64,000 bases of DNA from Anthoceros angustus. Taxonomy: Eukaryota > Plantae > Anthocerotophyta. How positions within the stretch are numbered: the stretch's first letter is position 1; every line of letters starts with the position of its first letter. The stretch is from the NCBI GenBank assembly GCA_010909165.1, contig MU008186.1, positions 372,001-436,000 on the forward strand. The letters are read 5' to 3'. The notes below the pieces were generated by a model. That model was not told the origin of the DNA. It was given only the letters and a program-made list of their open reading frames with translations, and ran no database searches. The position numbers and the translations under genes were made by a program. This document shows positions 1 through 64,000 of this stretch, piece after piece.

Positions 1-76
1 TAGAACCACATTGCTTATTTCAAGCAAAGGGGTTAACAAAACGGCATAACTTACTCCACAGAGAGACAACACTCAC

Positions 77-170
77 TTTTGCGCCATGGTCAGACCAATT
101 GTACCGGTGCCACAGAACAAATTGAGAAGTACCTCACTTCTATCGGCCCTCAGACTACATGCATCCAAAA
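77..170 (-). pseudogene. Exon fragment of a TrmA/RumA-family RNA (uracil-5)-methyltransferase; continues off the window
   Basis: SEVLLNLFCGTGTIGLTMAQK matches the SAM-binding motif LDLFCGTGTIGL, followed by a GTGAGT donor at 76. No upstream exons are recognisable before 1980, and the conserved D is replaced by N. Confidence 0.5.
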
Positions 171-510
171 TATTGAGTAAAAAATATTTGTTACAACATC
201 TCATTGAAACAAGGTTAGTCTCCACTTTTAGGGATTCGGAAGACTTTGCTTGAAAAGATCCAAAAAAATGCCAAAAAATCATACTCAATGGAAAACTAGT
301 CACTTGGCCATGTTTTCGCTCGAAAACACCACCTAGCATTTAACCATCATGACCAAAAACAACGTGACAAAGTCATGGAAAATGCCAAATCTTCGCGCAT
401 TGGATATGGATTTTCCCATTTCCGGGGATGTGCCGGATTCCAAATGGTCAATTCTTAGACGTAATGGCACAAAACCCATCTGACACAGGAACCAATTCCG
501 CTATTTGCGC

Positions 511-657
511 TGGCCTACCGGTGGCAGAGGCCTCACTACGTCGACCTACCAGCGCAAGCCGTCCCTGCTCCGGTCTACTGGCGCAAGCCGTCATTGTGCC
601 GACCTACTGGCGCAGTGTCCTCATTTGCGTCGGCCTACCGGCGCAGTGTCGTCATCA
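511..657. repeat. Degenerate ~30-bp tandem repeat, about 5 copies
   Basis: Recurring cg(a/g)cctac(c/t)ggcgca unit. Confidence 0.6.
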
Positions 658-1979
658 ACAACATGCAGGGAGATAAACAATATGCTTCAAGACAACCTCT
701 TACAAATGTTCTACATGCGGGCTTTACTTCCACATAATAGAACATCTAGCTTACGGCGGTGCGCTTCCGGGCACTACCAAAATTTTGAGGTATTGTCATT
801 GTTACTGTGGTGAGTACTGTATTTTCTTTTAATGGTGCTTCCGGCATTTCAGCATATTGTGCTGCAATAGCCGTATGGGGTACTGCGCGTTGTGAACAGC
901 CCTCCACGGCGTCGCGAGGTCCGCGGTGCCCCACAAGCAGCCTACATAATGAGGGCCCGTAAAATGTGGATAGGGTTAGTGCTATGAATGGTGAATGTGC
1001 TGGGTCTCGGCGACATAAATTATTAGGGTTATGTGTAAATGTAATAACACACATGCTGAGAATCCCATGTTTTTGTGTGTTTATGTGCTAATGACTACCA
1101 GAGGGTACAGGTCTTGCGGTTGAACTATGTGTTTGTGTGAAAGTGTTAATAAGAGCGTTGCATAGTCCTAGAAAAATTTAGTTAGGAGATGTTTGAGCGT
1201 TGGTCTAATAAATATTTGGCCTACAGTACGAGCTGCCAATAATCTACTAATGATTATACCACAAATAATCTACTAATCTAAAATTTAATAAAAAGGTCTA
1301 GGATTACTAAGCTTGAGACGATTGACTAGCTGGTAGAGAGTGGATAGACACACAAGTCACGCTCGCTTGTATACTATCGGGTAGAACGCATGCATAAGAG
1401 AAAGAGGATGTTGAGTGACAAGCCAGGACGGCATGTCACCAAGGCCCGCATGTAGAATTCTACATTTATACATATGTACAACGAATCAAGCCTTCCATAT
1501 GTATTGTATACCTGCAGCGTGTACAGACAAGCTAGGGCCCACATCGGGCGGACCGTCAGGAATAATCATTCAATACCATGGGCCCTGGACCTTCAGACCG
1601 GGCCCTAGACTTTCAGACCGGGCCCCAGCCTTCGTCTTCAAATGATGAAAACGAAAGCTGCGGGACAACAATGATAGTGCTGATGTGAAGCAGCGCAAGA
1701 ACGGACGGCAGCCAATGCCAGCGTCCATTTTTTGATCCAACAATACAAGTCTCAGCGTAGGGCATGTGCACTAACGTGTTTCACTGGCAAATCTATCAGA
1801 TGCAAAACGCTGTGGCCCTCACCGCGTGTGTAGATGCCTTTCCAGACTTCACCTGGATCGGATCCTTCAGCCGCTACCGCATTCTGAAGTCTTGCCGTCA
1901 GCTGCACTGATCTTGAAGGAAATGCATACGGACAGCCAGGCCAACAATAGCCCATGCCCAATTTCCAACCTCTACATCG

Positions 1980-4900
1980 TCACTTCGACTTGGTCACATC
2001 TCGGCGCACTGTCAGTTTTTCTCTTCTCGCGCTGTCCCCATTCCCACCCTCAAAGGCTTCAAACTGGGCCTCGATGTCGTGTTCTGTAGCCTCTGATTGC
2101 TGTTCACCACCTGCTGTCGAACATGTAGATGTCTTCGGTAGTTTATCTTCAAAGTTCTTTGGGAAATTCAGCAGAGCGGCAGCTCCTAGCTCTTTGAACG
2201 CTGCTTTATCATAGGCGTGGGCTGCATCTATTGCAGACTTGAAATTTCCACAGTAGAAAGGCAGGTGATTCCTATCGTTGTAAAACATTGCATGATACAA
2301 GCCACCAGTCTCGCAGACACCATAATACTCACCTGTCCCCCCTGACAACGGGTGGTAACAACTTGCCGACCTTGGCAGCAGTTCCTCGGGAGACAGCTTC
2401 AGGTTAGGAGACTCTCCAAATTGCCAGAACCAGAGCTGATCATACACTCTAGCAGCCTCCTCCGCGGTTACAAAGGATCCCAGGTACGTGTGCCGTTTGG
2501 CAAGAGGGTTATAATATATACACTTAAACTTCATCCCATTAGAGTATACACCTTTGTAGTGCCGATGGAGTGTTTTCCCTGGCTTCCTTTGCCGACGTTT
2601 TCTCTCATCATCTGCAACTGGTAGATCGGCAGACTCTACCAAGGGCTTCGTCTTAACCACAAAAGGGCTATCATCCGCACTGATTGATCTTGTTTTAACC
2701 TCACGATCCTCGTCATATGCATCATCATTTTGCACCTCAAGCTTTTGGGATAACTTACTGCCACTACAAACCTTTCCCTGCTCCTCTTCGGGCAGTTTAC
2801 TTGATGGATGCGCCAACGACTTGACATTACAGGCAGATGATGGCCGCCACTGACGGTCATCAGATGCTTGTCCTACAATAACCTTCTTCCGAGTCTTCAC
2901 CCTCTGCTTCTTTGCTGCAGGAACGTTTAAACCATATCGCTCCGGAAAATTCAAGCGCTTTATGTTTCCGGACCGTTTAAACACCATGTCATCATAAGCC
3001 TTGGCTGCTTCTACTGCCGAGTCAAAGGTTCCCACATATATATGTTGTTTTGTTGCCGCCAAATACATTTTTGACTTGAAACGCCCTCCGGCCGTGGCCT
3101 GAACACCAATGTATGGACATCTTCTCGGTGGTCTTTTCAAGTCTGACCTTCCAGCCACATCTTTTCCAGAATCAGGTCCCGTTCCCACGTGCCTTTGGTT
3201 CTTGATTGAACTTGTGCCCTGCAATCGTTTCTCCAAAACTGTGCAGGAGTCGGTCTGTGGCCTTGAACCTATTCCTTCAGCTTGCTCATCGCTGTCACCA
3301 GCTGGACTCCTGACTGAATTACCTGCATCATCCTTAGGGCCATGGTTAAGCCTACTCTGACCTAGCATGGCTCTCCTTTTAGATGTTGTCTTGTAGATGC
3401 GGCCGTATTCAGACTTCAAGTCCTGGAACATGTATTCATCCACTGTCTCAGTTGACAATCCAGATGAAGTGCGTCTTCGGCGAAACTCATCTCCAGGCGT
3501 ATGTCCCCCTTGAGGATGTTGTTGATTGAACTCCTGTCCATCCTCTGAAAGGAGCTCATCACCACTGCTTGACAAAGAGTTATCGTGATGTAAAATAGAG
3601 CCACGCTTTCTTTTCAGCCTAGATCGATCAGCTGATTTGGAGAATCTCTTCAGCCTAGCATTTTCATATCCAGAGTCACTTGCATCTGAAGCAAAATCCT
3701 CTGAATCTGCCTCTTCAGATGCAGTATAGTCATCACTGAAGTTACTGTGATCACTCTGGGAAATATGTTGAGGTAGGTCTGCATAAGGAACGAAGCGGTC
3801 ATATTGGGAAGCCTCTTGAGGTGGGACTGCATAAGGAATGGAGTGATGATCCTGGGATATTTCTTGAGGTGGGACTGCATAAGGAATGGGGTCACCACTA
3901 CCACCACCGGGCACTGAGTTCAAATCCACATGACCTGACTTTCTTTTCAACCAATGAGCAATTTTCACAGCTCGGTCTCTGGCTCCACTGCCTTTGTTTG
4001 CCTTCAGATCAGCAACAGGCTTATGACTGTCCCTGGAAGCCAATGGAATGGGACCCTTGTCCTTTTGTGCAGAGGCTGCCCACTCGGGAAAGTTAAGGTG
4101 TGATGTAGCACCACACTGAACTGCTAGCTGATCCCGTGCACATGCAGCTTCAAGGTCAGTCTCAAACATACCCACGTATACCTTCCTCTTCTCATTTCTG
4201 TCGTAGAAACTTGCCTCATATCGTCCTGTGCTCCACTTCTTGGTCACACCGAAGAGCTTGTGATCACCACCACTAGTTTTTGGAACAGCTAATGCAGTAG
4301 CTCGCCCTGAGTCTGATGCTGATCGGCCACCAGTAGCTTGAACAACTAGACTCCTATCAGCCGACCCATGGGATGTCTTTAGATCTCTCGGAACTTGTCC
4401 AGGAATGGGAGTTCTCACAAGACCTGGATCACCCAGGGAGAAGCCTGCAGCAGCGCTAGGCACCTTCTTCCTATGCCGCCGTCTAGCAGGGCCAGTCTCT
4501 GGTTCACTGACCAGTTTTTGGTTCAACAGACCTGCTTTGCCCGTGTGAGTTCGTGACTTTCCACCACTCTGGCCTGGAGCTTCATCAGACTTTTGATGAG
4601 CTGCCGCGCCCGGAGAGGGCCCCTTCTGCTTGTTGCTGTCAACAATAACATTTGCAATCACCCGGTCCCTTGCAGTGACTGCCTCTTCCCTTGTGTCAAA
4701 CCTTCCGACGTAGATCATCTTTTTTGTCAGCTTATTATATACACTGGCTTCATACCTACCAGTATTGATTCTCCTTACACCAAGAGACCTACTTTCCTGA
4801 ACATATTTTTCCACCGATGAGCAATCAATGGGCTTTGACTGTCTACCTGAGCTCCGTGAAGTATTCACAACTGTAAGTTGATGAGGAGGTTTCAAAAGGC

Positions 4901-6404
4901 TCTGTTGATGAGTTCGTGAGATCCCTCGTGTTGGCGTATGGAGTCCCCTCCCCTCAGTATCCATTTCTGCGTCCATTTCAGTCTCAGTGGATGTCTCAGG
5001 ATGTGATTCCGGCACTCGTTCACCAGCACTACCTGGAACTGGCTCAACAGCCATGGCAGAGGCAGCAGGGGCGGCTGGCTTGACTGGAGAGCCTTGTTCA
5101 GCAGACACATCCTGCTCCTCCTGCATGTCACTCTGAGGCCAAGGTGATGGTAGTTCCGCATCCTCAGATCCTTCACCAAAGTTTGTGCTTGCACCTGTCC
5201 CACGAATTAAGCGAGCAGCATCATCGTAAGCACTTGCAGCAAGGGCCTCTGTATCAAAAGTGCCTAACCACACACGGCCTTCAGGGGTACATATCTCTGC
5301 TCCATACGTACCCCAGGGACGCCTCCGCACACCAACAAACTTGGAAAGTCCGCGCTGAGCAGACCCTCGCTTCTTTGAGGAAGAGTCGTTTCCACAATCC
5401 CTGCTCAGACAGCCAGACCCTGAAAGATCCATTCGCTCCATGTCTACCTGCTGCCATTTTACCGCTCTCGCCACACGAGACACCGAACACAGCCCTACTC
5501 TAGTCAGTTCCACAGGTCCGATATCAACTGCACCACCAACACTAAACCCAGCACGTTCCTGGCCAGGAGAGTCAGCCATAAGAAACGGAGGAGATGCTGA
5601 GAGAGGCAAACTCTCCAGAAACTTGGACGATTTTCTACTTCCTTTTCTTTCAGCAGAGAAGGCCGAGGGGCTACTATCCTGGCCAGCATCACCTGTACGG
5701 TGAGTCCCGCCATTGGAAGGATCAGGACACACAACATGTTCTTTCTTCAACCGTTTCGAAGGTCTGCAATCGAGCCTGAGCCCCTTGTCGGAAACAAAAT
5801 CACCTGGAGCAGAATCCGACAAGGAGCCTCTTTCTATAATATCCACATGGTGGGCAACCGAGGCTGCCATAACAACCACAGAAAACTCCCCCAGTGCCGA
5901 CGACTGTTTCATAACCTGCTTCCGTTTCAAGCCTGCAAAATTCTCCTTCATCGTTGAGTGCATCTGACAAAACCTGCACCAGGTTTCCACCACAGGGTCC
6001 ATGTTAACAAAGCACGGCCTCGAACAAGCGGTTCAAGAAGTCCAGGAAGCATGTGTGCTGCTAACTTTTCAAGCCACTTTGCACACGAGAGCGAGCAGTT
6101 TGGGACAGAACCTTGGATCTCTCGTCTTGAGATAAACCGAGAACTGGCACCGGACATTTGTCAAATTTTCCACATGGTCACACTGCTTGTAGGGAGCCTC
6201 GTGGTCTTCCAGTATGTGCCAGATACAGAACCGATACCCATGCACACGATAGTGACCACATTTCTGCCTAGAAGACTCGCAGAAGCCACTGCCATAACAT
6301 CGGGGCTTCTCCATTAACTTGCGCTCATATCTTGGAGTCCCGGATGGAGACATCGCTGGGACACCTTCTGTCGCACCTACAGCGATGGAATGCAAACCTT
6401 TCAA
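1980..6404 (-). CDS. zf-C3Hc3H (KANSL2/INO80D-like) plus six-AP2-domain protein, ~1,428 aa; exons 6404-6112 and 5973-1980
   Basis: Exon 1 encodes [30 protein letters not shown]. The GT-AG intron 6111-5974 joins in frame to give RFCQMH, completing the finger. Six AP2 folds (GV...Y/W-L/V-GxF...AAxAYD...NF) lie at about 5180-5345, 4660-4785, 4085-4260, 2945-3120, 2400-2570 and 2160-2330. Confidence 0.85.
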
Positions 6405-7033
6405 GACCCGAGCCTGATCAGCTCCTCATAACACGAATTGAACTCCTACCTTCTCCCGCCCCTGGCGACAGGCCCAGCCACGCCACAGTGCTCTAGAAGC
6501 TTCCGGGAACCTGCTCTCGAAGGAACTCCCGGTTTCTTTCACAGGCCAAATCAGGATCTAATGCGTTAAGTCCAGGATTCAACTTTCCTCCGAGTCCGCA
6601 CATCTTTTTGTGGAGCCGAGACCTAGCCCCCACAGTCTTGAGCTACCAATGCTCCCTCCAAAACGCATTTCTGTGTGGCGATCATGGACACAACATATTT
6701 CACGCTTCTTAAGGTCGTGGATCAAGTCGCAAACACTTCACCACAAGGACAGCCTCCGGCACCGCTCTTGGACACGAGAGCCGATCAAGTCACAAACGTA
6801 CACACATGCCCATTCTGGCTCGTCAAGCAAGATTGAATTACACGAGCGTTACGTGAATAAACCATGTCATTCCACTCTTACTATAGGTAATCAGTTCTAA
6901 AGAGTAATTATTAAGGTGATAATGGCAGCGGGCTCAGTTTTTTTTAGATTCCGCATGCCCGGCGTTCGAGAAACTGAAGTGAAAAAGATCAGGAGGCCAA
7001 TAGCTACATCCTTCCTTTTTGTTGGCGACGGGC

Positions 7034-9351
7034 TCACCCTTCCAGATCGGAAGAGAGGCCAGCAGCATACAAGTTTCCAGTCGCGAAGTAGGCTTCCCGT
7101 TCTGATGGAACTAGCTTGATGTCTCCCGTTCTGACATAGTGTTGGTAGCACATGAGGGCAAAGGAGATTGCCAGTGCGATGCAGTAGAATCCGAAGGCGT
7201 AGAACTGGTCGTGGATGGGCAGCTTGAGAGATGCCTGCACCGCATGCGAAATTTTGTGACGTAAGTACACAAGGAGAACATCTGGGAACTGAAAAGACAC
7301 AGTATGAGTTCAGGGACCGGAAGATGAAGAGACTTACAACCACTGCCTGGAGTAGAGACTGGATGATCAGGCCTGCAACTGAGTTGAGACTGAAGAGGAG
7401 AATGAATTGGCCGTTTGTGAGAGAGCGCGCACATTGCACATAGACAAGGCACAGGAGCAGTTGATTGATTCCTACAGCGATCACATAGGTTGGGTATGCA
7501 ATGGTGAGGGTACTGCTGGAAGCCATAAGGATGCAGAGGAATCCCACGATCCCAGAGCCGATGATGTACACAATGCCCCCTGTTTGGGCTGCAATCTTTG
7601 AAACTTGAACAGCTGCTAAAGCTGCAATGCATGCAGCTCCCTGGGCTGCTGCAATGACATGGCCGTTGAAGTTAGAGAGTGGATCGATCCCATCAAACAG
7701 GCTTGTGCCGTAGTTGGGGATCATAGCAAACCCAGCCGTTCCGAATGCCCACCTGTTCCAAAACACCAGGGTGATGCTATTTCAGTGGCTTGTAACAGCG
7801 AAGTAGAGGGCGAAGTACAAAACCAAACTTTTAACAGGATTTACCAAAGAGAGAGCAGACAGAGACTTTTGCTTCCCCAGGTTTCCCTCACAATGTTCAG
7901 GAAGCCCTGCAGCATGAAACACGATGTTCAATAGACCCTCTTTGCTAACCAGTCACGACAACTAGGTGACTGCAAATGTAGTCACATGCTGTGAGGCAAA
8001 TTCATGAGTATACCTGACGAGAGGAGCACAAGTTGGGGTCAAAGCGACCATCTCTTTGGAAATCTGGTGGTTCCCTTGGAAGTAGAAAGGAGGCCACACA
8101 AGCAATTGATACCTGCAAGGGCAGGAGAGGGGATCAATGAGTTACCACCAACAACAAAAGGTCAGCAAACATAACCCTGCACCTCCTACATTGTGTGTTT
8201 TCTGATTGACTCACCGATGCTATGGTGATATATAAATTGCTCACCAGTGAAAAGCCTCGATTTATAAGCAGCTGACCTGCAGCAACAACAGGAGTGACTT
8301 GGGATATATGTACATCGACGTAGTCATGCACACGGAAGAGTTATAAAGGTAATCTGGTGTCATTACTGGCAAGCTGCCAGGAGCCTTGGCCACGCAGAAT
8401 ACAACCTACCTATTTCAGCAGCGATTACAAACGAGGTGAGGGATGATGCTTGCGAGAAGCTTGTCTGCACATACATGCGAACACCACTCCTGAGAACTTC
8501 AGCGACGTGTCCCATCCACAAACTTGAGCTGATATGGAGGGACCTATCTTACCAGCAGTTGATAGTCTTCCTCAGCCACCAGCAAAAACAGGTAGGATGA
8601 GAAAACCACATCTGAGGCTGTTCCGAGACCATATGTGACCTTCAAGACGAAGAACACGTACATCAGAGAATTGCCAGGGTGTATCAGGTATCCAGTCTCT
8701 CACCAGGTATCGAGAGAAGAACCTGCATGAGCTGCATGGACAGCAAAGACGTGCCCGAAAGCAAGATAACGAATGTTGCTAACCGTCCTAAAGTACCTGC
8801 CAAGGTCATAACATTTACCTTCATCAGGAGCTCTCAACGACACATTTCGAAAAACTAAAACTTCTCTCTCTCCAACTACAATCAAAGCATCAGCCATTAC
8901 GATCCAGCAATTAAGCTGCTACTCACCTACCAATTATGATGACAGTGCGGTAAGAGAGGATGGAACAAGCCGGGACAGCCAGCAACGTGAAGCACAGCAT
9001 TGAGTAGACTCCAACCGGGAAAATGTTCCTGCTGACCTGTCAAACATCCGCAAGCTCCTCAAACCTCAGCTCACACCAAATCTCAGCTCAGACTGACATT
9101 CCAATGCAATCCAGTCGCATAATGCACCGCTATGGAGTCCAGCTGCCTCTTACCTCATCATTCGTGAATTGCTTATCTCTGGTGAGGTAAGGGACCAGAT
9201 ACGGCTCCGACGGCTCAAATTGCAGACACATTGTGAAGAAGGTGAGCAGCAGAAGCAATTGCCATGGCCCCTCCCTCCAAAAGTAACCAATTTCGCTGAA
9301 GAATGACATGCTTCTTTGCTCGCCGACCACAGCAACCTCAGCTACAGCCAT
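7034..9351 (-). CDS. SLC19 (reduced folate carrier / thiamine transporter) family MFS protein, multi-exon
   Basis: Motifs FEPSEPYLVPYLTRDKQFTNDEV-SRNIFPV, YGLGTASDVVFSSYLFLLVAEEDYQ, NGHVIAAAQ, FSLNSVAGLIIQSLLQ and LKLPIHDQFYAFGFY parallel SLC19A1-3; GT-AG introns. Confidence 0.8.
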
Positions 9352-9807
9352 GGATTCCCACTCTCCCCTGCAGACATCCCTGCCGGCGCCGGAGCGGGAA
9401 CGGGAGCCTAAACTGTCGCATCATTTTTCCGCTTCACTTTGCTTCCATCGCATAACGGCAAACAAAGATCCAGCTGCGACTGGAGACGTACGAGCAGCTG
9501 CTTCGTCCTGTACCGGAATCTGTGCCTGCATGATGCTTGCCATTGGCGGAGCCTTTCCACTGTGGACTGGAACCTTGAGTAAATGCAAAGAAAAAAAAAC
9601 CAAAAAAGCAACAACAAAAAAAGAAACGCTTGCACGGGAGACAGAAAGGAGGACGAGGAAGAATTCCAAGTCGATACTGGACAGCCTACCACAGGAGTCC
9701 GAGAGAAGCCAGACCGGGCGCTACGTGGGAAGTACAAAAATTCGCAGACACGGTACAGTTGCTCCGCGTCGCTGTTGGTGGTGCTGCGCATTGGGAGCAG
9801 CGACTGT

Positions 9808-12333
9808 ATGCTCAGGCATGCCGTAGAGATGGAGATGTCGGATGAAGCGAGCTATGACAAGCGGGCTGCGGATGAGGATGCGGTAGCCAATTCTGGGGTG
9901 CCACATCCTGAAGGGGGAAGCTCGATGGAGACCACTACTTCCACATTGAATTTCTCTTCTGGCAGCCCCGGGCGGGAGGCTACACGGGGAGTGGTGCATC
10001 TCCTCAGTAGCAGCAAAATTGACGGGGACTGTCAGGATGATGCTCTGCCTGTAATTCCGGATTTCCTTGCAGCGGATGGTGGTTCTGTGCTGGATGGCAG
10101 CGAATTCGAAGGGAAGTGACCGGCATTGCAACTTGGTGTGCAGGCTGGACGGCGTCCACATCTGTGCGTGCTGGGTGTTCCGAATCACGTGACTGGAGCT
10201 GATTTTTGTGTGTTTGCAGGATCCTTCATCTCCAACATCACGGAGGTGCAGTTGATCAGGTGACCTGCATGGCAGTTTTAGTCAGTGGGTATGTGTGTGC
10301 AATGTCACACCAAGAGGAATGGTGCTGATAGGTGGGGTGACGACTTCCTGGCAGGACTGAGGGAGTGAAGGATAGGTACTGTGCTCTGCTCAAATTGGAC
10401 ACGCTTGAGTCAGCTGATGCCTTCTACAAGCACCTGAACGGCAAGAAGTTCTCTTGGATTGAGGTATTGTCTTCGTCTGCCGTGGATGGTGATATGGCAA
10501 CTTGGCATGCCATGGATTGTTCAAGACTGCTGGAGGTGGTGAATGTGGCAGGAGGACGTGTGCAAAGCTATGTATGTAGCAAATGTGCAGTGCACTGGTG
10601 ATAACGAGCAATCCTCAGCTCCTGCGGTTGTGCCGGCAGAGCCTCCCAACTGTCCTGTGTGTCTAGGTATGCTTCTATCTCAACCCAGCAGGAGGATGTG
10701 CGAGGCAGCATATTGACAATCGTTTACTGTGTAGAGAGGCTGGATCAACAGATTAGTGGAGTTCTTACTACGCTGTGTAATCACTCGTTCCATACCACAT
10801 GCATCTCCCAGTGGAGAGATTCATCATGCCCAGTAAGTTTGGTATTTGTAGACTGTTTCCTCTTCGTCCTGGATGTGGGGAGGAGACAAAGCGGGAAAGA
10901 TGCTTACCTACTGTGCTGTCTGATTTGATTCGCAGGTTTGTCGTTACAAACAGCAGCAATCAGAAACATCCATATGCTCGATTTGTGGAGCTTCTGAGAG
11001 CCTTTGGATCTGCGTTGTGTGTGGATTTGTAGGTTGCGGAAGGTACAGACGAGCCTTTTTTGTCTCCGGTTCTTGTACTCTACGTATCTTGATCTGAACA
11101 GGGTACTTCCAACACTGCAGATATCAAGCTGGCCATGCTGAGAATCACTTCAAGCTCACCAATCACTGTTACTCCCTAGAGCTTGAGACGCAACGCGTGT
11201 GGGATTATGTGGGAGATGGGTATGTCCATCGTTTGATTCAATCAAAGACGGACGGAAAGGTTGTAGAAGTTCCAAGCCCTTTCCAAGAAGGTTCTGATGA
11301 CAGGAGGAGCTCATTTGGATGGAGCCAAGGTCCAGAGTACCTGGAAGCGGTCACTCAAAGTAAAATAGAGTCCGTGAGTGAATCTGTCCCCTGTGGAATC
11401 CTTCATGCTGGTTTCATAGTCTTTGGATATAGTTTGATGGATTTTCACTGACGAAGGAAGTCGTGGTGGGACTTCACAAGCAGCTTACTGTGCTTTCCTC
11501 TTCCTAATTTTCCAGATATCTTATGAGTACAATCATCTTCTGACTACTCAGCTGGAAAGCCAAAGAGAGGTACAAGCATCGTCTGTGGTTACGCAACAGC
11601 CATTCTTCTCCCCAAGTGATCAACGCATATCTCATCCGTGTTGAGTTGTGTTTGCAGTACTTCGAACGAGAAATGGCCACCATAGAGGAGCGAACAACGA
11701 ACAGTGTTGAGGCGTCTTTCAATCAGAGACTGCAGAAACTTCACAGAAAGATGGATGACAAGCTTCAGGCGCGGGATAAACAGAAACGGGAGTTGGAGCA
11801 GGTACTAGTGGGACCTTTCGTCCAGGATTGCTTGATACGAGATGCTAAGGTTTCCAGCGGTGCTTCTTACCATTGACTTTCCATGTCAGATCAATGAGGC
11901 ACTCAGCAAGGATCAAATGTTATTGCGCCAGAAACTGAAGGACCTGGAAGCCAGGTACATACATCAATCAGAATGGTCTTTTTCTAGAGGCTGGCACTGA
12001 GAGGCTAATGGTTGATGGGTTTCTCGCCATTTTGGACAGCCACGAAGCTCAACTGAAACAGAAGGATGAGACGATTGCAGATCTCGAAGAGCAAGTAGGT
12101 CATCTCACGTTGTTGCTCGATTACAGGACCCTGAATACTGGAGCGATTAACAACAAGGTACCTTGTCCTGCTCGTAGGTGAGGGACTACATGATTCATAT
12201 TCAAGCCCAGCAAACGGTAGCAAAAGGTGCTGACGCGGACGATACCCGAGATGGTACCATTTTACCTCTCCCTTCCAACAACCGTGCCGAAAGGAGCGGA
12301 AAGCCTTCCAAACGGAACCCCAGGAAGAAATGA
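9808..12333 (+). CDS. BRAP2-RING-ZnF UBP E3 ligase (BRIZ/BRAP-like), multi-exon
   Basis: FSSGSP..TRGVVHL, BRAP2 domain, CPVCL-ERLD..LCNHSFH..C RING, ZnF-UBP (LWICVVCGFVGCGRY, VWDYVGDGYVHRLIQSKTDGK) and coiled coil; TGA at 12331-12333; start approximate. Confidence 0.9.
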
Positions 12334-12751
12334 GGGGTGAGAAGCATTGTACAGTTGGTAGACTGAGTTCCTTGTGTAGATAATCCATATGTAGATACAA
12401 GGCCACCCATTCAAATTGATGGAGTTCCGGTGACGGCTTCTGACGTTTTTCATGTGGTGGGCAAGTTGCCGGTGTGGGTTTCGGTGCGGTAACGGGCCAA
12501 TAGGATGAACCAGGGATGTTGGCCGTGAATTACGGCACGAATCGCAAGCTCTGGATGCTCGACCGGGTGAAGAGCCCCCAGGAACGCTGCCCAGGCCCAG
12601 GCTTCGCCTCCGAGGTTCGACCTTCGGGAACATGGGAATGCAGCCTATGGGGAATGTGGAGACTTTATGTAAGAAAAGAGATAAAAAATCTATCTACCCC
12701 AAATGTAAAGGGGAAATAACCCAATCAAGGGTACCATGCCAAGGGGACTAA

Positions 12752-15009
12752 GGGCGGGTTTCCATGTAGCCCGGCGCGGTACCGTAAAGCCCGGGCTTAA
12801 GATGGGCCCGGGTATCCCCATCATATGCGAATCCCTATGTGTTACCGTTGGTTTCCGGTATTGTAGACCGTCTATAGGCGGGACCTCGTGACATACCACA
12901 AGTGCTTGTATGTAGAGTCTATAGGCGGGACCTCGTGACATACCACAAGTACTTGCATGTAGAGTCGCGTACTCGTTTCGCTGCCTTTCAGTTTTCCAGC
13001 CATTTCCGTACAAGAAGAGGTGCGGGCTTTGCGATCGTGTGCGCATGCCACTATGTTCAATGTCCTCATTGAAATGAGTCCGCTTTCTTCCAAGTTCGAT
13101 AGCTCTAAGGGCCATGGATTTCAGCGCATCATTGAGGACAATGGAATACAGCCAAGACATTTTTGAGGTGCCATCTAGCATTCCATCCCAAGTTGTCGAT
13201 GAGTCTCTTGTCTTTGAGGAACCTTTAAGGAAACGGGTCTTGTGGATTGAAGCTGAAATATTGGTTCTCCAAGCTGAATGGAGAGATGACCTGCAGAGAA
13301 TATTATCTGGAGGGAACAAGGAGAAACATAAAGCTGGCCCTGAACGTTTGGCCAAGATTGCCACAGCTATGCGGAAGAGGAAAATCAAACGCACAGCAAA
13401 GCAGTGTAAAGACAAGTGACAATCCCTGCATACATATTGGAAGAAGATATTTGATCATGAGCGACACCTCGGCTCTAGGAAGAGTTCGTATTGGGACCTC
13501 TCCATTCAAGACAAGAGGTACAAGAGACTGCCAACAAGTTTCTATACTTACGTTTGCAACTGCATGTTATCATGGTCGCCAGAAGGGAGGGATATTGATC
13601 CAGGTGATCTACTCATGGACTCCACAATCCGCCAAAGCTCCCCCATGACTGAGCCTAATGTTTCCGATGAGGGTTTCTTAAGCTTCAGGTCTTCCATCCA
13701 CTCCTGGCTGTTGGTTTCAAGTCTAGTTTTTTTCATATGGCATGTGATTGTTATTAAATTATAGGTGGTGGTAATAACGTATCCCCACAACCAAGTCCTG
13801 AAACTCATTGCCAAGATCAGTGGAGAAACAATTGTGCTTCAACCTCAGCTTCTCAAGAAGCAATCTCGCCTTCCAAATCTCCGAGTATAACACGGAACAA
13901 GAAACATCGTTCAAGCGGTGCCACACAAGGTGAATTTCTCTCGCAGCTGAAGAAAAATAACAACCTTCTTCTAGCTAGTATGGCAGATGGAGAGTGAGAG
14001 AAATTGTCACGACACTATGAGAGTTTAGCATTCGAGAAGACCAAATTCAAGTTGGTGCAACAGTCTGAGACCCATAAAATAGAGATTTCTAAAGAGCTTG
14101 GTCATGGATGCATCAACACTCTTGTTGGAATTGGCAGTGGAATTAAATTGCTCGGATAGGAAATCCTCTACCAAAGGCAGAAAGAGAAGTAGATATGGTA
14201 GAGTGTGACACTTGTAGAAAGTCCTGGAAATTGTAAGAACTGAAACTGAAACTCGTACAAGCTTGATATGGTAGGATTCCTGCCTCCATTGACTATAAAT
14301 GTATCTGATTTTGTTACAAGCATGTCACTAAATTATGCAACATGTCTATGCACTTAAAAAAGCCTTCAACACCTCTATTGTGGCTTGTCCTGATGGATCT
14401 CTAGGTGGTCTCTCCATGCCGGCTCTATACGATGGGTGCACATAATCTTAAACAAAATACTCCTTTGGAAGATCTCCTTTGTCAATCCCTATGTTGTGTA
14501 ATATGCAACAAGCATATGTCAGTTAAGCCAAATACCTCAAGTTACACCCCCATGTCTTCCTCCCCATTATACGCCACTGTCCCTTTAAATCCCCAAAAGC
14601 ACGTTCGACCACCATTCGGGTGGAAGAATGCTTGTAGTTGAAATTATCTTCAATTAGACAAAGACCCATTTTTGCAATTGGCACGACCAACCATGGCATG
14701 AGCGGATACCTTGCATCTCCCAATATTTATTCCTCCACTTCATATCCGAGAATGTTTTCCTTGGGCCCATTTAAGGAGTGCCTACCGCTACTGTTCTGTA
14801 GAAACCAGAATTCACCAAAATTCTTATGTCATTGGCTTTACCTAGCCAACCTGTTACGACGTTAAGAAAGCGTTTATCTGGGCCCACAATAGCTTGCATT
14901 GTCATGGTCAGACCTTTGTGACCGTACCAAACGAATTTTTCTTCGCCAACTGGTGTTTCTATAAAAAAAATGGGTTGCATCAATAGCATCCAAGCAATTG
15001 GGGAAGCCT
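12752..15009. mobile_element. Degenerate PIF/Harbinger transposon: Myb/SANT ORF on + (~13114-14190) and DDE transposase on - (~14500-15009)
   Basis: Trihelix LWIEAEILVL...RTAKQCKDK*QSLHTYWKK. HARBI1-type GFPNCLDAIDATH, QAIVGPDKRF...GKAND and GDARYPLMPWL...HSSTRMVVERAFGDLKGQWRI, with stops and frameshifts. Possible left end TAA|GGGCGGGTTTCCATG. Confidence 0.8.
12870..12967. repeat. 47-bp direct repeat x2
   Basis: gtctataggcgggacctcgtgacataccacaagt repeated. Confidence 0.85.
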
Positions 15010-15261
15010 TGTTGATCACATAATCCTTGCTTTTAACGAAATACAGCAATAACGCAGATCAATTAAGTGATTGATTACATCGTGTATATCAAGAAAAAGG
15101 TAAGGTGCTTATGCAATAAGATGAACTTAAACTAGAAACTGAAAAGTCGTGTCTATTCATCTAAAGGATGTAACCCTAGTGAAAGGGTAAGCTGATTTAA
15201 CTATATACAACCCAAGCTCCTTAACGTGCTGATAACACCTAAATGGCCCTTATGTTCATCA
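15010..15261 (-). mobile_element. 3' LTR of a Ty1/copia element inserted in the Harbinger transposase (second copy ~16988-17237)
   Basis: Minus strand reads CAAGTGGGAG (PPT) then TGATGAACA...TGATCAACA; it cuts the transposase just upstream of GFPN. Confidence 0.7.
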
Positions 15262-15505
15262 CTCCCACTTGTTGGGGCAGGTTAAGGACAGTTTTCCAGA
15301 GCTCTCCTAGCCTCGTGGCCTCTTGACTTCCTCATCATCTTCATAGTGCGTACTCTCGGCTCCCCATCGCACTCCACTGAGTCAAAACCGAGCTATGGAG
15401 TGCGACGGTGTGAAGCCATTTCATGCGAAGTGCGCCCCATACATAGGTGTGGTTTATGCACTTGTGCTCATAGCGAGACTGAGGCTTGAGAATTGTCTGC
15501 TCACC

Positions 15506-16357
15506 ATGCCTTCGTCTTCTGATGCTGGAGGTGCTCCCAAGCAGCCAAGGACCTACTTGCGCGATACCTCAGGCCACTTCAAGTCCAAGAACACTAGGAC
15601 ACCTGTCAGCAATTCTGGGGAGCAGCCAAACACTACTCGAGGCTCTATAAGGGGCCCAAGGCGACGCCCTCCAGGCAGGGGAAGAGGTGGAGCATCAAGA
15701 GAAAGAGGCGTTGCTGGAGACTCTACGATGCCGGGTCCATCACGCCCGGTTATTGGCTCTGCTAGGACGACCACCCTTGCTCACAACTCACATGAGCCTG
15801 TTTGTGAATATCAGCATCATGAAACCGAGCCACGCAGGCCATATATGTTTCCTAACACTCGCAATTATATGAAGGAGACCAAAATCGTGAGCTTGGACAG
15901 CATGCTTAACCCTGGTACACTTGTCTGGTACAAGTGCAAGTTCAGTAATTTGATGATGAAACGACTTTGAGTCCAGCCCTGTAAGGAGTATCACGGGCAC
16001 ATAGTCAGCTATTACAGTAAGTCCACTTACGCCCTTGTGCTTTGTAAAGTGCATGCTATTGTCATAGCATCTGTTCCCACATCGGCTCCCACTAGCTTCT
16101 AAGCTTGTGTTGACCTTCCTATTGCAGGATCCGATCTTAGGCTCAAAGAGGAGGAGCGTCTCGTGTCCCCAGAAAGAATTTTTTATGAAGATAGGAGGAG
16201 ACGTAAGAGCCCTCGATCGGAAGAAAGCTTCACTTCCTCTGAAGAGCCAGAAACTAAAGAGATGCATTCTGACAGCGAGGAGGAAAATTCCCCCAACACT
16301 CCAGATTCCGTCAACATGGAGAATAGTCGCTCCAGCTCTTTCTACAGTGGAGACTGA
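15506..16357 (+). pseudogene. Antisense spliced extra ORF in the copia 3' region (exons 15506-16016 and 16128-16357; one internal TGA)
   Basis: The phase-1 GTAAGT...TTGCAG intron joins two ORFs in frame, 247 codons in total; TGA at 15968. Confidence 0.5.
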
Positions 16358-16419
16358 TAGGGTAACACTGTTTGCATTTTTATTGTGACTGGAGGAAGTC
16401 CTGTGACTTCCCCATTCCC

Positions 16420-19400
16420 AGACCTTGACGTGCTTCGTGTGCAGGTCCCTGCCTAGGGCTTTGGTAAGAACATCTGCAGGGTTTTCTGCTGTTGGTATAT
16501 ATTCCAATGTGACTTTGCCTGCCTGAACCAACTCACGTATATAGTGATAACAATACTTTAGAAAGGTGTTTCTCTTGTCAAAAGGGGTTTTGGAAAAAAT
16601 CCCAACCTTCACTTAAACCAAGTTGCTTTGGTTTTTGTTGGTTTTTGTAGGTGTTCATCCATCGGTTCTGGGCATTCTCGGCTCCGGCACCACTTCCTGT
16701 CGAGTCATTTACACCGCATTGGCACCTTGTACTCATGTTCATGGCGATTTAGTCGGTGTGATGAAGGGCTAGTGACCTCATTGTTCCATAATTTCGTCAT
16801 GTCCGTAGTTTCTGCATTTTGTGTGGTTTTGTATGTTTTTGTATACCAGGGGGGCCTAGGCGCGCATAAGTGCGCGTCTAAACAACGCTATGCGCAAACT
16901 TGTGACCGTACCAAAGCAATTTTTCTTCAACGGTGTTTCTATAAAAAATGGGTTGCATCAATAGCATCCAAGCAATTGGGGAAGCCTTGTTGATCACATA
17001 ATCCTTGCTTTTAACGAAATACAGCAATAACGCGGATCAATTAAGTGATTGATTACATCGTATATCAAGAAAAAGGTAAGGTGCTTATGCAATAAGATGA
17101 ACTTAAACTAGAAACTGAAAAGTCGTGTCTATTCATCTAAAGGATGTAACCCTAGTGAAAGGGTAAGCTGATTTAACTATATACAACCCAAGCTCCTTAA
17201 CGTGCTGATAACACCTAAATGGCCCTTATGTTCATCACTCCCACTTGTTGGGGCAGGTTAAGGACAGTTTTCCAGAGCTCTCCTAGCCTCGTGACAGTCT
17301 CTTCAGCTTCCTCAGTCATCTTCATAGCTGCGTACTCTCAGCTCCCATCGCACTCCACTTCGAGTCAAAACTGAGCTATGGAGTGCGACGGTGTGAAGCC
17401 ATTTCATGCGAAGTGCGCCCCATACATAGGTGTGGTTTATGCACTTGTGCTCATAGCGAGACTGAGGCTTGAGAATTGTCTGCTCACCATGCCTTCGTCT
17501 TGATCTTTGGAGGTGCTCCCAAGCGGGACCTACTTGCGATACCTCGGGCCACTTCAAGTCCAAGAACACTAGGACACACAGCCGTGCAGGAGGCAAACAC
17601 TACTCGAGGCTCTATAAGGGGCCCAAGGCGCGCCCTCAGGCGGGGAGGTGGAGCATCAAGAGAAAGAGGCGTTCTTTGGAGACTCTGATCACGGGTCCAT
17701 CACGCTTGGCTCGCTAGACGACCACCCTTGCTCACAACTCACATGAGCCTGTTTGTGAATATCAGCATCATGAAACCGAGCCACGCAGGCCATATATGTT
17801 TCCTAACACTCGCAATTATATGAAGGAGACCAAAATCGTGAGCTTGGGTAACCACAGTACACTTGTGGTACAAGTGCAAGTTCGATAATTTGATGATGAA
17901 ACGACTTTGAGTCCAACAGTAAGGAGTATCACGGGCACATAGTCGCTATTACAAGAAGTCCACTTACGCCTTGTGCTTTAGTGCATGCTATTGTCATATC
18001 TGTTCCCACATCGGCTCCCACTAGCTTCTAAGCTTGTGTTGACCTTCCTATTGCAGGATCCGATCTTAGGCTCAAAGAGGAGGGCGTCTCGTGTCCCCGT
18101 AAAAGAATTTTTATGAAGATAGGAGGCGTAGAGCCCTCGATCGGAAGAAAGCTTCACTTCCTCTGAAGAGCCGTAAACTAAAGAGATGCATTCGGCGGAG
18201 GAAAATTCCCCAACACTCCAGATTCCGTCAACATGGAGAATAGTCGCTCCAGCTCTTTCTACAGTGGAGACTGATAGGGTAACACTGTTTGCATTTTTAT
18301 TGTGACTGGAGGAAGTCCTGTGACTTCCCCATTCCCAGACCTTGACGTGCTTCGTGTGCAGGTCCCTGCCTAGGGCTTTGGTAAGAACATCTGCAGGGTT
18401 TTCTGCTGTTGGTATATATTCCAATGTGACTTTGCCTGCCTGAACCAACTCACGTATATAGTGATAACAGCGTCTGTTTAGAAAGGTGTTTCTCTTGTCA
18501 AAAGGGGTTTTGGAAAAAATCCCAACCCTGTTTCGCCGGAAACTGAAGTTGCTTTGGTTTTTGTTGGTTTTTGTAGGTGTTCATCCATCGGTTCTGGGCA
18601 TTCTCGGCACCACTTCCAGTCATTTACGCATTGGCGCCTTGTACTCATGTTCATGGCGATTTAGTCGGTGTGATGAAGGGCTAGTGACCTCATTGTTCCA
18701 TAATTTCGTCATGTCCGTAGTTTACGCATTTTGTGTGGTTTTGTATGTTTTGTATACCGGGGGCCTAGGCGCGCATAAGTGCGCGTCTAAACAACGCTAT
18801 GCAAACTTGTGCCTGCAAAAAGAACGCGAAAAATAATCTTCTAATGGGGAAACATGTCCTTTGAGGTCCGAGGATGTGCCGAACTCCCAACAAAATAACA
18901 AGTAGTAGACATCGGAGGTTCACCTAGACCGCCTCATATATCTATCCTATGCCCTAATGCGACGAAGAACACCCTATCCCTTTTATCCTTTACGGTGTTT
19001 AGTCTCTTTCGTGACCTAGTACCGTTATCATCAAACATGTTAGGGGCCCAGTGGGTGAACAAGTGCATGTACCGGGGGCAGGGGCCCGTGCACGCACAAG
19101 TGCATGTACCGGGGGCAAGGGGCCAGTGCGCACAGGCAAGGAGGCCAGTGCACGCAGTGCACCAAGGTCAAGAAGGCCTAGGAGCATGAACCCATATGGT
19201 TCATGCCTCCTAGTGCATTCAGACAGTTCATCCAAAGAAAAAGAGCAAAAGTCTAAAAACCCTTAAAACCCTAAAAAATCACAAAAGTCCATTTGAGGCA
19301 AGTGCGCGACTTGCCTAAAATTTTTGACAATTTTTGGAATTGTTTTGTATTTGTTTTGATATTTTTTTTTTAAAGGGTTCCTTTCGACGTTTTCAACCTT

Positions 19401-20270
19401 TTTGTGCACCTCCCTAATGTGGATATGTTCTTATCTTTACTTAACCCTCATCTTTTTTCTAGTGGTTAAAACTTTGAACTAGTAGTGAGAACCTTTTGCA
19501 TCTTTTGAATCTTGAGGCGTTTGGCGTGGGCCCGACTCAAGTGCGAGACCATGCCACTCTCATTCTCGCCTTGCATGTGGATCAAGAACATTAGGTCAAC
19601 GAAGATATTATTGTCCCAATGTCTAAGAAACAAAGTCTGTAAAATTCTCGGGCGAGTATAGTCTTAGGATTGAGTGGTATGAATGAAAGGTTGGTGCGCA
19701 AACAAGTTTGCGCACCGTCTAACAAGCCTAAAAACTCTAAGCGTTTGTATCGTCCAACACGGCAATGATTGCGGATGTTGGAAGCATTAGATGGTCGCGC
19801 ATAAGTTTTGTGTCGTATCTAGTTTGAAAGAAAAAGCGAGCGAGAATGGGACTTTAGGTTTTGCCACGTACTTGCAATCTACAATCTCAAATAACGTGTA
19901 TCAAAACAATTATTCAAAAGGTTGCGGGTGACATGTCTGGAGAAATACCAAAAGGTGATTATAGTGCGGATTTTTTCAGGTGCAAAAAGGGGTCCGGCCA
20001 CGTCCGTGTGCAAAAAGGGGTTTCAGGAGAAACCCCTTTCTAAACAGACGCTGTTTGATATTCTACTTCAACGTGTTTCGTACGAGAGTGAAATACCGAA
20101 TTTTTAGCAAGTGCCATAGAGCCTTGATTGTCAGTGAGGATAGTGGTGCATGTAGGTAGCATAATTCCCATCTCCTGAAACAGGACCTTACACCACACTA
20201 TCTCATTTGGCCGCATGAACTCGTATTTTGCCTCGATCTTGGATAGAGCTATTTTCTTGCCTACTCCGAT
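16420..20270 (-). mobile_element. Ty1/copia RNase H fragments split by an insertion and a duplication
   Basis: LTDNQGSMALAKNSVFHSRTKHVEVEY (20056-20140) continues as HYIRELVQAGKVTLEYIPTAENPADVLTKAL at ~18465-18370, and again at ~16548-16450. Confidence 0.85.
18466..20055. mobile_element. Non-autonomous TIR DNA transposon, 1,590 bp, 4-bp TSD (TGAT)
   Basis: 29-bp TIR AACAGCGTCTGTTTAGAAAGG(T/G)GTTTCTC with 1 mismatch; TGAT at 18462-18465 and 20056-20059; removal restores RNase H HVEVEYHYIRE. Confidence 0.85.
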
Positions 20271-21479
20271 ATAGGGCCGAAAGCATATCACGTAGCGGCC
20301 GATTTTCTAGTGTAACATCATAATTTTTGAAGGGGATGAATAATCTCGAAGGGGGTTTTCCGTAAATAATCTCAAGGGATTTTGATGGGCCCTAAAAGCT
20401 TTTAAGGCATTAAAACATCTCCGAAAAAGGGTGTCACCCACTAAAGTTCCTACTTTCCATCCAAAGAATGTTTCGAAATGGTGCAAACTCGAACCTATGG
20501 AATTAATGTAAAGTAGGAACGTAAGGAAGGCCTCACGGAAGGGACGATCAGAATTCGCTTTTGGGAGGAAAATGTGGTTTAGTAAGGACACAACAAAAGC
20601 CACGGACACGGTATTTCCAAAATATAGTAACATGTGGAACCAGACGTACAACATTCACTCTGGGACCCCGGGACAAACCGTGATTTCAGTTTCACTCATC
20701 ACCAGAGTTCAATCCATCGTCATCACTTGGTCCAGCTTTTCCAACATTGTCATCACTATCTTTAGTGGCACTTTGACTCAGTATGAAGCATAACTCGCAG
20801 AGCTTATCCCTTATCGCTTTTTGTCCACCGCATACATGTTTCCGTATGCTCAACACAACCCATAATACAGATGGCATTTCATTCACAAACATCTTTGTAT
20901 GTTTTTGGGTAATGGACCTTATTCCTTTTTCCCAAGATCGGACCGTATGGGTTGGCACTGACGGACTATGTGTTCCTACACATATCTCCTTCACGCATTT
21001 GTGCTCTCGGTCCGATACTGGATAAGAAAGTGAGGTCGTGGTGCATCTAGCTCACAATGACTCTCCCAATCCGTAATGGCCTGTATGTCCATAGTGCACG
21101 ACCGCCGTAAACATCCCTTCCAGATTTCCATTATGTCCCCATTTATCCACGCCATTCCACGTTGCCTTCCGCATTTTGATATGCCTCCAAGTACATATCA
21201 CGCTATGGAGGTCCTCAATAATGCCTCATCCAAAGCAAAGCTTCATCCGCACTTGAAGTGGTCGCTATGTTTCCACTGCACGTGAAAACCACTTCCAAGG
21301 ACGCCGTAGCACTAGCCCAATGTTATTCTCCACAATGATAGCAATCTCCTTCCGTCCACCCAAAAGGCTTCCCACCACTTGTACTCTTGACATTATGGGC
21401 GCAAATCTTTTAACCCTTCCCAAATGGGCCACACCTTCCGTCGGTGATAGGATACCTACGTTCCCTTCTTGTATCCTTC

Positions 21480-21800
21480 ACCCGCATGCCGTGGATGGTG
21501 CTAAGGGAGGCGTCGGCACCGGCACCTCCCTTAGCACCACCCGGTGCATGCGGGTGGAGCTAGGGCACCGCGTCGGCGCCTCAAGATGCCCCTCATGGTG
21601 CCGGCCGGCGGCGCCTCCCCAACACGCCTGCTCGCCCATGGGTGCCGTGGCGGCGCCTCCCCAGCACACCACGCCCATGGTGCCGGCCGGCCGCCCTCCC
21701 CTAGCACACCCTACCCATGGGTGCCGGCCGGCCGGCGCCCTCCCCTAGCACACCCTGCCCTGCCCATGGGCGCCGGCCGGCCAGCGCCCTTCCCATGGGC
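21480..21800. repeat. GC-rich degenerate repeat array (cccatgggtgccggccggcgcc / ccctagcacacc)
   Basis: Repeated palindromic GC motifs, probably TE subterminal sequence. Confidence 0.55.
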
Positions 21801-21895
21801 TCCTCATAGGTTGTTTTTAAGAAAATGAATATTTAGCGGCTCAAGAGTCTTGCAACTTGGGACTACTAGTTAAGTGCTTGGGAAAAAGGTCTAGT

Positions 21896-22416
21896 AATGA
21901 ATAGATTCCGTCTTCAAATCCCATATCTTTTGAATAACTCAACTTTGTTGATTTTAAGGATGCTTACATGGGCGCATGGGCAACTAACTTTGTTCATTTT
22001 AAGGACGTTGGCATTGCCTTAAAGCCCAAGTGGTTGCATTGAGTGCCAGAAGGTTGAAGACCACAATTGGCGAGCTTTTGCATGAGGGTCAGCAGACCCT
22101 AAATGTTGTGTGGCAGTTGACACCGTTCCAAGCTCAGCCCAAGAATTATACTAATGAATAGATTCCGTCTTCAAATCCCATATCTTTTGAATAACTCAAC
22201 TTTGTTGATTTTAAGGATGCTTACATGGGCGCATGGGCAACTAACTTTGTTCATTTTAAGGACGTTGGCATTGCCTTAAAGCCCAAGTGGTTGCATTGAG
22301 TGCCAGAAGGTTGAAGACCACAATTGGCGAGCTTTTGCATGAGGGTCAGCAGACCCTAAATGTTGTGTGGCAGTTGACACCGTTCGAAGCTCAGCCCAAG
22401 AATTATACTAATGAAT
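21896..22416. repeat. ~256-bp near-identical tandem duplication
   Basis: taatgaatagattccgtcttcaaatccc...gctcagcccaagaattatac occurs twice. Confidence 0.9.
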
Positions 22417-22779
22417 ACGAGCAAGCATTGGAGGAGAATGATAGCTTTGACGCAGAGGATATGGACCGCCTTTCGGAATTTGGTGGTGGTCCTTGACTAT
22501 CCAGTAGCAGGCATGAGCAGTCGCTCGGCCGCACTCTTGAATGATTATTGTCGATGCTGATGACCACTTCCTCCTTTAGCAGTTGTTTGTTGCAATGTTC
22601 CACGACCAATGAAATGAGACTCCCGCTAGTACAAGATTGTTTTCATTGTGTTCCACCACTTGAAAGTAAAAGTTTTCGGTTGTAATAAACATATGAAAAT
22701 GGCAGCCCTCTATGCATTCAACAAAAACGCAGACGGGCCCACACCCTACTGTGCTCTAGTTCTGGAGTGTAGACTTGAT

Positions 22780-22915
22780 CATGGTATGGCCGATATGTCA
22801 ATATATCATATATATGGCCGATATATCGGTACCCAATATGGTAGACTTCATCAGCCGATACCCGATATGGTAGACTTCATACCCAGATTGATACCATATC
22901 CAATACTCATACCTA
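22780..22915. mobile_element. Possible hAT-like element end truncating the copia RT
   Basis: Clustered CCGATA subterminal motifs; terminus reads TAGGTATGAG on -, abutting the copia EW/KKAIQSEY region; partner end not found. Confidence 0.35.
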
Positions 22916-24882
22916 ATACTCAGATTGAATGGCCTTTTTTCACTCTGCTGAATCAGGTCTTCGAAGTGCTTCTTCATAGGATTGTGGTTCAACAGAATCC
23001 AAGGAAGTAGCATGAGCCTGTGGATTCCTAAAGTCATAGGATTGATAGTAATCAGGGGCACGTCTTACCCTTGTAGGATAATGGCATTCAGGTGCTAGAG
23101 CATCGACAACAACTGCTTCATCATCTGCAACTGCTTCATGGTTTGCATCTTCAGTCACTACTTCATCTTCAACTGCATCTTCCAAAGGTTCATCTTCATG
23201 CTCAATTCCTGCAGGATGGGGCTCCTGTATACCATCAGCAGCATGGTCTAAGGGTGCTGCTGGTTCATTGTCCCCACCTTCAGGAGCAACATCCTCATGG
23301 GGAGAATCGTCGAAATGAGAGATGGCCGGAAGAGTATCATCATCCCCACCAGCATCAGCAATGTCACCAGGTTGAGGAAATCCCACTGCCCAAGGAACTG
23401 TCTAATCAAAAGTGACACTACGTGAGTAGGTCACCTTGTTCTTCGACACATCATAAAGCTTGTAGGCTTTAATACCCTCAGTATAGCCTAGCATGAGCAA
23501 CTTGTGCGCTTTGTCTAAGAGTTTCTTGCGTTTCTCCTTAGGGATAAAGGCGTAAGCTACACAACTGAAGGTTCAAAGATGGAGAACAGAGGGCTTGCGG
23601 CCATAAAAGGCCTTATAGGGTGTCATACCAGTGACAGAGTTGGTGGGCAGTATGTTACGAAGATAGACTGCTGTTGTTAAGGCTTCTGCCCAATATGGCA
23701 GAGGGAGGTGGGCATGGTGAAGCAAGGACGAAGTCATCTCTTGCAACGTGAGATTCATGCGCTCAGCAACTCCATTATGCTATGGGGTATAAACCACGGT
23801 GAGTTGGCGTCCAATGCCTTCATCTGTGCAGTAGGACTGGAACTCCTTAGAAGTGAATTCCCCACCGTTATCTGAACGAAGGGTTTTGAGCTGCTTCTTT
23901 GTCCAACGCTCAACAAGCTTGAGGTAAGATTTAAAGTGAGAAAAGCATCCACTTTTTGCCTGAAGTATATAAGCAGTGACAAAACGGGTTTTGTCATCTG
24001 TGAAGGTGAGGAATTATCTTCCAGCACCCAAGTAGGGTTGGGACAGGGGTCCACAAAGGTCAATGTGGACAAGTTCAAGAACATCTGACGCTCGATGTGG
24101 GTGCTGGTTCCTAAAAGCAGCTTGGTGTCGCTTAAACAACACATAGGATTCACAGAGAGGTAAGGGAACCAAAGTCCCTATTGGCCCATCAGCATAGAGA
24201 TTGCTAATTGCAAGCTTCTGTAACTTGGCACTATGGGGATGGCCTAATCTGGCATGCCACAGCTGACTCTTAAATATTTGCTGTGCAGAGGCTAGTGATG
24301 TATCCTGTGTGAGGTGAGAGACGGGCACTCCACTCTGGGTATGAAGACGAAAGAGGTCATGATCTGATGACCCATAGGTTATAATTTTTCTATGGTCAAA
24401 AGCATCTATCACCTGGCATTCTATTGTGGTAAAGAGAATATGACTATTGTTGTCAGTATTTAACTTTCTAACTGAGATCAAATTCCTAGTCATGTCTGGC
24501 ACATAATACACGTCATTCAAAACGAGTGTAACGCCAGAGGGAATCGGCAAATGTATTGTGCCTATGCCAGGGGAAACAAGAGAACGATCATCTCCAAGGT
24601 AAACATATTGGTCCTGAGCTGACCTATATGTCTTGTAAGCATTTCTGTCGAAACAGATGTGTGTTGTAGCACCAGTGTCAAGGTACCATTCTGCCAATGG
24701 TCTGACCTCTAATTTGGTTGACAAACAGGTTGGGAGAAGAATTGGGTTAGAAAACTCTCTTGTGCCTACAGTGAGGGCAGAAAGGGTGTTATTTTTCTTT
24801 ACCACAACGTGAGTTTCAGCAGCTGGCTAACCAGCTTGCTTCTTTTGACATTCACGCTCCCAGTGTCCAGGTAATTTGCACA
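22916..24882 (-). mobile_element. Ty1/copia gag knuckle, protease, integrase and RT start, degenerate
   Basis: CKLPGHWEREC knuckle, WYLDTGATTHI, LWHARLGH, LELVHIDLCGP, YWAEALTTAVYLRN and EPQSYEEAL, with stops and frameshifts; may be the same element as the RNase H and LTR to the left. Confidence 0.9.
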
Positions 24883-27800
24883 CCTCACGCTCCACCCCGG
24901 GGGCGAGGCGGCCTAGACTTTGTTCCTCTTTCTCCATCGGTGGTGTCTTTGCCGCTCCAGGGGTGGGTCCTTGAAGGCACAGGGAGGTGGCTGCTCATTT
25001 CCGTTGGTTCCGGGCCGGGGACTGTGAGGCCCTGCAAGAGGAAGAGGGGTGCACCGCGAGGTCTAGGATCGAGCCGGCTAAGGTGGATCAAGTCCATCCT
25101 GACCTCGCCAAGGCGTATCTTAAGAGGTGCCTCATGCTAGGCGGTGCTGGGGAATACGCATGGGCTATCTGTGTTGCCTGGCCTCTTCGCTCGGAGCCGG
25201 TGGCCTCTGAGGAGACCATTGCTGATCTCCACGCCCTTCATCCGGCCCCAAGTGACCTCATTCCACAGGATATCTTGGATTATGTGGTGGAAGAGCCTTT
25301 TTGTTTTGACAGGGCAGTCTTTGGCAGGGCTATTACCACTGCTGCGGCTTTCTTCGAGTGGTCTGCTTGGGACAGTCTATGATCACCTTCGAGATTATTT
25401 TGCTCCCAAGGATCCTTTCAATGGTTTTTCAGAGCTTTTCATTCTAGTGGCAGCCGTAGCGAGGGGAGAGACCCCCCAACGGATCTCCCAAGTGTTAGGT
25501 GCTAGTAGGTTATTGGCAATGGAGAAGCCAAGGCCTAGGATGCGCCCTATCACCGTCGGGGAGGCTTTCTTGCGCCTCACAAGCTGCAGCATTGCCATTC
25601 AACTCCAGGGGTAGTTCCAGGCACACCTTTGCCTCCAACATTTTGGGATTGCCACTCCGGGGGGCTGTGAGTCGGCGGCCTTTGGAGTCGAGGTGGTTCT
25701 GGAGTCTCATCTGGATTCTGTCATCCTACAGGTAGGCATCGAGAACGCTTTCAATATTGTCTCTAGGACGGCTATTTTCACGGAACTCAAGGATGCGGGC
25801 AGGCTGCTGGCAAGTCTTGTTCCATTTGTCCACTCTTCAGTTCTCCGTCTAACCTTTACCATCATTTGCAGAAGGGGTTTCTATGCTTGACTCGGCGACG
25901 GGAACGAGATAGGGGACCCCTTGGAGGCTGCCCTCTTTGCCGTGTTGCACTTCAGCGCGCTGTCCACTACTACCTGAGATCAAGGAGCTTTGTCTCTTTC
26001 TGTTCGTGGCGAATGACACTCATATCTTAGGACCAGGGGACAAGGTTAGGGAGGCGTTTGAACTCTTCTCCTCAAAGTTATCCCTTTGGGTTTGAGGAAC
26101 AAGATCACAAGTGCAAGATTTGGTCCTTGTTGGGCATCACTTCTTTCTTCAATAACCTGGGGGGAATATTGTTTCCAAGTAGGGAACCCTAGGGTACCGG
26201 TGGGACCCGACTTGATTAAGGGTTTTGTCGATGTTGCTTTGGAGAAGGACTTGGCCCACATCAGCGACCTCTCTCAATTAGGGGACCCTCATGGCATTTG
26301 GTATCCTTTCTTCGTGCTTTGTGGATCGGCGGTACCTCACGAGCAGTTGCTCCCTCCCTAGTTTTTCTATCAAGCTAAGGAAGTTCGATAAACAGGTTAG
26401 GCGGGCGCTTGGGGACATCATTGGCCTAGGCACCTTCAAGTGTCTTTGCGAGTCTAGCGGTGCATGCATCCCTACATCGCCTTTGAGGGCCGGTTTGCCG
26501 GCCATGGAGACCTCGGTCTTTGGCGGCCTTCCTTGAGAGCCAGCCCTCTCTCCCCCGTCTTGGCCTTTTGGTTCTTAACGGGATTCCCCCATCTTGGAGG
26601 CCTTCATCTCGGTGTTGAGGAGGGGCCTTCCCCTTGAGATTCCCTAAGGTTGGCTAGGATTCCTTATCCTTAGAGGCTAGGCGGTCTTTGGGGAATACGC
26701 ATGGGCTATCGTGTTGCAGCCTCTTCGCTCGGAGCCGGTGGCCTCGAGGAGACCATTGCTGATCTCCACGCCTTCATCCGGCCCCAAGTGACCTCATTCC
26801 ACAGGATATCTTGGATTATGTGGTGGAAGAGCCTTTTGTTTTGATGAGGTCTTTGGCGGGGCTATTACCACCGCCTTCTTGAGTGGTCCTTGGGGCGATC
26901 TATGATCACCTTCGAGATTATTTTGCTCCCAAGGATCCTTTCAATGGTTTTTCCGAGCTTTTCATTCTAGTGGCAGCCGTAGCGAGGGGAGACCCCAACG
27001 GATCTCCCAAGTGTTAGGTGCTAGTAGGTTATTGGCAATGGAGAAGCCAAGGCCTAGGATGCGCCCTATCACCGTCGGGGAGGCTTTCTTGCGCCTCACA
27101 AGCTGCAGCATTGCCATTCAACTCCAGGGGTAGTTCCAGGCACACCTTTGCCTCCAACATTTTGGGATTGCCACTCCGGGGGGCTGTGAGTCGGCGGCCT
27201 TTGGAGTCGAGGTGGTTGAGTCTCATCCGGATTGTCATCCTGGTGCATCGAGGCGCTTTCAATATTGTCTCTGGGGCTATTTTCACCGGAACTCAAGGAT
27301 GCGGGCAGGCTGCTGGCAAGTCTTGTTCCATTTGTCCACTCTTCAGTTCTCCGTCTAACCTTTACCATCATTTGCAGAAGGGGTTTCTATGCTTGACTCG
27401 GCGACGGGAACGAGATAGGGGACCCCTTGGAGGCCTCTTGCCGTGTTGCACTGTCCACTACTACCTGAGATCAAGGAGCTTTGTCTCTTTCTGTTCGTGG
27501 CGAATGACACTCATATCTTAGGACCAGGGGACAAGGTTAGGGAGGCGTTTGAACTCTTCTCCTCAAAGTTATCCCGCCTGGGTTTGAGGAACAAGATCCT
27601 GAAGTGCAAGATTTGGTCCTTGTTGGGCATCACTTCTTTCTTCAATAACCTGGGGGGAATATTGTTTCCAAGTAGGGAACCCTAGGGTACCGGTGGGACC
27701 CGACTTGATTAAGGGTTTTGTCGATGTTGCTTTGGAGAAGGACTTGGCCCACATCAGCGACCTCTCTCAATTAGGGGACCCTCATATGGCATTTGGTATC

Positions 27801-29243
27801 CTTTCTTCGTGCTTTGTGGATCGGCCAGAGTACCTCACCAGAACGGTTGCTCCCTCCCTAGTTTTTCTATCAAGCTAAGGGAAGTTCGATAAACAGGTTA
27901 GGCAGGCGCTTGGGGACATCATTGGCCTAGGCACCTTCAAGTGTGCTGCAGGGGGTCTAGCGAGGCTGCATGCATCCCTACCTGTCGCCTTTGAGGGCAC
28001 TGGTTTGCCGGCCATGGAGACCTCGGTGCTGGCGGCCTTCCTTGAGAGCTGGGCCCTCTCTCCCCCCGTCTTGGCCTTTTGGTTCTTAACCCGGGATTCC
28101 CCCATCTTGGAGGCCTTCATCTCTGGTGTTGAGGAGGGGGCCTTCCCCTTGCAGGATTCCCTAAAGGTTGGCTAGGGATTCCTTATCCTTAGAGGCTAGG
28201 GCGGCCATGCCTTTTTTTTCCACGCTCTCTATGGACGGGCTACGCGACCTTTAGGCCTCTCTCCAGGAGAAGTAGTTCGGACAGGCGCAGAGGGCCCTTC
28301 TTCTGGATTTTACTATTCCCCAGCCTACTCGGGCTCGCTTGCGCTCTTGCTCGGGGAAGGAAGCGGGCTCTTGGCTTCTGGCTCAGCTGTGCATCCAGGC
28401 TTTCCAAATCACACCAACCTCTTTTTCTACCGCGATGAGGTTCCGTCTGGGCTTGGTCTGGCCTTTGGCCGTTCTCTATCATCTTGCAGTTGTGGGGCTC
28501 CCCTCGATGCCTCTGGGTCCCACCTGGCTCGCTGGCTAGCTTGAGGGCAGCGTATCGCTACGCATGATGCCGTTCGCGACGTCATGTTCTCCATGGCTAA
28601 GGAGAGCGGATTTCTTCCGTACAGGGAGCGCCCAAACACCTGGAGCAACGGCGTGTTGAGTAGGGCGAATCTATTTCTGACTAGGGGGGATCAAATTTCT
28701 GTTGCGGATGTCGTCGCAATAGACCTTACCCGGGACACCGTTTGTGAGCACATAATCATCAAGCCTCTGTGTTGGACAGTAGAGGGATGCGCAACATCCA
28801 AAGTACACAAATACATGCCTATGCAAGACGGCCATGCCTTCATCCCCCTCGCCATCGAGACCCACGGGGCATGGGCAAAGATTTCGGACGGCTCATAAAG
28901 GATTGTGCTAAAGCCTACAACAGCAGATGGAACGGGGTGGGTCTCCCCTTTTCCTCCGTGGTGGCTTTCTTTCAACAGTGGGTTTCCATTGACTGCGGGC
29001 GTTGGCGCGCTATTTACAAAGGCAATGGTGGAGGCAGGCATACCGGTCGAGTGGCCTTTCCTATTTCCCGACCACAACATACTTGGGGCAGTTGGTAGTG
29101 TCGGGATAGACATTCGGGGGGGCTAGCCTTCCCTAGCCCTTGGCCCTTTACTAGGTTGTTCCCCATCGGCTCGGGGTAGATGAGTTTTCTCATCTCTTCT
29201 TTTCTATAAAGTCTCCATTCTTCCATAATGATAATAAAATAAG
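24883..29243 (+). mobile_element. CRE-clade-like non-LTR retrotransposon (RT, zinc knuckle, restriction-like endonuclease), degenerate
   Basis: RLLAMEKP..MRPITVGEAFLRL, FGIATPGGCE, IENAFNIVSR, GDPLG, FVANDTHILG, CSCGAPLDASGSHL, HDAVRD, RANL..ADVV, KVHKY, FIPLAIETHGAW; A-rich 3' end. Confidence 0.8.
25136..28194. repeat. ~1.5-kb tandem duplication within the non-LTR RT (25136-26675 and 26676-28194)
   Basis: The ORF MLVGYWQWRSQG appears at both 25499 and 27018; GCTAGGCGG at the junction; complementary small indels. Confidence 0.9.
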
Positions 29244-29744
29244 GCAACGAGCAAGTGGGGACAAGAATTTTAAAGAAGCTTGCTAATTTCCATTTGAGCA
29301 GGTGGAGGGCATATGGTATTACGAAAATCCATCGGGCATGAAGTGAATAGTGTCAATCTCTACAACGTAATGGTGGCACGCGCCCCAAGGCAACCGCGCT
29401 ACCTGCTACTTCTAGGTCTCTGGGGTTGAATATCCGCACCCTCTAGGTCTCTGGGGTTGAATATCCGCACCCGCTTCTTTCAGGTTTCCAGTGCGCACTC
29501 TGTATATGATGGGTCCCGGTTATGTCATGTGAGTATAATCCCATCCTATTACGATCTAGCATGTCTACCGGGATGACTTGGGAGATACAAAATATTGTGG
29601 GCTAATAAATAATAATATGTTATTAAAATTTACCATCCCAATCCCGTTCTCTTGAGAGTTAGGTGTAGACCATGTAAACTTTGAAAATTTGTAGGGATGG
29701 GAAGTCCTATCTACCCCGAGGCGATGAGGAACAACCCTGATCTA

Positions 29745-29872
29745 GAGAGCCCCATGCCATGGGGGACTAGCCCCCGTGATTGTCCAAAGGGTCCCATGCC
29801 ATGGCGGACTAGCCCCCCGCGATTGTCCAGAGGGTCCCATGCCATGGCGGACTAGCCCCCCGCGATTGTCCA
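29745..29872. repeat. ~40-bp tandem repeat x3 with hairpin plus CTAG
   Basis: cccatgccatgg(g/c)ggactagccccc...gattgtcc. Confidence 0.75.
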
Positions 29873-31008
29873 GCCTAAAGCTACATACTGCTCCCAAGAT
29901 GTCATAGATGGGAATAAAGAAGGGCTTACCCACCACCACAAGAGCTGAAGATGCTGTGCCTTGCATTCGATGCCGTCCTAAGTATTGCGTTGGTCAACGC
30001 CCTTTGTAAGGCGTACTAAATATTGCGTTGGTCAACGCCCTCTTCAAGGGGCTGGATATTCTTTGCCGGAAGAAATGCAACCAAGTAAGATAGAGGAAGA
30101 CCTAGCCCATGTGGTAGGCTTTGGCACAAGCCTAAAGGCCTCTTTGCCAATGGCCTTTCTTGCATCAATAAACATGTGCCCCCAATGCTATACAGTTAGA
30201 CACTTACCTCCGCATCAAATCCCCTCCTGCACAGTTGAAAGTACCCCACATCCCCTTCTACACACTCAAAAGTACCCATGTTGATGGTGTCTCCTAACAA
30301 AAGTACCCATGTTGATGGTGTCTCCTAATACCTGCATGACCTGGTTGTCAAAATCCCATGAGTTAGATAGGTAACCCGAAGAGGGAGACACAATTCGTAC
30401 AAGACATTCCGGGTTGCGCGCGAAGCAGAGTACGCACCTTATAACAAAGTCTATACGAAATCTTTCCAGACCACATCTGCACTGGCAAGCCCGATGCAGC
30501 ATTGACGGGCAGATGGGAAGGCATGCGCGCGTAGGAAGGGGACCATATAGAAACCTAGCTGATGGCATGGGGTCCACTGTGAGAGAGCTGACTGACGCGC
30601 GGGTGATGCTCGTGCGGCCATTTACCTTTCTAGAGCCCTTCCATTTCTACCGTGTCGGTTTACTTTACCCTGCTTTTGTTCGGGTCACACAGCCTACCCC
30701 TCCATGTGGAATCTCCCCAGCCCGCATGAATTTGGGAGCCGCGCCGAAGCAGGCCGGCGTGAGGGATCAAGCCTGCCATGCCGCCGGCCCTGATCGGTTG
30801 TTCACAGCCGTGCAGGAGACGCTGGTTAGGTTTTGGTCATGGCGCCTCAGCACATGGATGCAACCAGTGGGCGGACGAGTGACGTGAATTTCAGCATCTT
30901 CCTCTGGGCCAGCAGCCGAAGGCGATCGCCACGCGTTGCGAATTCAGGCGAAGCACCGATTGATGCAGGCCATGTGACCGATTGGTGCAGGCCATTGGCA
31001 GTATTGTT

Positions 31009-34000
31009 TCAGCCTTGCTTGCCTTTTGGGATGCTTTCATTCCCAACCTGAAAGCTATGCACCAGTCCGTCCCTGTCTGCCCACCAGCTCTGACCCGGCT
31101 GCTTCCGGGCCCTGATTCGTTTTCTCCTTGCCTGCAACTCCTGTGCCTGCTCCCACATCTGGGCACCAGTGTATAAGTTGCACATTACCACATACGCTGA
31201 GACATCTTGCTTGTCTAGCTTCACTGCTTGCTCAAAAGCATAGCGTCCCACCTCCACGTTGCTCCACTTGCGACACGAACCCAAAAGTGTATGCCAAACC
31301 GCAGGATCAGGCACTACTGGCATGGTTTTCACCAAAGCTAGCGCTTCATCCAGTCGGCCTGCACGGCCCATAAGGTCCACCATGCATGTGTAATACTCCA
31401 CTGTGGGTGTGATGCCGAAATGTCTGCTCATCGCGTCAAAATACTCGAGCCCTTCACTCAATAGCCCCGTGTGACTGCACACCTTCAGCACAGCAGCGAA
31501 CGTGTGGCCATCTGGCTGTGTGCCATCTTGTACCATTCTAAGCACCAAGCGAAAGACCTCTTCACCGTCTCCCTGATGACTGTACCCTGCAATTAGTAAA
31601 TTCCAGGCCACAAGGTGCCTTTGAGGCAATGTTTCGAACACCTGCCGTGCATCAACCATGCTTCCAGACCGTGTGTACATGTTTATCAGACTCCCGGCTA
31701 CAAACTTATCGGCTCGAAGCCCTTGTTCTTCAATCTGCGCGTGCAGCTCCCTCCCCAAATGCAAAGCTGCCACATTAGCACAGGCCTGCAGAAGGCACAC
31801 GAAAGTCACAGAGTTGGGTACAGCGATGCCTTCGTTCTGCATAGCCCTGTACAGATGAAGGGCTTCCTGGCCCATCCCCTGCTGGGAGTACCCTGCAATT
31901 AGGGCAGTCCACGTCACCACATCTTTTTCACCAAGTCCGTCAAACACTGCTCGGCCGTCTTCCAAGCTGCCACACTTTGCATACATGTTCACCAAACTGC
32001 TGGCTACAAACACGTCAGCTTGGAGTCTTCTTTCTCTAATTTGTGCATGAAGCCGCTTCCCTATATCCAAAGCTTCGGTGCCCAGACTTGCACATGCCTG
32101 TAGGAGGCACACCAGGGTCACGGAATTCGCCACTGCCATCTCATCCTCTTGCATCGCACTGAAGAGTTGAAGGGCTTGCTGGCTCATGCCCCACTGAGAA
32201 TATCCTGCAATTAGAGCAGTCCATGCCATCACATCTTTTTGACCAAGTCCATCAAACACACTCTGAGCATCCTCTAAGCTGCCACACTTTCCGTACATGT
32301 TTATCAAACTGCTCGCTAGTACCATATCAGTTTGATGTCCTCGTTCTCTGATCTGCACGTGGAGCTCCTTCCCCATCTCTAACGCTGGTGTGCCAACACT
32401 TGCACATGCCTGCAGGAGGCACACAAATGTCACAGAATCAGGTTCCGCACCGTCTTGTTGCATATCAGTGTAAACTTGCAGAGCTTCCAGGCCCATGCCC
32501 TGCTGAGAGTACCCTGAGATCATGGCATTCCACGCAACCACGTCTTTTTCAACAAGCCCATCAAACACTCTGTGAGCATCTTCCAGGCTGCCACATTTTG
32601 CATACATGTTGACCAAACTGTTGGCTACGAAGACATCCCCCTCATGTCCATGTTCTCTGATCTGAATATGAAGTTCCTTCCCCTTTTCCAACGCTAGGCT
32701 GCCGACACTAGCACATGCCTGCAGGAGGCACACAAATGTCACAGAGTTGGGTGCAACGATGCCATCTTGTTGCATGGTGCTGTAAAGATCAAGAGCTTCC
32801 TGCCCCATGCCCCGCTGGGAATATCCTGCTATCATGGCACTCCATATCACAACATTTTTGTCACCAAGTCCATCAAACACACCCCGAGCATCCTCTAGGC
32901 TGCCACATTTAGCATACATGTTCACCAAACTGCTGGCTACAAACACATGGCCTTGAAGCCCTTGATCTGTAATTTGCAGATGAAGCTGCCTCCCATTCTC
33001 CAGAGCTTGGGTGCCCACGCTTGCACACGCCTGCAAGAGGCACACAAATGTCACAGAATCAGGTACGGCATTGGGATCTTTCTGCATAGCACTATATAGA
33101 TGAAGGGCTTCCTGGTTCATGCCATGCTGGGAATACCGTGCTATCATTGCATTCCACATTGCGACATCTTTTTGACCAAGTCCGTCAAACACTCTTTGAG
33201 CATCTTCCAAGCTTCCACACATAGCATACATGTTCAACAAACCGTTGGCTAAACGCAAATCAGTTTCCTCTCCTATTTTTCTGATTTGTGTATGAATCTG
33301 TTTCCCCTTCTCCAATGCTGGGCTACCCACACTTGCACATGCCTGCAAGAGGCACAGAAGTGTCACGGAATCAGGTACAACCATCCCATCTTCTTGCATG
33401 ACACTGTGAAGATGAAGGGCTTCCTGACCCATGCCTTGCTGGGAATATCCTGAGATCATGCCATTCCAAGTTACCACATCTTTTTGACCAAGTCCGTCAA
33501 ACACTTTGTGGGCATCTTCTAGGCTGCCACACTTTGCATACATGTTTACCAAACTGTTGGCCACAAAGATGTTAGCTTGGTGTCCTAGCTCTTTTATCTG
33601 TATATGAAGCTGCTTACCGTTCTCAAGAGCTGGAGCCCCGACACTTGCACATGCCTGGAGGAGGCACACAAAAGTCACAGAATTGGGAACAGAGATGCCG
33701 TCTTCTTGCATATCCTTGTACAGGCCAAGGGCTTCCCGGCCCATACCCAGCCGGGAATACCCTGCAATCAGAGCAGTCCACGACACGACATCTTTCTCCC
33801 CAAGGCCGTCAAACACTCTTTGAGCGTGTTCCAAGCTGCCACATTTTGCGTACATGTCCATCACGCAATTACAGACAAACAAATCACGCTGAAACCGGCT
33901 GGCCAATACATCAGCATGCACCTCCTGCCCAGATTCCAAATCTGCTCCCTTCCCACAAGCCTGGAGAGCTGCCACAAACACATGACCATCCGGCTCCACA

Positions 34001-34713
34001 CCTGACCCCCGCATCCGACGATACAGTTGCATGGCCTGCTTGTCTTGCCCGTGCTTAACATGGGCACATATCATGGAGGACCACATGAAAGCATCTGGTT
34101 TGGCCACCAGGGTAAACACATCCATCGCGTCTTGCAACCTGCCATGAGAAACATACATTCGCAGGATGTGGTTGCACAGGAACGTATCCGGCTGATATCC
34201 CGTCGCAACCGTGAATGCATGGACCCGACGACCCAGAACAAGATCTTTCTTCACCACACATTGCTTCAGGACAGTGTAAAAAACAGACGTGGAAACGCAA
34301 CAGTCTCTCTGCACCAGAAGTCCCAAAGCCTCCACAGCCTCGGTGAGATGGCCCTGATGACATAACGCGCTCACAGTTTCAGCCGTGACGACCCTTTCGT
34401 ATCCTGCGGGCCTGGCATCACTCGCCAGGCTCCAGTCAGATTCCCTCATCGCCACATCCACCGAAAACAGTAGCTCCAAGCGAGGATCTTCCGCGACAGA
34501 TCCGTGACCAGTCAGACGTCCTCCTTGACGACCTAGCTTTCTTGCCAAGGTGCTGACACTTGCTGCCTCCTTGTTCGTCAACGATCGGTCCTTTGAATTC
34601 AGGCGAGCGGGAGCTCTTCCTGGAACACCAATTTGCTGGCTCCACCAACACGGTCCCCCCAAGGTGTCCGGTGGTCCTTTCCGTGGATCCATTAGCATGC
34701 CCCAGACAGCCAT
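31009..34713 (-). CDS. PLS-class PPR protein with E1-E2 and truncated DYW (PGQSWW box, E+ type); putative organellar RNA editing factor
   Basis: 1,234-aa intronless ORF of P-L-S triplets, then CSHTG, YTCMVDLMGRAG, E1/E2 and KQPGQSWWADRDGLVHSFQVG; no HxE/CxxC/DYW. Confidence 0.93.
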   Translation of the reverse strand: MAVWGMLMDPRKGPPDTLGGPCWWSQQIGVPGRAPARLNSKDRSLTNKEAASVSTLARKLGRQGGRLTGHGSVAEDPRLELLFSVDVAMRESDWSLASDARPAGYERVVTAETVSALCHQGHLTEAVEALGLLVQRDCCVSTSVFYTVLKQCVVKKDLVLGRRVHAFTVATGYQPDTFLCNHILRMYVSHGRLQDAMDVFTLVAKPDAFMWSSMICAHVKHGQDKQAMQLYRRMRGSGVEPDGHVFVAALQACGKGADLESGQEVHADVLASRFQRDLFVCNCVMDMYAKCGSLEHAQRVFDGLGEKDVVSWTALIAGYSRLGMGREALGLYKDMQEDGISVPNSVTFVCLLQACASVGAPALENGKQLHIQIKELGHQANIFVANSLVNMYAKCGSLEDAHKVFDGLGQKDVVTWNGMISGYSQQGMGQEALHLHSVMQEDGMVVPDSVTLLCLLQACASVGSPALEKGKQIHTQIRKIGEETDLRLANGLLNMYAMCGSLEDAQRVFDGLGQKDVAMWNAMIARYSQHGMNQEALHLYSAMQKDPNAVPDSVTFVCLLQACASVGTQALENGRQLHLQITDQGLQGHVFVASSLVNMYAKCGSLEDARGVFDGLGDKNVVIWSAMIAGYSQRGMGQEALDLYSTMQQDGIVAPNSVTFVCLLQACASVGSLALEKGKELHIQIREHGHEGDVFVANSLVNMYAKCGSLEDAHRVFDGLVEKDVVAWNAMISGYSQQGMGLEALQVYTDMQQDGAEPDSVTFVCLLQACASVGTPALEMGKELHVQIRERGHQTDMVLASSLINMYGKCGSLEDAQSVFDGLGQKDVMAWTALIAGYSQWGMSQQALQLFSAMQEDEMAVANSVTLVCLLQACASLGTEALDIGKRLHAQIRERRLQADVFVASSLVNMYAKCGSLEDGRAVFDGLGEKDVVTWTALIAGYSQQGMGQEALHLYRAMQNEGIAVPNSVTFVCLLQACANVAALHLGRELHAQIEEQGLRADKFVAGSLINMYTRSGSMVDARQVFETLPQRHLVAWNLLIAGYSHQGDGEEVFRLVLRMVQDGTQPDGHTFAAVLKVCSHTGLLSEGLEYFDAMSRHFGITPTVEYYTCMVDLMGRAGRLDEALALVKTMPVVPDPAVWHTLLGSCRKWSNVEVGRYAFEQAVKLDKQDVSAYVVMCNLYTGAQMWEQAQELQARRKRIRARKQPGQSWWADRDGLVHSFQVGNESIPKGKQG

Positions 34714-34854
34714 GGCGTGCAGGACACGCAGCGAAATTCCTTTCCAAAACCCTACTGTGAGGGTTTAACATCTCGAGCTACAATCCAGTTCGATCTTTTC
34801 TTCAGCGTCTGCAACTCTTCCGGTGATCAGACTATGTTTATCAAGGGAGCGGAA

Positions 34855-36207
34855 ATGGGAAAACATGGATTGAGGAAATCCGCGCAGGCTGTACGTGAAT
34901 CGCTCACGGTAATGCTTCTTCCCCTTGCTTCGCAGAAGATCTCACATTCATGTGCTTAGGGTTTGACATGTTAGAGCTGCAAGTCCTGATTGTGTTTTGC
35001 GTGGCAGCTGCTGGATGTGCCTGCAACCGATTCTGTTCAGAAAGTACCATGGGATGATGTGAAGAAACTTGCAGAGCAAGTATCCAAGCATGCGACAACA
35101 GGTAGGTAGGACAGTAGGTCTTTAGAAAACGTGCAGATGCTTGCGTCCAGTCTTGTGGGATGATTCAGCCCAGTCTCGTTGGATGTGTGCAATTCAGTTG
35201 GATTGTTGGGAAGTAAATTTGAAGACACAGTGGAAGCCGTGAAGACATATTTGGATACACTCCAAGGGTTGGTTCTACTGTCTCATGGGAGCACAGTCGG
35301 AGCAGGCAACACGCTTTTAGCTGCTGTTCGTGAGAATACTCTCAAAGTGGTAGAAACCAGCTTGAGCCTCCTGGACACAGCCATGCTTCTAGCTTGTCGC
35401 AGTAAGCATCGTTTCCATCAACTGATTCGTGCACATGTTACATGTCGGGAGCCCTAACCGGGCCTTGTTGTGCCTTCAGAAGCTAATGACAGTGAACGGA
35501 AGGACGTCCTACCAACTGCAGTTGGCAAGGTTTGGGAAGCATGCAAGGCTTTGCAAAAGGTTCCCACTGACAACCGAGCTGCTGTCGGAAGGAGCATAAT
35601 CCAGGTTATTGCGAGCATGCAGGATGTCACCCGGGAGTTGGATCAGGTCAGGGAATCTGCTCTGAATGACGCGACTGCGATCTCCGAGCTGCGCCTGGAT
35701 GAGAGAACATCAGAGAGTGGTAACAGCAGCAGCCCAGTAGCTCCACTGTCCGAAGGGGCCCTCCCTTCTGCTTTGGGCGATGACGAAGCCTCTGGCTCTG
35801 AGGACATGGATTTCGGCCAAGACCTGTCTGATGAGGAAATGGGAGTGGTGAAAGCCTCGACGCCGGTGATTGATTCCTTGATCCTAGTGCTCAAGCAAGT
35901 GGTTTACGTGGTTGCTGACAAGACTGCAGACACTCCCGTGGACCGCTGGGAGGGCTTGCTGGCATGTTGCAAAACCTTGGGTGTGACTGTGGAGGAGCTT
36001 GGGTCTTCCCTCTATCCCCCGCAAGAGCTGGATCAGCTCCAAGGCTGTTTGCGTAAGCTCAATTCTGCATTAGCCCAGGTGCAGCAAGAGGTGCTGGGGA
36101 TGCGGGGCTCCTTATCAGAGAGCCTTAGAGCAGCATGTGATCACGCGCAATCTTCTCATGTTTTTCTCCAGCAGACTTTGGATGCTGCAGATCCCACACT
36201 TGAATGA
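34855..36207 (+). CDS. Cyclin-D1-binding protein 1 (GCIP/CCNDBP1) homolog, multi-exon
   Basis: SKHATTVGLL, LQGLVLLSHGSTVGAGNTL, GKVWEACKALQKVPTDN, VEELGSSLYPPQE. Confidence 0.85.
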
Positions 36208-36398
36208 CATCGCGTTCAACAAATGTTTCAAGAGAATATCCCCATGAGCTATGACAAAACACTCTCCGGAAGTATCGGACGAGACTATTTTATAGAGCTG
36301 CCCAGGAAGAAAGTGGCTTCTCGTCGGAGTTCCAAAACACTGTCCACGTTGACGCAGAGACTAGATAAAGTTACGGCGGGATCGAATACGCTACGAAA

Positions 36399-37669
36399 AT
36401 GAACAGAGTAAGGCTTCGGGTTCCTTGGGGAGGCCCAGCGAGGACTTTTGCCAAGGCTGCTGTTGTTGGAGGTTTGGGACTCTACGGCCTGGCCAACAGC
36501 CTCTTCACTGTGGACGGAGGCCATCGCCCAATTGTCTTCAATCGCCTGGTTGGAGTGAAGGATGAGGTAAGGCCAAAATTGATTCTATCCGTCTTCTTTG
36601 CGGGTTGTAAAATTCGGGCATCTTGTTGCTGAATAGATCTCTCCCTGGTTGTGAATTACAGGTGTATCCAGAAGGAACTCATTTCATGATTCCTTTGATC
36701 GACCGACCAATTATCTATGATGTTAGAGCCATACCTCGGGTGGTGGACAGTACATCCGGGAGCAGAGACCTTCAGACGGTAGGCTTATGAAGCTGAACCA
36801 GGTCGAGGAGAACTTGGAACGATTAGAAATCCTTCAAAGGAGATTGTTTAGCGGTGACTTGGAATTGTTTATCGACCGTGTTGCAGGTACGGATCTCCCT
36901 ACGGATCTTGACACGGCCTATGCCAGACAGGCTTCCTTCCATCTACCGGCAGGTTGGATTGGATTATTCGGAGCGAGTGTTGCCGTCGATTGTGCACGAG
37001 ACGCTGAAAGCTGTGGTAGCGCAATACAACGCCAGCCAGCTCATCACTCAGCGGGAGGTGCGAGACCGCGTGGTTCAATTCCGTTTTCTCTCTGCCAGGT
37101 CGGGTGCAAGATTGGCTTTCCGAATGTATTGTGTCATTGCGTATGATTTCTTTGTTCTCCAGGTTGTGAGCAGAGAAATTAGGCGAATTCTTCACGAGCG
37201 TGCTCGGAACTTCCATATTGCATTGGATGATGTGTCCATCACAAACCTCACTTTCGGGAAGGAGTTCACGGCTGCTATCGAGGCAAAGCAAGTCGCTGCT
37301 CAGGAGGCTGAGCGTGCAAAGTTCCTCGTGTAGAAGGCTGAGCAAGAGAAGAAGAGCATTATCATTGGAGCTCAGGTGCCTACCGGTTGCCAAGCCCGGC
37401 TGTTAAAGAGATCCTCGTTTCATTCGTATTCCTTGTTGTGCTCTGCACGATTGTGACAGGGAGAGGCAAAGAGCGCTCAGCTCGTCGGGGATGCTATGAG
37501 CAACAATCCGTCGTATCTAACACTGCGGAAGATTGAAGCCAGCCGGGACATCGCTAGCACAGTCGCACACTCCACCAACAGGGTCTTCCTCAACGCGAAT
37601 TCACTGCTTCTAAACGTTAACGCGTTGGGAAAAGAAGACTTGCAACAGAATCGAGTGGCGAAGAAGTGA
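36399..37669 (+). CDS. PHB: Prohibitin (PHB2/class II type), 5 exons, with an in-frame TAG at 37331-37333
   Basis: [95 protein letters not shown]. Confidence 0.9.
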
Positions 37670-37744
37670 TCGGATGTCTACAGGTGCACAGCGGTTTGTC
37701 ATCTGCCGAAGGGATGAGTCATCTGCAGTCGCTGCAGGATCTGG

Positions 37745-40700
37745 TTAACATGTATTTTGAGTTTCATTTTCTTCCTCGTCGCTACCGAACTTGTCTGCAG
37801 CTATAAATAAGGGTTTTTGTTCTGGTTGGGGAGGCCCTTCATCTCCAACCAAAAAGCTGTGTACAATTCCGTCCATGTCTGCCCACCAGCTCTGACCCGG
37901 CTGCTTCCAGGCCCTCGCTCTTGTTCTCCTAGCCTGCAACTCCTGGGCCTGCTCCCACATCTGGGCGGCGGTGTATAAGTTGGACATCAACACATATGCT
38001 GCTGCATCTTGCTCGTCCAACTCCACTGCTTTTTGGAAGGCATAGCGTCCCATCTCCACATTGTTCCACTTCCGACAAGCACCCAGCAGAGTGTGCCAAA
38101 CTGCAGCATTCGGAGGGACCGGCATTGTGCTCACCATATCGAGTGCCTCATCCAGCTGGCCTGCCCGGCCCAGGAGGTCCACCATGCATGTGTAGTGCTC
38201 CACACTGGGAGTGATCCCAAATTGCTTGCTCATGGCCTCGAAGCATTCTCTCCCCTTGTCTACCAGGCCCGTGTGGCTGCAGACAGTGAGTACACTGAGG
38301 AATGTGATGCCGACTGGATCTGTGCCAGCTTCTCTCATTTTCTGCAGCAAATCGAGCACCACTCTGCTGTTTCCTTGGCAGCTGTAGCCGGCAATCAAAG
38401 CACTCCAGGCGACAACATCTCTGTTCGGCAATGCATCAAAAACCTGCTGTGCATCCGCCATGCTCCCAGCCTTGGCATACATGTTTATCAAGCTGCTGGC
38501 GATGACGACGTCGGCTTGAAGACCCTGTTCTTCGATCTGTGCATGTAACTGCCTTCCCAGATGCAAGGCTGCCACATTTGCACATGCCTGCAAGAGGCCC
38601 AGAAAGGTGACGGAATTGGGCACAGCAATGCATTCTTGTTGCATTGCACTGTAAAGAGAGAGGGCTTCATGCCCCAGGCCCTGCTGGGAGTATCCCGCTA
38701 TCATGGCATTCCATGTTACCACATCCTTTTCACCGAGTCTATCGAAGGCTCGCTGAGCATCTTCCAAGCTGCCACACTTTGCGTACATGTTTACCAGGCT
38801 ACTGGCTACAAACACATCAGCTTCGTGTCCTTGTTCTCGAACTTGTGCATGAAGCTGCTTTCCCATCTCCAATGCCGAGGTGCCGATGCCTGCACATGCC
38901 TGCAGGAGGCACACAAATGTGACGGAATCAGGCACAGCTATGCCTTCGTCTTGCATTGTGCTGTAAACACGAAGGGCTTCCTGTCCCATGCCTTGCTGGG
39001 AGTACCCTGAGATCATGGCATTCCAGGTGACCACATCCTTTTGAACGAGGCCGTCGAACACACTCTGAGCATCTTCCAAGCTGCCGCACTTTGCATACAT
39101 GTTCACCAAGCTGTTAGCAACAAACACGTCAGTTTGAAGGCCTCGTTCTCTGATTTGCGCATGGAGCTGCTTCCCCTTCTCCAGTGCAGAGGTGCCCAAA
39201 CCGGCACATGCCCGCAGGAGGCTTACAAATGTGATGGAATCAGGTGCAGCGATGCCTTCATCTTGCATGCTACTGTAAAGGCAGAGGGCTCTATTGCCCA
39301 TGCACTGCTGGGCATACCCGGCTATCATGGCATTCCATGTCACCACATCTTTCTGACCCAGTCCGTCAAACAATCTCTGAGCATCTTCCACGCTGCCACA
39401 CTTTGCATACATATTCACCAAGCTGTTGGTTATAAACACATCAGCTTGATGTCCCCGTTCTCTGATTTGAGCATGGAGCTGCTTCCCCATCTCCAAGGCT
39501 GGGGTGCCCAAACTTGCACATGCTTGCAGGAGGCAAACAAATGTGACAGAATTAGGTACAGCCATGCCTTCTTCTTGCATAACACTGTAGAGGTGAAGGG
39601 CTTCCTCGCCCATGCCCTGCTGGGAATATCCTGCAATCATGGCATTCCATGTTGCGACCTCTTTTTGACCTAGGCGGTCAAATACTCTCTGAGCGTCTTC
39701 CAAGCTGCCACACTTTGCATACATGTTCACCAAACTGCTGGCCACACATCAGCTTGATGTCCTCGTTGTCTAATTTGTGCATGTATCTGCTTCCCCGTCT
39801 CCAGCGCCGTCGTGCCCACACTTGCACATGCCTGCAAGAGGCAGACAAACGTCACAGCATCGGGCACGGCAATCCCCTCTTCTTGCATGGCACTGTATAG
39901 ATGAAGGGCTTCCTGCCCCATGCCCTGCTGGGAATACCCTGCTATCATGGCAGTCCACGCCACGACATCTTTGTCAGCAAGTTCTTCAAACGCTTTGCGC
40001 GCCTCTTCCAAGCTGCCACACTTTGTGTACATATTTATCAAACTGCTGGCTACAAATTCCTCAGCTTGACTTCCTCGTTCTCGAATCTGCATATGAATTT
40101 GTTTTCCCTGCTTCAAAGCAGGGGTGCCCACAGTTGCACATGCCTGCAGAAGGCACACAAATGTCACCGAATTGGGTACGGCAATGCCTTCATCTTGCAT
40201 GACACTGTAAAGCTGAAGGGCTTCCTCGCCCATGCCCTGCTGGGAATATCCTGCAATCATGGCATTCCATGTTGCGACCTCTTTTTGACCTAGGCGGTCA
40301 AATACTCTCTGAGCGTCTTCCAAGCTGCCACACTTGGCATACATGTTCACCAAACTGCTGGCCACACACACATCAGCTTGATGTCCTCGTTGTCTAATTT
40401 GTGCATGTATCTGCTTCCCCGTCTCCAGCGCCGTCGTGCCCACACTTGCACATGCCTGCAAGAGGCAGACAAACGTCACAGCATCGGGCACGGCAATCCC
40501 CTCTTCTTGCATGGCACTGTATAGATGAAGGGCTTCCTGCCCCATGCCCTGATGGGAGTACCCTGCTATCATGGCAGTCCACGTCACGACATCTTTGTCA
40601 GCAAGTTCTTCAAACGCTTTGCGCGCCTCTTCCAAGCTGCCACACTTTGTGTACATATTTATCAAACTGCTGGCTACAAATTCCTCAGCTTGACTTCCTC

Positions 40701-42852
40701 GTTCTCGAATCTGCATATGAATTTGTTTTCCCTGCTTCAAAGCAGGGGTGCCCACAGTTGCACATGCCTGCAGAAGGCACACAAATGTCACCGAATTGGG
40801 TACGGCAATGCCTTCATCTTGCATGACACTGTAAAGCTGAAGGGCCTGCTGCCCCATGCCCTGCTGGGAATATCCTGCAATCAGAGCAGTCCAAGTCACC
40901 ACATCTTTTTGACCAAGTCCGTCAAACACTCTCTGAGCATCTTCAAGACTGCCACACTTTGCATACATGTTCACTAGACTGTTGGCTACAAACACATCAG
41001 CTTGATGGCCGTGTCCCCTAATTTGCACATGAAGCTGCTTCCCCATCCCCAAAGCTGATGTGCCCACACTTGCACATGCCTGCAGCAGGCACACAAATGT
41101 CACAGAATTGGGTATAACGATGCCTTCTTCTAGCATCACGCTGCAGAGACGAAGGGCTTCCTGGGCCATGCCTTGTTGGGAATACCCTGCAATTAGAGCA
41201 GTCCATGTCACCACATCCTTTTGAGCAAGTCCATCAAACACTCTCTGAGCATCTTCCAAGCTGCCACACTTTGCATACATGTTCACCAAACTGCTGGCTA
41301 CAAACACGTCAGGTTGATGACCTTGGTCTCTGATTTGCGCATGAAGTTGCCTTCCATTCTCCAATGCTGCGGCGCCCAAACCTGCACATGCCTGCAGGAG
41401 GCCCACAAACGTAACTGAATCAGGTGCTGCGATGCCTTCTTCTTGCATGATACTGTACAGACGAAGGGCTTCATGCCCCATGCCCTGCTGTGAATATCCT
41501 GCTATCATGGCATTCCAGGTTACCACATCCTTTCGACCAAGTCCGTCAAAAACTCTCTGAGCATCCTCCACGCTGCCGCACTTTGCATACATGTTCACCA
41601 AACTGTTGGCCACAAACACATCAGCTTGATGTCCTCGATGATTAATTTGCGCATGCAGCTCCTTCCCCTTTTCCAACGCCAGGTTGCCCACACTTGCACA
41701 TGCCTGCAGGAGGCACACAAAAGTAACGGAATCAGGTACAGCCCTGCCTTCCTCTGCCATAGCACCGTACAGAGCAAGGGCTTCCTGGGCCTTGCCCTGC
41801 TGGGAATATCCTCCGATCATGGCATTCCAGGTCACTACATCCTTGACAACAAGTCCGCCAAACACTCTCTGTGCGTCTTCCAAACTGCCACACTTGGCAT
41901 ACATGTTCACCAAGCCATTACCCACAAACAAATCAGGCTCACCACCCCTGGCCAACACTTCAGCATGCACCTGCTGCCCAGTTTTCAAGTCTGATCCCCT
42001 TGCACAAGCCTGCAGGGCTGCAACAAACACATGCCCATCTGGCTTCACACTCGACCTGCACATGCGATGATATAGTTGTATGGCCTGCTTCTCTTGCCCC
42101 TGTTTCACATGGGCAGAGATGATGGCAGACCAGGTGAAGGCATCTGGCCTGTCAACCTCTGCAAACACATCCATCGCGTCCTGCAACCTGCCATGGGAAG
42201 CATACATCCGCAAGAAATGGTTGCACAGGAACGTATCCGACTGGTATCCCTTCCTCACCGCCAAAGCATGAACCCGACGACCCAGAACCAGATCCTTCCT
42301 CTCTGCACATTTCTTCAGGGCATCAGAAAACAGAGATTTGGAAACACAACAGTCTCTCTGCACCAAAACCCCCAAAGCCTCCACAGCCTCAGTCATGCAG
42401 CCTTCATAACATAGCTTGCTCACGGTTTGAGTCGTTACCTCTCTTGCGTATCCTCTGTACCGGTCACAACCCAGCTCCATCCCCCCATCCATCTCCATAC
42501 CCACACCCATATCCATGTCCATACCCATACCCACACCCACACCTACGGCATCGACAACCCAAGCTGGCTTGTACAGTTTGTTTAACCACAGGACCTCCGG
42601 GGAAAATTGAGTCGAATTCTGGCTCTGCTTAACATGCCTGTTATCCCGCCAAACCAGGCATCCTCCTGGACAGCCTGGATTTCTTTCAAAAACACTGCAG
42701 ATTGCGGCTTCCTTGTTTCCCACTGCCTGGTTCGTTGAGCCAGGCGACCGGGAGCTCTTCCTGGAACACCTGCTAACCCGCAGCGAGATCGGATCCATGA
42801 AAACCGTCCCAACAATGGATCCTGCTGCTCTTTGCAGACAGCCATTGCACAT
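37745..42852 (-). pseudogene. Very long PLS-E+ PPR (~1,700 aa if repaired), split by a 4-nt deletion at ~39745; pseudogene or assembly error
   Basis: ORFs 39727-42864 and 37745-39745 form one PLS array; gccacacacacatc at 40361 versus gccacacatc at 39741; C-terminus WKQPGQSWWADMDGIVHSFLVGD. Confidence 0.85.
39595..40845. repeat. 624-bp intragenic tandem duplication (two 104-aa PLS triplets)
   Basis: Near-identical shadow ORFs offset by 624 (39770/40394, 39777/40401, 39901/40525). Confidence 0.9.
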
Positions 42853-43124
42853 GCTCGCACGCACGCATTAGCAAAGGCATTCGCTGCCTGCCGACACTGT
42901 CAAGCTTTGGTGTACTTAAGAACAGATGAGTGAAAACGCATAGGTACATACAAATAGGGGGTACCTTCGTACGCGAATCACGAATAAACGAATCACATGG
43001 TTAATCCACGAAACGCATCTCGTAGCATTCCGGCCTGGCACTGGCCTGTCTGGAGGCGCGGCTTCCTGGCTGGCTGGTTGCATCTCTTTCGACAAGCGAG
43101 GTGGCAAGGAAACAGCGCGGAAAG

Positions 43125-44757
43125 ATGGTGGCATCAGGGCAGCAGCGGATCGTGGAGAAGGCTGCCAGCGCAGTCACAGAGGAGAAAATGGCGGTGCTGG
43201 AGAAGACAACGGAGCATCTGCGAGAGCTGGATCGGCTGCGCAAGGAGCAGGACACCGTTCACCGCAAGATCAACAAAATTCACGTCAAGCTCTCGCAGAT
43301 AGGTATCGACGGGGCAGGGATGGAGCAGCTTGATTCAGAAGCAGCAATCTGAGATGACGACCGGCCGGAAAGGTGTCAAGTGTTTTGTTTAATGGCTTTC
43401 TTTGCATGTAATATGTGCAGACATATGTAAGGCTGAGAAATTGGGAGATAAGCTCTGGGTGAAGCTCCGTGGCTTGTATATGGCAGCAAAGTCGCTTGCG
43501 GAACAAGAGGAACAGTGAGTGAGTGACTGCTGGCAAGGGGGCGGGAGGTTTGTGGTTGACGTGCGGGATTTGGTGAGCTTACCAGGGTTTGGCGTGGCAG
43601 AACGTCGTTGGATTGTATTCGGGAACTGGATTCTTATTTAGCTCCTGTGCAAGGGCCTTCCAACAGAAAGAAACCAGGTTGTGTGTGGCAGCATTGTTTG
43701 ACATGCTTGCGCAAGCATGTTGCCGGGCATTACTGTAGGTGGTAACATTCAGGGCTTCATTTGCACCAGATGCGAGTGAACAGAAGAGAAAGAAAGCTAA
43801 GCAGGATAATGAGCCTGCGCGGCTGGCATCCCCAGTGCCCTCTCGGTTGCCTATCGACCATTCAACCATCTCCCTTGGTGATCAGGTTGCCAAGAACCTG
43901 GCTCTGTGTAGTGCTGTCTGTGTGCATGCTGTTAACAAGTAGTGTCGGCAGGTTTTCATGGTGGAGCAACCTGCAGGTGGCAGCTAGGGTGTCGGCGAAC
44001 GAGGCAGAGAAGGATGATTGGATAGTGGTAAAAGTCACACGGTTTGACCGTGAAAGCAAACAGTATGGATCCTCTGCTCTCCTCCGCTGTGCTAGTATCC
44101 AAGAGCATCGTGAAAGCTTGGGATTTTTATCTTCCATGAACTCTGACATGTTTGTGCAGGTATGAAGTTATAGATGAAGAACCTGGTGATGAGGAGGAGA
44201 GTGGGCAAAGGTTCGGGTCTCCAACTTCTCAAGAGTTTTACTTCCTTGTTAGAGCTTGTTTGACGGCTCAAGCTGAGTGATGTGCTTGTAGGAAATACAA
44301 GCTGCCAGCAGCATGCGTCATTCCGTTCCCCAAGCGGACAGATCCATCTAGTGCTCAAGATTTCCCTGTCGGCTCACAAGTTTTGGCTGTCTATCCTGGA
44401 ACCACTGCCCTGTACAGAGCAGTCGTTGTAGGTCCTGCAAGAAAGGTATCCTGCTTTGAGAGAAAGTGGAAACTTGGCCATTTGTTCTTGTACCCGCTAT
44501 TCCTGGCAATTTCTGACTGACGCGTTTCGTTCCCGGACCTTCTTGGGCTTCGCAGCGAAAGAGTGACGAGTAAGTCCCATGCAGTGAAATTGTGCTAGAA
44601 GGGTGATGAACGCGCTGCTGTGGCTCACGTGTTAATTCATTTTTGCAGCTACTTGCTAGAGTTCGATGACGATGAGGAAGAGGGGGTGGACGGCCTCCCA
44701 AAGCGTTCTGTCGTGTTCAACTATGTCGTCCAGCTTCCAGAAGGCCACCGTCAATGA
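43125..44757 (+). CDS. SGF29: SAGA-associated factor 29 (double Tudor), multi-exon
   Basis: ELDRLRKEQDTVHRKINKIH, GDQVAARVS..EKDDWIVVKV, YEVIDEEPGDEE, VLAVYPGTTALYRAVV, YLLEFDDDEE..LPEGHRQ*. Confidence 0.92.
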
Positions 44758-45023
44758 GGTAAGGAGGCAGTACAACGAAATATTCATTTCATATCAGCAA
44801 TGGCGCAAGCCTGAAGTAGACTGCCGAGTAGAACACAATTGGTGCTCACATGCTCCTGACCGTATTAGCACTCGTTCGAGAGACGAGGACATGTAACTTA
44901 ATACACTTCCTTGTGGAATGTGGCGATGTAATATAATGGTTCATCTCTTTGATCCACAGGTCCTGTGGATGACAACTTCTTGGTTTGCAGGGCTGCTGCT
45001 GGATGAACTTGCCACCTCCAGCC

Positions 45024-45386
45024 CTACTCTCCAAGCTCCTTTGACAGCTTCACCAGCTCCTCGCCTGTCTTGGCCAAGGTAGTCCCCGCCTTCTCTAAGG
45101 CCCTTCCCGTCTTGTCCACGATGCAGGCGAGATACAGTACTGATGCAGCCACACAGAGCAGGGCCGGCACCATGACCAGCGCCGGAACTGTGCCCGGGGA
45201 ATACACAAGCAGCTGTCTGGGAACAGGTTCTGCGACAGGATACTGCGCCTGCGCCTGCTCCTGCGCCAGATTGGAACCCACAGAGGACGGAGACACCGAG
45301 TCTGTGTCGTCAGTACTGTCGGCGCTCAGCACAAAGCTACTTGGCAGGAGCGCTAGCGTTCCCACTGCGCCGTTAATTAATTTCAT
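45024..45386 (-). CDS. Hypothetical small membrane protein
   Basis: ~120-aa ORF with one hydrophobic helix (VPALLCVAASVLYLACIV) followed by an amphipathic helix; no family recognised. Confidence 0.35.
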   Translation of the reverse strand: MKLINGAVGTLALLPSSFVLSADSTDDTDSVSPSSVGSNLAQEQAQAQYPVAEPVPRQLLVYSPGTVPALVMVPALLCVAASVLYLACIVDKTGRALEKAGTTLAKTGEELVKLSKELGE

Positions 45387-45687
45387 TTCGTCTTCCAACC
45401 TCGAACTCCAACTAGCTCGCTCGTCCTGTCTCGTCTATCACTGCGCAGCGGAGCAGAATGCTGCGGAGAGCACTGCATGTTTGCAAGACATCGTCCTCCA
45501 TAGCTGCGGGCAGGAGCAATGAAGGAAGGAGCGCCAAGCGATTCTCTCACTGTTTGGTGTTCTCCCTTCCCATTCCAGGCATCAGGTACGGTGACCGGGA
45601 ACCGGAAACGAACATCATTTTTCGCTTCCTAACGGATCAAACCGGTCATTTTCCAGGTCATCTCGGCTGCGTTTGGCGTACGAAGCG

Positions 45688-47988
45688 ATGGCCATGGCTG
45701 CGGGCTTAGCCGGACTAGCAGGGAGTGTTCCATCTCGACGACTGGCGGTGGAGAGTGTGCCTGTGCAAGCTCTGGTGAGCTTTTGTTAGCCTTATTGACG
45801 TGGACGAATAGCCGGAGCCGTCATTAGTGGGGAACGGGATAGTGTGGCTGAGGTGTGCCTGATTTCACAGGGAGCATTGCAAGGACCGCAAGTTGGCAAG
45901 CGGTGGACTGTAGCCGCAATAGGCATGTCGACCCGGCCCTCGATCCTCCATCCTGCGTCGATGCATGCGGTGAGAACGTCTGCGTCGACTTTTCAGGCGG
46001 CTGGGACGTTGCCTCAAGGCAGTTTGGATGTGGAGAAGCCGGTGGTGTCGTCGCAGTGGCTGCATTTCAATTTGCAGTCGGAGGATGTGAAGGTTCGTCT
46101 GCCAGACTCGAGTAACTTTTTGGATGAGCTCACAGGAACTAGGGGGTTTGCATATGAGTGAACGATGTTCGTCCGCGCAGGTGCTTGATGCATCGTGGTA
46201 CATGCCTGCAGAAGGACGAAGTCCTCGGAAGGAGTATGAGGTGAGGTGTCGCCCTTTCTTTTCTCAGGGTTGGTTGGCATCGGAGAAAATTTGTTTGGAG
46301 TGTGCTGCTTTCCCGAATGTTTGTTCAAATTGGACTGTTAGCAGGTGTCACACATCCCGAAGGCGCTGTTCTTTGACTTGGACAAAGTTGTGGACCTGTC
46401 CTCAAATGTGAGTAGTGAACTCATCCAACAGCAGCAGACAGCTAAGAGCTTCATTATCTAGGGCCTCACTATCTCTGCTGTCCTATCAGAGTATCGTTGC
46501 AAGTTCATCTATCAAAAGTTGAGGGTGTATTTCGTGAGTTTCGGACCTACTCTTAACTTTGGAAGAGATGTGATGCAGCTCCCGCACATGCTGCCCTCTG
46601 AGGATGCTTTTGCAGCTGCCGTGTCAGCTCTAGGCATTGAAAACAAAGATTTAGTTGTGGTGTACGATGGCAAGGGCATTTTCAGCGCTGCTCGTGTGTG
46701 GTGGTTTGTCTCTGGCACTTGACCTCATGTGGAATCTTCTGTTTTCGGGATCTCAGCTGTATCTGGTGTGCCTACGGTAAGAGAAGACAAATCTGGGATG
46801 TGGCAGGATGTTCAGGGTTTTTGGCCATGAGAAGGTAGTAGTCTTGGATGGAGGCCTACCTGGGTGGCGAGCGGCAGGGTATGAAGCTGAAAGTGGGGTG
46901 GCTACGGAAATCTTGGATAAAGTTGAAGCCTCAACTGAAGCCGTGAGGAAAATACACGATGGCGAAAAAGCTCTTCCGTGGGTGCCCTGTTTTCATGAAT
47001 TGAACTTCGCCGCTGAACATATCATCGAGAACGCGGTGTATGATAACTTTGTTTTTTTCTGCCAACAGAACTAACTTAACCTTCAAAGCTGTGCTGCAGC
47101 CAAATCTTGTTTGGTCCTTGGAGCAGGTACTCCTCTTCTTACCATTGCTTCCGCTAGTTTGTGAAGCCATTTTCTGCTGAGGATCATGTCCGTTGGTCAG
47201 TTTGATGTAGAAGGTTGGGGCTAATCTTAAGGGTTTTAAACAATCAGGTGAAGCAGAATATTGAAGAACACAATTTCGAGCTGGTGGATGCCCGCAGCAA
47301 GGCCAGGTCCTGCTTCTTCATTTTCTATCTGCATGCCGGTGAATGCTGTATTTGCAGAGGGCCGCTGGGATCTGTTTCTAGCACTGATTGCAGGCTTTAC
47401 ATATCTCCAGGTTTGACGGGACAGCACCAGAGCCACGGGCAGGCATCAGGGGGGGTCACGTGCCTGGAAGCAAGTGTGTCCCATTTACGGAGGCAAGAGC
47501 TTGCATCTTTCTTGGCCTTGGAAGCTGTCCTTGTGGGTGTTGGTCTATGATATACTGATGAAGGGTATATAGTCTGCTGTCCACAGGTTCTGAGTAACGA
47601 AGGCACTCTCCTACCGAAGGAAGACGTAGAGAAAAAGTTTGCAGAGGCTGGTACGATTTAGATAACGTTTTTCAGCAACGACCATGCAAACTGAGAATGC
47701 GCTAATTGCACTACAACGTTTCCCAAATGACAGATGTTGCGATCAACGGCCCCGTGGTAACGTCTTGCGGAACAGGAGTGACTGCCTGCATACTTGCTCT
47801 GGTAAGTAAGCTCATTTGAATGGTAGTTTCCCTTGTACCAGCGTGGGGGCTAAACTGTCACCCTTTCCTTGCAGGCCCTTTTCCGCTTGGGCAAGAAGGA
47901 TGTTCCAGTCTACGACGGCTCCTGGACAGAATGGGGGCTGTCTCCAGACACGCCAGTAGCTGTCACCAAGCAAGTGACCACATCCTAA
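45688..47988 (+). CDS. STR1: 3-mercaptopyruvate/thiosulfate sulfurtransferase (double rhodanese), organelle-targeted, multi-exon
   Basis: [67 protein letters not shown]. Confidence 0.93.
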
Positions 47989-48129
47989 GCTGCTCGTATG
48001 CACTCCCACTTGTAATTGAATGTTGTGTAAGCCCTGAGCAACGAAACATTCAGAAATCTCCTACCTATGTTGTCATGCTATGCATTTCGCAGTTCCTGAA
48101 TTCAGCAACACACACCACCCTGTCTGTGG

Positions 48130-48953
48130 TCATTGCAGAAAGTAGCCGGACAGAAAAAGTGCAAAGAAGAATGCCAAGCTCCCGTAGATCAAGAGACTCT
48201 TCTGCCCGGATGTTAGTGAGTTGCCACCCAGGCCGTAACTCTGGTTTTGTGCGAAGCCAGCCACCTCAATGCTCTTGCTCTTGAAGTAGCCCTGCGCAGC
48301 TCCGCATGTGGGGCAGCGCCAATCCTCTGGCAGATCCCTGAATGCCATTCCTGGTGCAATGGGGTAGTTCTTATCACCAAGAGCTTGGTCGTACACATAG
48401 CCGCAAGAGGAGCATTCATATACCCCCGTGTTCAGCACAGCAAACCGCTCCTCCAGCCCTTTCACAGCCCAACAAAGCACAAGACACTCTCAGTAAGTTC
48501 CTTCCTTCCTTCCATCGGTGGCATTGGCATGTATTTAGCAATCTGCTTGTACGCACACGGAGCTGCAGAACGAATGTGTACCTCTTCGAGGATCCAGCTT
48601 ATCCGAGCTTTGTGTGCTTGCAGAGGAAGCCTCATCCTTCTCCTCATTCTCCACATCCACAGGCCCCGCCTGGCAATGCACATCTTGTCTTTGCCTCTGC
48701 CTCCTCTTGCTGCTGTTGCCCACCACCGAGCTCAATATAGGCACACCGGCGAGTGTCTGACCACATGTCACTTGGTGCTAAGCATGGCAGCTGGAATTGC
48801 GCTGGGCAGGGCAGGGCAGGGCAGCAATGTCTTTCTCACCTGGGGCAATCCCCCCACCGTGACGGTGACCGGACGCAGCTTCGTGCATTCGCTGCTTCCA
48901 GCGGCGCAAGGCAGCAGAGTCCTGGCACACGCTCCACCCAAGCTCCCTGCCAT
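48130..48953 (-). CDS. RBD1: Thylakoid rubredoxin (PSII assembly), probably 3 exons
   Basis: FAVLNTGVYECSSCGYVYD...LPEDWRCPTCGA...AGFAQNQSYGLGGNSLTSGQKSLLIYG plus C-terminal TM helix. Confidence 0.93.
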
Positions 48954-49473
48954 GACTCTCTAGCAGTTACGCGCACCAATTTCAGCCCAACACTTCGCTT
49001 CGGTTTCAGCCTGAGCCACTTGTAGCTATAGCCCAACAGGATATTGACCAGTGAGAGAACGCCATGTGGATTTGATTAACCGGGACTTTGCGGGCGGATA
49101 TGACACGCTGGACCCAATGTAGACTGGGAGCATGCTGGCCTTGGTGAGAACTTGAACCTGAGGTAGGCATGGATACCACAGCACAGAATGAAGAGATTCC
49201 AGCAGCTGTGGTTCGAGACTGTGTGGAAGGTAAGTCATGTGTGATGTCTGCCCTCTCTTATCAAACTTTTGTGGGCATCCGAGGCATTCCAGTCCTCGCT
49301 CGATCATGCAGGACCTTTCTTTTTTTCATTGTGGAGAAGAGCTGTTTCTATGCAATCGCTCTCTGGATGTGAAGATACCTATGCAACGCTGAAACAACTA
49401 CCAAGCCTTGACCTCAGCCCGGCCAAGACGATGTCTTGCCAGGAGCTCTTGGGTCGACACTTCTCTCTGGACC

Positions 49474-51756
49474 ATGCACCTTGGGATGGCAGGCAACATA
49501 CGAAGAGCGCTAAACAATCTGTACAGGCCAGCTCGGGTGAATGCGCAGCCGGCTGCACTGGATTTGCAGATGGGTCGTCGTGCACTTGTATCCGCCTGGA
49601 GAGTGCCGGATGGTCACGACCCTGGCAGGCCTACAGGATATCCAAGGGGCGTGACGGCTGAAGCCGTGACCCACCTGTGTGAGGAGGGGCAGCTCAGCGA
49701 GGCTGTTGAGGCTCTGGGCGTTCTGGTGCAGGCAGGATGTCGTATTTGCCGATCTCTTTTCTACAGAGTCATCAAGAGATGTGTTCTTCAAAGGGATCTG
49801 GTTCTGGGTCGCCGTGTCCATGCTCTCACTGTGGAAGGGGGATATGAATCGGACACGTTCTTGTGCAACCACGTTCTGCGAATGTATTCTTCTCATGCCA
49901 GGTTGCAAGAAGCGATGGATGCTTGTGCACTGGTGGCCAAACCAGATGCTTTCATGTGGTCCTCCATTATCTCTGCCCATGTTAAACACGGACAAGATAA
50001 GCAGGCCATACAACTCTATCATCGGATGTGCATGTCAAGTGTGAAGCCAGATGGGCATGTGTTTGTAGCCGCCCTTCAGGCTTGTGCAAGGGCAGCAGAC
50101 TTGAAAACTGGGCAGCAAGTGCATGAGGATGTGTTGGACAGTGGAGTTGAGCTTGACTCCTTCGTCTGTAACACCTTGGTAGACATGTATGCAAAGTGTG
50201 GCAGCCTGGAAGAAGCTCGAAAAGTCTTTGACGGACTCAGTCAAAAAAATGTGGTGACATGGAATGCCCTGATAGCAGGGTATTCCCAGCAGGGTATGGG
50301 ATGGGCAGCCCTTCATCTTTACGGTGCTATGCGAGAAGAAGGTGTTGCCTCACCCGATTCTGTGACGTTTATGTGCCTCCTTCAGGCATGTGCAAGTGTG
50401 GGGAGTTCCGCTTTGCAGGAGGGGAGGCAGCTTCATACACAAATTAGAGAACAAGAATACCAAGCTAATGTGTCTGTAGGCAACAGCTTGGTAAACATGT
50501 ATGCAAAATGTGGCAGCTTGGAAGACGCTCAAAAAGTGTTTGACGGGCTCTCTCAAAAGGATGTTGTCACATGGACAGCTTTGATAGCAGGATACTCCCA
50601 GCAAGGCATGGGCCAGGAAGCCCTTTGTCTTTACGGTGCTATGCAAGAAGAAGGCATGGCCGCCCCTGATTCTGTGACATTCGTGTGCCTCCTGCAGGCA
50701 TGTGCAAGTGTGGGCGCCCTGGCTTTGGAAAAGGGGAAACAGCTTCATGCCAAAGTTAGAGAACGAGGACTTGAAGCTGATGTGTATGTGGCCAGCAGCT
50801 TGGTAAACATGTATGCGAAGTGTGGCAGCCTAGAGGACGCACGAAATGTGTTTGACAGGCTTGGTGGAAAGAACGTGGTAACCTGGACTACTCTGATTGC
50901 AGGATATTCCCAGCAGGGAATGGGTCAGGAAGCTCTTCATGTCTACAGTGCCATGGGAGAAGAAGGGGTTGTGCCACCCGATTCCGTCACATTTGTGTGC
51001 CTCCTGCAGGCATGTGCAAGTGTGGCAGCTTTGCATGTCGGAAGGCAGCTTCACGCACAGATTGAAGATCGAGGGCTTCAAGCTGATGCAACTGTGGCCA
51101 TTGGCTTGATCGACATGTATGCAAAATCAGGGAGCATGGTTGATGCACAGCAGGTGTTTGATGAGATGTCCAAAAGAGATGTTGTCGCCTGGACTGCACT
51201 GATTGCAGGATATACCCGTCAAGGAGACAGTGAACAGGTCTTTCAGCTGGTTCTCAGAATGAGGGAGGACTGTATACAGCCAGACAGCGTCACATTCCTC
51301 AGTGTGCTAACAGTGTGTAGTCATACAGGCCTAGTGAACGAGGGGCGAGAGTACTTTGAGGCTATGAATAGAGACTATGGCATCACTCCCATGGTGGAAC
51401 ACTATGCATGCATGGTGGATCTCCTGGGTCGTGCAGGCCTACTGGATGAGGCACTAGAGGTGGTGAGGACAATGCCTGTACAGCCTGATGCTACAGTTTG
51501 GTGCGCACTACTGGGTGCTTGTCAAAAGTGGAGCAGCGTGGAGGTGGGACTCCATGCTTTTGCTGAGGCAGTGAAGTTAGACAGAAAAGATGCTGCAGCA
51601 TATGTGTTGATGTCCAACATATATGCGGGTGCCCAGATGTGGGAGGAGGCACAAGAGATGCAGGTGAGGCGAACAAGACTAAGGGCATGGAAGGATCCCG
51701 GACAGAGCTGGTGGACAGACAAGGACGGACAGGTGCACAGGTTTGGTTGGGGATGA
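49474..51756 (+). CDS. PLS-E+ PPR protein (PGQSWW box); putative RNA editing factor
   Basis: Intronless PLS array, E1/E2 and WKDPGQSWWTDKDGQVHRF; first ATG at 49474, ORF open from 49408. Confidence 0.9.
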   Translation: MHLGMAGNIRRALNNLYRPARVNAQPAALDLQMGRRALVSAWRVPDGHDPGRPTGYPRGVTAEAVTHLCEEGQLSEAVEALGVLVQAGCRICRSLFYRVIKRCVLQRDLVLGRRVHALTVEGGYESDTFLCNHVLRMYSSHARLQEAMDACALVAKPDAFMWSSIISAHVKHGQDKQAIQLYHRMCMSSVKPDGHVFVAALQACARAADLKTGQQVHEDVLDSGVELDSFVCNTLVDMYAKCGSLEEARKVFDGLSQKNVVTWNALIAGYSQQGMGWAALHLYGAMREEGVASPDSVTFMCLLQACASVGSSALQEGRQLHTQIREQEYQANVSVGNSLVNMYAKCGSLEDAQKVFDGLSQKDVVTWTALIAGYSQQGMGQEALCLYGAMQEEGMAAPDSVTFVCLLQACASVGALALEKGKQLHAKVRERGLEADVYVASSLVNMYAKCGSLEDARNVFDRLGGKNVVTWTTLIAGYSQQGMGQEALHVYSAMGEEGVVPPDSVTFVCLLQACASVAALHVGRQLHAQIEDRGLQADATVAIGLIDMYAKSGSMVDAQQVFDEMSKRDVVAWTALIAGYTRQGDSEQVFQLVLRMREDCIQPDSVTFLSVLTVCSHTGLVNEGREYFEAMNRDYGITPMVEHYACMVDLLGRAGLLDEALEVVRTMPVQPDATVWCALLGACQKWSSVEVGLHAFAEAVKLDRKDAAAYVLMSNIYAGAQMWEEAQEMQVRRTRLRAWKDPGQSWWTDKDGQVHRFGWG

Positions 51757-52196
51757 AGAAACTACCCGAGAGTGAAGATGTGTATGCAATGTTCTCTTCC
51801 ACAAGGAAGAACGAGGGTACTTGGCACATCCGGACTAGTAGACACATTCGAAGAACAGTAAGCAGCACATCCGATGACACCTTCCAGGGTCTGAGCCTGC
51901 CGCTGTGAGAAATCAAGTCCACTGTTGGCGGGTTCGGCAAAGGGCTAGGCAGCAGTAAGCAAATAGCTGGAAAGGCAAGAGGTTGTTCAGCCCACCAGCA
52001 GAGCACGTAAGCGATCACCGATCACGATTCTCCCTTTCAAGTGAGAATTCTTAGATCACCACGTCTCTGCTGCCATTCTTATGACACTGGATGCGTTTCA
52101 CGGCAAGATCAATGCATCCATGACGAGCGCAAGGACTTCAGTACCTGTTGTTGACGCAGCAGCAGCAAAATACAGAATGGACCACCTCCTTTGCCT

Positions 52197-53263
52197 CTAC
52201 TCTCCATGCTGAAGCCGCTTGTCCATAACTGACTTGGGAAGAGGTTGAACCTCTGCCAAAGTTACATTGCCATGCAGGGTCTGTTCCTTGGCAGTTGTCT
52301 CCAGGTGTTGCATACTCGTGTACATCACATGGTGCTACAGGTCAACATGCTCAAAGAGTCTGTCCCACAAAGCCTAAACCCTAAATCCTAAGTAAAGCCC
52401 GGGCTAAGTTGGTGGACTTGTAAAGCCTTAACCCTATACCCTAAGTCGGGAACTGGCCCAAGCTTAGTGACATAAACCTTGAAGCTGGGAATGCCGTCTC
52501 GGGCAGTGACAGTTCCCATCACCAGGACGACATGATAACCCCAAAGCTTCTGACGCATAGGCAAAACTTTGTTGCTCTGGTTCACTGGATTGAACACACA
52601 CATTTGCATTCCCTCGCGTGTGAGACGGCGAATGCACATTTTCGAAACCACTAACCACAACCGCACTTCTTCCGGCAGTGTCTGACAGACCTCACCGCTT
52701 CCATCTAGCCAGGAGACAGGGAACTCCACAACACTCTTCACATCGCTCAAGAAATCGTTCAGGATAGTCTCATCGCTGGCATCCTCTCTACCCTTGTCCT
52801 CCATGTCCTCGTCGCCGCCGTGACGCGCGATAAGCACCATATTTGCTGCCGCAGTAGCCCGGCAGCTTTGGCCTGCAGGGCCGCCACAGAGTCTAGCAGG
52901 GATGGAGAGTTTGACAGACGGTGAACTGGCCGAGCTGCATCTATGTGGTTGATGCTTTGTAGGCACGCCACACCCTTCCGAAAAACCTTGGAGGCCAAGC
53001 AAGCTTCCCAACGACTTCAATGTTTCCTGGCTTGTACGCGGAATGCTTGGAATTTGCAACCAACAGTGTGCGGCCGCATTAGCAGCTTCAACACCCCTTC
53101 CTGAAGACTTGTGCAAAGTTGCGGGACGGATCCACCCGGGGGAGATCCATGCTAGACTATGTACTTCAGCCTTCCGCGGGGCAATTGCATGTCTTGAAAA
53201 CGAAGAGATGAGACAACGCTTCCTGAACCGTATTAGACTACGTAGACCATGTCCAGCATCCAC
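52197..53263 (-). CDS. Hypothetical protein, probably organelle-targeted, ~3 exons
   Basis: R/S/A-rich N-terminus and acidic linker; plausible introns after TLPEE and GIPSFK; last exon HHVMYTSMQHLE...LQHGE*; family not recognised. Confidence 0.5.
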
Positions 53264-53524
53264 TGCTTAAATAAAATTCTTCTTCTTCTTCTTTGAGCCG
53301 GTGCGTACTTGCCCACTTTTCAAACATTGCAGCTGAATCTGCGGAGGAAGAAATTCTCTACAAGTTCACCAACTTAGCTAGTTCTTGGGTATGAGGTTCT
53401 GAACTCTGCGCTGAGTTCGACTTCTGGCGAGAGTTCTGAGTTGCCTGATCAAAGGAGCTCTGGTGATGTGAACATAACATTGTAGATACATATAGTCAGC
53501 TCATCCAACTTAGAACAAACTTAG

Positions 53525-53757
53525 ATCCATTCATTAGAAACGTCGACAACAAGCTAAAGGTTAGAGGATCCGTTCATTGGAAACATCAACAGCCGGCTAA
53601 GGTTTGTGAATTCATTCATTGGAAACATCAACAGCTGGCTAAGGTTTGTGAATTCATTCATTGGAAACATCAACAGCTGGCTAAGGTTTATAAATCATTC
53701 ATTGGAAACGTCCACAGCTGGCTAAGGTTTGTAGATCCATTCATTGCAAACGTCAAC
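53525..53757. repeat. ~42-bp minisatellite x5-6
   Basis: attcattggaaacatcaacagctggctaaggtttgtga unit. Confidence 0.85.
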
Positions 53758-54667
53758 CAATAAAAGGTTTGCAATTACAGGAGCGGAAAGCAAGTTCTGT
53801 CTCTCTCTGCAGTATGAAGAGTGCCATTTGGAGCTCCTGCGAAACTAAGGTGGAAGCCCTTCCCAGCTGAAAATCCCCAAGGAGACATTTATGGGTTAGG
53901 ATGGAGCACCCTGCAGTTGGAACACGGGCATTTCTCAGCGAGATGCAGCCCGCGGTTTGATGATCGAACTGTCCCCTAATATAGACTTGCCCAGATTCAG
54001 GGGGAGTTTTGTGATAAGTTTGTGTTTGTGTGGCGGGAACTAGCCCACTTCTGATGGATGTAGCTCTGAAGGATCAGGCAGTGTAAACGACGGAAGACCC
54101 TGAGGTCCTGTCCCCGTCTTCCGGCTTGGGCTGTGATCAGATGCAAGGGTGGCCATGTTCCCGTCCTCTTTGCTGGTCACTCTACATGCATCCATACATG
54201 TAGAGCTCAGTCTACAGGCTGGTTCACGGATTGCAAGTCTTTCTGGTAAGCAAATCCACAGAAACAGACACAGATTGGAGAACTAACATTCAACGTTGCG
54301 CAGTTAGCCAGCAAGGTTAGCAACATCCGGCAACTGCAGCAACAAAGAATCTGTAAGTCCTTGTGATCGGGATTAACAATAGAGAACAATAGTGAAGCCA
54401 AGGGCAAGATCCCATTCTCGAATACACTTGACACTACAAGTTACTCATCCCGTTCTTGACACTACAAGTTACATTAGGCCTCTTATACTCTCTGGCCATT
54501 GCAGAAACCAAGGCAGCATTGTTGAATGTTGGCAGCACGACACTCTCACCAATGCCTTTGATTTTGTGGAGCTCCATAGACTACCAAGTCAGTAGCTATT
54601 TGGAGAGCCACGGCCAGGCAATGCTCACATCAGCAGCCTTTGCCAGAACTTAACTCTATAGTATATA

Positions 54668-54830
54668 CCTAACAACCTTCAGCTAATAACCCTCAGCTAA
54701 CAACCCTCAGCTAACGTTAACCCCCACCTAATAACCTTCAGCTAACAACCCTCAGCTAACGTTAATCCCCACCTAATAACCTTCAGCTAACAACCTCAGC
54801 TAATGTTGATCCTCAGCTAACCACCCTCAG
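54668..54830. repeat. ~13-bp-based tandem repeat (cctcagctaacaac)
   Basis: Visible repeats with higher-order periodicity. Confidence 0.75.
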
Positions 54831-55909
54831 ATTAATAAAATAATTAATAATACTTATAATATCATTAGATGTGGTTAATTATTCATAAATAAATAGATGC
54901 AAGTAATTTGTTGTAATGCAGGTAATCAATTAATGGGACGTGGATAGCTGGACACGAATTCTTCACAAAACCGGCTCCTTGTAAAGAGGACCAACATCAA
55001 TCATTAATCCAAAGGATATAGCCAATTTCAAACTATGTTCATCAAAAGTTCTCGAAATGTGAGAATCCATACCAAGACATTTGGTATCAAAACCACCCCT
55101 AACATTTGGTATCAAAGCCACTTGCAATCTCCCCTATAGAAGGAATTCCATGCGAGTTGAAATCTCTGTGGTGGTCCATTTAAAGACATGCGAGAACATC
55201 TTTCACCCAGAGAAGTTGTGGTGGTCCATTTAGAGACATGAGAGAACATCTTCACCACAGAAGTTGTGCTAATCCACTTAGAGACATGAGAGCGCACTTT
55301 TCTCTAGAGAAGTTCAAGCAGAAGGATCTTGAGTGGAAGTGATATGAATTCCCAACTGGATGTATCATTGACAGCGAAATTTGTTGGTGGCGTGGACGAG
55401 TGGAAGGTGCTCAACTTACTAGCCTTCCTTCGTCTCAAGAATCTGAATGTAATCCCCTCTAGAGCACCTCATGTTAGTGTGCTTGGGGTTTGAAGGATGT
55501 ATTTTTCTCAACTACTTTAACATAGAGAAACTCAACGAAAAAAATTGGGTGTATTAGGGCATGAGTTAGGCAGGGAGAGGAAAGGTTCCTTGTAAAATAA
55601 GCCATGTGATACAAGAGGAAGTTCACAAGCTCTAACATAGGAAGTCATATGATGTAAGAGAAATGGGCCCTTGATATGATAAGCCATGTGATATACGAGG
55701 AATGGATCTCTCATATAAGAGACATATAGATGTATGGTATGTAGCTATGTAGTTCCATAGTAGGCTAACACGCTTGTGATATTTGCACTGCGGTTTGTAG
55801 CTATATGGCTCTGTAAGAGGCTCGGGATATAAAAATAATTGCATCTTGTAACTAATGTAGCTTTACAAGAGGATCGTGGTATTAGAGGATCCTGATTTTA
55901 TGAAATACA

Positions 55910-56062
55910 TGGACGAGACTACTTCCTAAAAAATGTAAAGAAGTATGCGGAGTGTAGCTATGTGTTCTATAAATAAGAGGTTCGTGGACGAGACTACTTC
56001 CTAAAAAATGTAAAGAAGTATGCGGAGTGTAGCTATGTGTTCAATAAATAAGAGGTTCGTGA
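55910..56062. repeat. 76-bp tandem duplication
   Basis: ggacgagactacttcctaaaaaatg at 55911 and 55987. Confidence 0.85.
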
Positions 56063-56772
56063 TAATTGTAAGAAACTACGTGTGGGCTATCTATATGACA
56101 ATTCTCCATATGAAATTACATTTGATCCATAATGCCATTATGGATCATTGTAGAGGGGCATCTTATATAATAACCCATTGGGTTACAATGGGTTATTATA
56201 TAAGAAGTCATATTTGATCTACAATGAGCCCTCGTGTAAGACGCCATGTGCAATATGTAACTGTACAATGTGTAATGGGCCTCCAATATACATAAGAGGC
56301 TTTATACGGTCCATAGCTATACATTCCACAATGGACCCCTGATATGTATGAGGTTGTGCTCGTAGTTGTATAATGGACTCCTTGTACCATAAGAGGTCTA
56401 AGCCGTTTTGGCCCATAATAGCCTCTATATTAAGAAAGTTATTATGGTTTGGACTTTTTGTCCTACAACAGACCTAAGCCGAGTATAGTCCATAATGACC
56501 TCTTTATAAAGAAATTTATTACTGTTTTAATTTAATCAAGTATATCTAGGAAGTTTACGTAAATAAAAAAAGCTTGGTGTTGATTCTTGACACAATCCCC
56601 ACTCTATGTGTGTGCTTGCACTTCAGGATTTGCATTCTGTATGTGCTTGCACTCAAATGACTAAGTAGTACAAGCTATGTTTGACGCATGAATCTAAGTT
56701 TAAGTGCTTTATTAGGGTTTTGGAGGGTTTTGTATGTGTTAAGTGCTTTATTAGGGTTTTGGGTTTATTAGT

Positions 56773-59700
56773 TGTCATGGAAAATCCGACGTGTCTTGTG
56801 TGTTGCCACTCACAGATCCTTCAAAGATTGTTGATTGAGTCGCCGGGTTCCTCTACGTCTTTCGCTACTACCAAAATTGAGGAGTTCGTACTTTTCTCTC
56901 TTGGACGGGACTTCGAATTCGCTCCGATGGACTGGCTAGTTAAATCAATCTTTGAAGGATGCCGGTAACACATACCGGCAGGCCAGGACAGCCGGGCAGG
57001 GAGAGGACTTGTGTCTAGGAATCATCAAGATGGGAGACAAGGATCAAATGGAGTTGTTCACGGACGGCGGGCACTTGCGGCGAGGACTTCATCGAGGGCA
57101 GTGGTGTGCGAAGATAGAATTGAAGACCGAACACAGTGATATGGCTTCATCAAATGCAGAGCTGGGGATGAAGCATTGGCGTGCTATCGAGCTGGTGAGG
57201 TTGTTAGCGGCACATTTGGAGGACAGTGGTAGCGATTCGAGCCGAAGGAACCGATGTAGAGAGGCGGTTTAACATCGAAGAGATGTTTAACATCTTCCGG
57301 TGGAGTTTCACGCAAGCACGGATGAGAAGATCTCCGAGCTCACACATTTCAAGATGAAGTCAGCGAGATTGCGAAGATGGCCATCAAGAATCGACCCGGT
57401 TACACACCAAGATCATGAGGACCGGTACAGAAGTACTTGCATGCATTGCCATTGTGCATGAAGGTGCAAGCGGCAATAAGGGCAACACTACACCCTCAAG
57501 AATGCGCACGAGATGGCCGACAAGATAGGGCCCGCCCACGCTCGGCAGCCATCTCGCATACTTCCTTGAGGGTAAGGTTGTTCGGTTGTGCACCGCTTGT
57601 TTCACCTTCATGCGCAGCGATATGGCAATGCATGCAAGTACGCCCGCCACCATGATCTTGGTGTCACCAACCGGTCGATTCTTCGAAGCCATCTTCGCAA
57701 TCTCGCTGACTTCATCTTGAAATGTGTGAGTGAGATCTTCTCATCCGTTGCGGAAACTCCACTGAAGATGTTAAACATCTCTTCGATGTTAAACCGCCTC
57801 TACATCGGTTCCTTCAAGCTCGAATCGCTACCATCGGTCCTCCAAATGTGCCAACACCTCACCTTGTGCTCTCGATAGACGCCAATGCTTCATCCCCAAG
57901 TACTGCATTTGATGAAGCCATCACTGTATTCGGCCTTCACCATCTTCGCACACACCACCGCATTTCGATGAAGTCCTCAGCCGGCAAGGTGCCCGCCGTC
58001 CGCGAACAACTCCATTTGATCCTTGTCTCCTCCCATCTCGATTCTAGACACAAGTCCTCCTCGCCGCCAACAGTTGTCCCGCAACACTGATGTGTCTTGT
58101 GTGTTGCCACTCACGGATCCTTCAAAGATTGTTGATTGAGTCGGGTTCCTCTGCGTCCTTCATCGTACCAAAATCGAGGTGCTCGTGCTTCTCTCTTGGT
58201 CGAGACTTGAATTCGCTCCGATGGACTTGCGGTTGGTAGCTCCGTCCGGATCGAGTGTGTCAGGAATCATCAAGATGGAGGACAGTTCAGGAATCATCAA
58301 GATGGAGGAGACAAGGATCAAATGGAGTTGTTCACGGACGGCGACCTGCAAGATCAAAGAGTGGCGGAAGACCACACCAGTGATGGCTTCATCAAATGCG
58401 AGAAATGGGATGAAGCATTGGCGTGCTATCGAGCTGGTGAGTTGTTAGCGGCACATTTGGAGGACCGTGAGTAGCGATTCGAGCCGAAGGAACCGATGTA
58501 GAGGCGGTTTAACATCGAAGAGATGTTTAACATCTTCCGGAGTTTCACGCAAGCACGGATGAGAAGATCTCCAGCTCACACATTTCAAGATGAAGTCAAG
58601 CGAGATTGCGAAGATGGCCATCAAGAATCGACCAGCATGACACACCGCGATGAAGTCAAGCGAGATAGTTTTGAAGAGCAAAACAAGCGAGATTGCGAAG
58701 ATGGCCATCTTCGCACACACTACACCCTCAAGAATGCATTTAGACATGGCGACAAGATAGGGCCCGCCGACACGCTCGGCAGCCATCTCGTACACCTCGA
58801 GGGTATAGTGCCCTTCTGTGTGCACCGCTTGTTTCACCTTCATGCGCAGCGATATGGCAATGCATGCAAGTACGCCCGCCACCATGATCTTGGTGTCACC
58901 AACCGGTCGATTCTTCGAAGCCATCTTCGCAATCTCGCTGACTTCATCTTGAAATGTGTGAGTCGAGATCTTCTCATCCGCGCGGCTCCGAAGACTGTTA
59001 AACATCTCTTCGATGTTAAACCGCTTCCTCTACATCGGTTCCTTCAAGCTCGAATCGCTACCATCGGTCCTCCAAATGTCAACAACCTCACCTTGTGCTC
59101 TCGATAGACGCCAATGCTTCATCCCCAAGTACTGCATTTGATGGCTTACTACTGTATTGGGCCTCCTCCTCTCCTCCCATCTTCGCACACACTACACCGC
59201 ATTTCGATGAAGTCCTTGGTGCCCGCCCCGCGAACAACTCCATTTGATCCTTGTCTCCTCCCATCTTGACGATTCCTAGACACAAGTCCTCCTCGCTGTC
59301 GCTGCCGCTGAGTTGTCCCGGCAACACCGATGTGTCTTGTGTGTTGCCACTCACAGATCCTTCAAAGATTGTTGATTGAGTCGCTGGGTTCCTCTGCGTC
59401 CTTCACTGGTACCAAAATCGAGGTGCTCGTGCTTCTCTCTCTTGGTCGAGACTTCGAATTCGCTCCGATGGACTTGCTGGTTGGTAGCTCCGTCCGGATC
59501 GAGTGTGTCTAGGCATGCACTCCAGGTGGTCAGTGGCTAAGTCAAAACCCTTAATCAAGGTTAACACACCCCGCTTGCTTAGATCGTGATTAGTGAAACC
59601 TCTAAGTATATATGCGTGTCTAAACTGCATACAAATACTCTTCTGTCCCACTCCAAAGCAAGGGGTTGAGATGGGTGAGTTGGATAGCTTGTGCAAAAGA

Positions 59701-61397
59701 ACTTCACAATTGAGCACTTGCTTTGGAGTTGAGATGGGTGAGTTGGATAGCTTGTGCAAAAGAACTTCACAATTGAGCACCCTTTGGGCGGATCAATACC
59801 TGGATGGGGTGCCAACGCACTCACCCTTTGGGCGGATCAATACCTGGATGGGGTGCCAATGCACTCACCCTTTGGGCGAATCAATACCTAGATGGGGTGC
59901 CAACGCACTCACCCTTTGGGCGGATCAATACCTGAATGGGGTGCGAACTCACTCACCCTTTGGGCGGATCAATACCTGAATGGGGTGCCAACTCACTCGA
60001 AGTTTTGAAGAGCAAAAACAAACGGATTTGGACAGAGAGCAAAAACAAACGGATAGTTTTGAAGAGCAAAAAACAAACGGATTTGGACAGAGAGAAAAAA
60101 CAAACAGATAGTTTTGAAGAGCAAAAACAAACGGATTTGGACAGAGAGCAAAAACAAACGGATAGTTTTGAAGAGCAAAAACAAACTGATTTGGACAGAG
60201 AGAAAAAACAAACGGATTGGTAACATACCCATTGCTATCCTCTCCTCCCTTATCCCTTGTTATCACAAGGGGGTTGGCCTTAAAAGGCCACACCCCCTTG
60301 TGGAGGCCTCATTCCTCTCCTTGGACTTGGGCTTCTTCTCCTCCTCTCCTTGGACTTGGGCTTCTTCTCCTCCTCTCCTTGGATTTGGGCTTTTTCTCCT
60401 CCTCTCCTTGGATAGGGACTTCTTCTCCTCCTCTTCTTGGACTTGGGCTTCTTCTCCTCCTCTCCTTGGATTTGGGCTTTTTCTCCTCCTCTCCTTGGAC
60501 AGGGGCTTCTTCTCCTCCTCTTCTTGGACTTGGGCTTCTTTTCCTCCTCTCCTTGGCCTCAAGCCTTGGGCACACTTTAGAGGGTACCTTGCCTACTTGC
60601 TTAAAGAGCTAGCCTCGCCTAGCTTCGCCTAGCACACTAAGCCTAGCACGGCCTAGCACGGCCTAGCATCGCCTAGCACACTAAGCCTAGCACGGCCTAG
60701 CATCGCCTAGCACTCTAAGCCTAGCACGCCCAGCACACTAAGCCTAGCACGCCTAGCACACTAAGCCCAGCACTACTATCAATCCTAAATCGCCTATCTA
60801 GCACACACGGATCATAGCTTGTAACAGGAGGGAGTGCAGCATCGTGACACAAACACACTCCCCACGAACAACACGCAAATTCCTCACACATCGCTCTCGG
60901 AGTCATAGCTTTGGCCTCCTCATAACACCCTTGCATTGCATATCTAGAGGAGAAGCTATGATCTTGTCCTCAATGGAAGGGTCTATATATACTAGCCCTT
61001 GGCATCGGCATATTCCTAAGATATCCTAATTGGCATCAGCATATGCCGAAAATATCCTAAAAATACACTATAATATACAAGGAATATGCCAAAGCATATT
61101 ACTTGAGCTTATCCACTTAGCTATTGTATCCTAAGAATACACTAGTATGCAAGGAATATGCCAAAGCATATTACTTGAGCTTATCCACTTAGCTATTGCT
61201 AACCATGTTTAATTAACACTAATTAGGCTTAATTAACATAAGCACCTTAGATTAATTAACACTAATCAATGCTTAATTAACACAAGCACCTTAGATTAAT
61301 TAACACTAATTATTTACTTAAAGATAAGTGATCAGATTAATTAATGCTAATCAAACACTAAACCCAAGTGCAGAGATTAGTGTCACACGACATGACA
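56773..61397 (-). mobile_element. Ty3/gypsy-like LTR element remnant: LTR-like right end, satellite-filled leader, gag (ATG ~59516) with fold-back duplications
   Basis: TGTCATG...CATGACA ends; MPRHTRSGRSY start; gag-like EEMFNSLRSRADEKIS..FQDEVSEIAKM..GHYTLEVYEMAAE; no matching TSD seen. Confidence 0.55.
59665..60772. repeat. Five abutting tandem arrays: 63 bp x2, 44 bp x5, 54 bp x4, 30-33 bp x8, cctagcac microrepeats
   Basis: Units visible at 59665, 59778, 60001, 60313 and 60612. Confidence 0.9.
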
Positions 61398-61608
61398 AGG
61401 GTTTTGTATGTGCTTGCATTCAAATGACTAACATGTACTATGTAGGTATGACGTATGAATCTAGGTTTACGTGCTTTATTAGGGTTTTAGATGGTTCAAG
61501 TTCTTGATTCTTGAAAGATTTTTATTACTGTAGTTTAAGGTCAATGAGATTTCTTTCACTCTACTGTGTTTCATTTTACGACAATTTTCATCGTGTGTGT
61601 CTTAAAAG

Positions 61609-63050
61609 ATGGAGGTGAAATTATTCTTCAAGATGCTGCTGAGCTTTGAAATCTTTTTCTGCTTGTATATTATTTGTGCGAATGCATTACATTTAACTTT
61701 GCACCATCCACAATATCATGGATCTTTAGATTCATTTGGAGATTCTTTGGTGGATATTGGAAATAATAATCATCTACATATAAAAGCAGCAACTAGAGCT
61801 AATTTTTGTCCATATGGAAATATATTTGACTCGAGAAAAGCAACAGAACAATTTAGTAATGGTCGTATTTTGCAAGACTTTTTTTCTAGTCATCTTCGCT
61901 ATACAAAATTCCCATAGCCATTCTTGGATCATACTCAGAATGCTATAAGATGGGAGGGTGTTAGCTTTGCTTCTGGTAGGGCCAGATTGTTAAGAAGTAC
62001 TCAAAGACAATATGGGCAAGTTTGGTCATTGCATCATCAAGTGGATTTGTTTCAAAAAAGAATGGCACCCTAGATCTTGCAAGACAATTTGGCACGAAAT
62101 CGCGGAAATGTGACTCACAATGTTGCAAAACATCTAGGAAAATCATTATACTATATTGATGTGGGTATAGATGATTTTATAGAGAGGATTTTTGCCAGAC
62201 AAACTATTTCTTCTAGCTTGTTTTGTAAAACTCTCATTAGCAGAATGAGAGATAACATCTGTAGGTTATATAAACAAGGAGCGCGAAAGTTTATTATAGC
62301 TAATAGTGGGCCTATAGGGTGTTCTCCTTTGGTTATGCATGCTACTATATCATCAGGATGCAATAAAAAGGTCAGCAGCCATGTCCAAAGTTATAATCAG
62401 AAGTTGAATCAAATGCTTGACAAAGAATTTCAGCACCATCTTAGAGGAGCTCACCTTGTTGTTCTTCCTACCTTTCATGCCTTTAATGAAATTTTTCATC
62501 ATCATTCTATGTAGGAATTCCAACACAATACAAAAGCATATTGTGGGGATGGAAAAACACCATGTAGGAAGGGATCAAAACTCTGCAAGCATGCCAAAAA
62601 ATTTATTTGGTGGGATCATCTCATATGTCACATAATACTATCCATATTGCAGGTCAATGGTTCTTCAATGGAACAAATTTTCCTCGAAATGGCAAGGATT
62701 GCCTTCTATACAAGTTCTATGTCATGCAAATGTAAACATCGATTCTAATATAATCATTGATTGGAATGGCCACAACAATAGTGGAAACTCTGCACCTGAA
62801 CCTAACACACCTTATGATAATCCTTTGCCAAGTGGTAATAGTCCATATGTTTCTTCACCAATGATGTTCACCACTGGTGTTCATTGATATAGCTGTGATA
62901 TACCAGATGTTCAGGTCCTGCTGGTCCCTCTTCTGGCGATGAACCTTCTCCTTCACCTTCCTCTAGTGATTTTACTTCTCGTGGTGTGTCACCTTCTAGT
63001 GCACCGATGACCTCATTGTAAATGGAGATGACGGTATTAGTTTGATAGAT
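61609..63050 (+). pseudogene. Intronless GDSL esterase/lipase pseudogene with Pro/Ser-rich tail
   Basis: Signal peptide, FGDSLVDIGNNN, RANFCPYG, FSNGR, GVSFASG, LYKQGARKF..GPIGCSP and FIWWD; several stops and frameshifts. Confidence 0.8.
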
Positions 63051-63560
63051 ACGGACAATGAAGATCATTAGAACAGAAAAGTTTGTACCATAAAATATTT
63101 TATAAAGATATATAGTATAATATTATTTTAATTTATATATATAAATTAAAATTTTAGACCAATTATATCGATGTAAAAGTTTTATATGAATTAAAATATA
63201 CTTGTGCAGTTCATGTATGTCGTTCATATATGTCATTACACTCGATTGTGTCCCTTTCTTGCTATGGCCATAGGCTTTATCGCAGCTAGTTGGACTATAT
63301 GTTCATGCATAAAGGCCAGACAACATTGGGCAGCTCGAGATTGCTGGGTGAGAACATCGCGTAAGTGAAGCTGATAACCTCGAAATATAGGTTTTGATTC
63401 TATCTGCGAACAAGTTTGTCTCTTTCCTGACTGACCTCAGAAACTGGGGACAGGCATCTTAGGCCGGCTAGCAATGTACACGATGGTTCAGTTCATGAAG
63501 GCCCAGATCATGAAATGTAAGTGGCAGCTAAGGTTGTAAGTTGCAGAGAAGGTTTTAACG

Positions 63561-63941
63561 ATGGAGGTAGCATGGATGATTGTAACGGGACTTGTTGTCA
63601 TTCTGTGTTGCCTTAAATTGTTGTTGCAGGTGGGTTCCAAGTTGAAGCTGCCTCCAGGGCCTCCACCCAAGTTGTGTTTTGGGCACCTTTCGATCTTTGG
63701 CTCCCCGCACAAACATGCAGTGTTGGCGGACCTGAGCAAGAAGTATGGACCGCTCATGTTTTTCAAGCTGGGATCCACCCCTGTCGTCGTGGTGTCTTCA
63801 CCTGATGTGGCTGAGGAGTTGTTCAAAACCCAAGATCAGGTGTTTGCAAATCGCTTCCAGACAACAGCCGTGAAGTCGCTGCTCTGTAACCCTGAGTCGA
63901 TTACCTGGGCACCATATGGACCGCGATGGAGGTTTCTGAGG
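63561..63941 (+). CDS. Cytochrome P450 (CYP71 clan), first exon; gene runs off the window
   Basis: TM anchor, LPPGP, LSKKYGPLMFFKLGSTPVVVVSSPDVAEE.FKTQD.VFANR, WAPYGPRWRFLR, then GT donor. Confidence 0.9.
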
Positions 63942-64000
63942 TAACTGTGCTGGTACAAACCTTCGTAAATGTTAAGCTCGGTGTGTGTCCTTCATGCCCA

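Follow-up and report, generated by a model that had tools for sequence, protein, structure and literature searches.

A subgroup of the AP2/EREBP proteins that combines a zf-C3Hc3H finger with three AP2 domains, with or without a B3 or an Agenet domain, has been described in Taxus, Ginkgo, Marchantia and Physcomitrium (Zhang et al., 2019; PMC6781369). Two of the Physcomitrium proteins carry the finger on the N-terminal side of the AP2 domains and are without B3, and the repeats R1, R2 and R3 were reported to have evolved separately (PMC6781369). No other paper naming these proteins was retrieved in a literature search. Few large groups of plant transcription factors, the zf-C3Hc3H/multi-AP2 family among them, have both disappeared from flowering plants and gone without any functional study; its members combine as many as four types of module that bind nucleic acid or chromatin on a single chain. 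No member is known to have been assayed for DNA binding, localization or partners. Several AP2 folds per chain are also found in WRI1, in the AP2/ANT proteins and in protist and apicomplexan multi-AP2 proteins, as in the protein reported here. However, such double- or multi-AP2 proteins (WRI1, AP2/ANT, protist) have no zinc finger, and their repeats lie close together with a conserved linker. KANSL2 and INO80D, subunits of animal and fungal chromatin complexes, are without AP2 domains; the Pfam zf-C3Hc3H domain is their sole likeness to this protein, none being seen outside the finger.

The window, a stretch of 64,000 nucleotides of Anthoceros angustus DNA, contains on its minus strand a gene that belongs to the zf-C3Hc3H/multi-AP2 subgroup of AP2/EREBP (TcA3Bz1-like group). 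It is a nuclear, three-exon gene of a land plant, with a product of 1,411 residues. What is new is that six intact repeats are present, against at most four in the other members examined, and that there is no B3; the architecture itself is not a new class. The initial annotation had put the number of AP2 domains in AP2/ERF proteins of land plants at one or two, which is contradicted by the three-AP2, finger-bearing land-plant proteins of PMC6781369. The same paper already describes the architecture that had been put forward as possibly novel. Of the proposed uncharacterised regulator class in seedless plants, the lack of functional work stands, but the family was described by sequence in 2019 and also includes the gymnosperms Taxus and Ginkgo (PMC6781369).

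Two open reading frames are present on the minus strand, one of 111 residues (6069..6404) and one of 1,340 residues (1980..6002). It had been predicted that they are joined by a 138-nt GT-AG intron which on removal supplies the last FCxxH of the finger, and spliced transcript contigs across 5974-6111 confirmed this. Contigs of the runs X1 (same organism), X2 and X20 (related species) skip exactly 6111..5974, and the X1 contigs spanning this junction have 0 mismatches to the window. The labelling of the runs as RNA was a guess; that X1, X2, X15 and X20 hold RNA follows from the splicing of their contigs. This second intron (5974..6111) is of phase 2 and splits an Arg codon as AG|G, so that DPR is followed in frame by FCQMH. 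The coding sequence (6353..6112 joined to 5973..1980) comprises 1,411 codons and encodes the finger and the six AP2 domains. The TTG of the 111-residue frame is not the start: translation starts with the ATG at 6353-6351, with an in-frame TAG upstream in the spliced leader. A further GT-AG intron of 73 nt (6377..6449; GT 6449-6448, AG 6378-6377) lies in the 5′ UTR and is skipped in X1 and X15 contigs. Exon 1 (6450..6728) is 5′ UTR only, as judged from contig coverage and from the TAG, and exon 2 (6112..6376) holds the end of the leader, the ATG and most of the finger, according to sequence, Pfam and contigs. The coding part of exon 3 (1980..5973), seen in the reading frame, the sequence and the contigs, comprises 1,330 codons and the stop codon at 1982-1980. 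X1 contigs match the window exactly and extend beyond 1700 by 15 nt and beyond 6700 by 28 nt; a single X20 contig of 5,036 nt, which reaches from 1979 past 6700 and lacks both introns, includes the finger exon together with the six AP2 units. On these contigs the whole mRNA extends from about 6728 to about 1685 (ends approximate), with the 3′ UTR at 1685..1979 in the X1 contig (end approximate).

A decaying or chimeric gene, be it a pseudogene, a transposon-derived frame or two genes misjoined, might also show the long branch that the window gene has in the family tree, and a word-index search returned a single orthologue. In addition, run X15, from a fourth species, gave one contig that retains intron 2, which would terminate the protein within the finger, next to one spliced loose end. 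Nevertheless, a frame of 1,340 codons is open, it is intact in the transcript contigs of four species, in all of which spliced transcripts are found and in one of which a single contig crosses everything, and the X20 indels all sum to multiples of three. The orthologue P0001 (locus L001), from another organism, has the same gene layout; its overall identity is 51-56%, yet the six AP2 units are almost invariant while the linkers have freely diverged. The transcript contigs and the orthologue alignment already contradict decay or chimerism, which we regard as extremely improbable. P0007, a 185-residue C-terminal match, was left out of the alignments: it departs from P0001 almost exclusively by changes of the C-to-T type and looks like a contig of bisulfite-treated DNA.

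The finger is an N-terminal double zinc finger; its first part (6112..6281, Pfam PF13891) consists of a C3H, then a C-x-x-H and then two Cys. In the Pfam scan of the 111-residue frame it scored 43.9 bits (cut-off 27) over profile positions 1-59 of 62, only the last residues of the finger being absent. In the last part (5958..5973), placed by the reading frame, the Arg is completed and followed by F-C-Q-M-H; family members end in R-F/Y-C-Q-x-H, and the window finger fits the pattern of the family alignment. The position and phase of intron 2 are the same in the orthologue locus L001 and in a paralogue locus, L002, where the same finger Arg codon is split. Behind the finger lies a family-specific motif (LGEFS...AASVAHHV, 5844..5894), which aligns immediately behind the fingers of the Marchantia, Physcomitrium, fern and L002 proteins. 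Two further blocks are conserved: one ahead of the first AP2 domain (5463..5525), which is invariant against P0001 and falls within the alignments to the L002 protein (P0004), Marchantia and Physcomitrium, and one ahead of the fourth (3360..3425), where the alignments to Marchantia, Diphasiastrum, P0004 and Ceratopteris begin, in colinear fashion.

KANSL2 depends on its second ZF-ZF for binding the other NSL subunits in mouse cells, and no DNA binding of KANSL2 was seen (PMC10456878). By analogy, docking of a protein partner is the more likely role of the plant finger, rather than DNA binding; the KANSL2 requirement makes such docking plausible, without indicating which plant partner would be bound. 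A more specific reading is that the finger couples the array of AP2 domains with an NSL-type histone acetyltransferase or an INO80-type remodeller, a complex that would thereby be recruited to specific sequences. This would agree with the score of the finger above the Pfam threshold for the KANSL2/INO80D domain, with the behaviour of the KANSL2 ZF-ZF, and with the Agenet domain, of chromatin-reader type, in some family members. On the other hand, having a domain in common with a complex subunit is not the same as binding to the complex, outside the finger the Pfam scan of the short frame gave no further feature characteristic of KANSL2 or INO80D, and the finger frame had no meaningful match by sequence among solved structures. 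Recruitment of either complex is considered unlikely.

The initial annotation had counted six AP2 folds, the first ERF-like and the other five divergent, and this count was borne out. With the two frames scanned separately, both AP2 (PF00847) and zf-C3Hc3H (PF13891) were above their Pfam cut-offs, the long frame reaching 74.4 bits for AP2. When the units (D1 to D6) were scanned singly, AP2 was the top Pfam family for each, with 38.7, 22.8, 16.7, 19.7, 14.3 and 14.4 bits, and D1 alone exceeded the cut-off of 33.3, against 14.3-22.8 bits for D2-D6. The latter five are backed by structure profiles and models: all matches among solved structures were AP2 only, for D2, D5 and D6 singly and for D3-D4 as a pooled profile, and two AlphaFold models covering D2-D6 contain five clean beta-beta-beta-alpha units according to DSSP, that is, the three-stranded sheet on one helix of the AP2/ERF fold. 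D1 (5163..5342) has 70-73% identity with its counterpart in every family member. D2 (4608..4787) occurs only in the window gene and its orthologue; it matches WRI1 at 8.2e-6 and has a pLDDT of 79-93. The model of D3 (4068..4259) superposes on AtERF1 (1gcc) with Z 8.5 and an rmsd of 2.4 over 60 residues, and its sequence is 55-62% identical to D3 of Diphasiastrum, Physcomitrium and P0004. For D4 (2928..3116; pLDDT about 90) Z was 10.7 with WRI1, 10.4 with TEM1 and 9.9 with AtERF1 (1gcc); in this matching each solved chain was paired once, to D4. D5 (2382..2561) is a beta-beta-beta-alpha unit with 98% identity in P0001, and the orthologue profile matches WRI1 at 5e-11 and AtERF1 at 2e-8. D6 (2148..2330) lies 17 residues past D5, with profile matches to ERF096 at 1.6e-9 and AtERF1 at 5e-9, and is again beta-beta-beta-alpha, with a pLDDT of 74-83. 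The WRI1 structure aligns across two neighbouring repeats of the models. The linkers between D1 and D6 are long, of low complexity and rich in basic clusters.

It is likely that the locus as a whole is a transcribed zf-C3Hc3H/multi-AP2 family gene which encodes a putative DNA-binding regulator and is a B3-less copy that arose after duplication. We propose that the protein would act sequence-specifically. D1 would read an ERF-type site, and D2-D5, whose sheet is basic although the ERF contact residues are missing, would read other short sites, so that a composite or clustered target may be recognized. D6, with its acidic sheet, may not bind DNA. Alternatively, only D1 binds DNA and D2-D6 are protein- or RNA-binding modules, the protein being a scaffold and not a multivalent DNA reader. 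AP2 folds can serve anew in RNA or ribosome binding, and the structural matches of middling Z include Toxoplasma mitoribosomal proteins and dsRNA-binding domains. When the alignment is read by eye, most of the Arg and Trp residues with which AtERF1 (1GCC) contacts DNA are missing from D2-D6; the D6 sheet has 2 Lys/Arg only and is net acidic. However, D2-D5 have sheets with a positive net charge (+3 to +5), sequence as well as structure comparison match D2-D6 best to the DNA-bound AP2 domains of WRI1, AtERF1, ERF096 and TEM1, and the dsRNA-binding domains match at Z < 5 and are called common by the tool. A scaffold is for these reasons regarded as quite improbable, and the DNA-binding regulator is kept as the preferred reading.

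In an exhaustive HMMER search of 1.84 billion representatives the top named matches after the orthologue were proteins of Diphasiastrum, Marchantia (PTQ32953), Physcomitrium, Adiantum and Ceratopteris, all with zf-C3Hc3H and AP2 and with or without B3 or Agenet. The word-index protein search with the long frame missed the family: it gave only the orthologue and a protist multi-AP2 protein, P0002, which has AP2 repeats alone in common with the window protein (23% identity over 30% of the query). Angiosperm matches (Festuca, Capsicum, Solanum, Liquidambar) in which 5-8 AP2 domains occur have no finger and were not counted as relatives; they may be fused tandem ERF gene models. The motifs of the window gene are colinear with those of the liverwort, moss, lycophyte and fern members of the family. 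These results correct the literature in two respects: the family extends beyond bryophytes and a few gymnosperms to a lycophyte and ferns, and its AP2 counts exceed the three obtained from standard domain searches. The window protein has the finger N-terminal of the AP2 domains, at least three (six) of these, and a D1 above the AP2/ERF gathering score. No B3 or Agenet was found in it by Pfam, which places it with the B3-less members; the RAV layout of one AP2 with a C-terminal B3 does not apply, there being no B3 anywhere in the protein.

Among these B3-less members, Physcomitrium patens A0A7I4A7U5 (P0009) and Ceratopteris KAH7307870 (P0016) likewise carry the finger N-terminal of the AP2 domains, and they have the post-finger motif, the block ahead of D1 and an ERF-like D1 (72-73% identity) in common with the window gene; D3 of A0A7I4A7U5 is 55% identical to the window D3. 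Yet by the family profile they have two repeats, and three according to PMC6781369, compared with six in the window gene, and they do not group with it in the tree. Proteins of the TcA3Bz1 type (Taxus TcA3Bz1, Ginkgo Gb_05581, Marchantia PTQ32953.1/OAE18760.1, Diphasiastrum KAJ7519683-9) have the same finger and motif order, and repeats orthologous to D1, D3, D4 and D5, all four of which are found in Diphasiastrum at 50-71% identity. In contrast to the window gene, they carry a B3 ahead of the finger (in Marchantia also an Agenet), and they have four strong AP2 repeats without D2; the long Marchantia model has two weak partial ones elsewhere. The best match of each of D1, D3, D4 and D5 was its family counterpart, and D2 and D6 had no counterpart in the members compared. 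Per-domain phylogeny, a check suggested in the initial annotation, succeeded in part: D1, D3 and D5 form clades with their counterparts, but D4 found no settled place. D2 was nested in the D3 clade and is a duplicate of D3. A weak segment behind D5 in Marchantia is closer to D5 (z 9.7) than to D6 (z 6.3).

The paralogue P0004, from the same sample as P0001, consists at L002 of a B3 exon, a finger exon and an AP2 frame. In a whole-protein family tree made by a quick method it is the nearest relative outside the orthologue pair (support 86). It has the identical phase-2 intron inside the finger as well as, in the part ahead of its C-terminal region, D1, D3 and D4, but it keeps B3 and is without D2. 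The absence of B3 from the window gene is supported by its transcript, whose 5′ end is at about 6728 and whose leader contains a stop codon, by a different, folate-carrier-like frame directly upstream, and by the B3-bearing paralogue in the sample of the orthologue. As the B3-less Ceratopteris copy is sister to that plant's own B3-bearing copy, B3 has been lost more than once. A B3-zf-AP2 ancestor probably duplicated in the lineage of the window gene, whereupon the window copy, which also carries D6, would have lost Agenet/B3 and gained D2 from D3, and would then have evolved fast outside its domains. The window copy is a clean natural variant, B3-less and with six strongly constrained intact repeats, that can be compared with sister genes in the same genome, although the practical value is modest for now.

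It is a doubtful further step that this lineage-specific duplication of an Agenet-B3-finger-AP2 ancestor produced a distinct regulator, which shed B3/Agenet and carries the largest intact AP2 array known in land plants (six, namely five likely DNA-binding domains and the acidic sixth), with a finger docking a chromatin complex and a valency perhaps tuned by an exitron in D1. The possible exitron (5195..5311) is a GT-AG segment of 117 nt on the minus strand whose in-frame removal takes out 39 residues, the core of D1. It was seen in one 57-nt X1 contig at a depth of 8.7, against 25.7 for the unspliced form, a weak signal from a single run.

The initial annotation had read two minus-strand open reading frames (ORFs), a finger and six AP2 folds joined by an intron, as one gene. 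Both ORFs were present as named, a short one of 111 aa (6069..6404) and a long one of 1,340 aa (1980..6002). Pfam placed zf-C3Hc3H (PF13891, hereafter the finger) in the short ORF with 43.9 bits (cut-off 27), and AP2 (PF00847) in the long ORF with 74.4 bits. As the finger match covers only profile positions 1-59 of 62, the short ORF lacks the final finger residues. Removal of 138 nt (intron 2, 6111..5974; GT at 6111-6110, AG at 5975-5974) splits an Arg codon (AG, then G) and brings ...K-T-R-D-P-R in frame with F-C-Q-M-H. Splicing was followed in contigs of four public sequencing runs placed on window positions 1700-6700; those of X1 were identical to the window, and X2, X15 and X20 represented three related organisms, most of whose contigs were 90-95% alike. 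A precise skip of 138 nt, with ends CT..AC on the plus strand, was seen in one contig each of X1, X2 and X20, so that the proposed GT-AG intron is removed exactly. Because the contigs are spliced, the runs hold RNA; the RNA label itself is a guess. A single 5,036-nt contig of X20 extends from 1979 to past 6700 with both introns gone, which shows that the finger exon shares one mRNA with the six AP2 units. The indels listed for X20 all sum to multiples of three and the reading frame is therefore kept across species.

The other intron, also known from the transcript contigs, lies in the leader (6449..6377, minus strand, 73 nt, GT-AG). The first ATG is at 6353-6351 and is preceded by an in-frame TAG in the spliced leader. 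Both introns and this ATG give a coding sequence at 6353..6112 plus 5973..1980 on the minus strand, 4,236 nt in length (1,411 codons and a stop). The overall gene thus stood as first described, but its TTG start at 6404 falls in the intron/leader. Apart from such small corrections of the gene ends the original observation is confirmed. In X15 a contig was found that keeps intron 2 (depth 10.6), with a loose end reading into exon 3. In this retained form (window 5946-6138) a stop follows 14 codons on, within the finger, and the product would be about 95 residues long, without the last zinc ligand. Besides, a 57-nt contig of X1, the sole run showing it, joins 5312 to 5194 and marks a candidate exitron (5195-5311, minus strand; GT-AG, 117 nt, in frame) with depth 8.7 versus 25.7 unspliced. 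The 39 residues that it would remove make up almost the whole ERF-like first AP2 unit.

In searches and folding the two exons were analysed separately. When the six units (D1-D6, from N- to C-terminus) were scanned singly, AP2 was the top Pfam family for every one (38.7, 22.8, 16.7, 19.7, 14.3 and 14.4 bits), with only D1 above the 33.3-bit cut-off. Aligned with each other, the units follow the usual Y-x-G-V ... G-x-F ... A-A-x-A-Y-D ... N-F-P pattern. When D1 was excluded, a profile built from D2-D6 plus their orthologues matched AP2 proteins and nothing else in the full set of solved structures (WRI1 3.8e-22, ERF096 3.4e-16, AtERF1 2e-14, TEM1 4e-8); single-unit profiles gave 1.6e-9 for D6, 5e-11 for D5 and 8.2e-6 for D2. 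AlphaFold2 models of D4-D6 and D2-D3 contained five clean three-strand-plus-helix units (pLDDT 74-95) with disordered linkers. Modelled D4 was superposed on WRI1 (Z 10.7), TEM1 (Z 10.4) and AtERF1 (Z 9.9), modelled D3 on AtERF1 (Z 8.5, rmsd 2.4 over 60 residues), and the two WRI1 domains span D2 and D3; structure matching returned one alignment per solved chain, and the single-unit superpositions are those of D3 and D4. The Pfam ranking, the structure-profile matches and the models of D2-D6 bear out six AP2 folds, and the AP2 domain count of the protein is six.

The word-index search yielded one close relative, the orthologue P0001 (1,313 aa; identity 51% with BLASTP and 56% when aligned with MAFFT). 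On its contig the finger ORF scored 40.6 bits in Pfam, the layout equals that of the window gene, and a GT...AG intron lies in the same Arg codon, followed by R-Y-C-Q-M-H. In their pairwise alignment the sequence is almost invariant within each of the six AP2 units and within a few short blocks, and the linkers can barely be aligned, a pattern expected from purifying selection on the domains. One unit, about 17 linker residues long (I-P-Y-A-V-P-P-Q-E ...; window 3768-3887, minus strand) occurs in about three copies versus one in P0001, and X20 has a 12-nt ACC-repeat insertion adjoining it at 3899. The Logan protein P0007 (185 aa) differs from the P0001 C-terminus by numerous A>V, T>I, R>C/W and P>L substitutions and is otherwise identical to it. 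Such substitutions are what C-to-T conversion would produce, and the protein was probably called on a contig of bisulfite-treated DNA.

A literature search on the pair zf-C3Hc3H and AP2 returned a single paper (Zhang et al., 2019; PMC6781369), and among the papers searched no other names these proteins. That study describes a 'new subgroup' of AP2/EREBPs, function given as unknown, in which TcA3Bz1 (Taxus), Gb_05581 (Ginkgo) and PTQ32953.1 (Marchantia, additionally with Agenet) combine B3, zf-C3Hc3H and three AP2 domains, and two Physcomitrium proteins carry the finger N-terminal to three AP2 domains without B3. A profile built on the AP2 part was run exhaustively with HMMER against 1.84 billion representatives, and the best named matches after the orthologue were KAJ7519686 of Diphasiastrum and P0011 of Adiantum (both B3, finger and AP2 in Pfam), PTQ32953/BFI35611 of Marchantia (Agenet, B3, finger, AP2), A0A7I4A7U5 of Physcomitrium (finger, AP2) and two Ceratopteris proteins, one with B3 (P0017) and one without (P0016). 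The window protein and its relatives have a colinear order in common: finger end, LGEFS...AHH motif, pre-D1 block, D1, D3, pre-D4 block, D4 and D5. Since this family was already described, though functionally untested, the architecture is not the uncharacterised regulator class that had been proposed; what is new within the zf-C3Hc3H/multi-AP2 family is a form with six repeats and no B3. If the window gene is from a hornwort, the family occurs in each of the three bryophyte groups as well as in lycophytes, ferns and some gymnosperms.

The repeats differ between members. Best matches identified counterparts of D1, D3, D4 and D5 in Diphasiastrum (71, 60, 50 and 56% identity), of D1, D4 and D5 in the short Marchantia model, of D1 and D5 in ferns, and of D1 and D3 in the Physcomitrium representative. 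By the all-family repeat profile, six full repeats are confined to the window gene and P0001. Diphasiastrum has four, and the long Marchantia model OAE18760.1 has four strong repeats along with two that are weak and partial. Its fourth strong repeat (residues 1282-1340; the weak ones are at 1771-1813 and 2079-2116) is a D3 counterpart, whereas three AP2 domains were counted for this gene in PMC6781369. In the domain tree D2 fell inside the D3 clade (support 94) and the position of D6 was left unresolved. A quick whole-protein tree put the window gene and P0001 on a common long branch, sister to P0004 (support 86), a paralogue from the same sample as P0001 (contig L002, 2402-7013). There B3 and the finger each occupy an exon, the AP2 ORF comprises D1, D3 and D4, and the phase-2 finger intron of about 312 nt lies in the same finger codon as in the window gene. 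These relations point to a lineage-specific duplication, after which the window copy lost Agenet/B3 and came to carry six repeats. In the same tree the B3-less Ceratopteris copy (KAH7307870) was sister to its own B3-bearing copy, which implies that B3 was lost more than once.

The gene is expressed, and its frame and domains are conserved. DNA recognition by AP2 domains is known from AtERF1 on the GCC box and from WRI1 on DNA. D1, in which most ERF-type contact residues are retained, probably binds an ERF-like site. The sheets of D2-D5 are net basic (+3 to +5) and carry different residues at the contact positions of the repeat alignment; these units probably read other short sites. D6 may lack DNA binding, because its sheet has a net charge of -1 with only two Lys/Arg. 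The linkers are long, with many basic clusters, and would allow the array to bind dispersed or clustered sites. For the finger a role as a protein-docking module is favoured; the link to a chromatin complex proposed in the initial annotation is a hypothesis of low probability.

The window has a GC content near 50%, which would suit a hornwort, as would the shortness of the two introns (73 and 138 nt) and the number of intronless PPR genes. A folate-carrier-like ORF (6897-7766, minus strand; a match of 58.9 bits to the C-terminal half of reduced folate carriers) ends about 170 nt upstream of the mRNA 5' end of the AP2 gene on the same strand. Four long intronless PPR ORFs are also present, at 31009-34713, 37745-39745 and 39727-42864 on the minus strand and 49408-51756 on the plus strand, three of them with an E motif (PLS/E-type; four or more such genes within 64 kb). 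The second and third overlap at their ends and may be one frameshift-broken gene.
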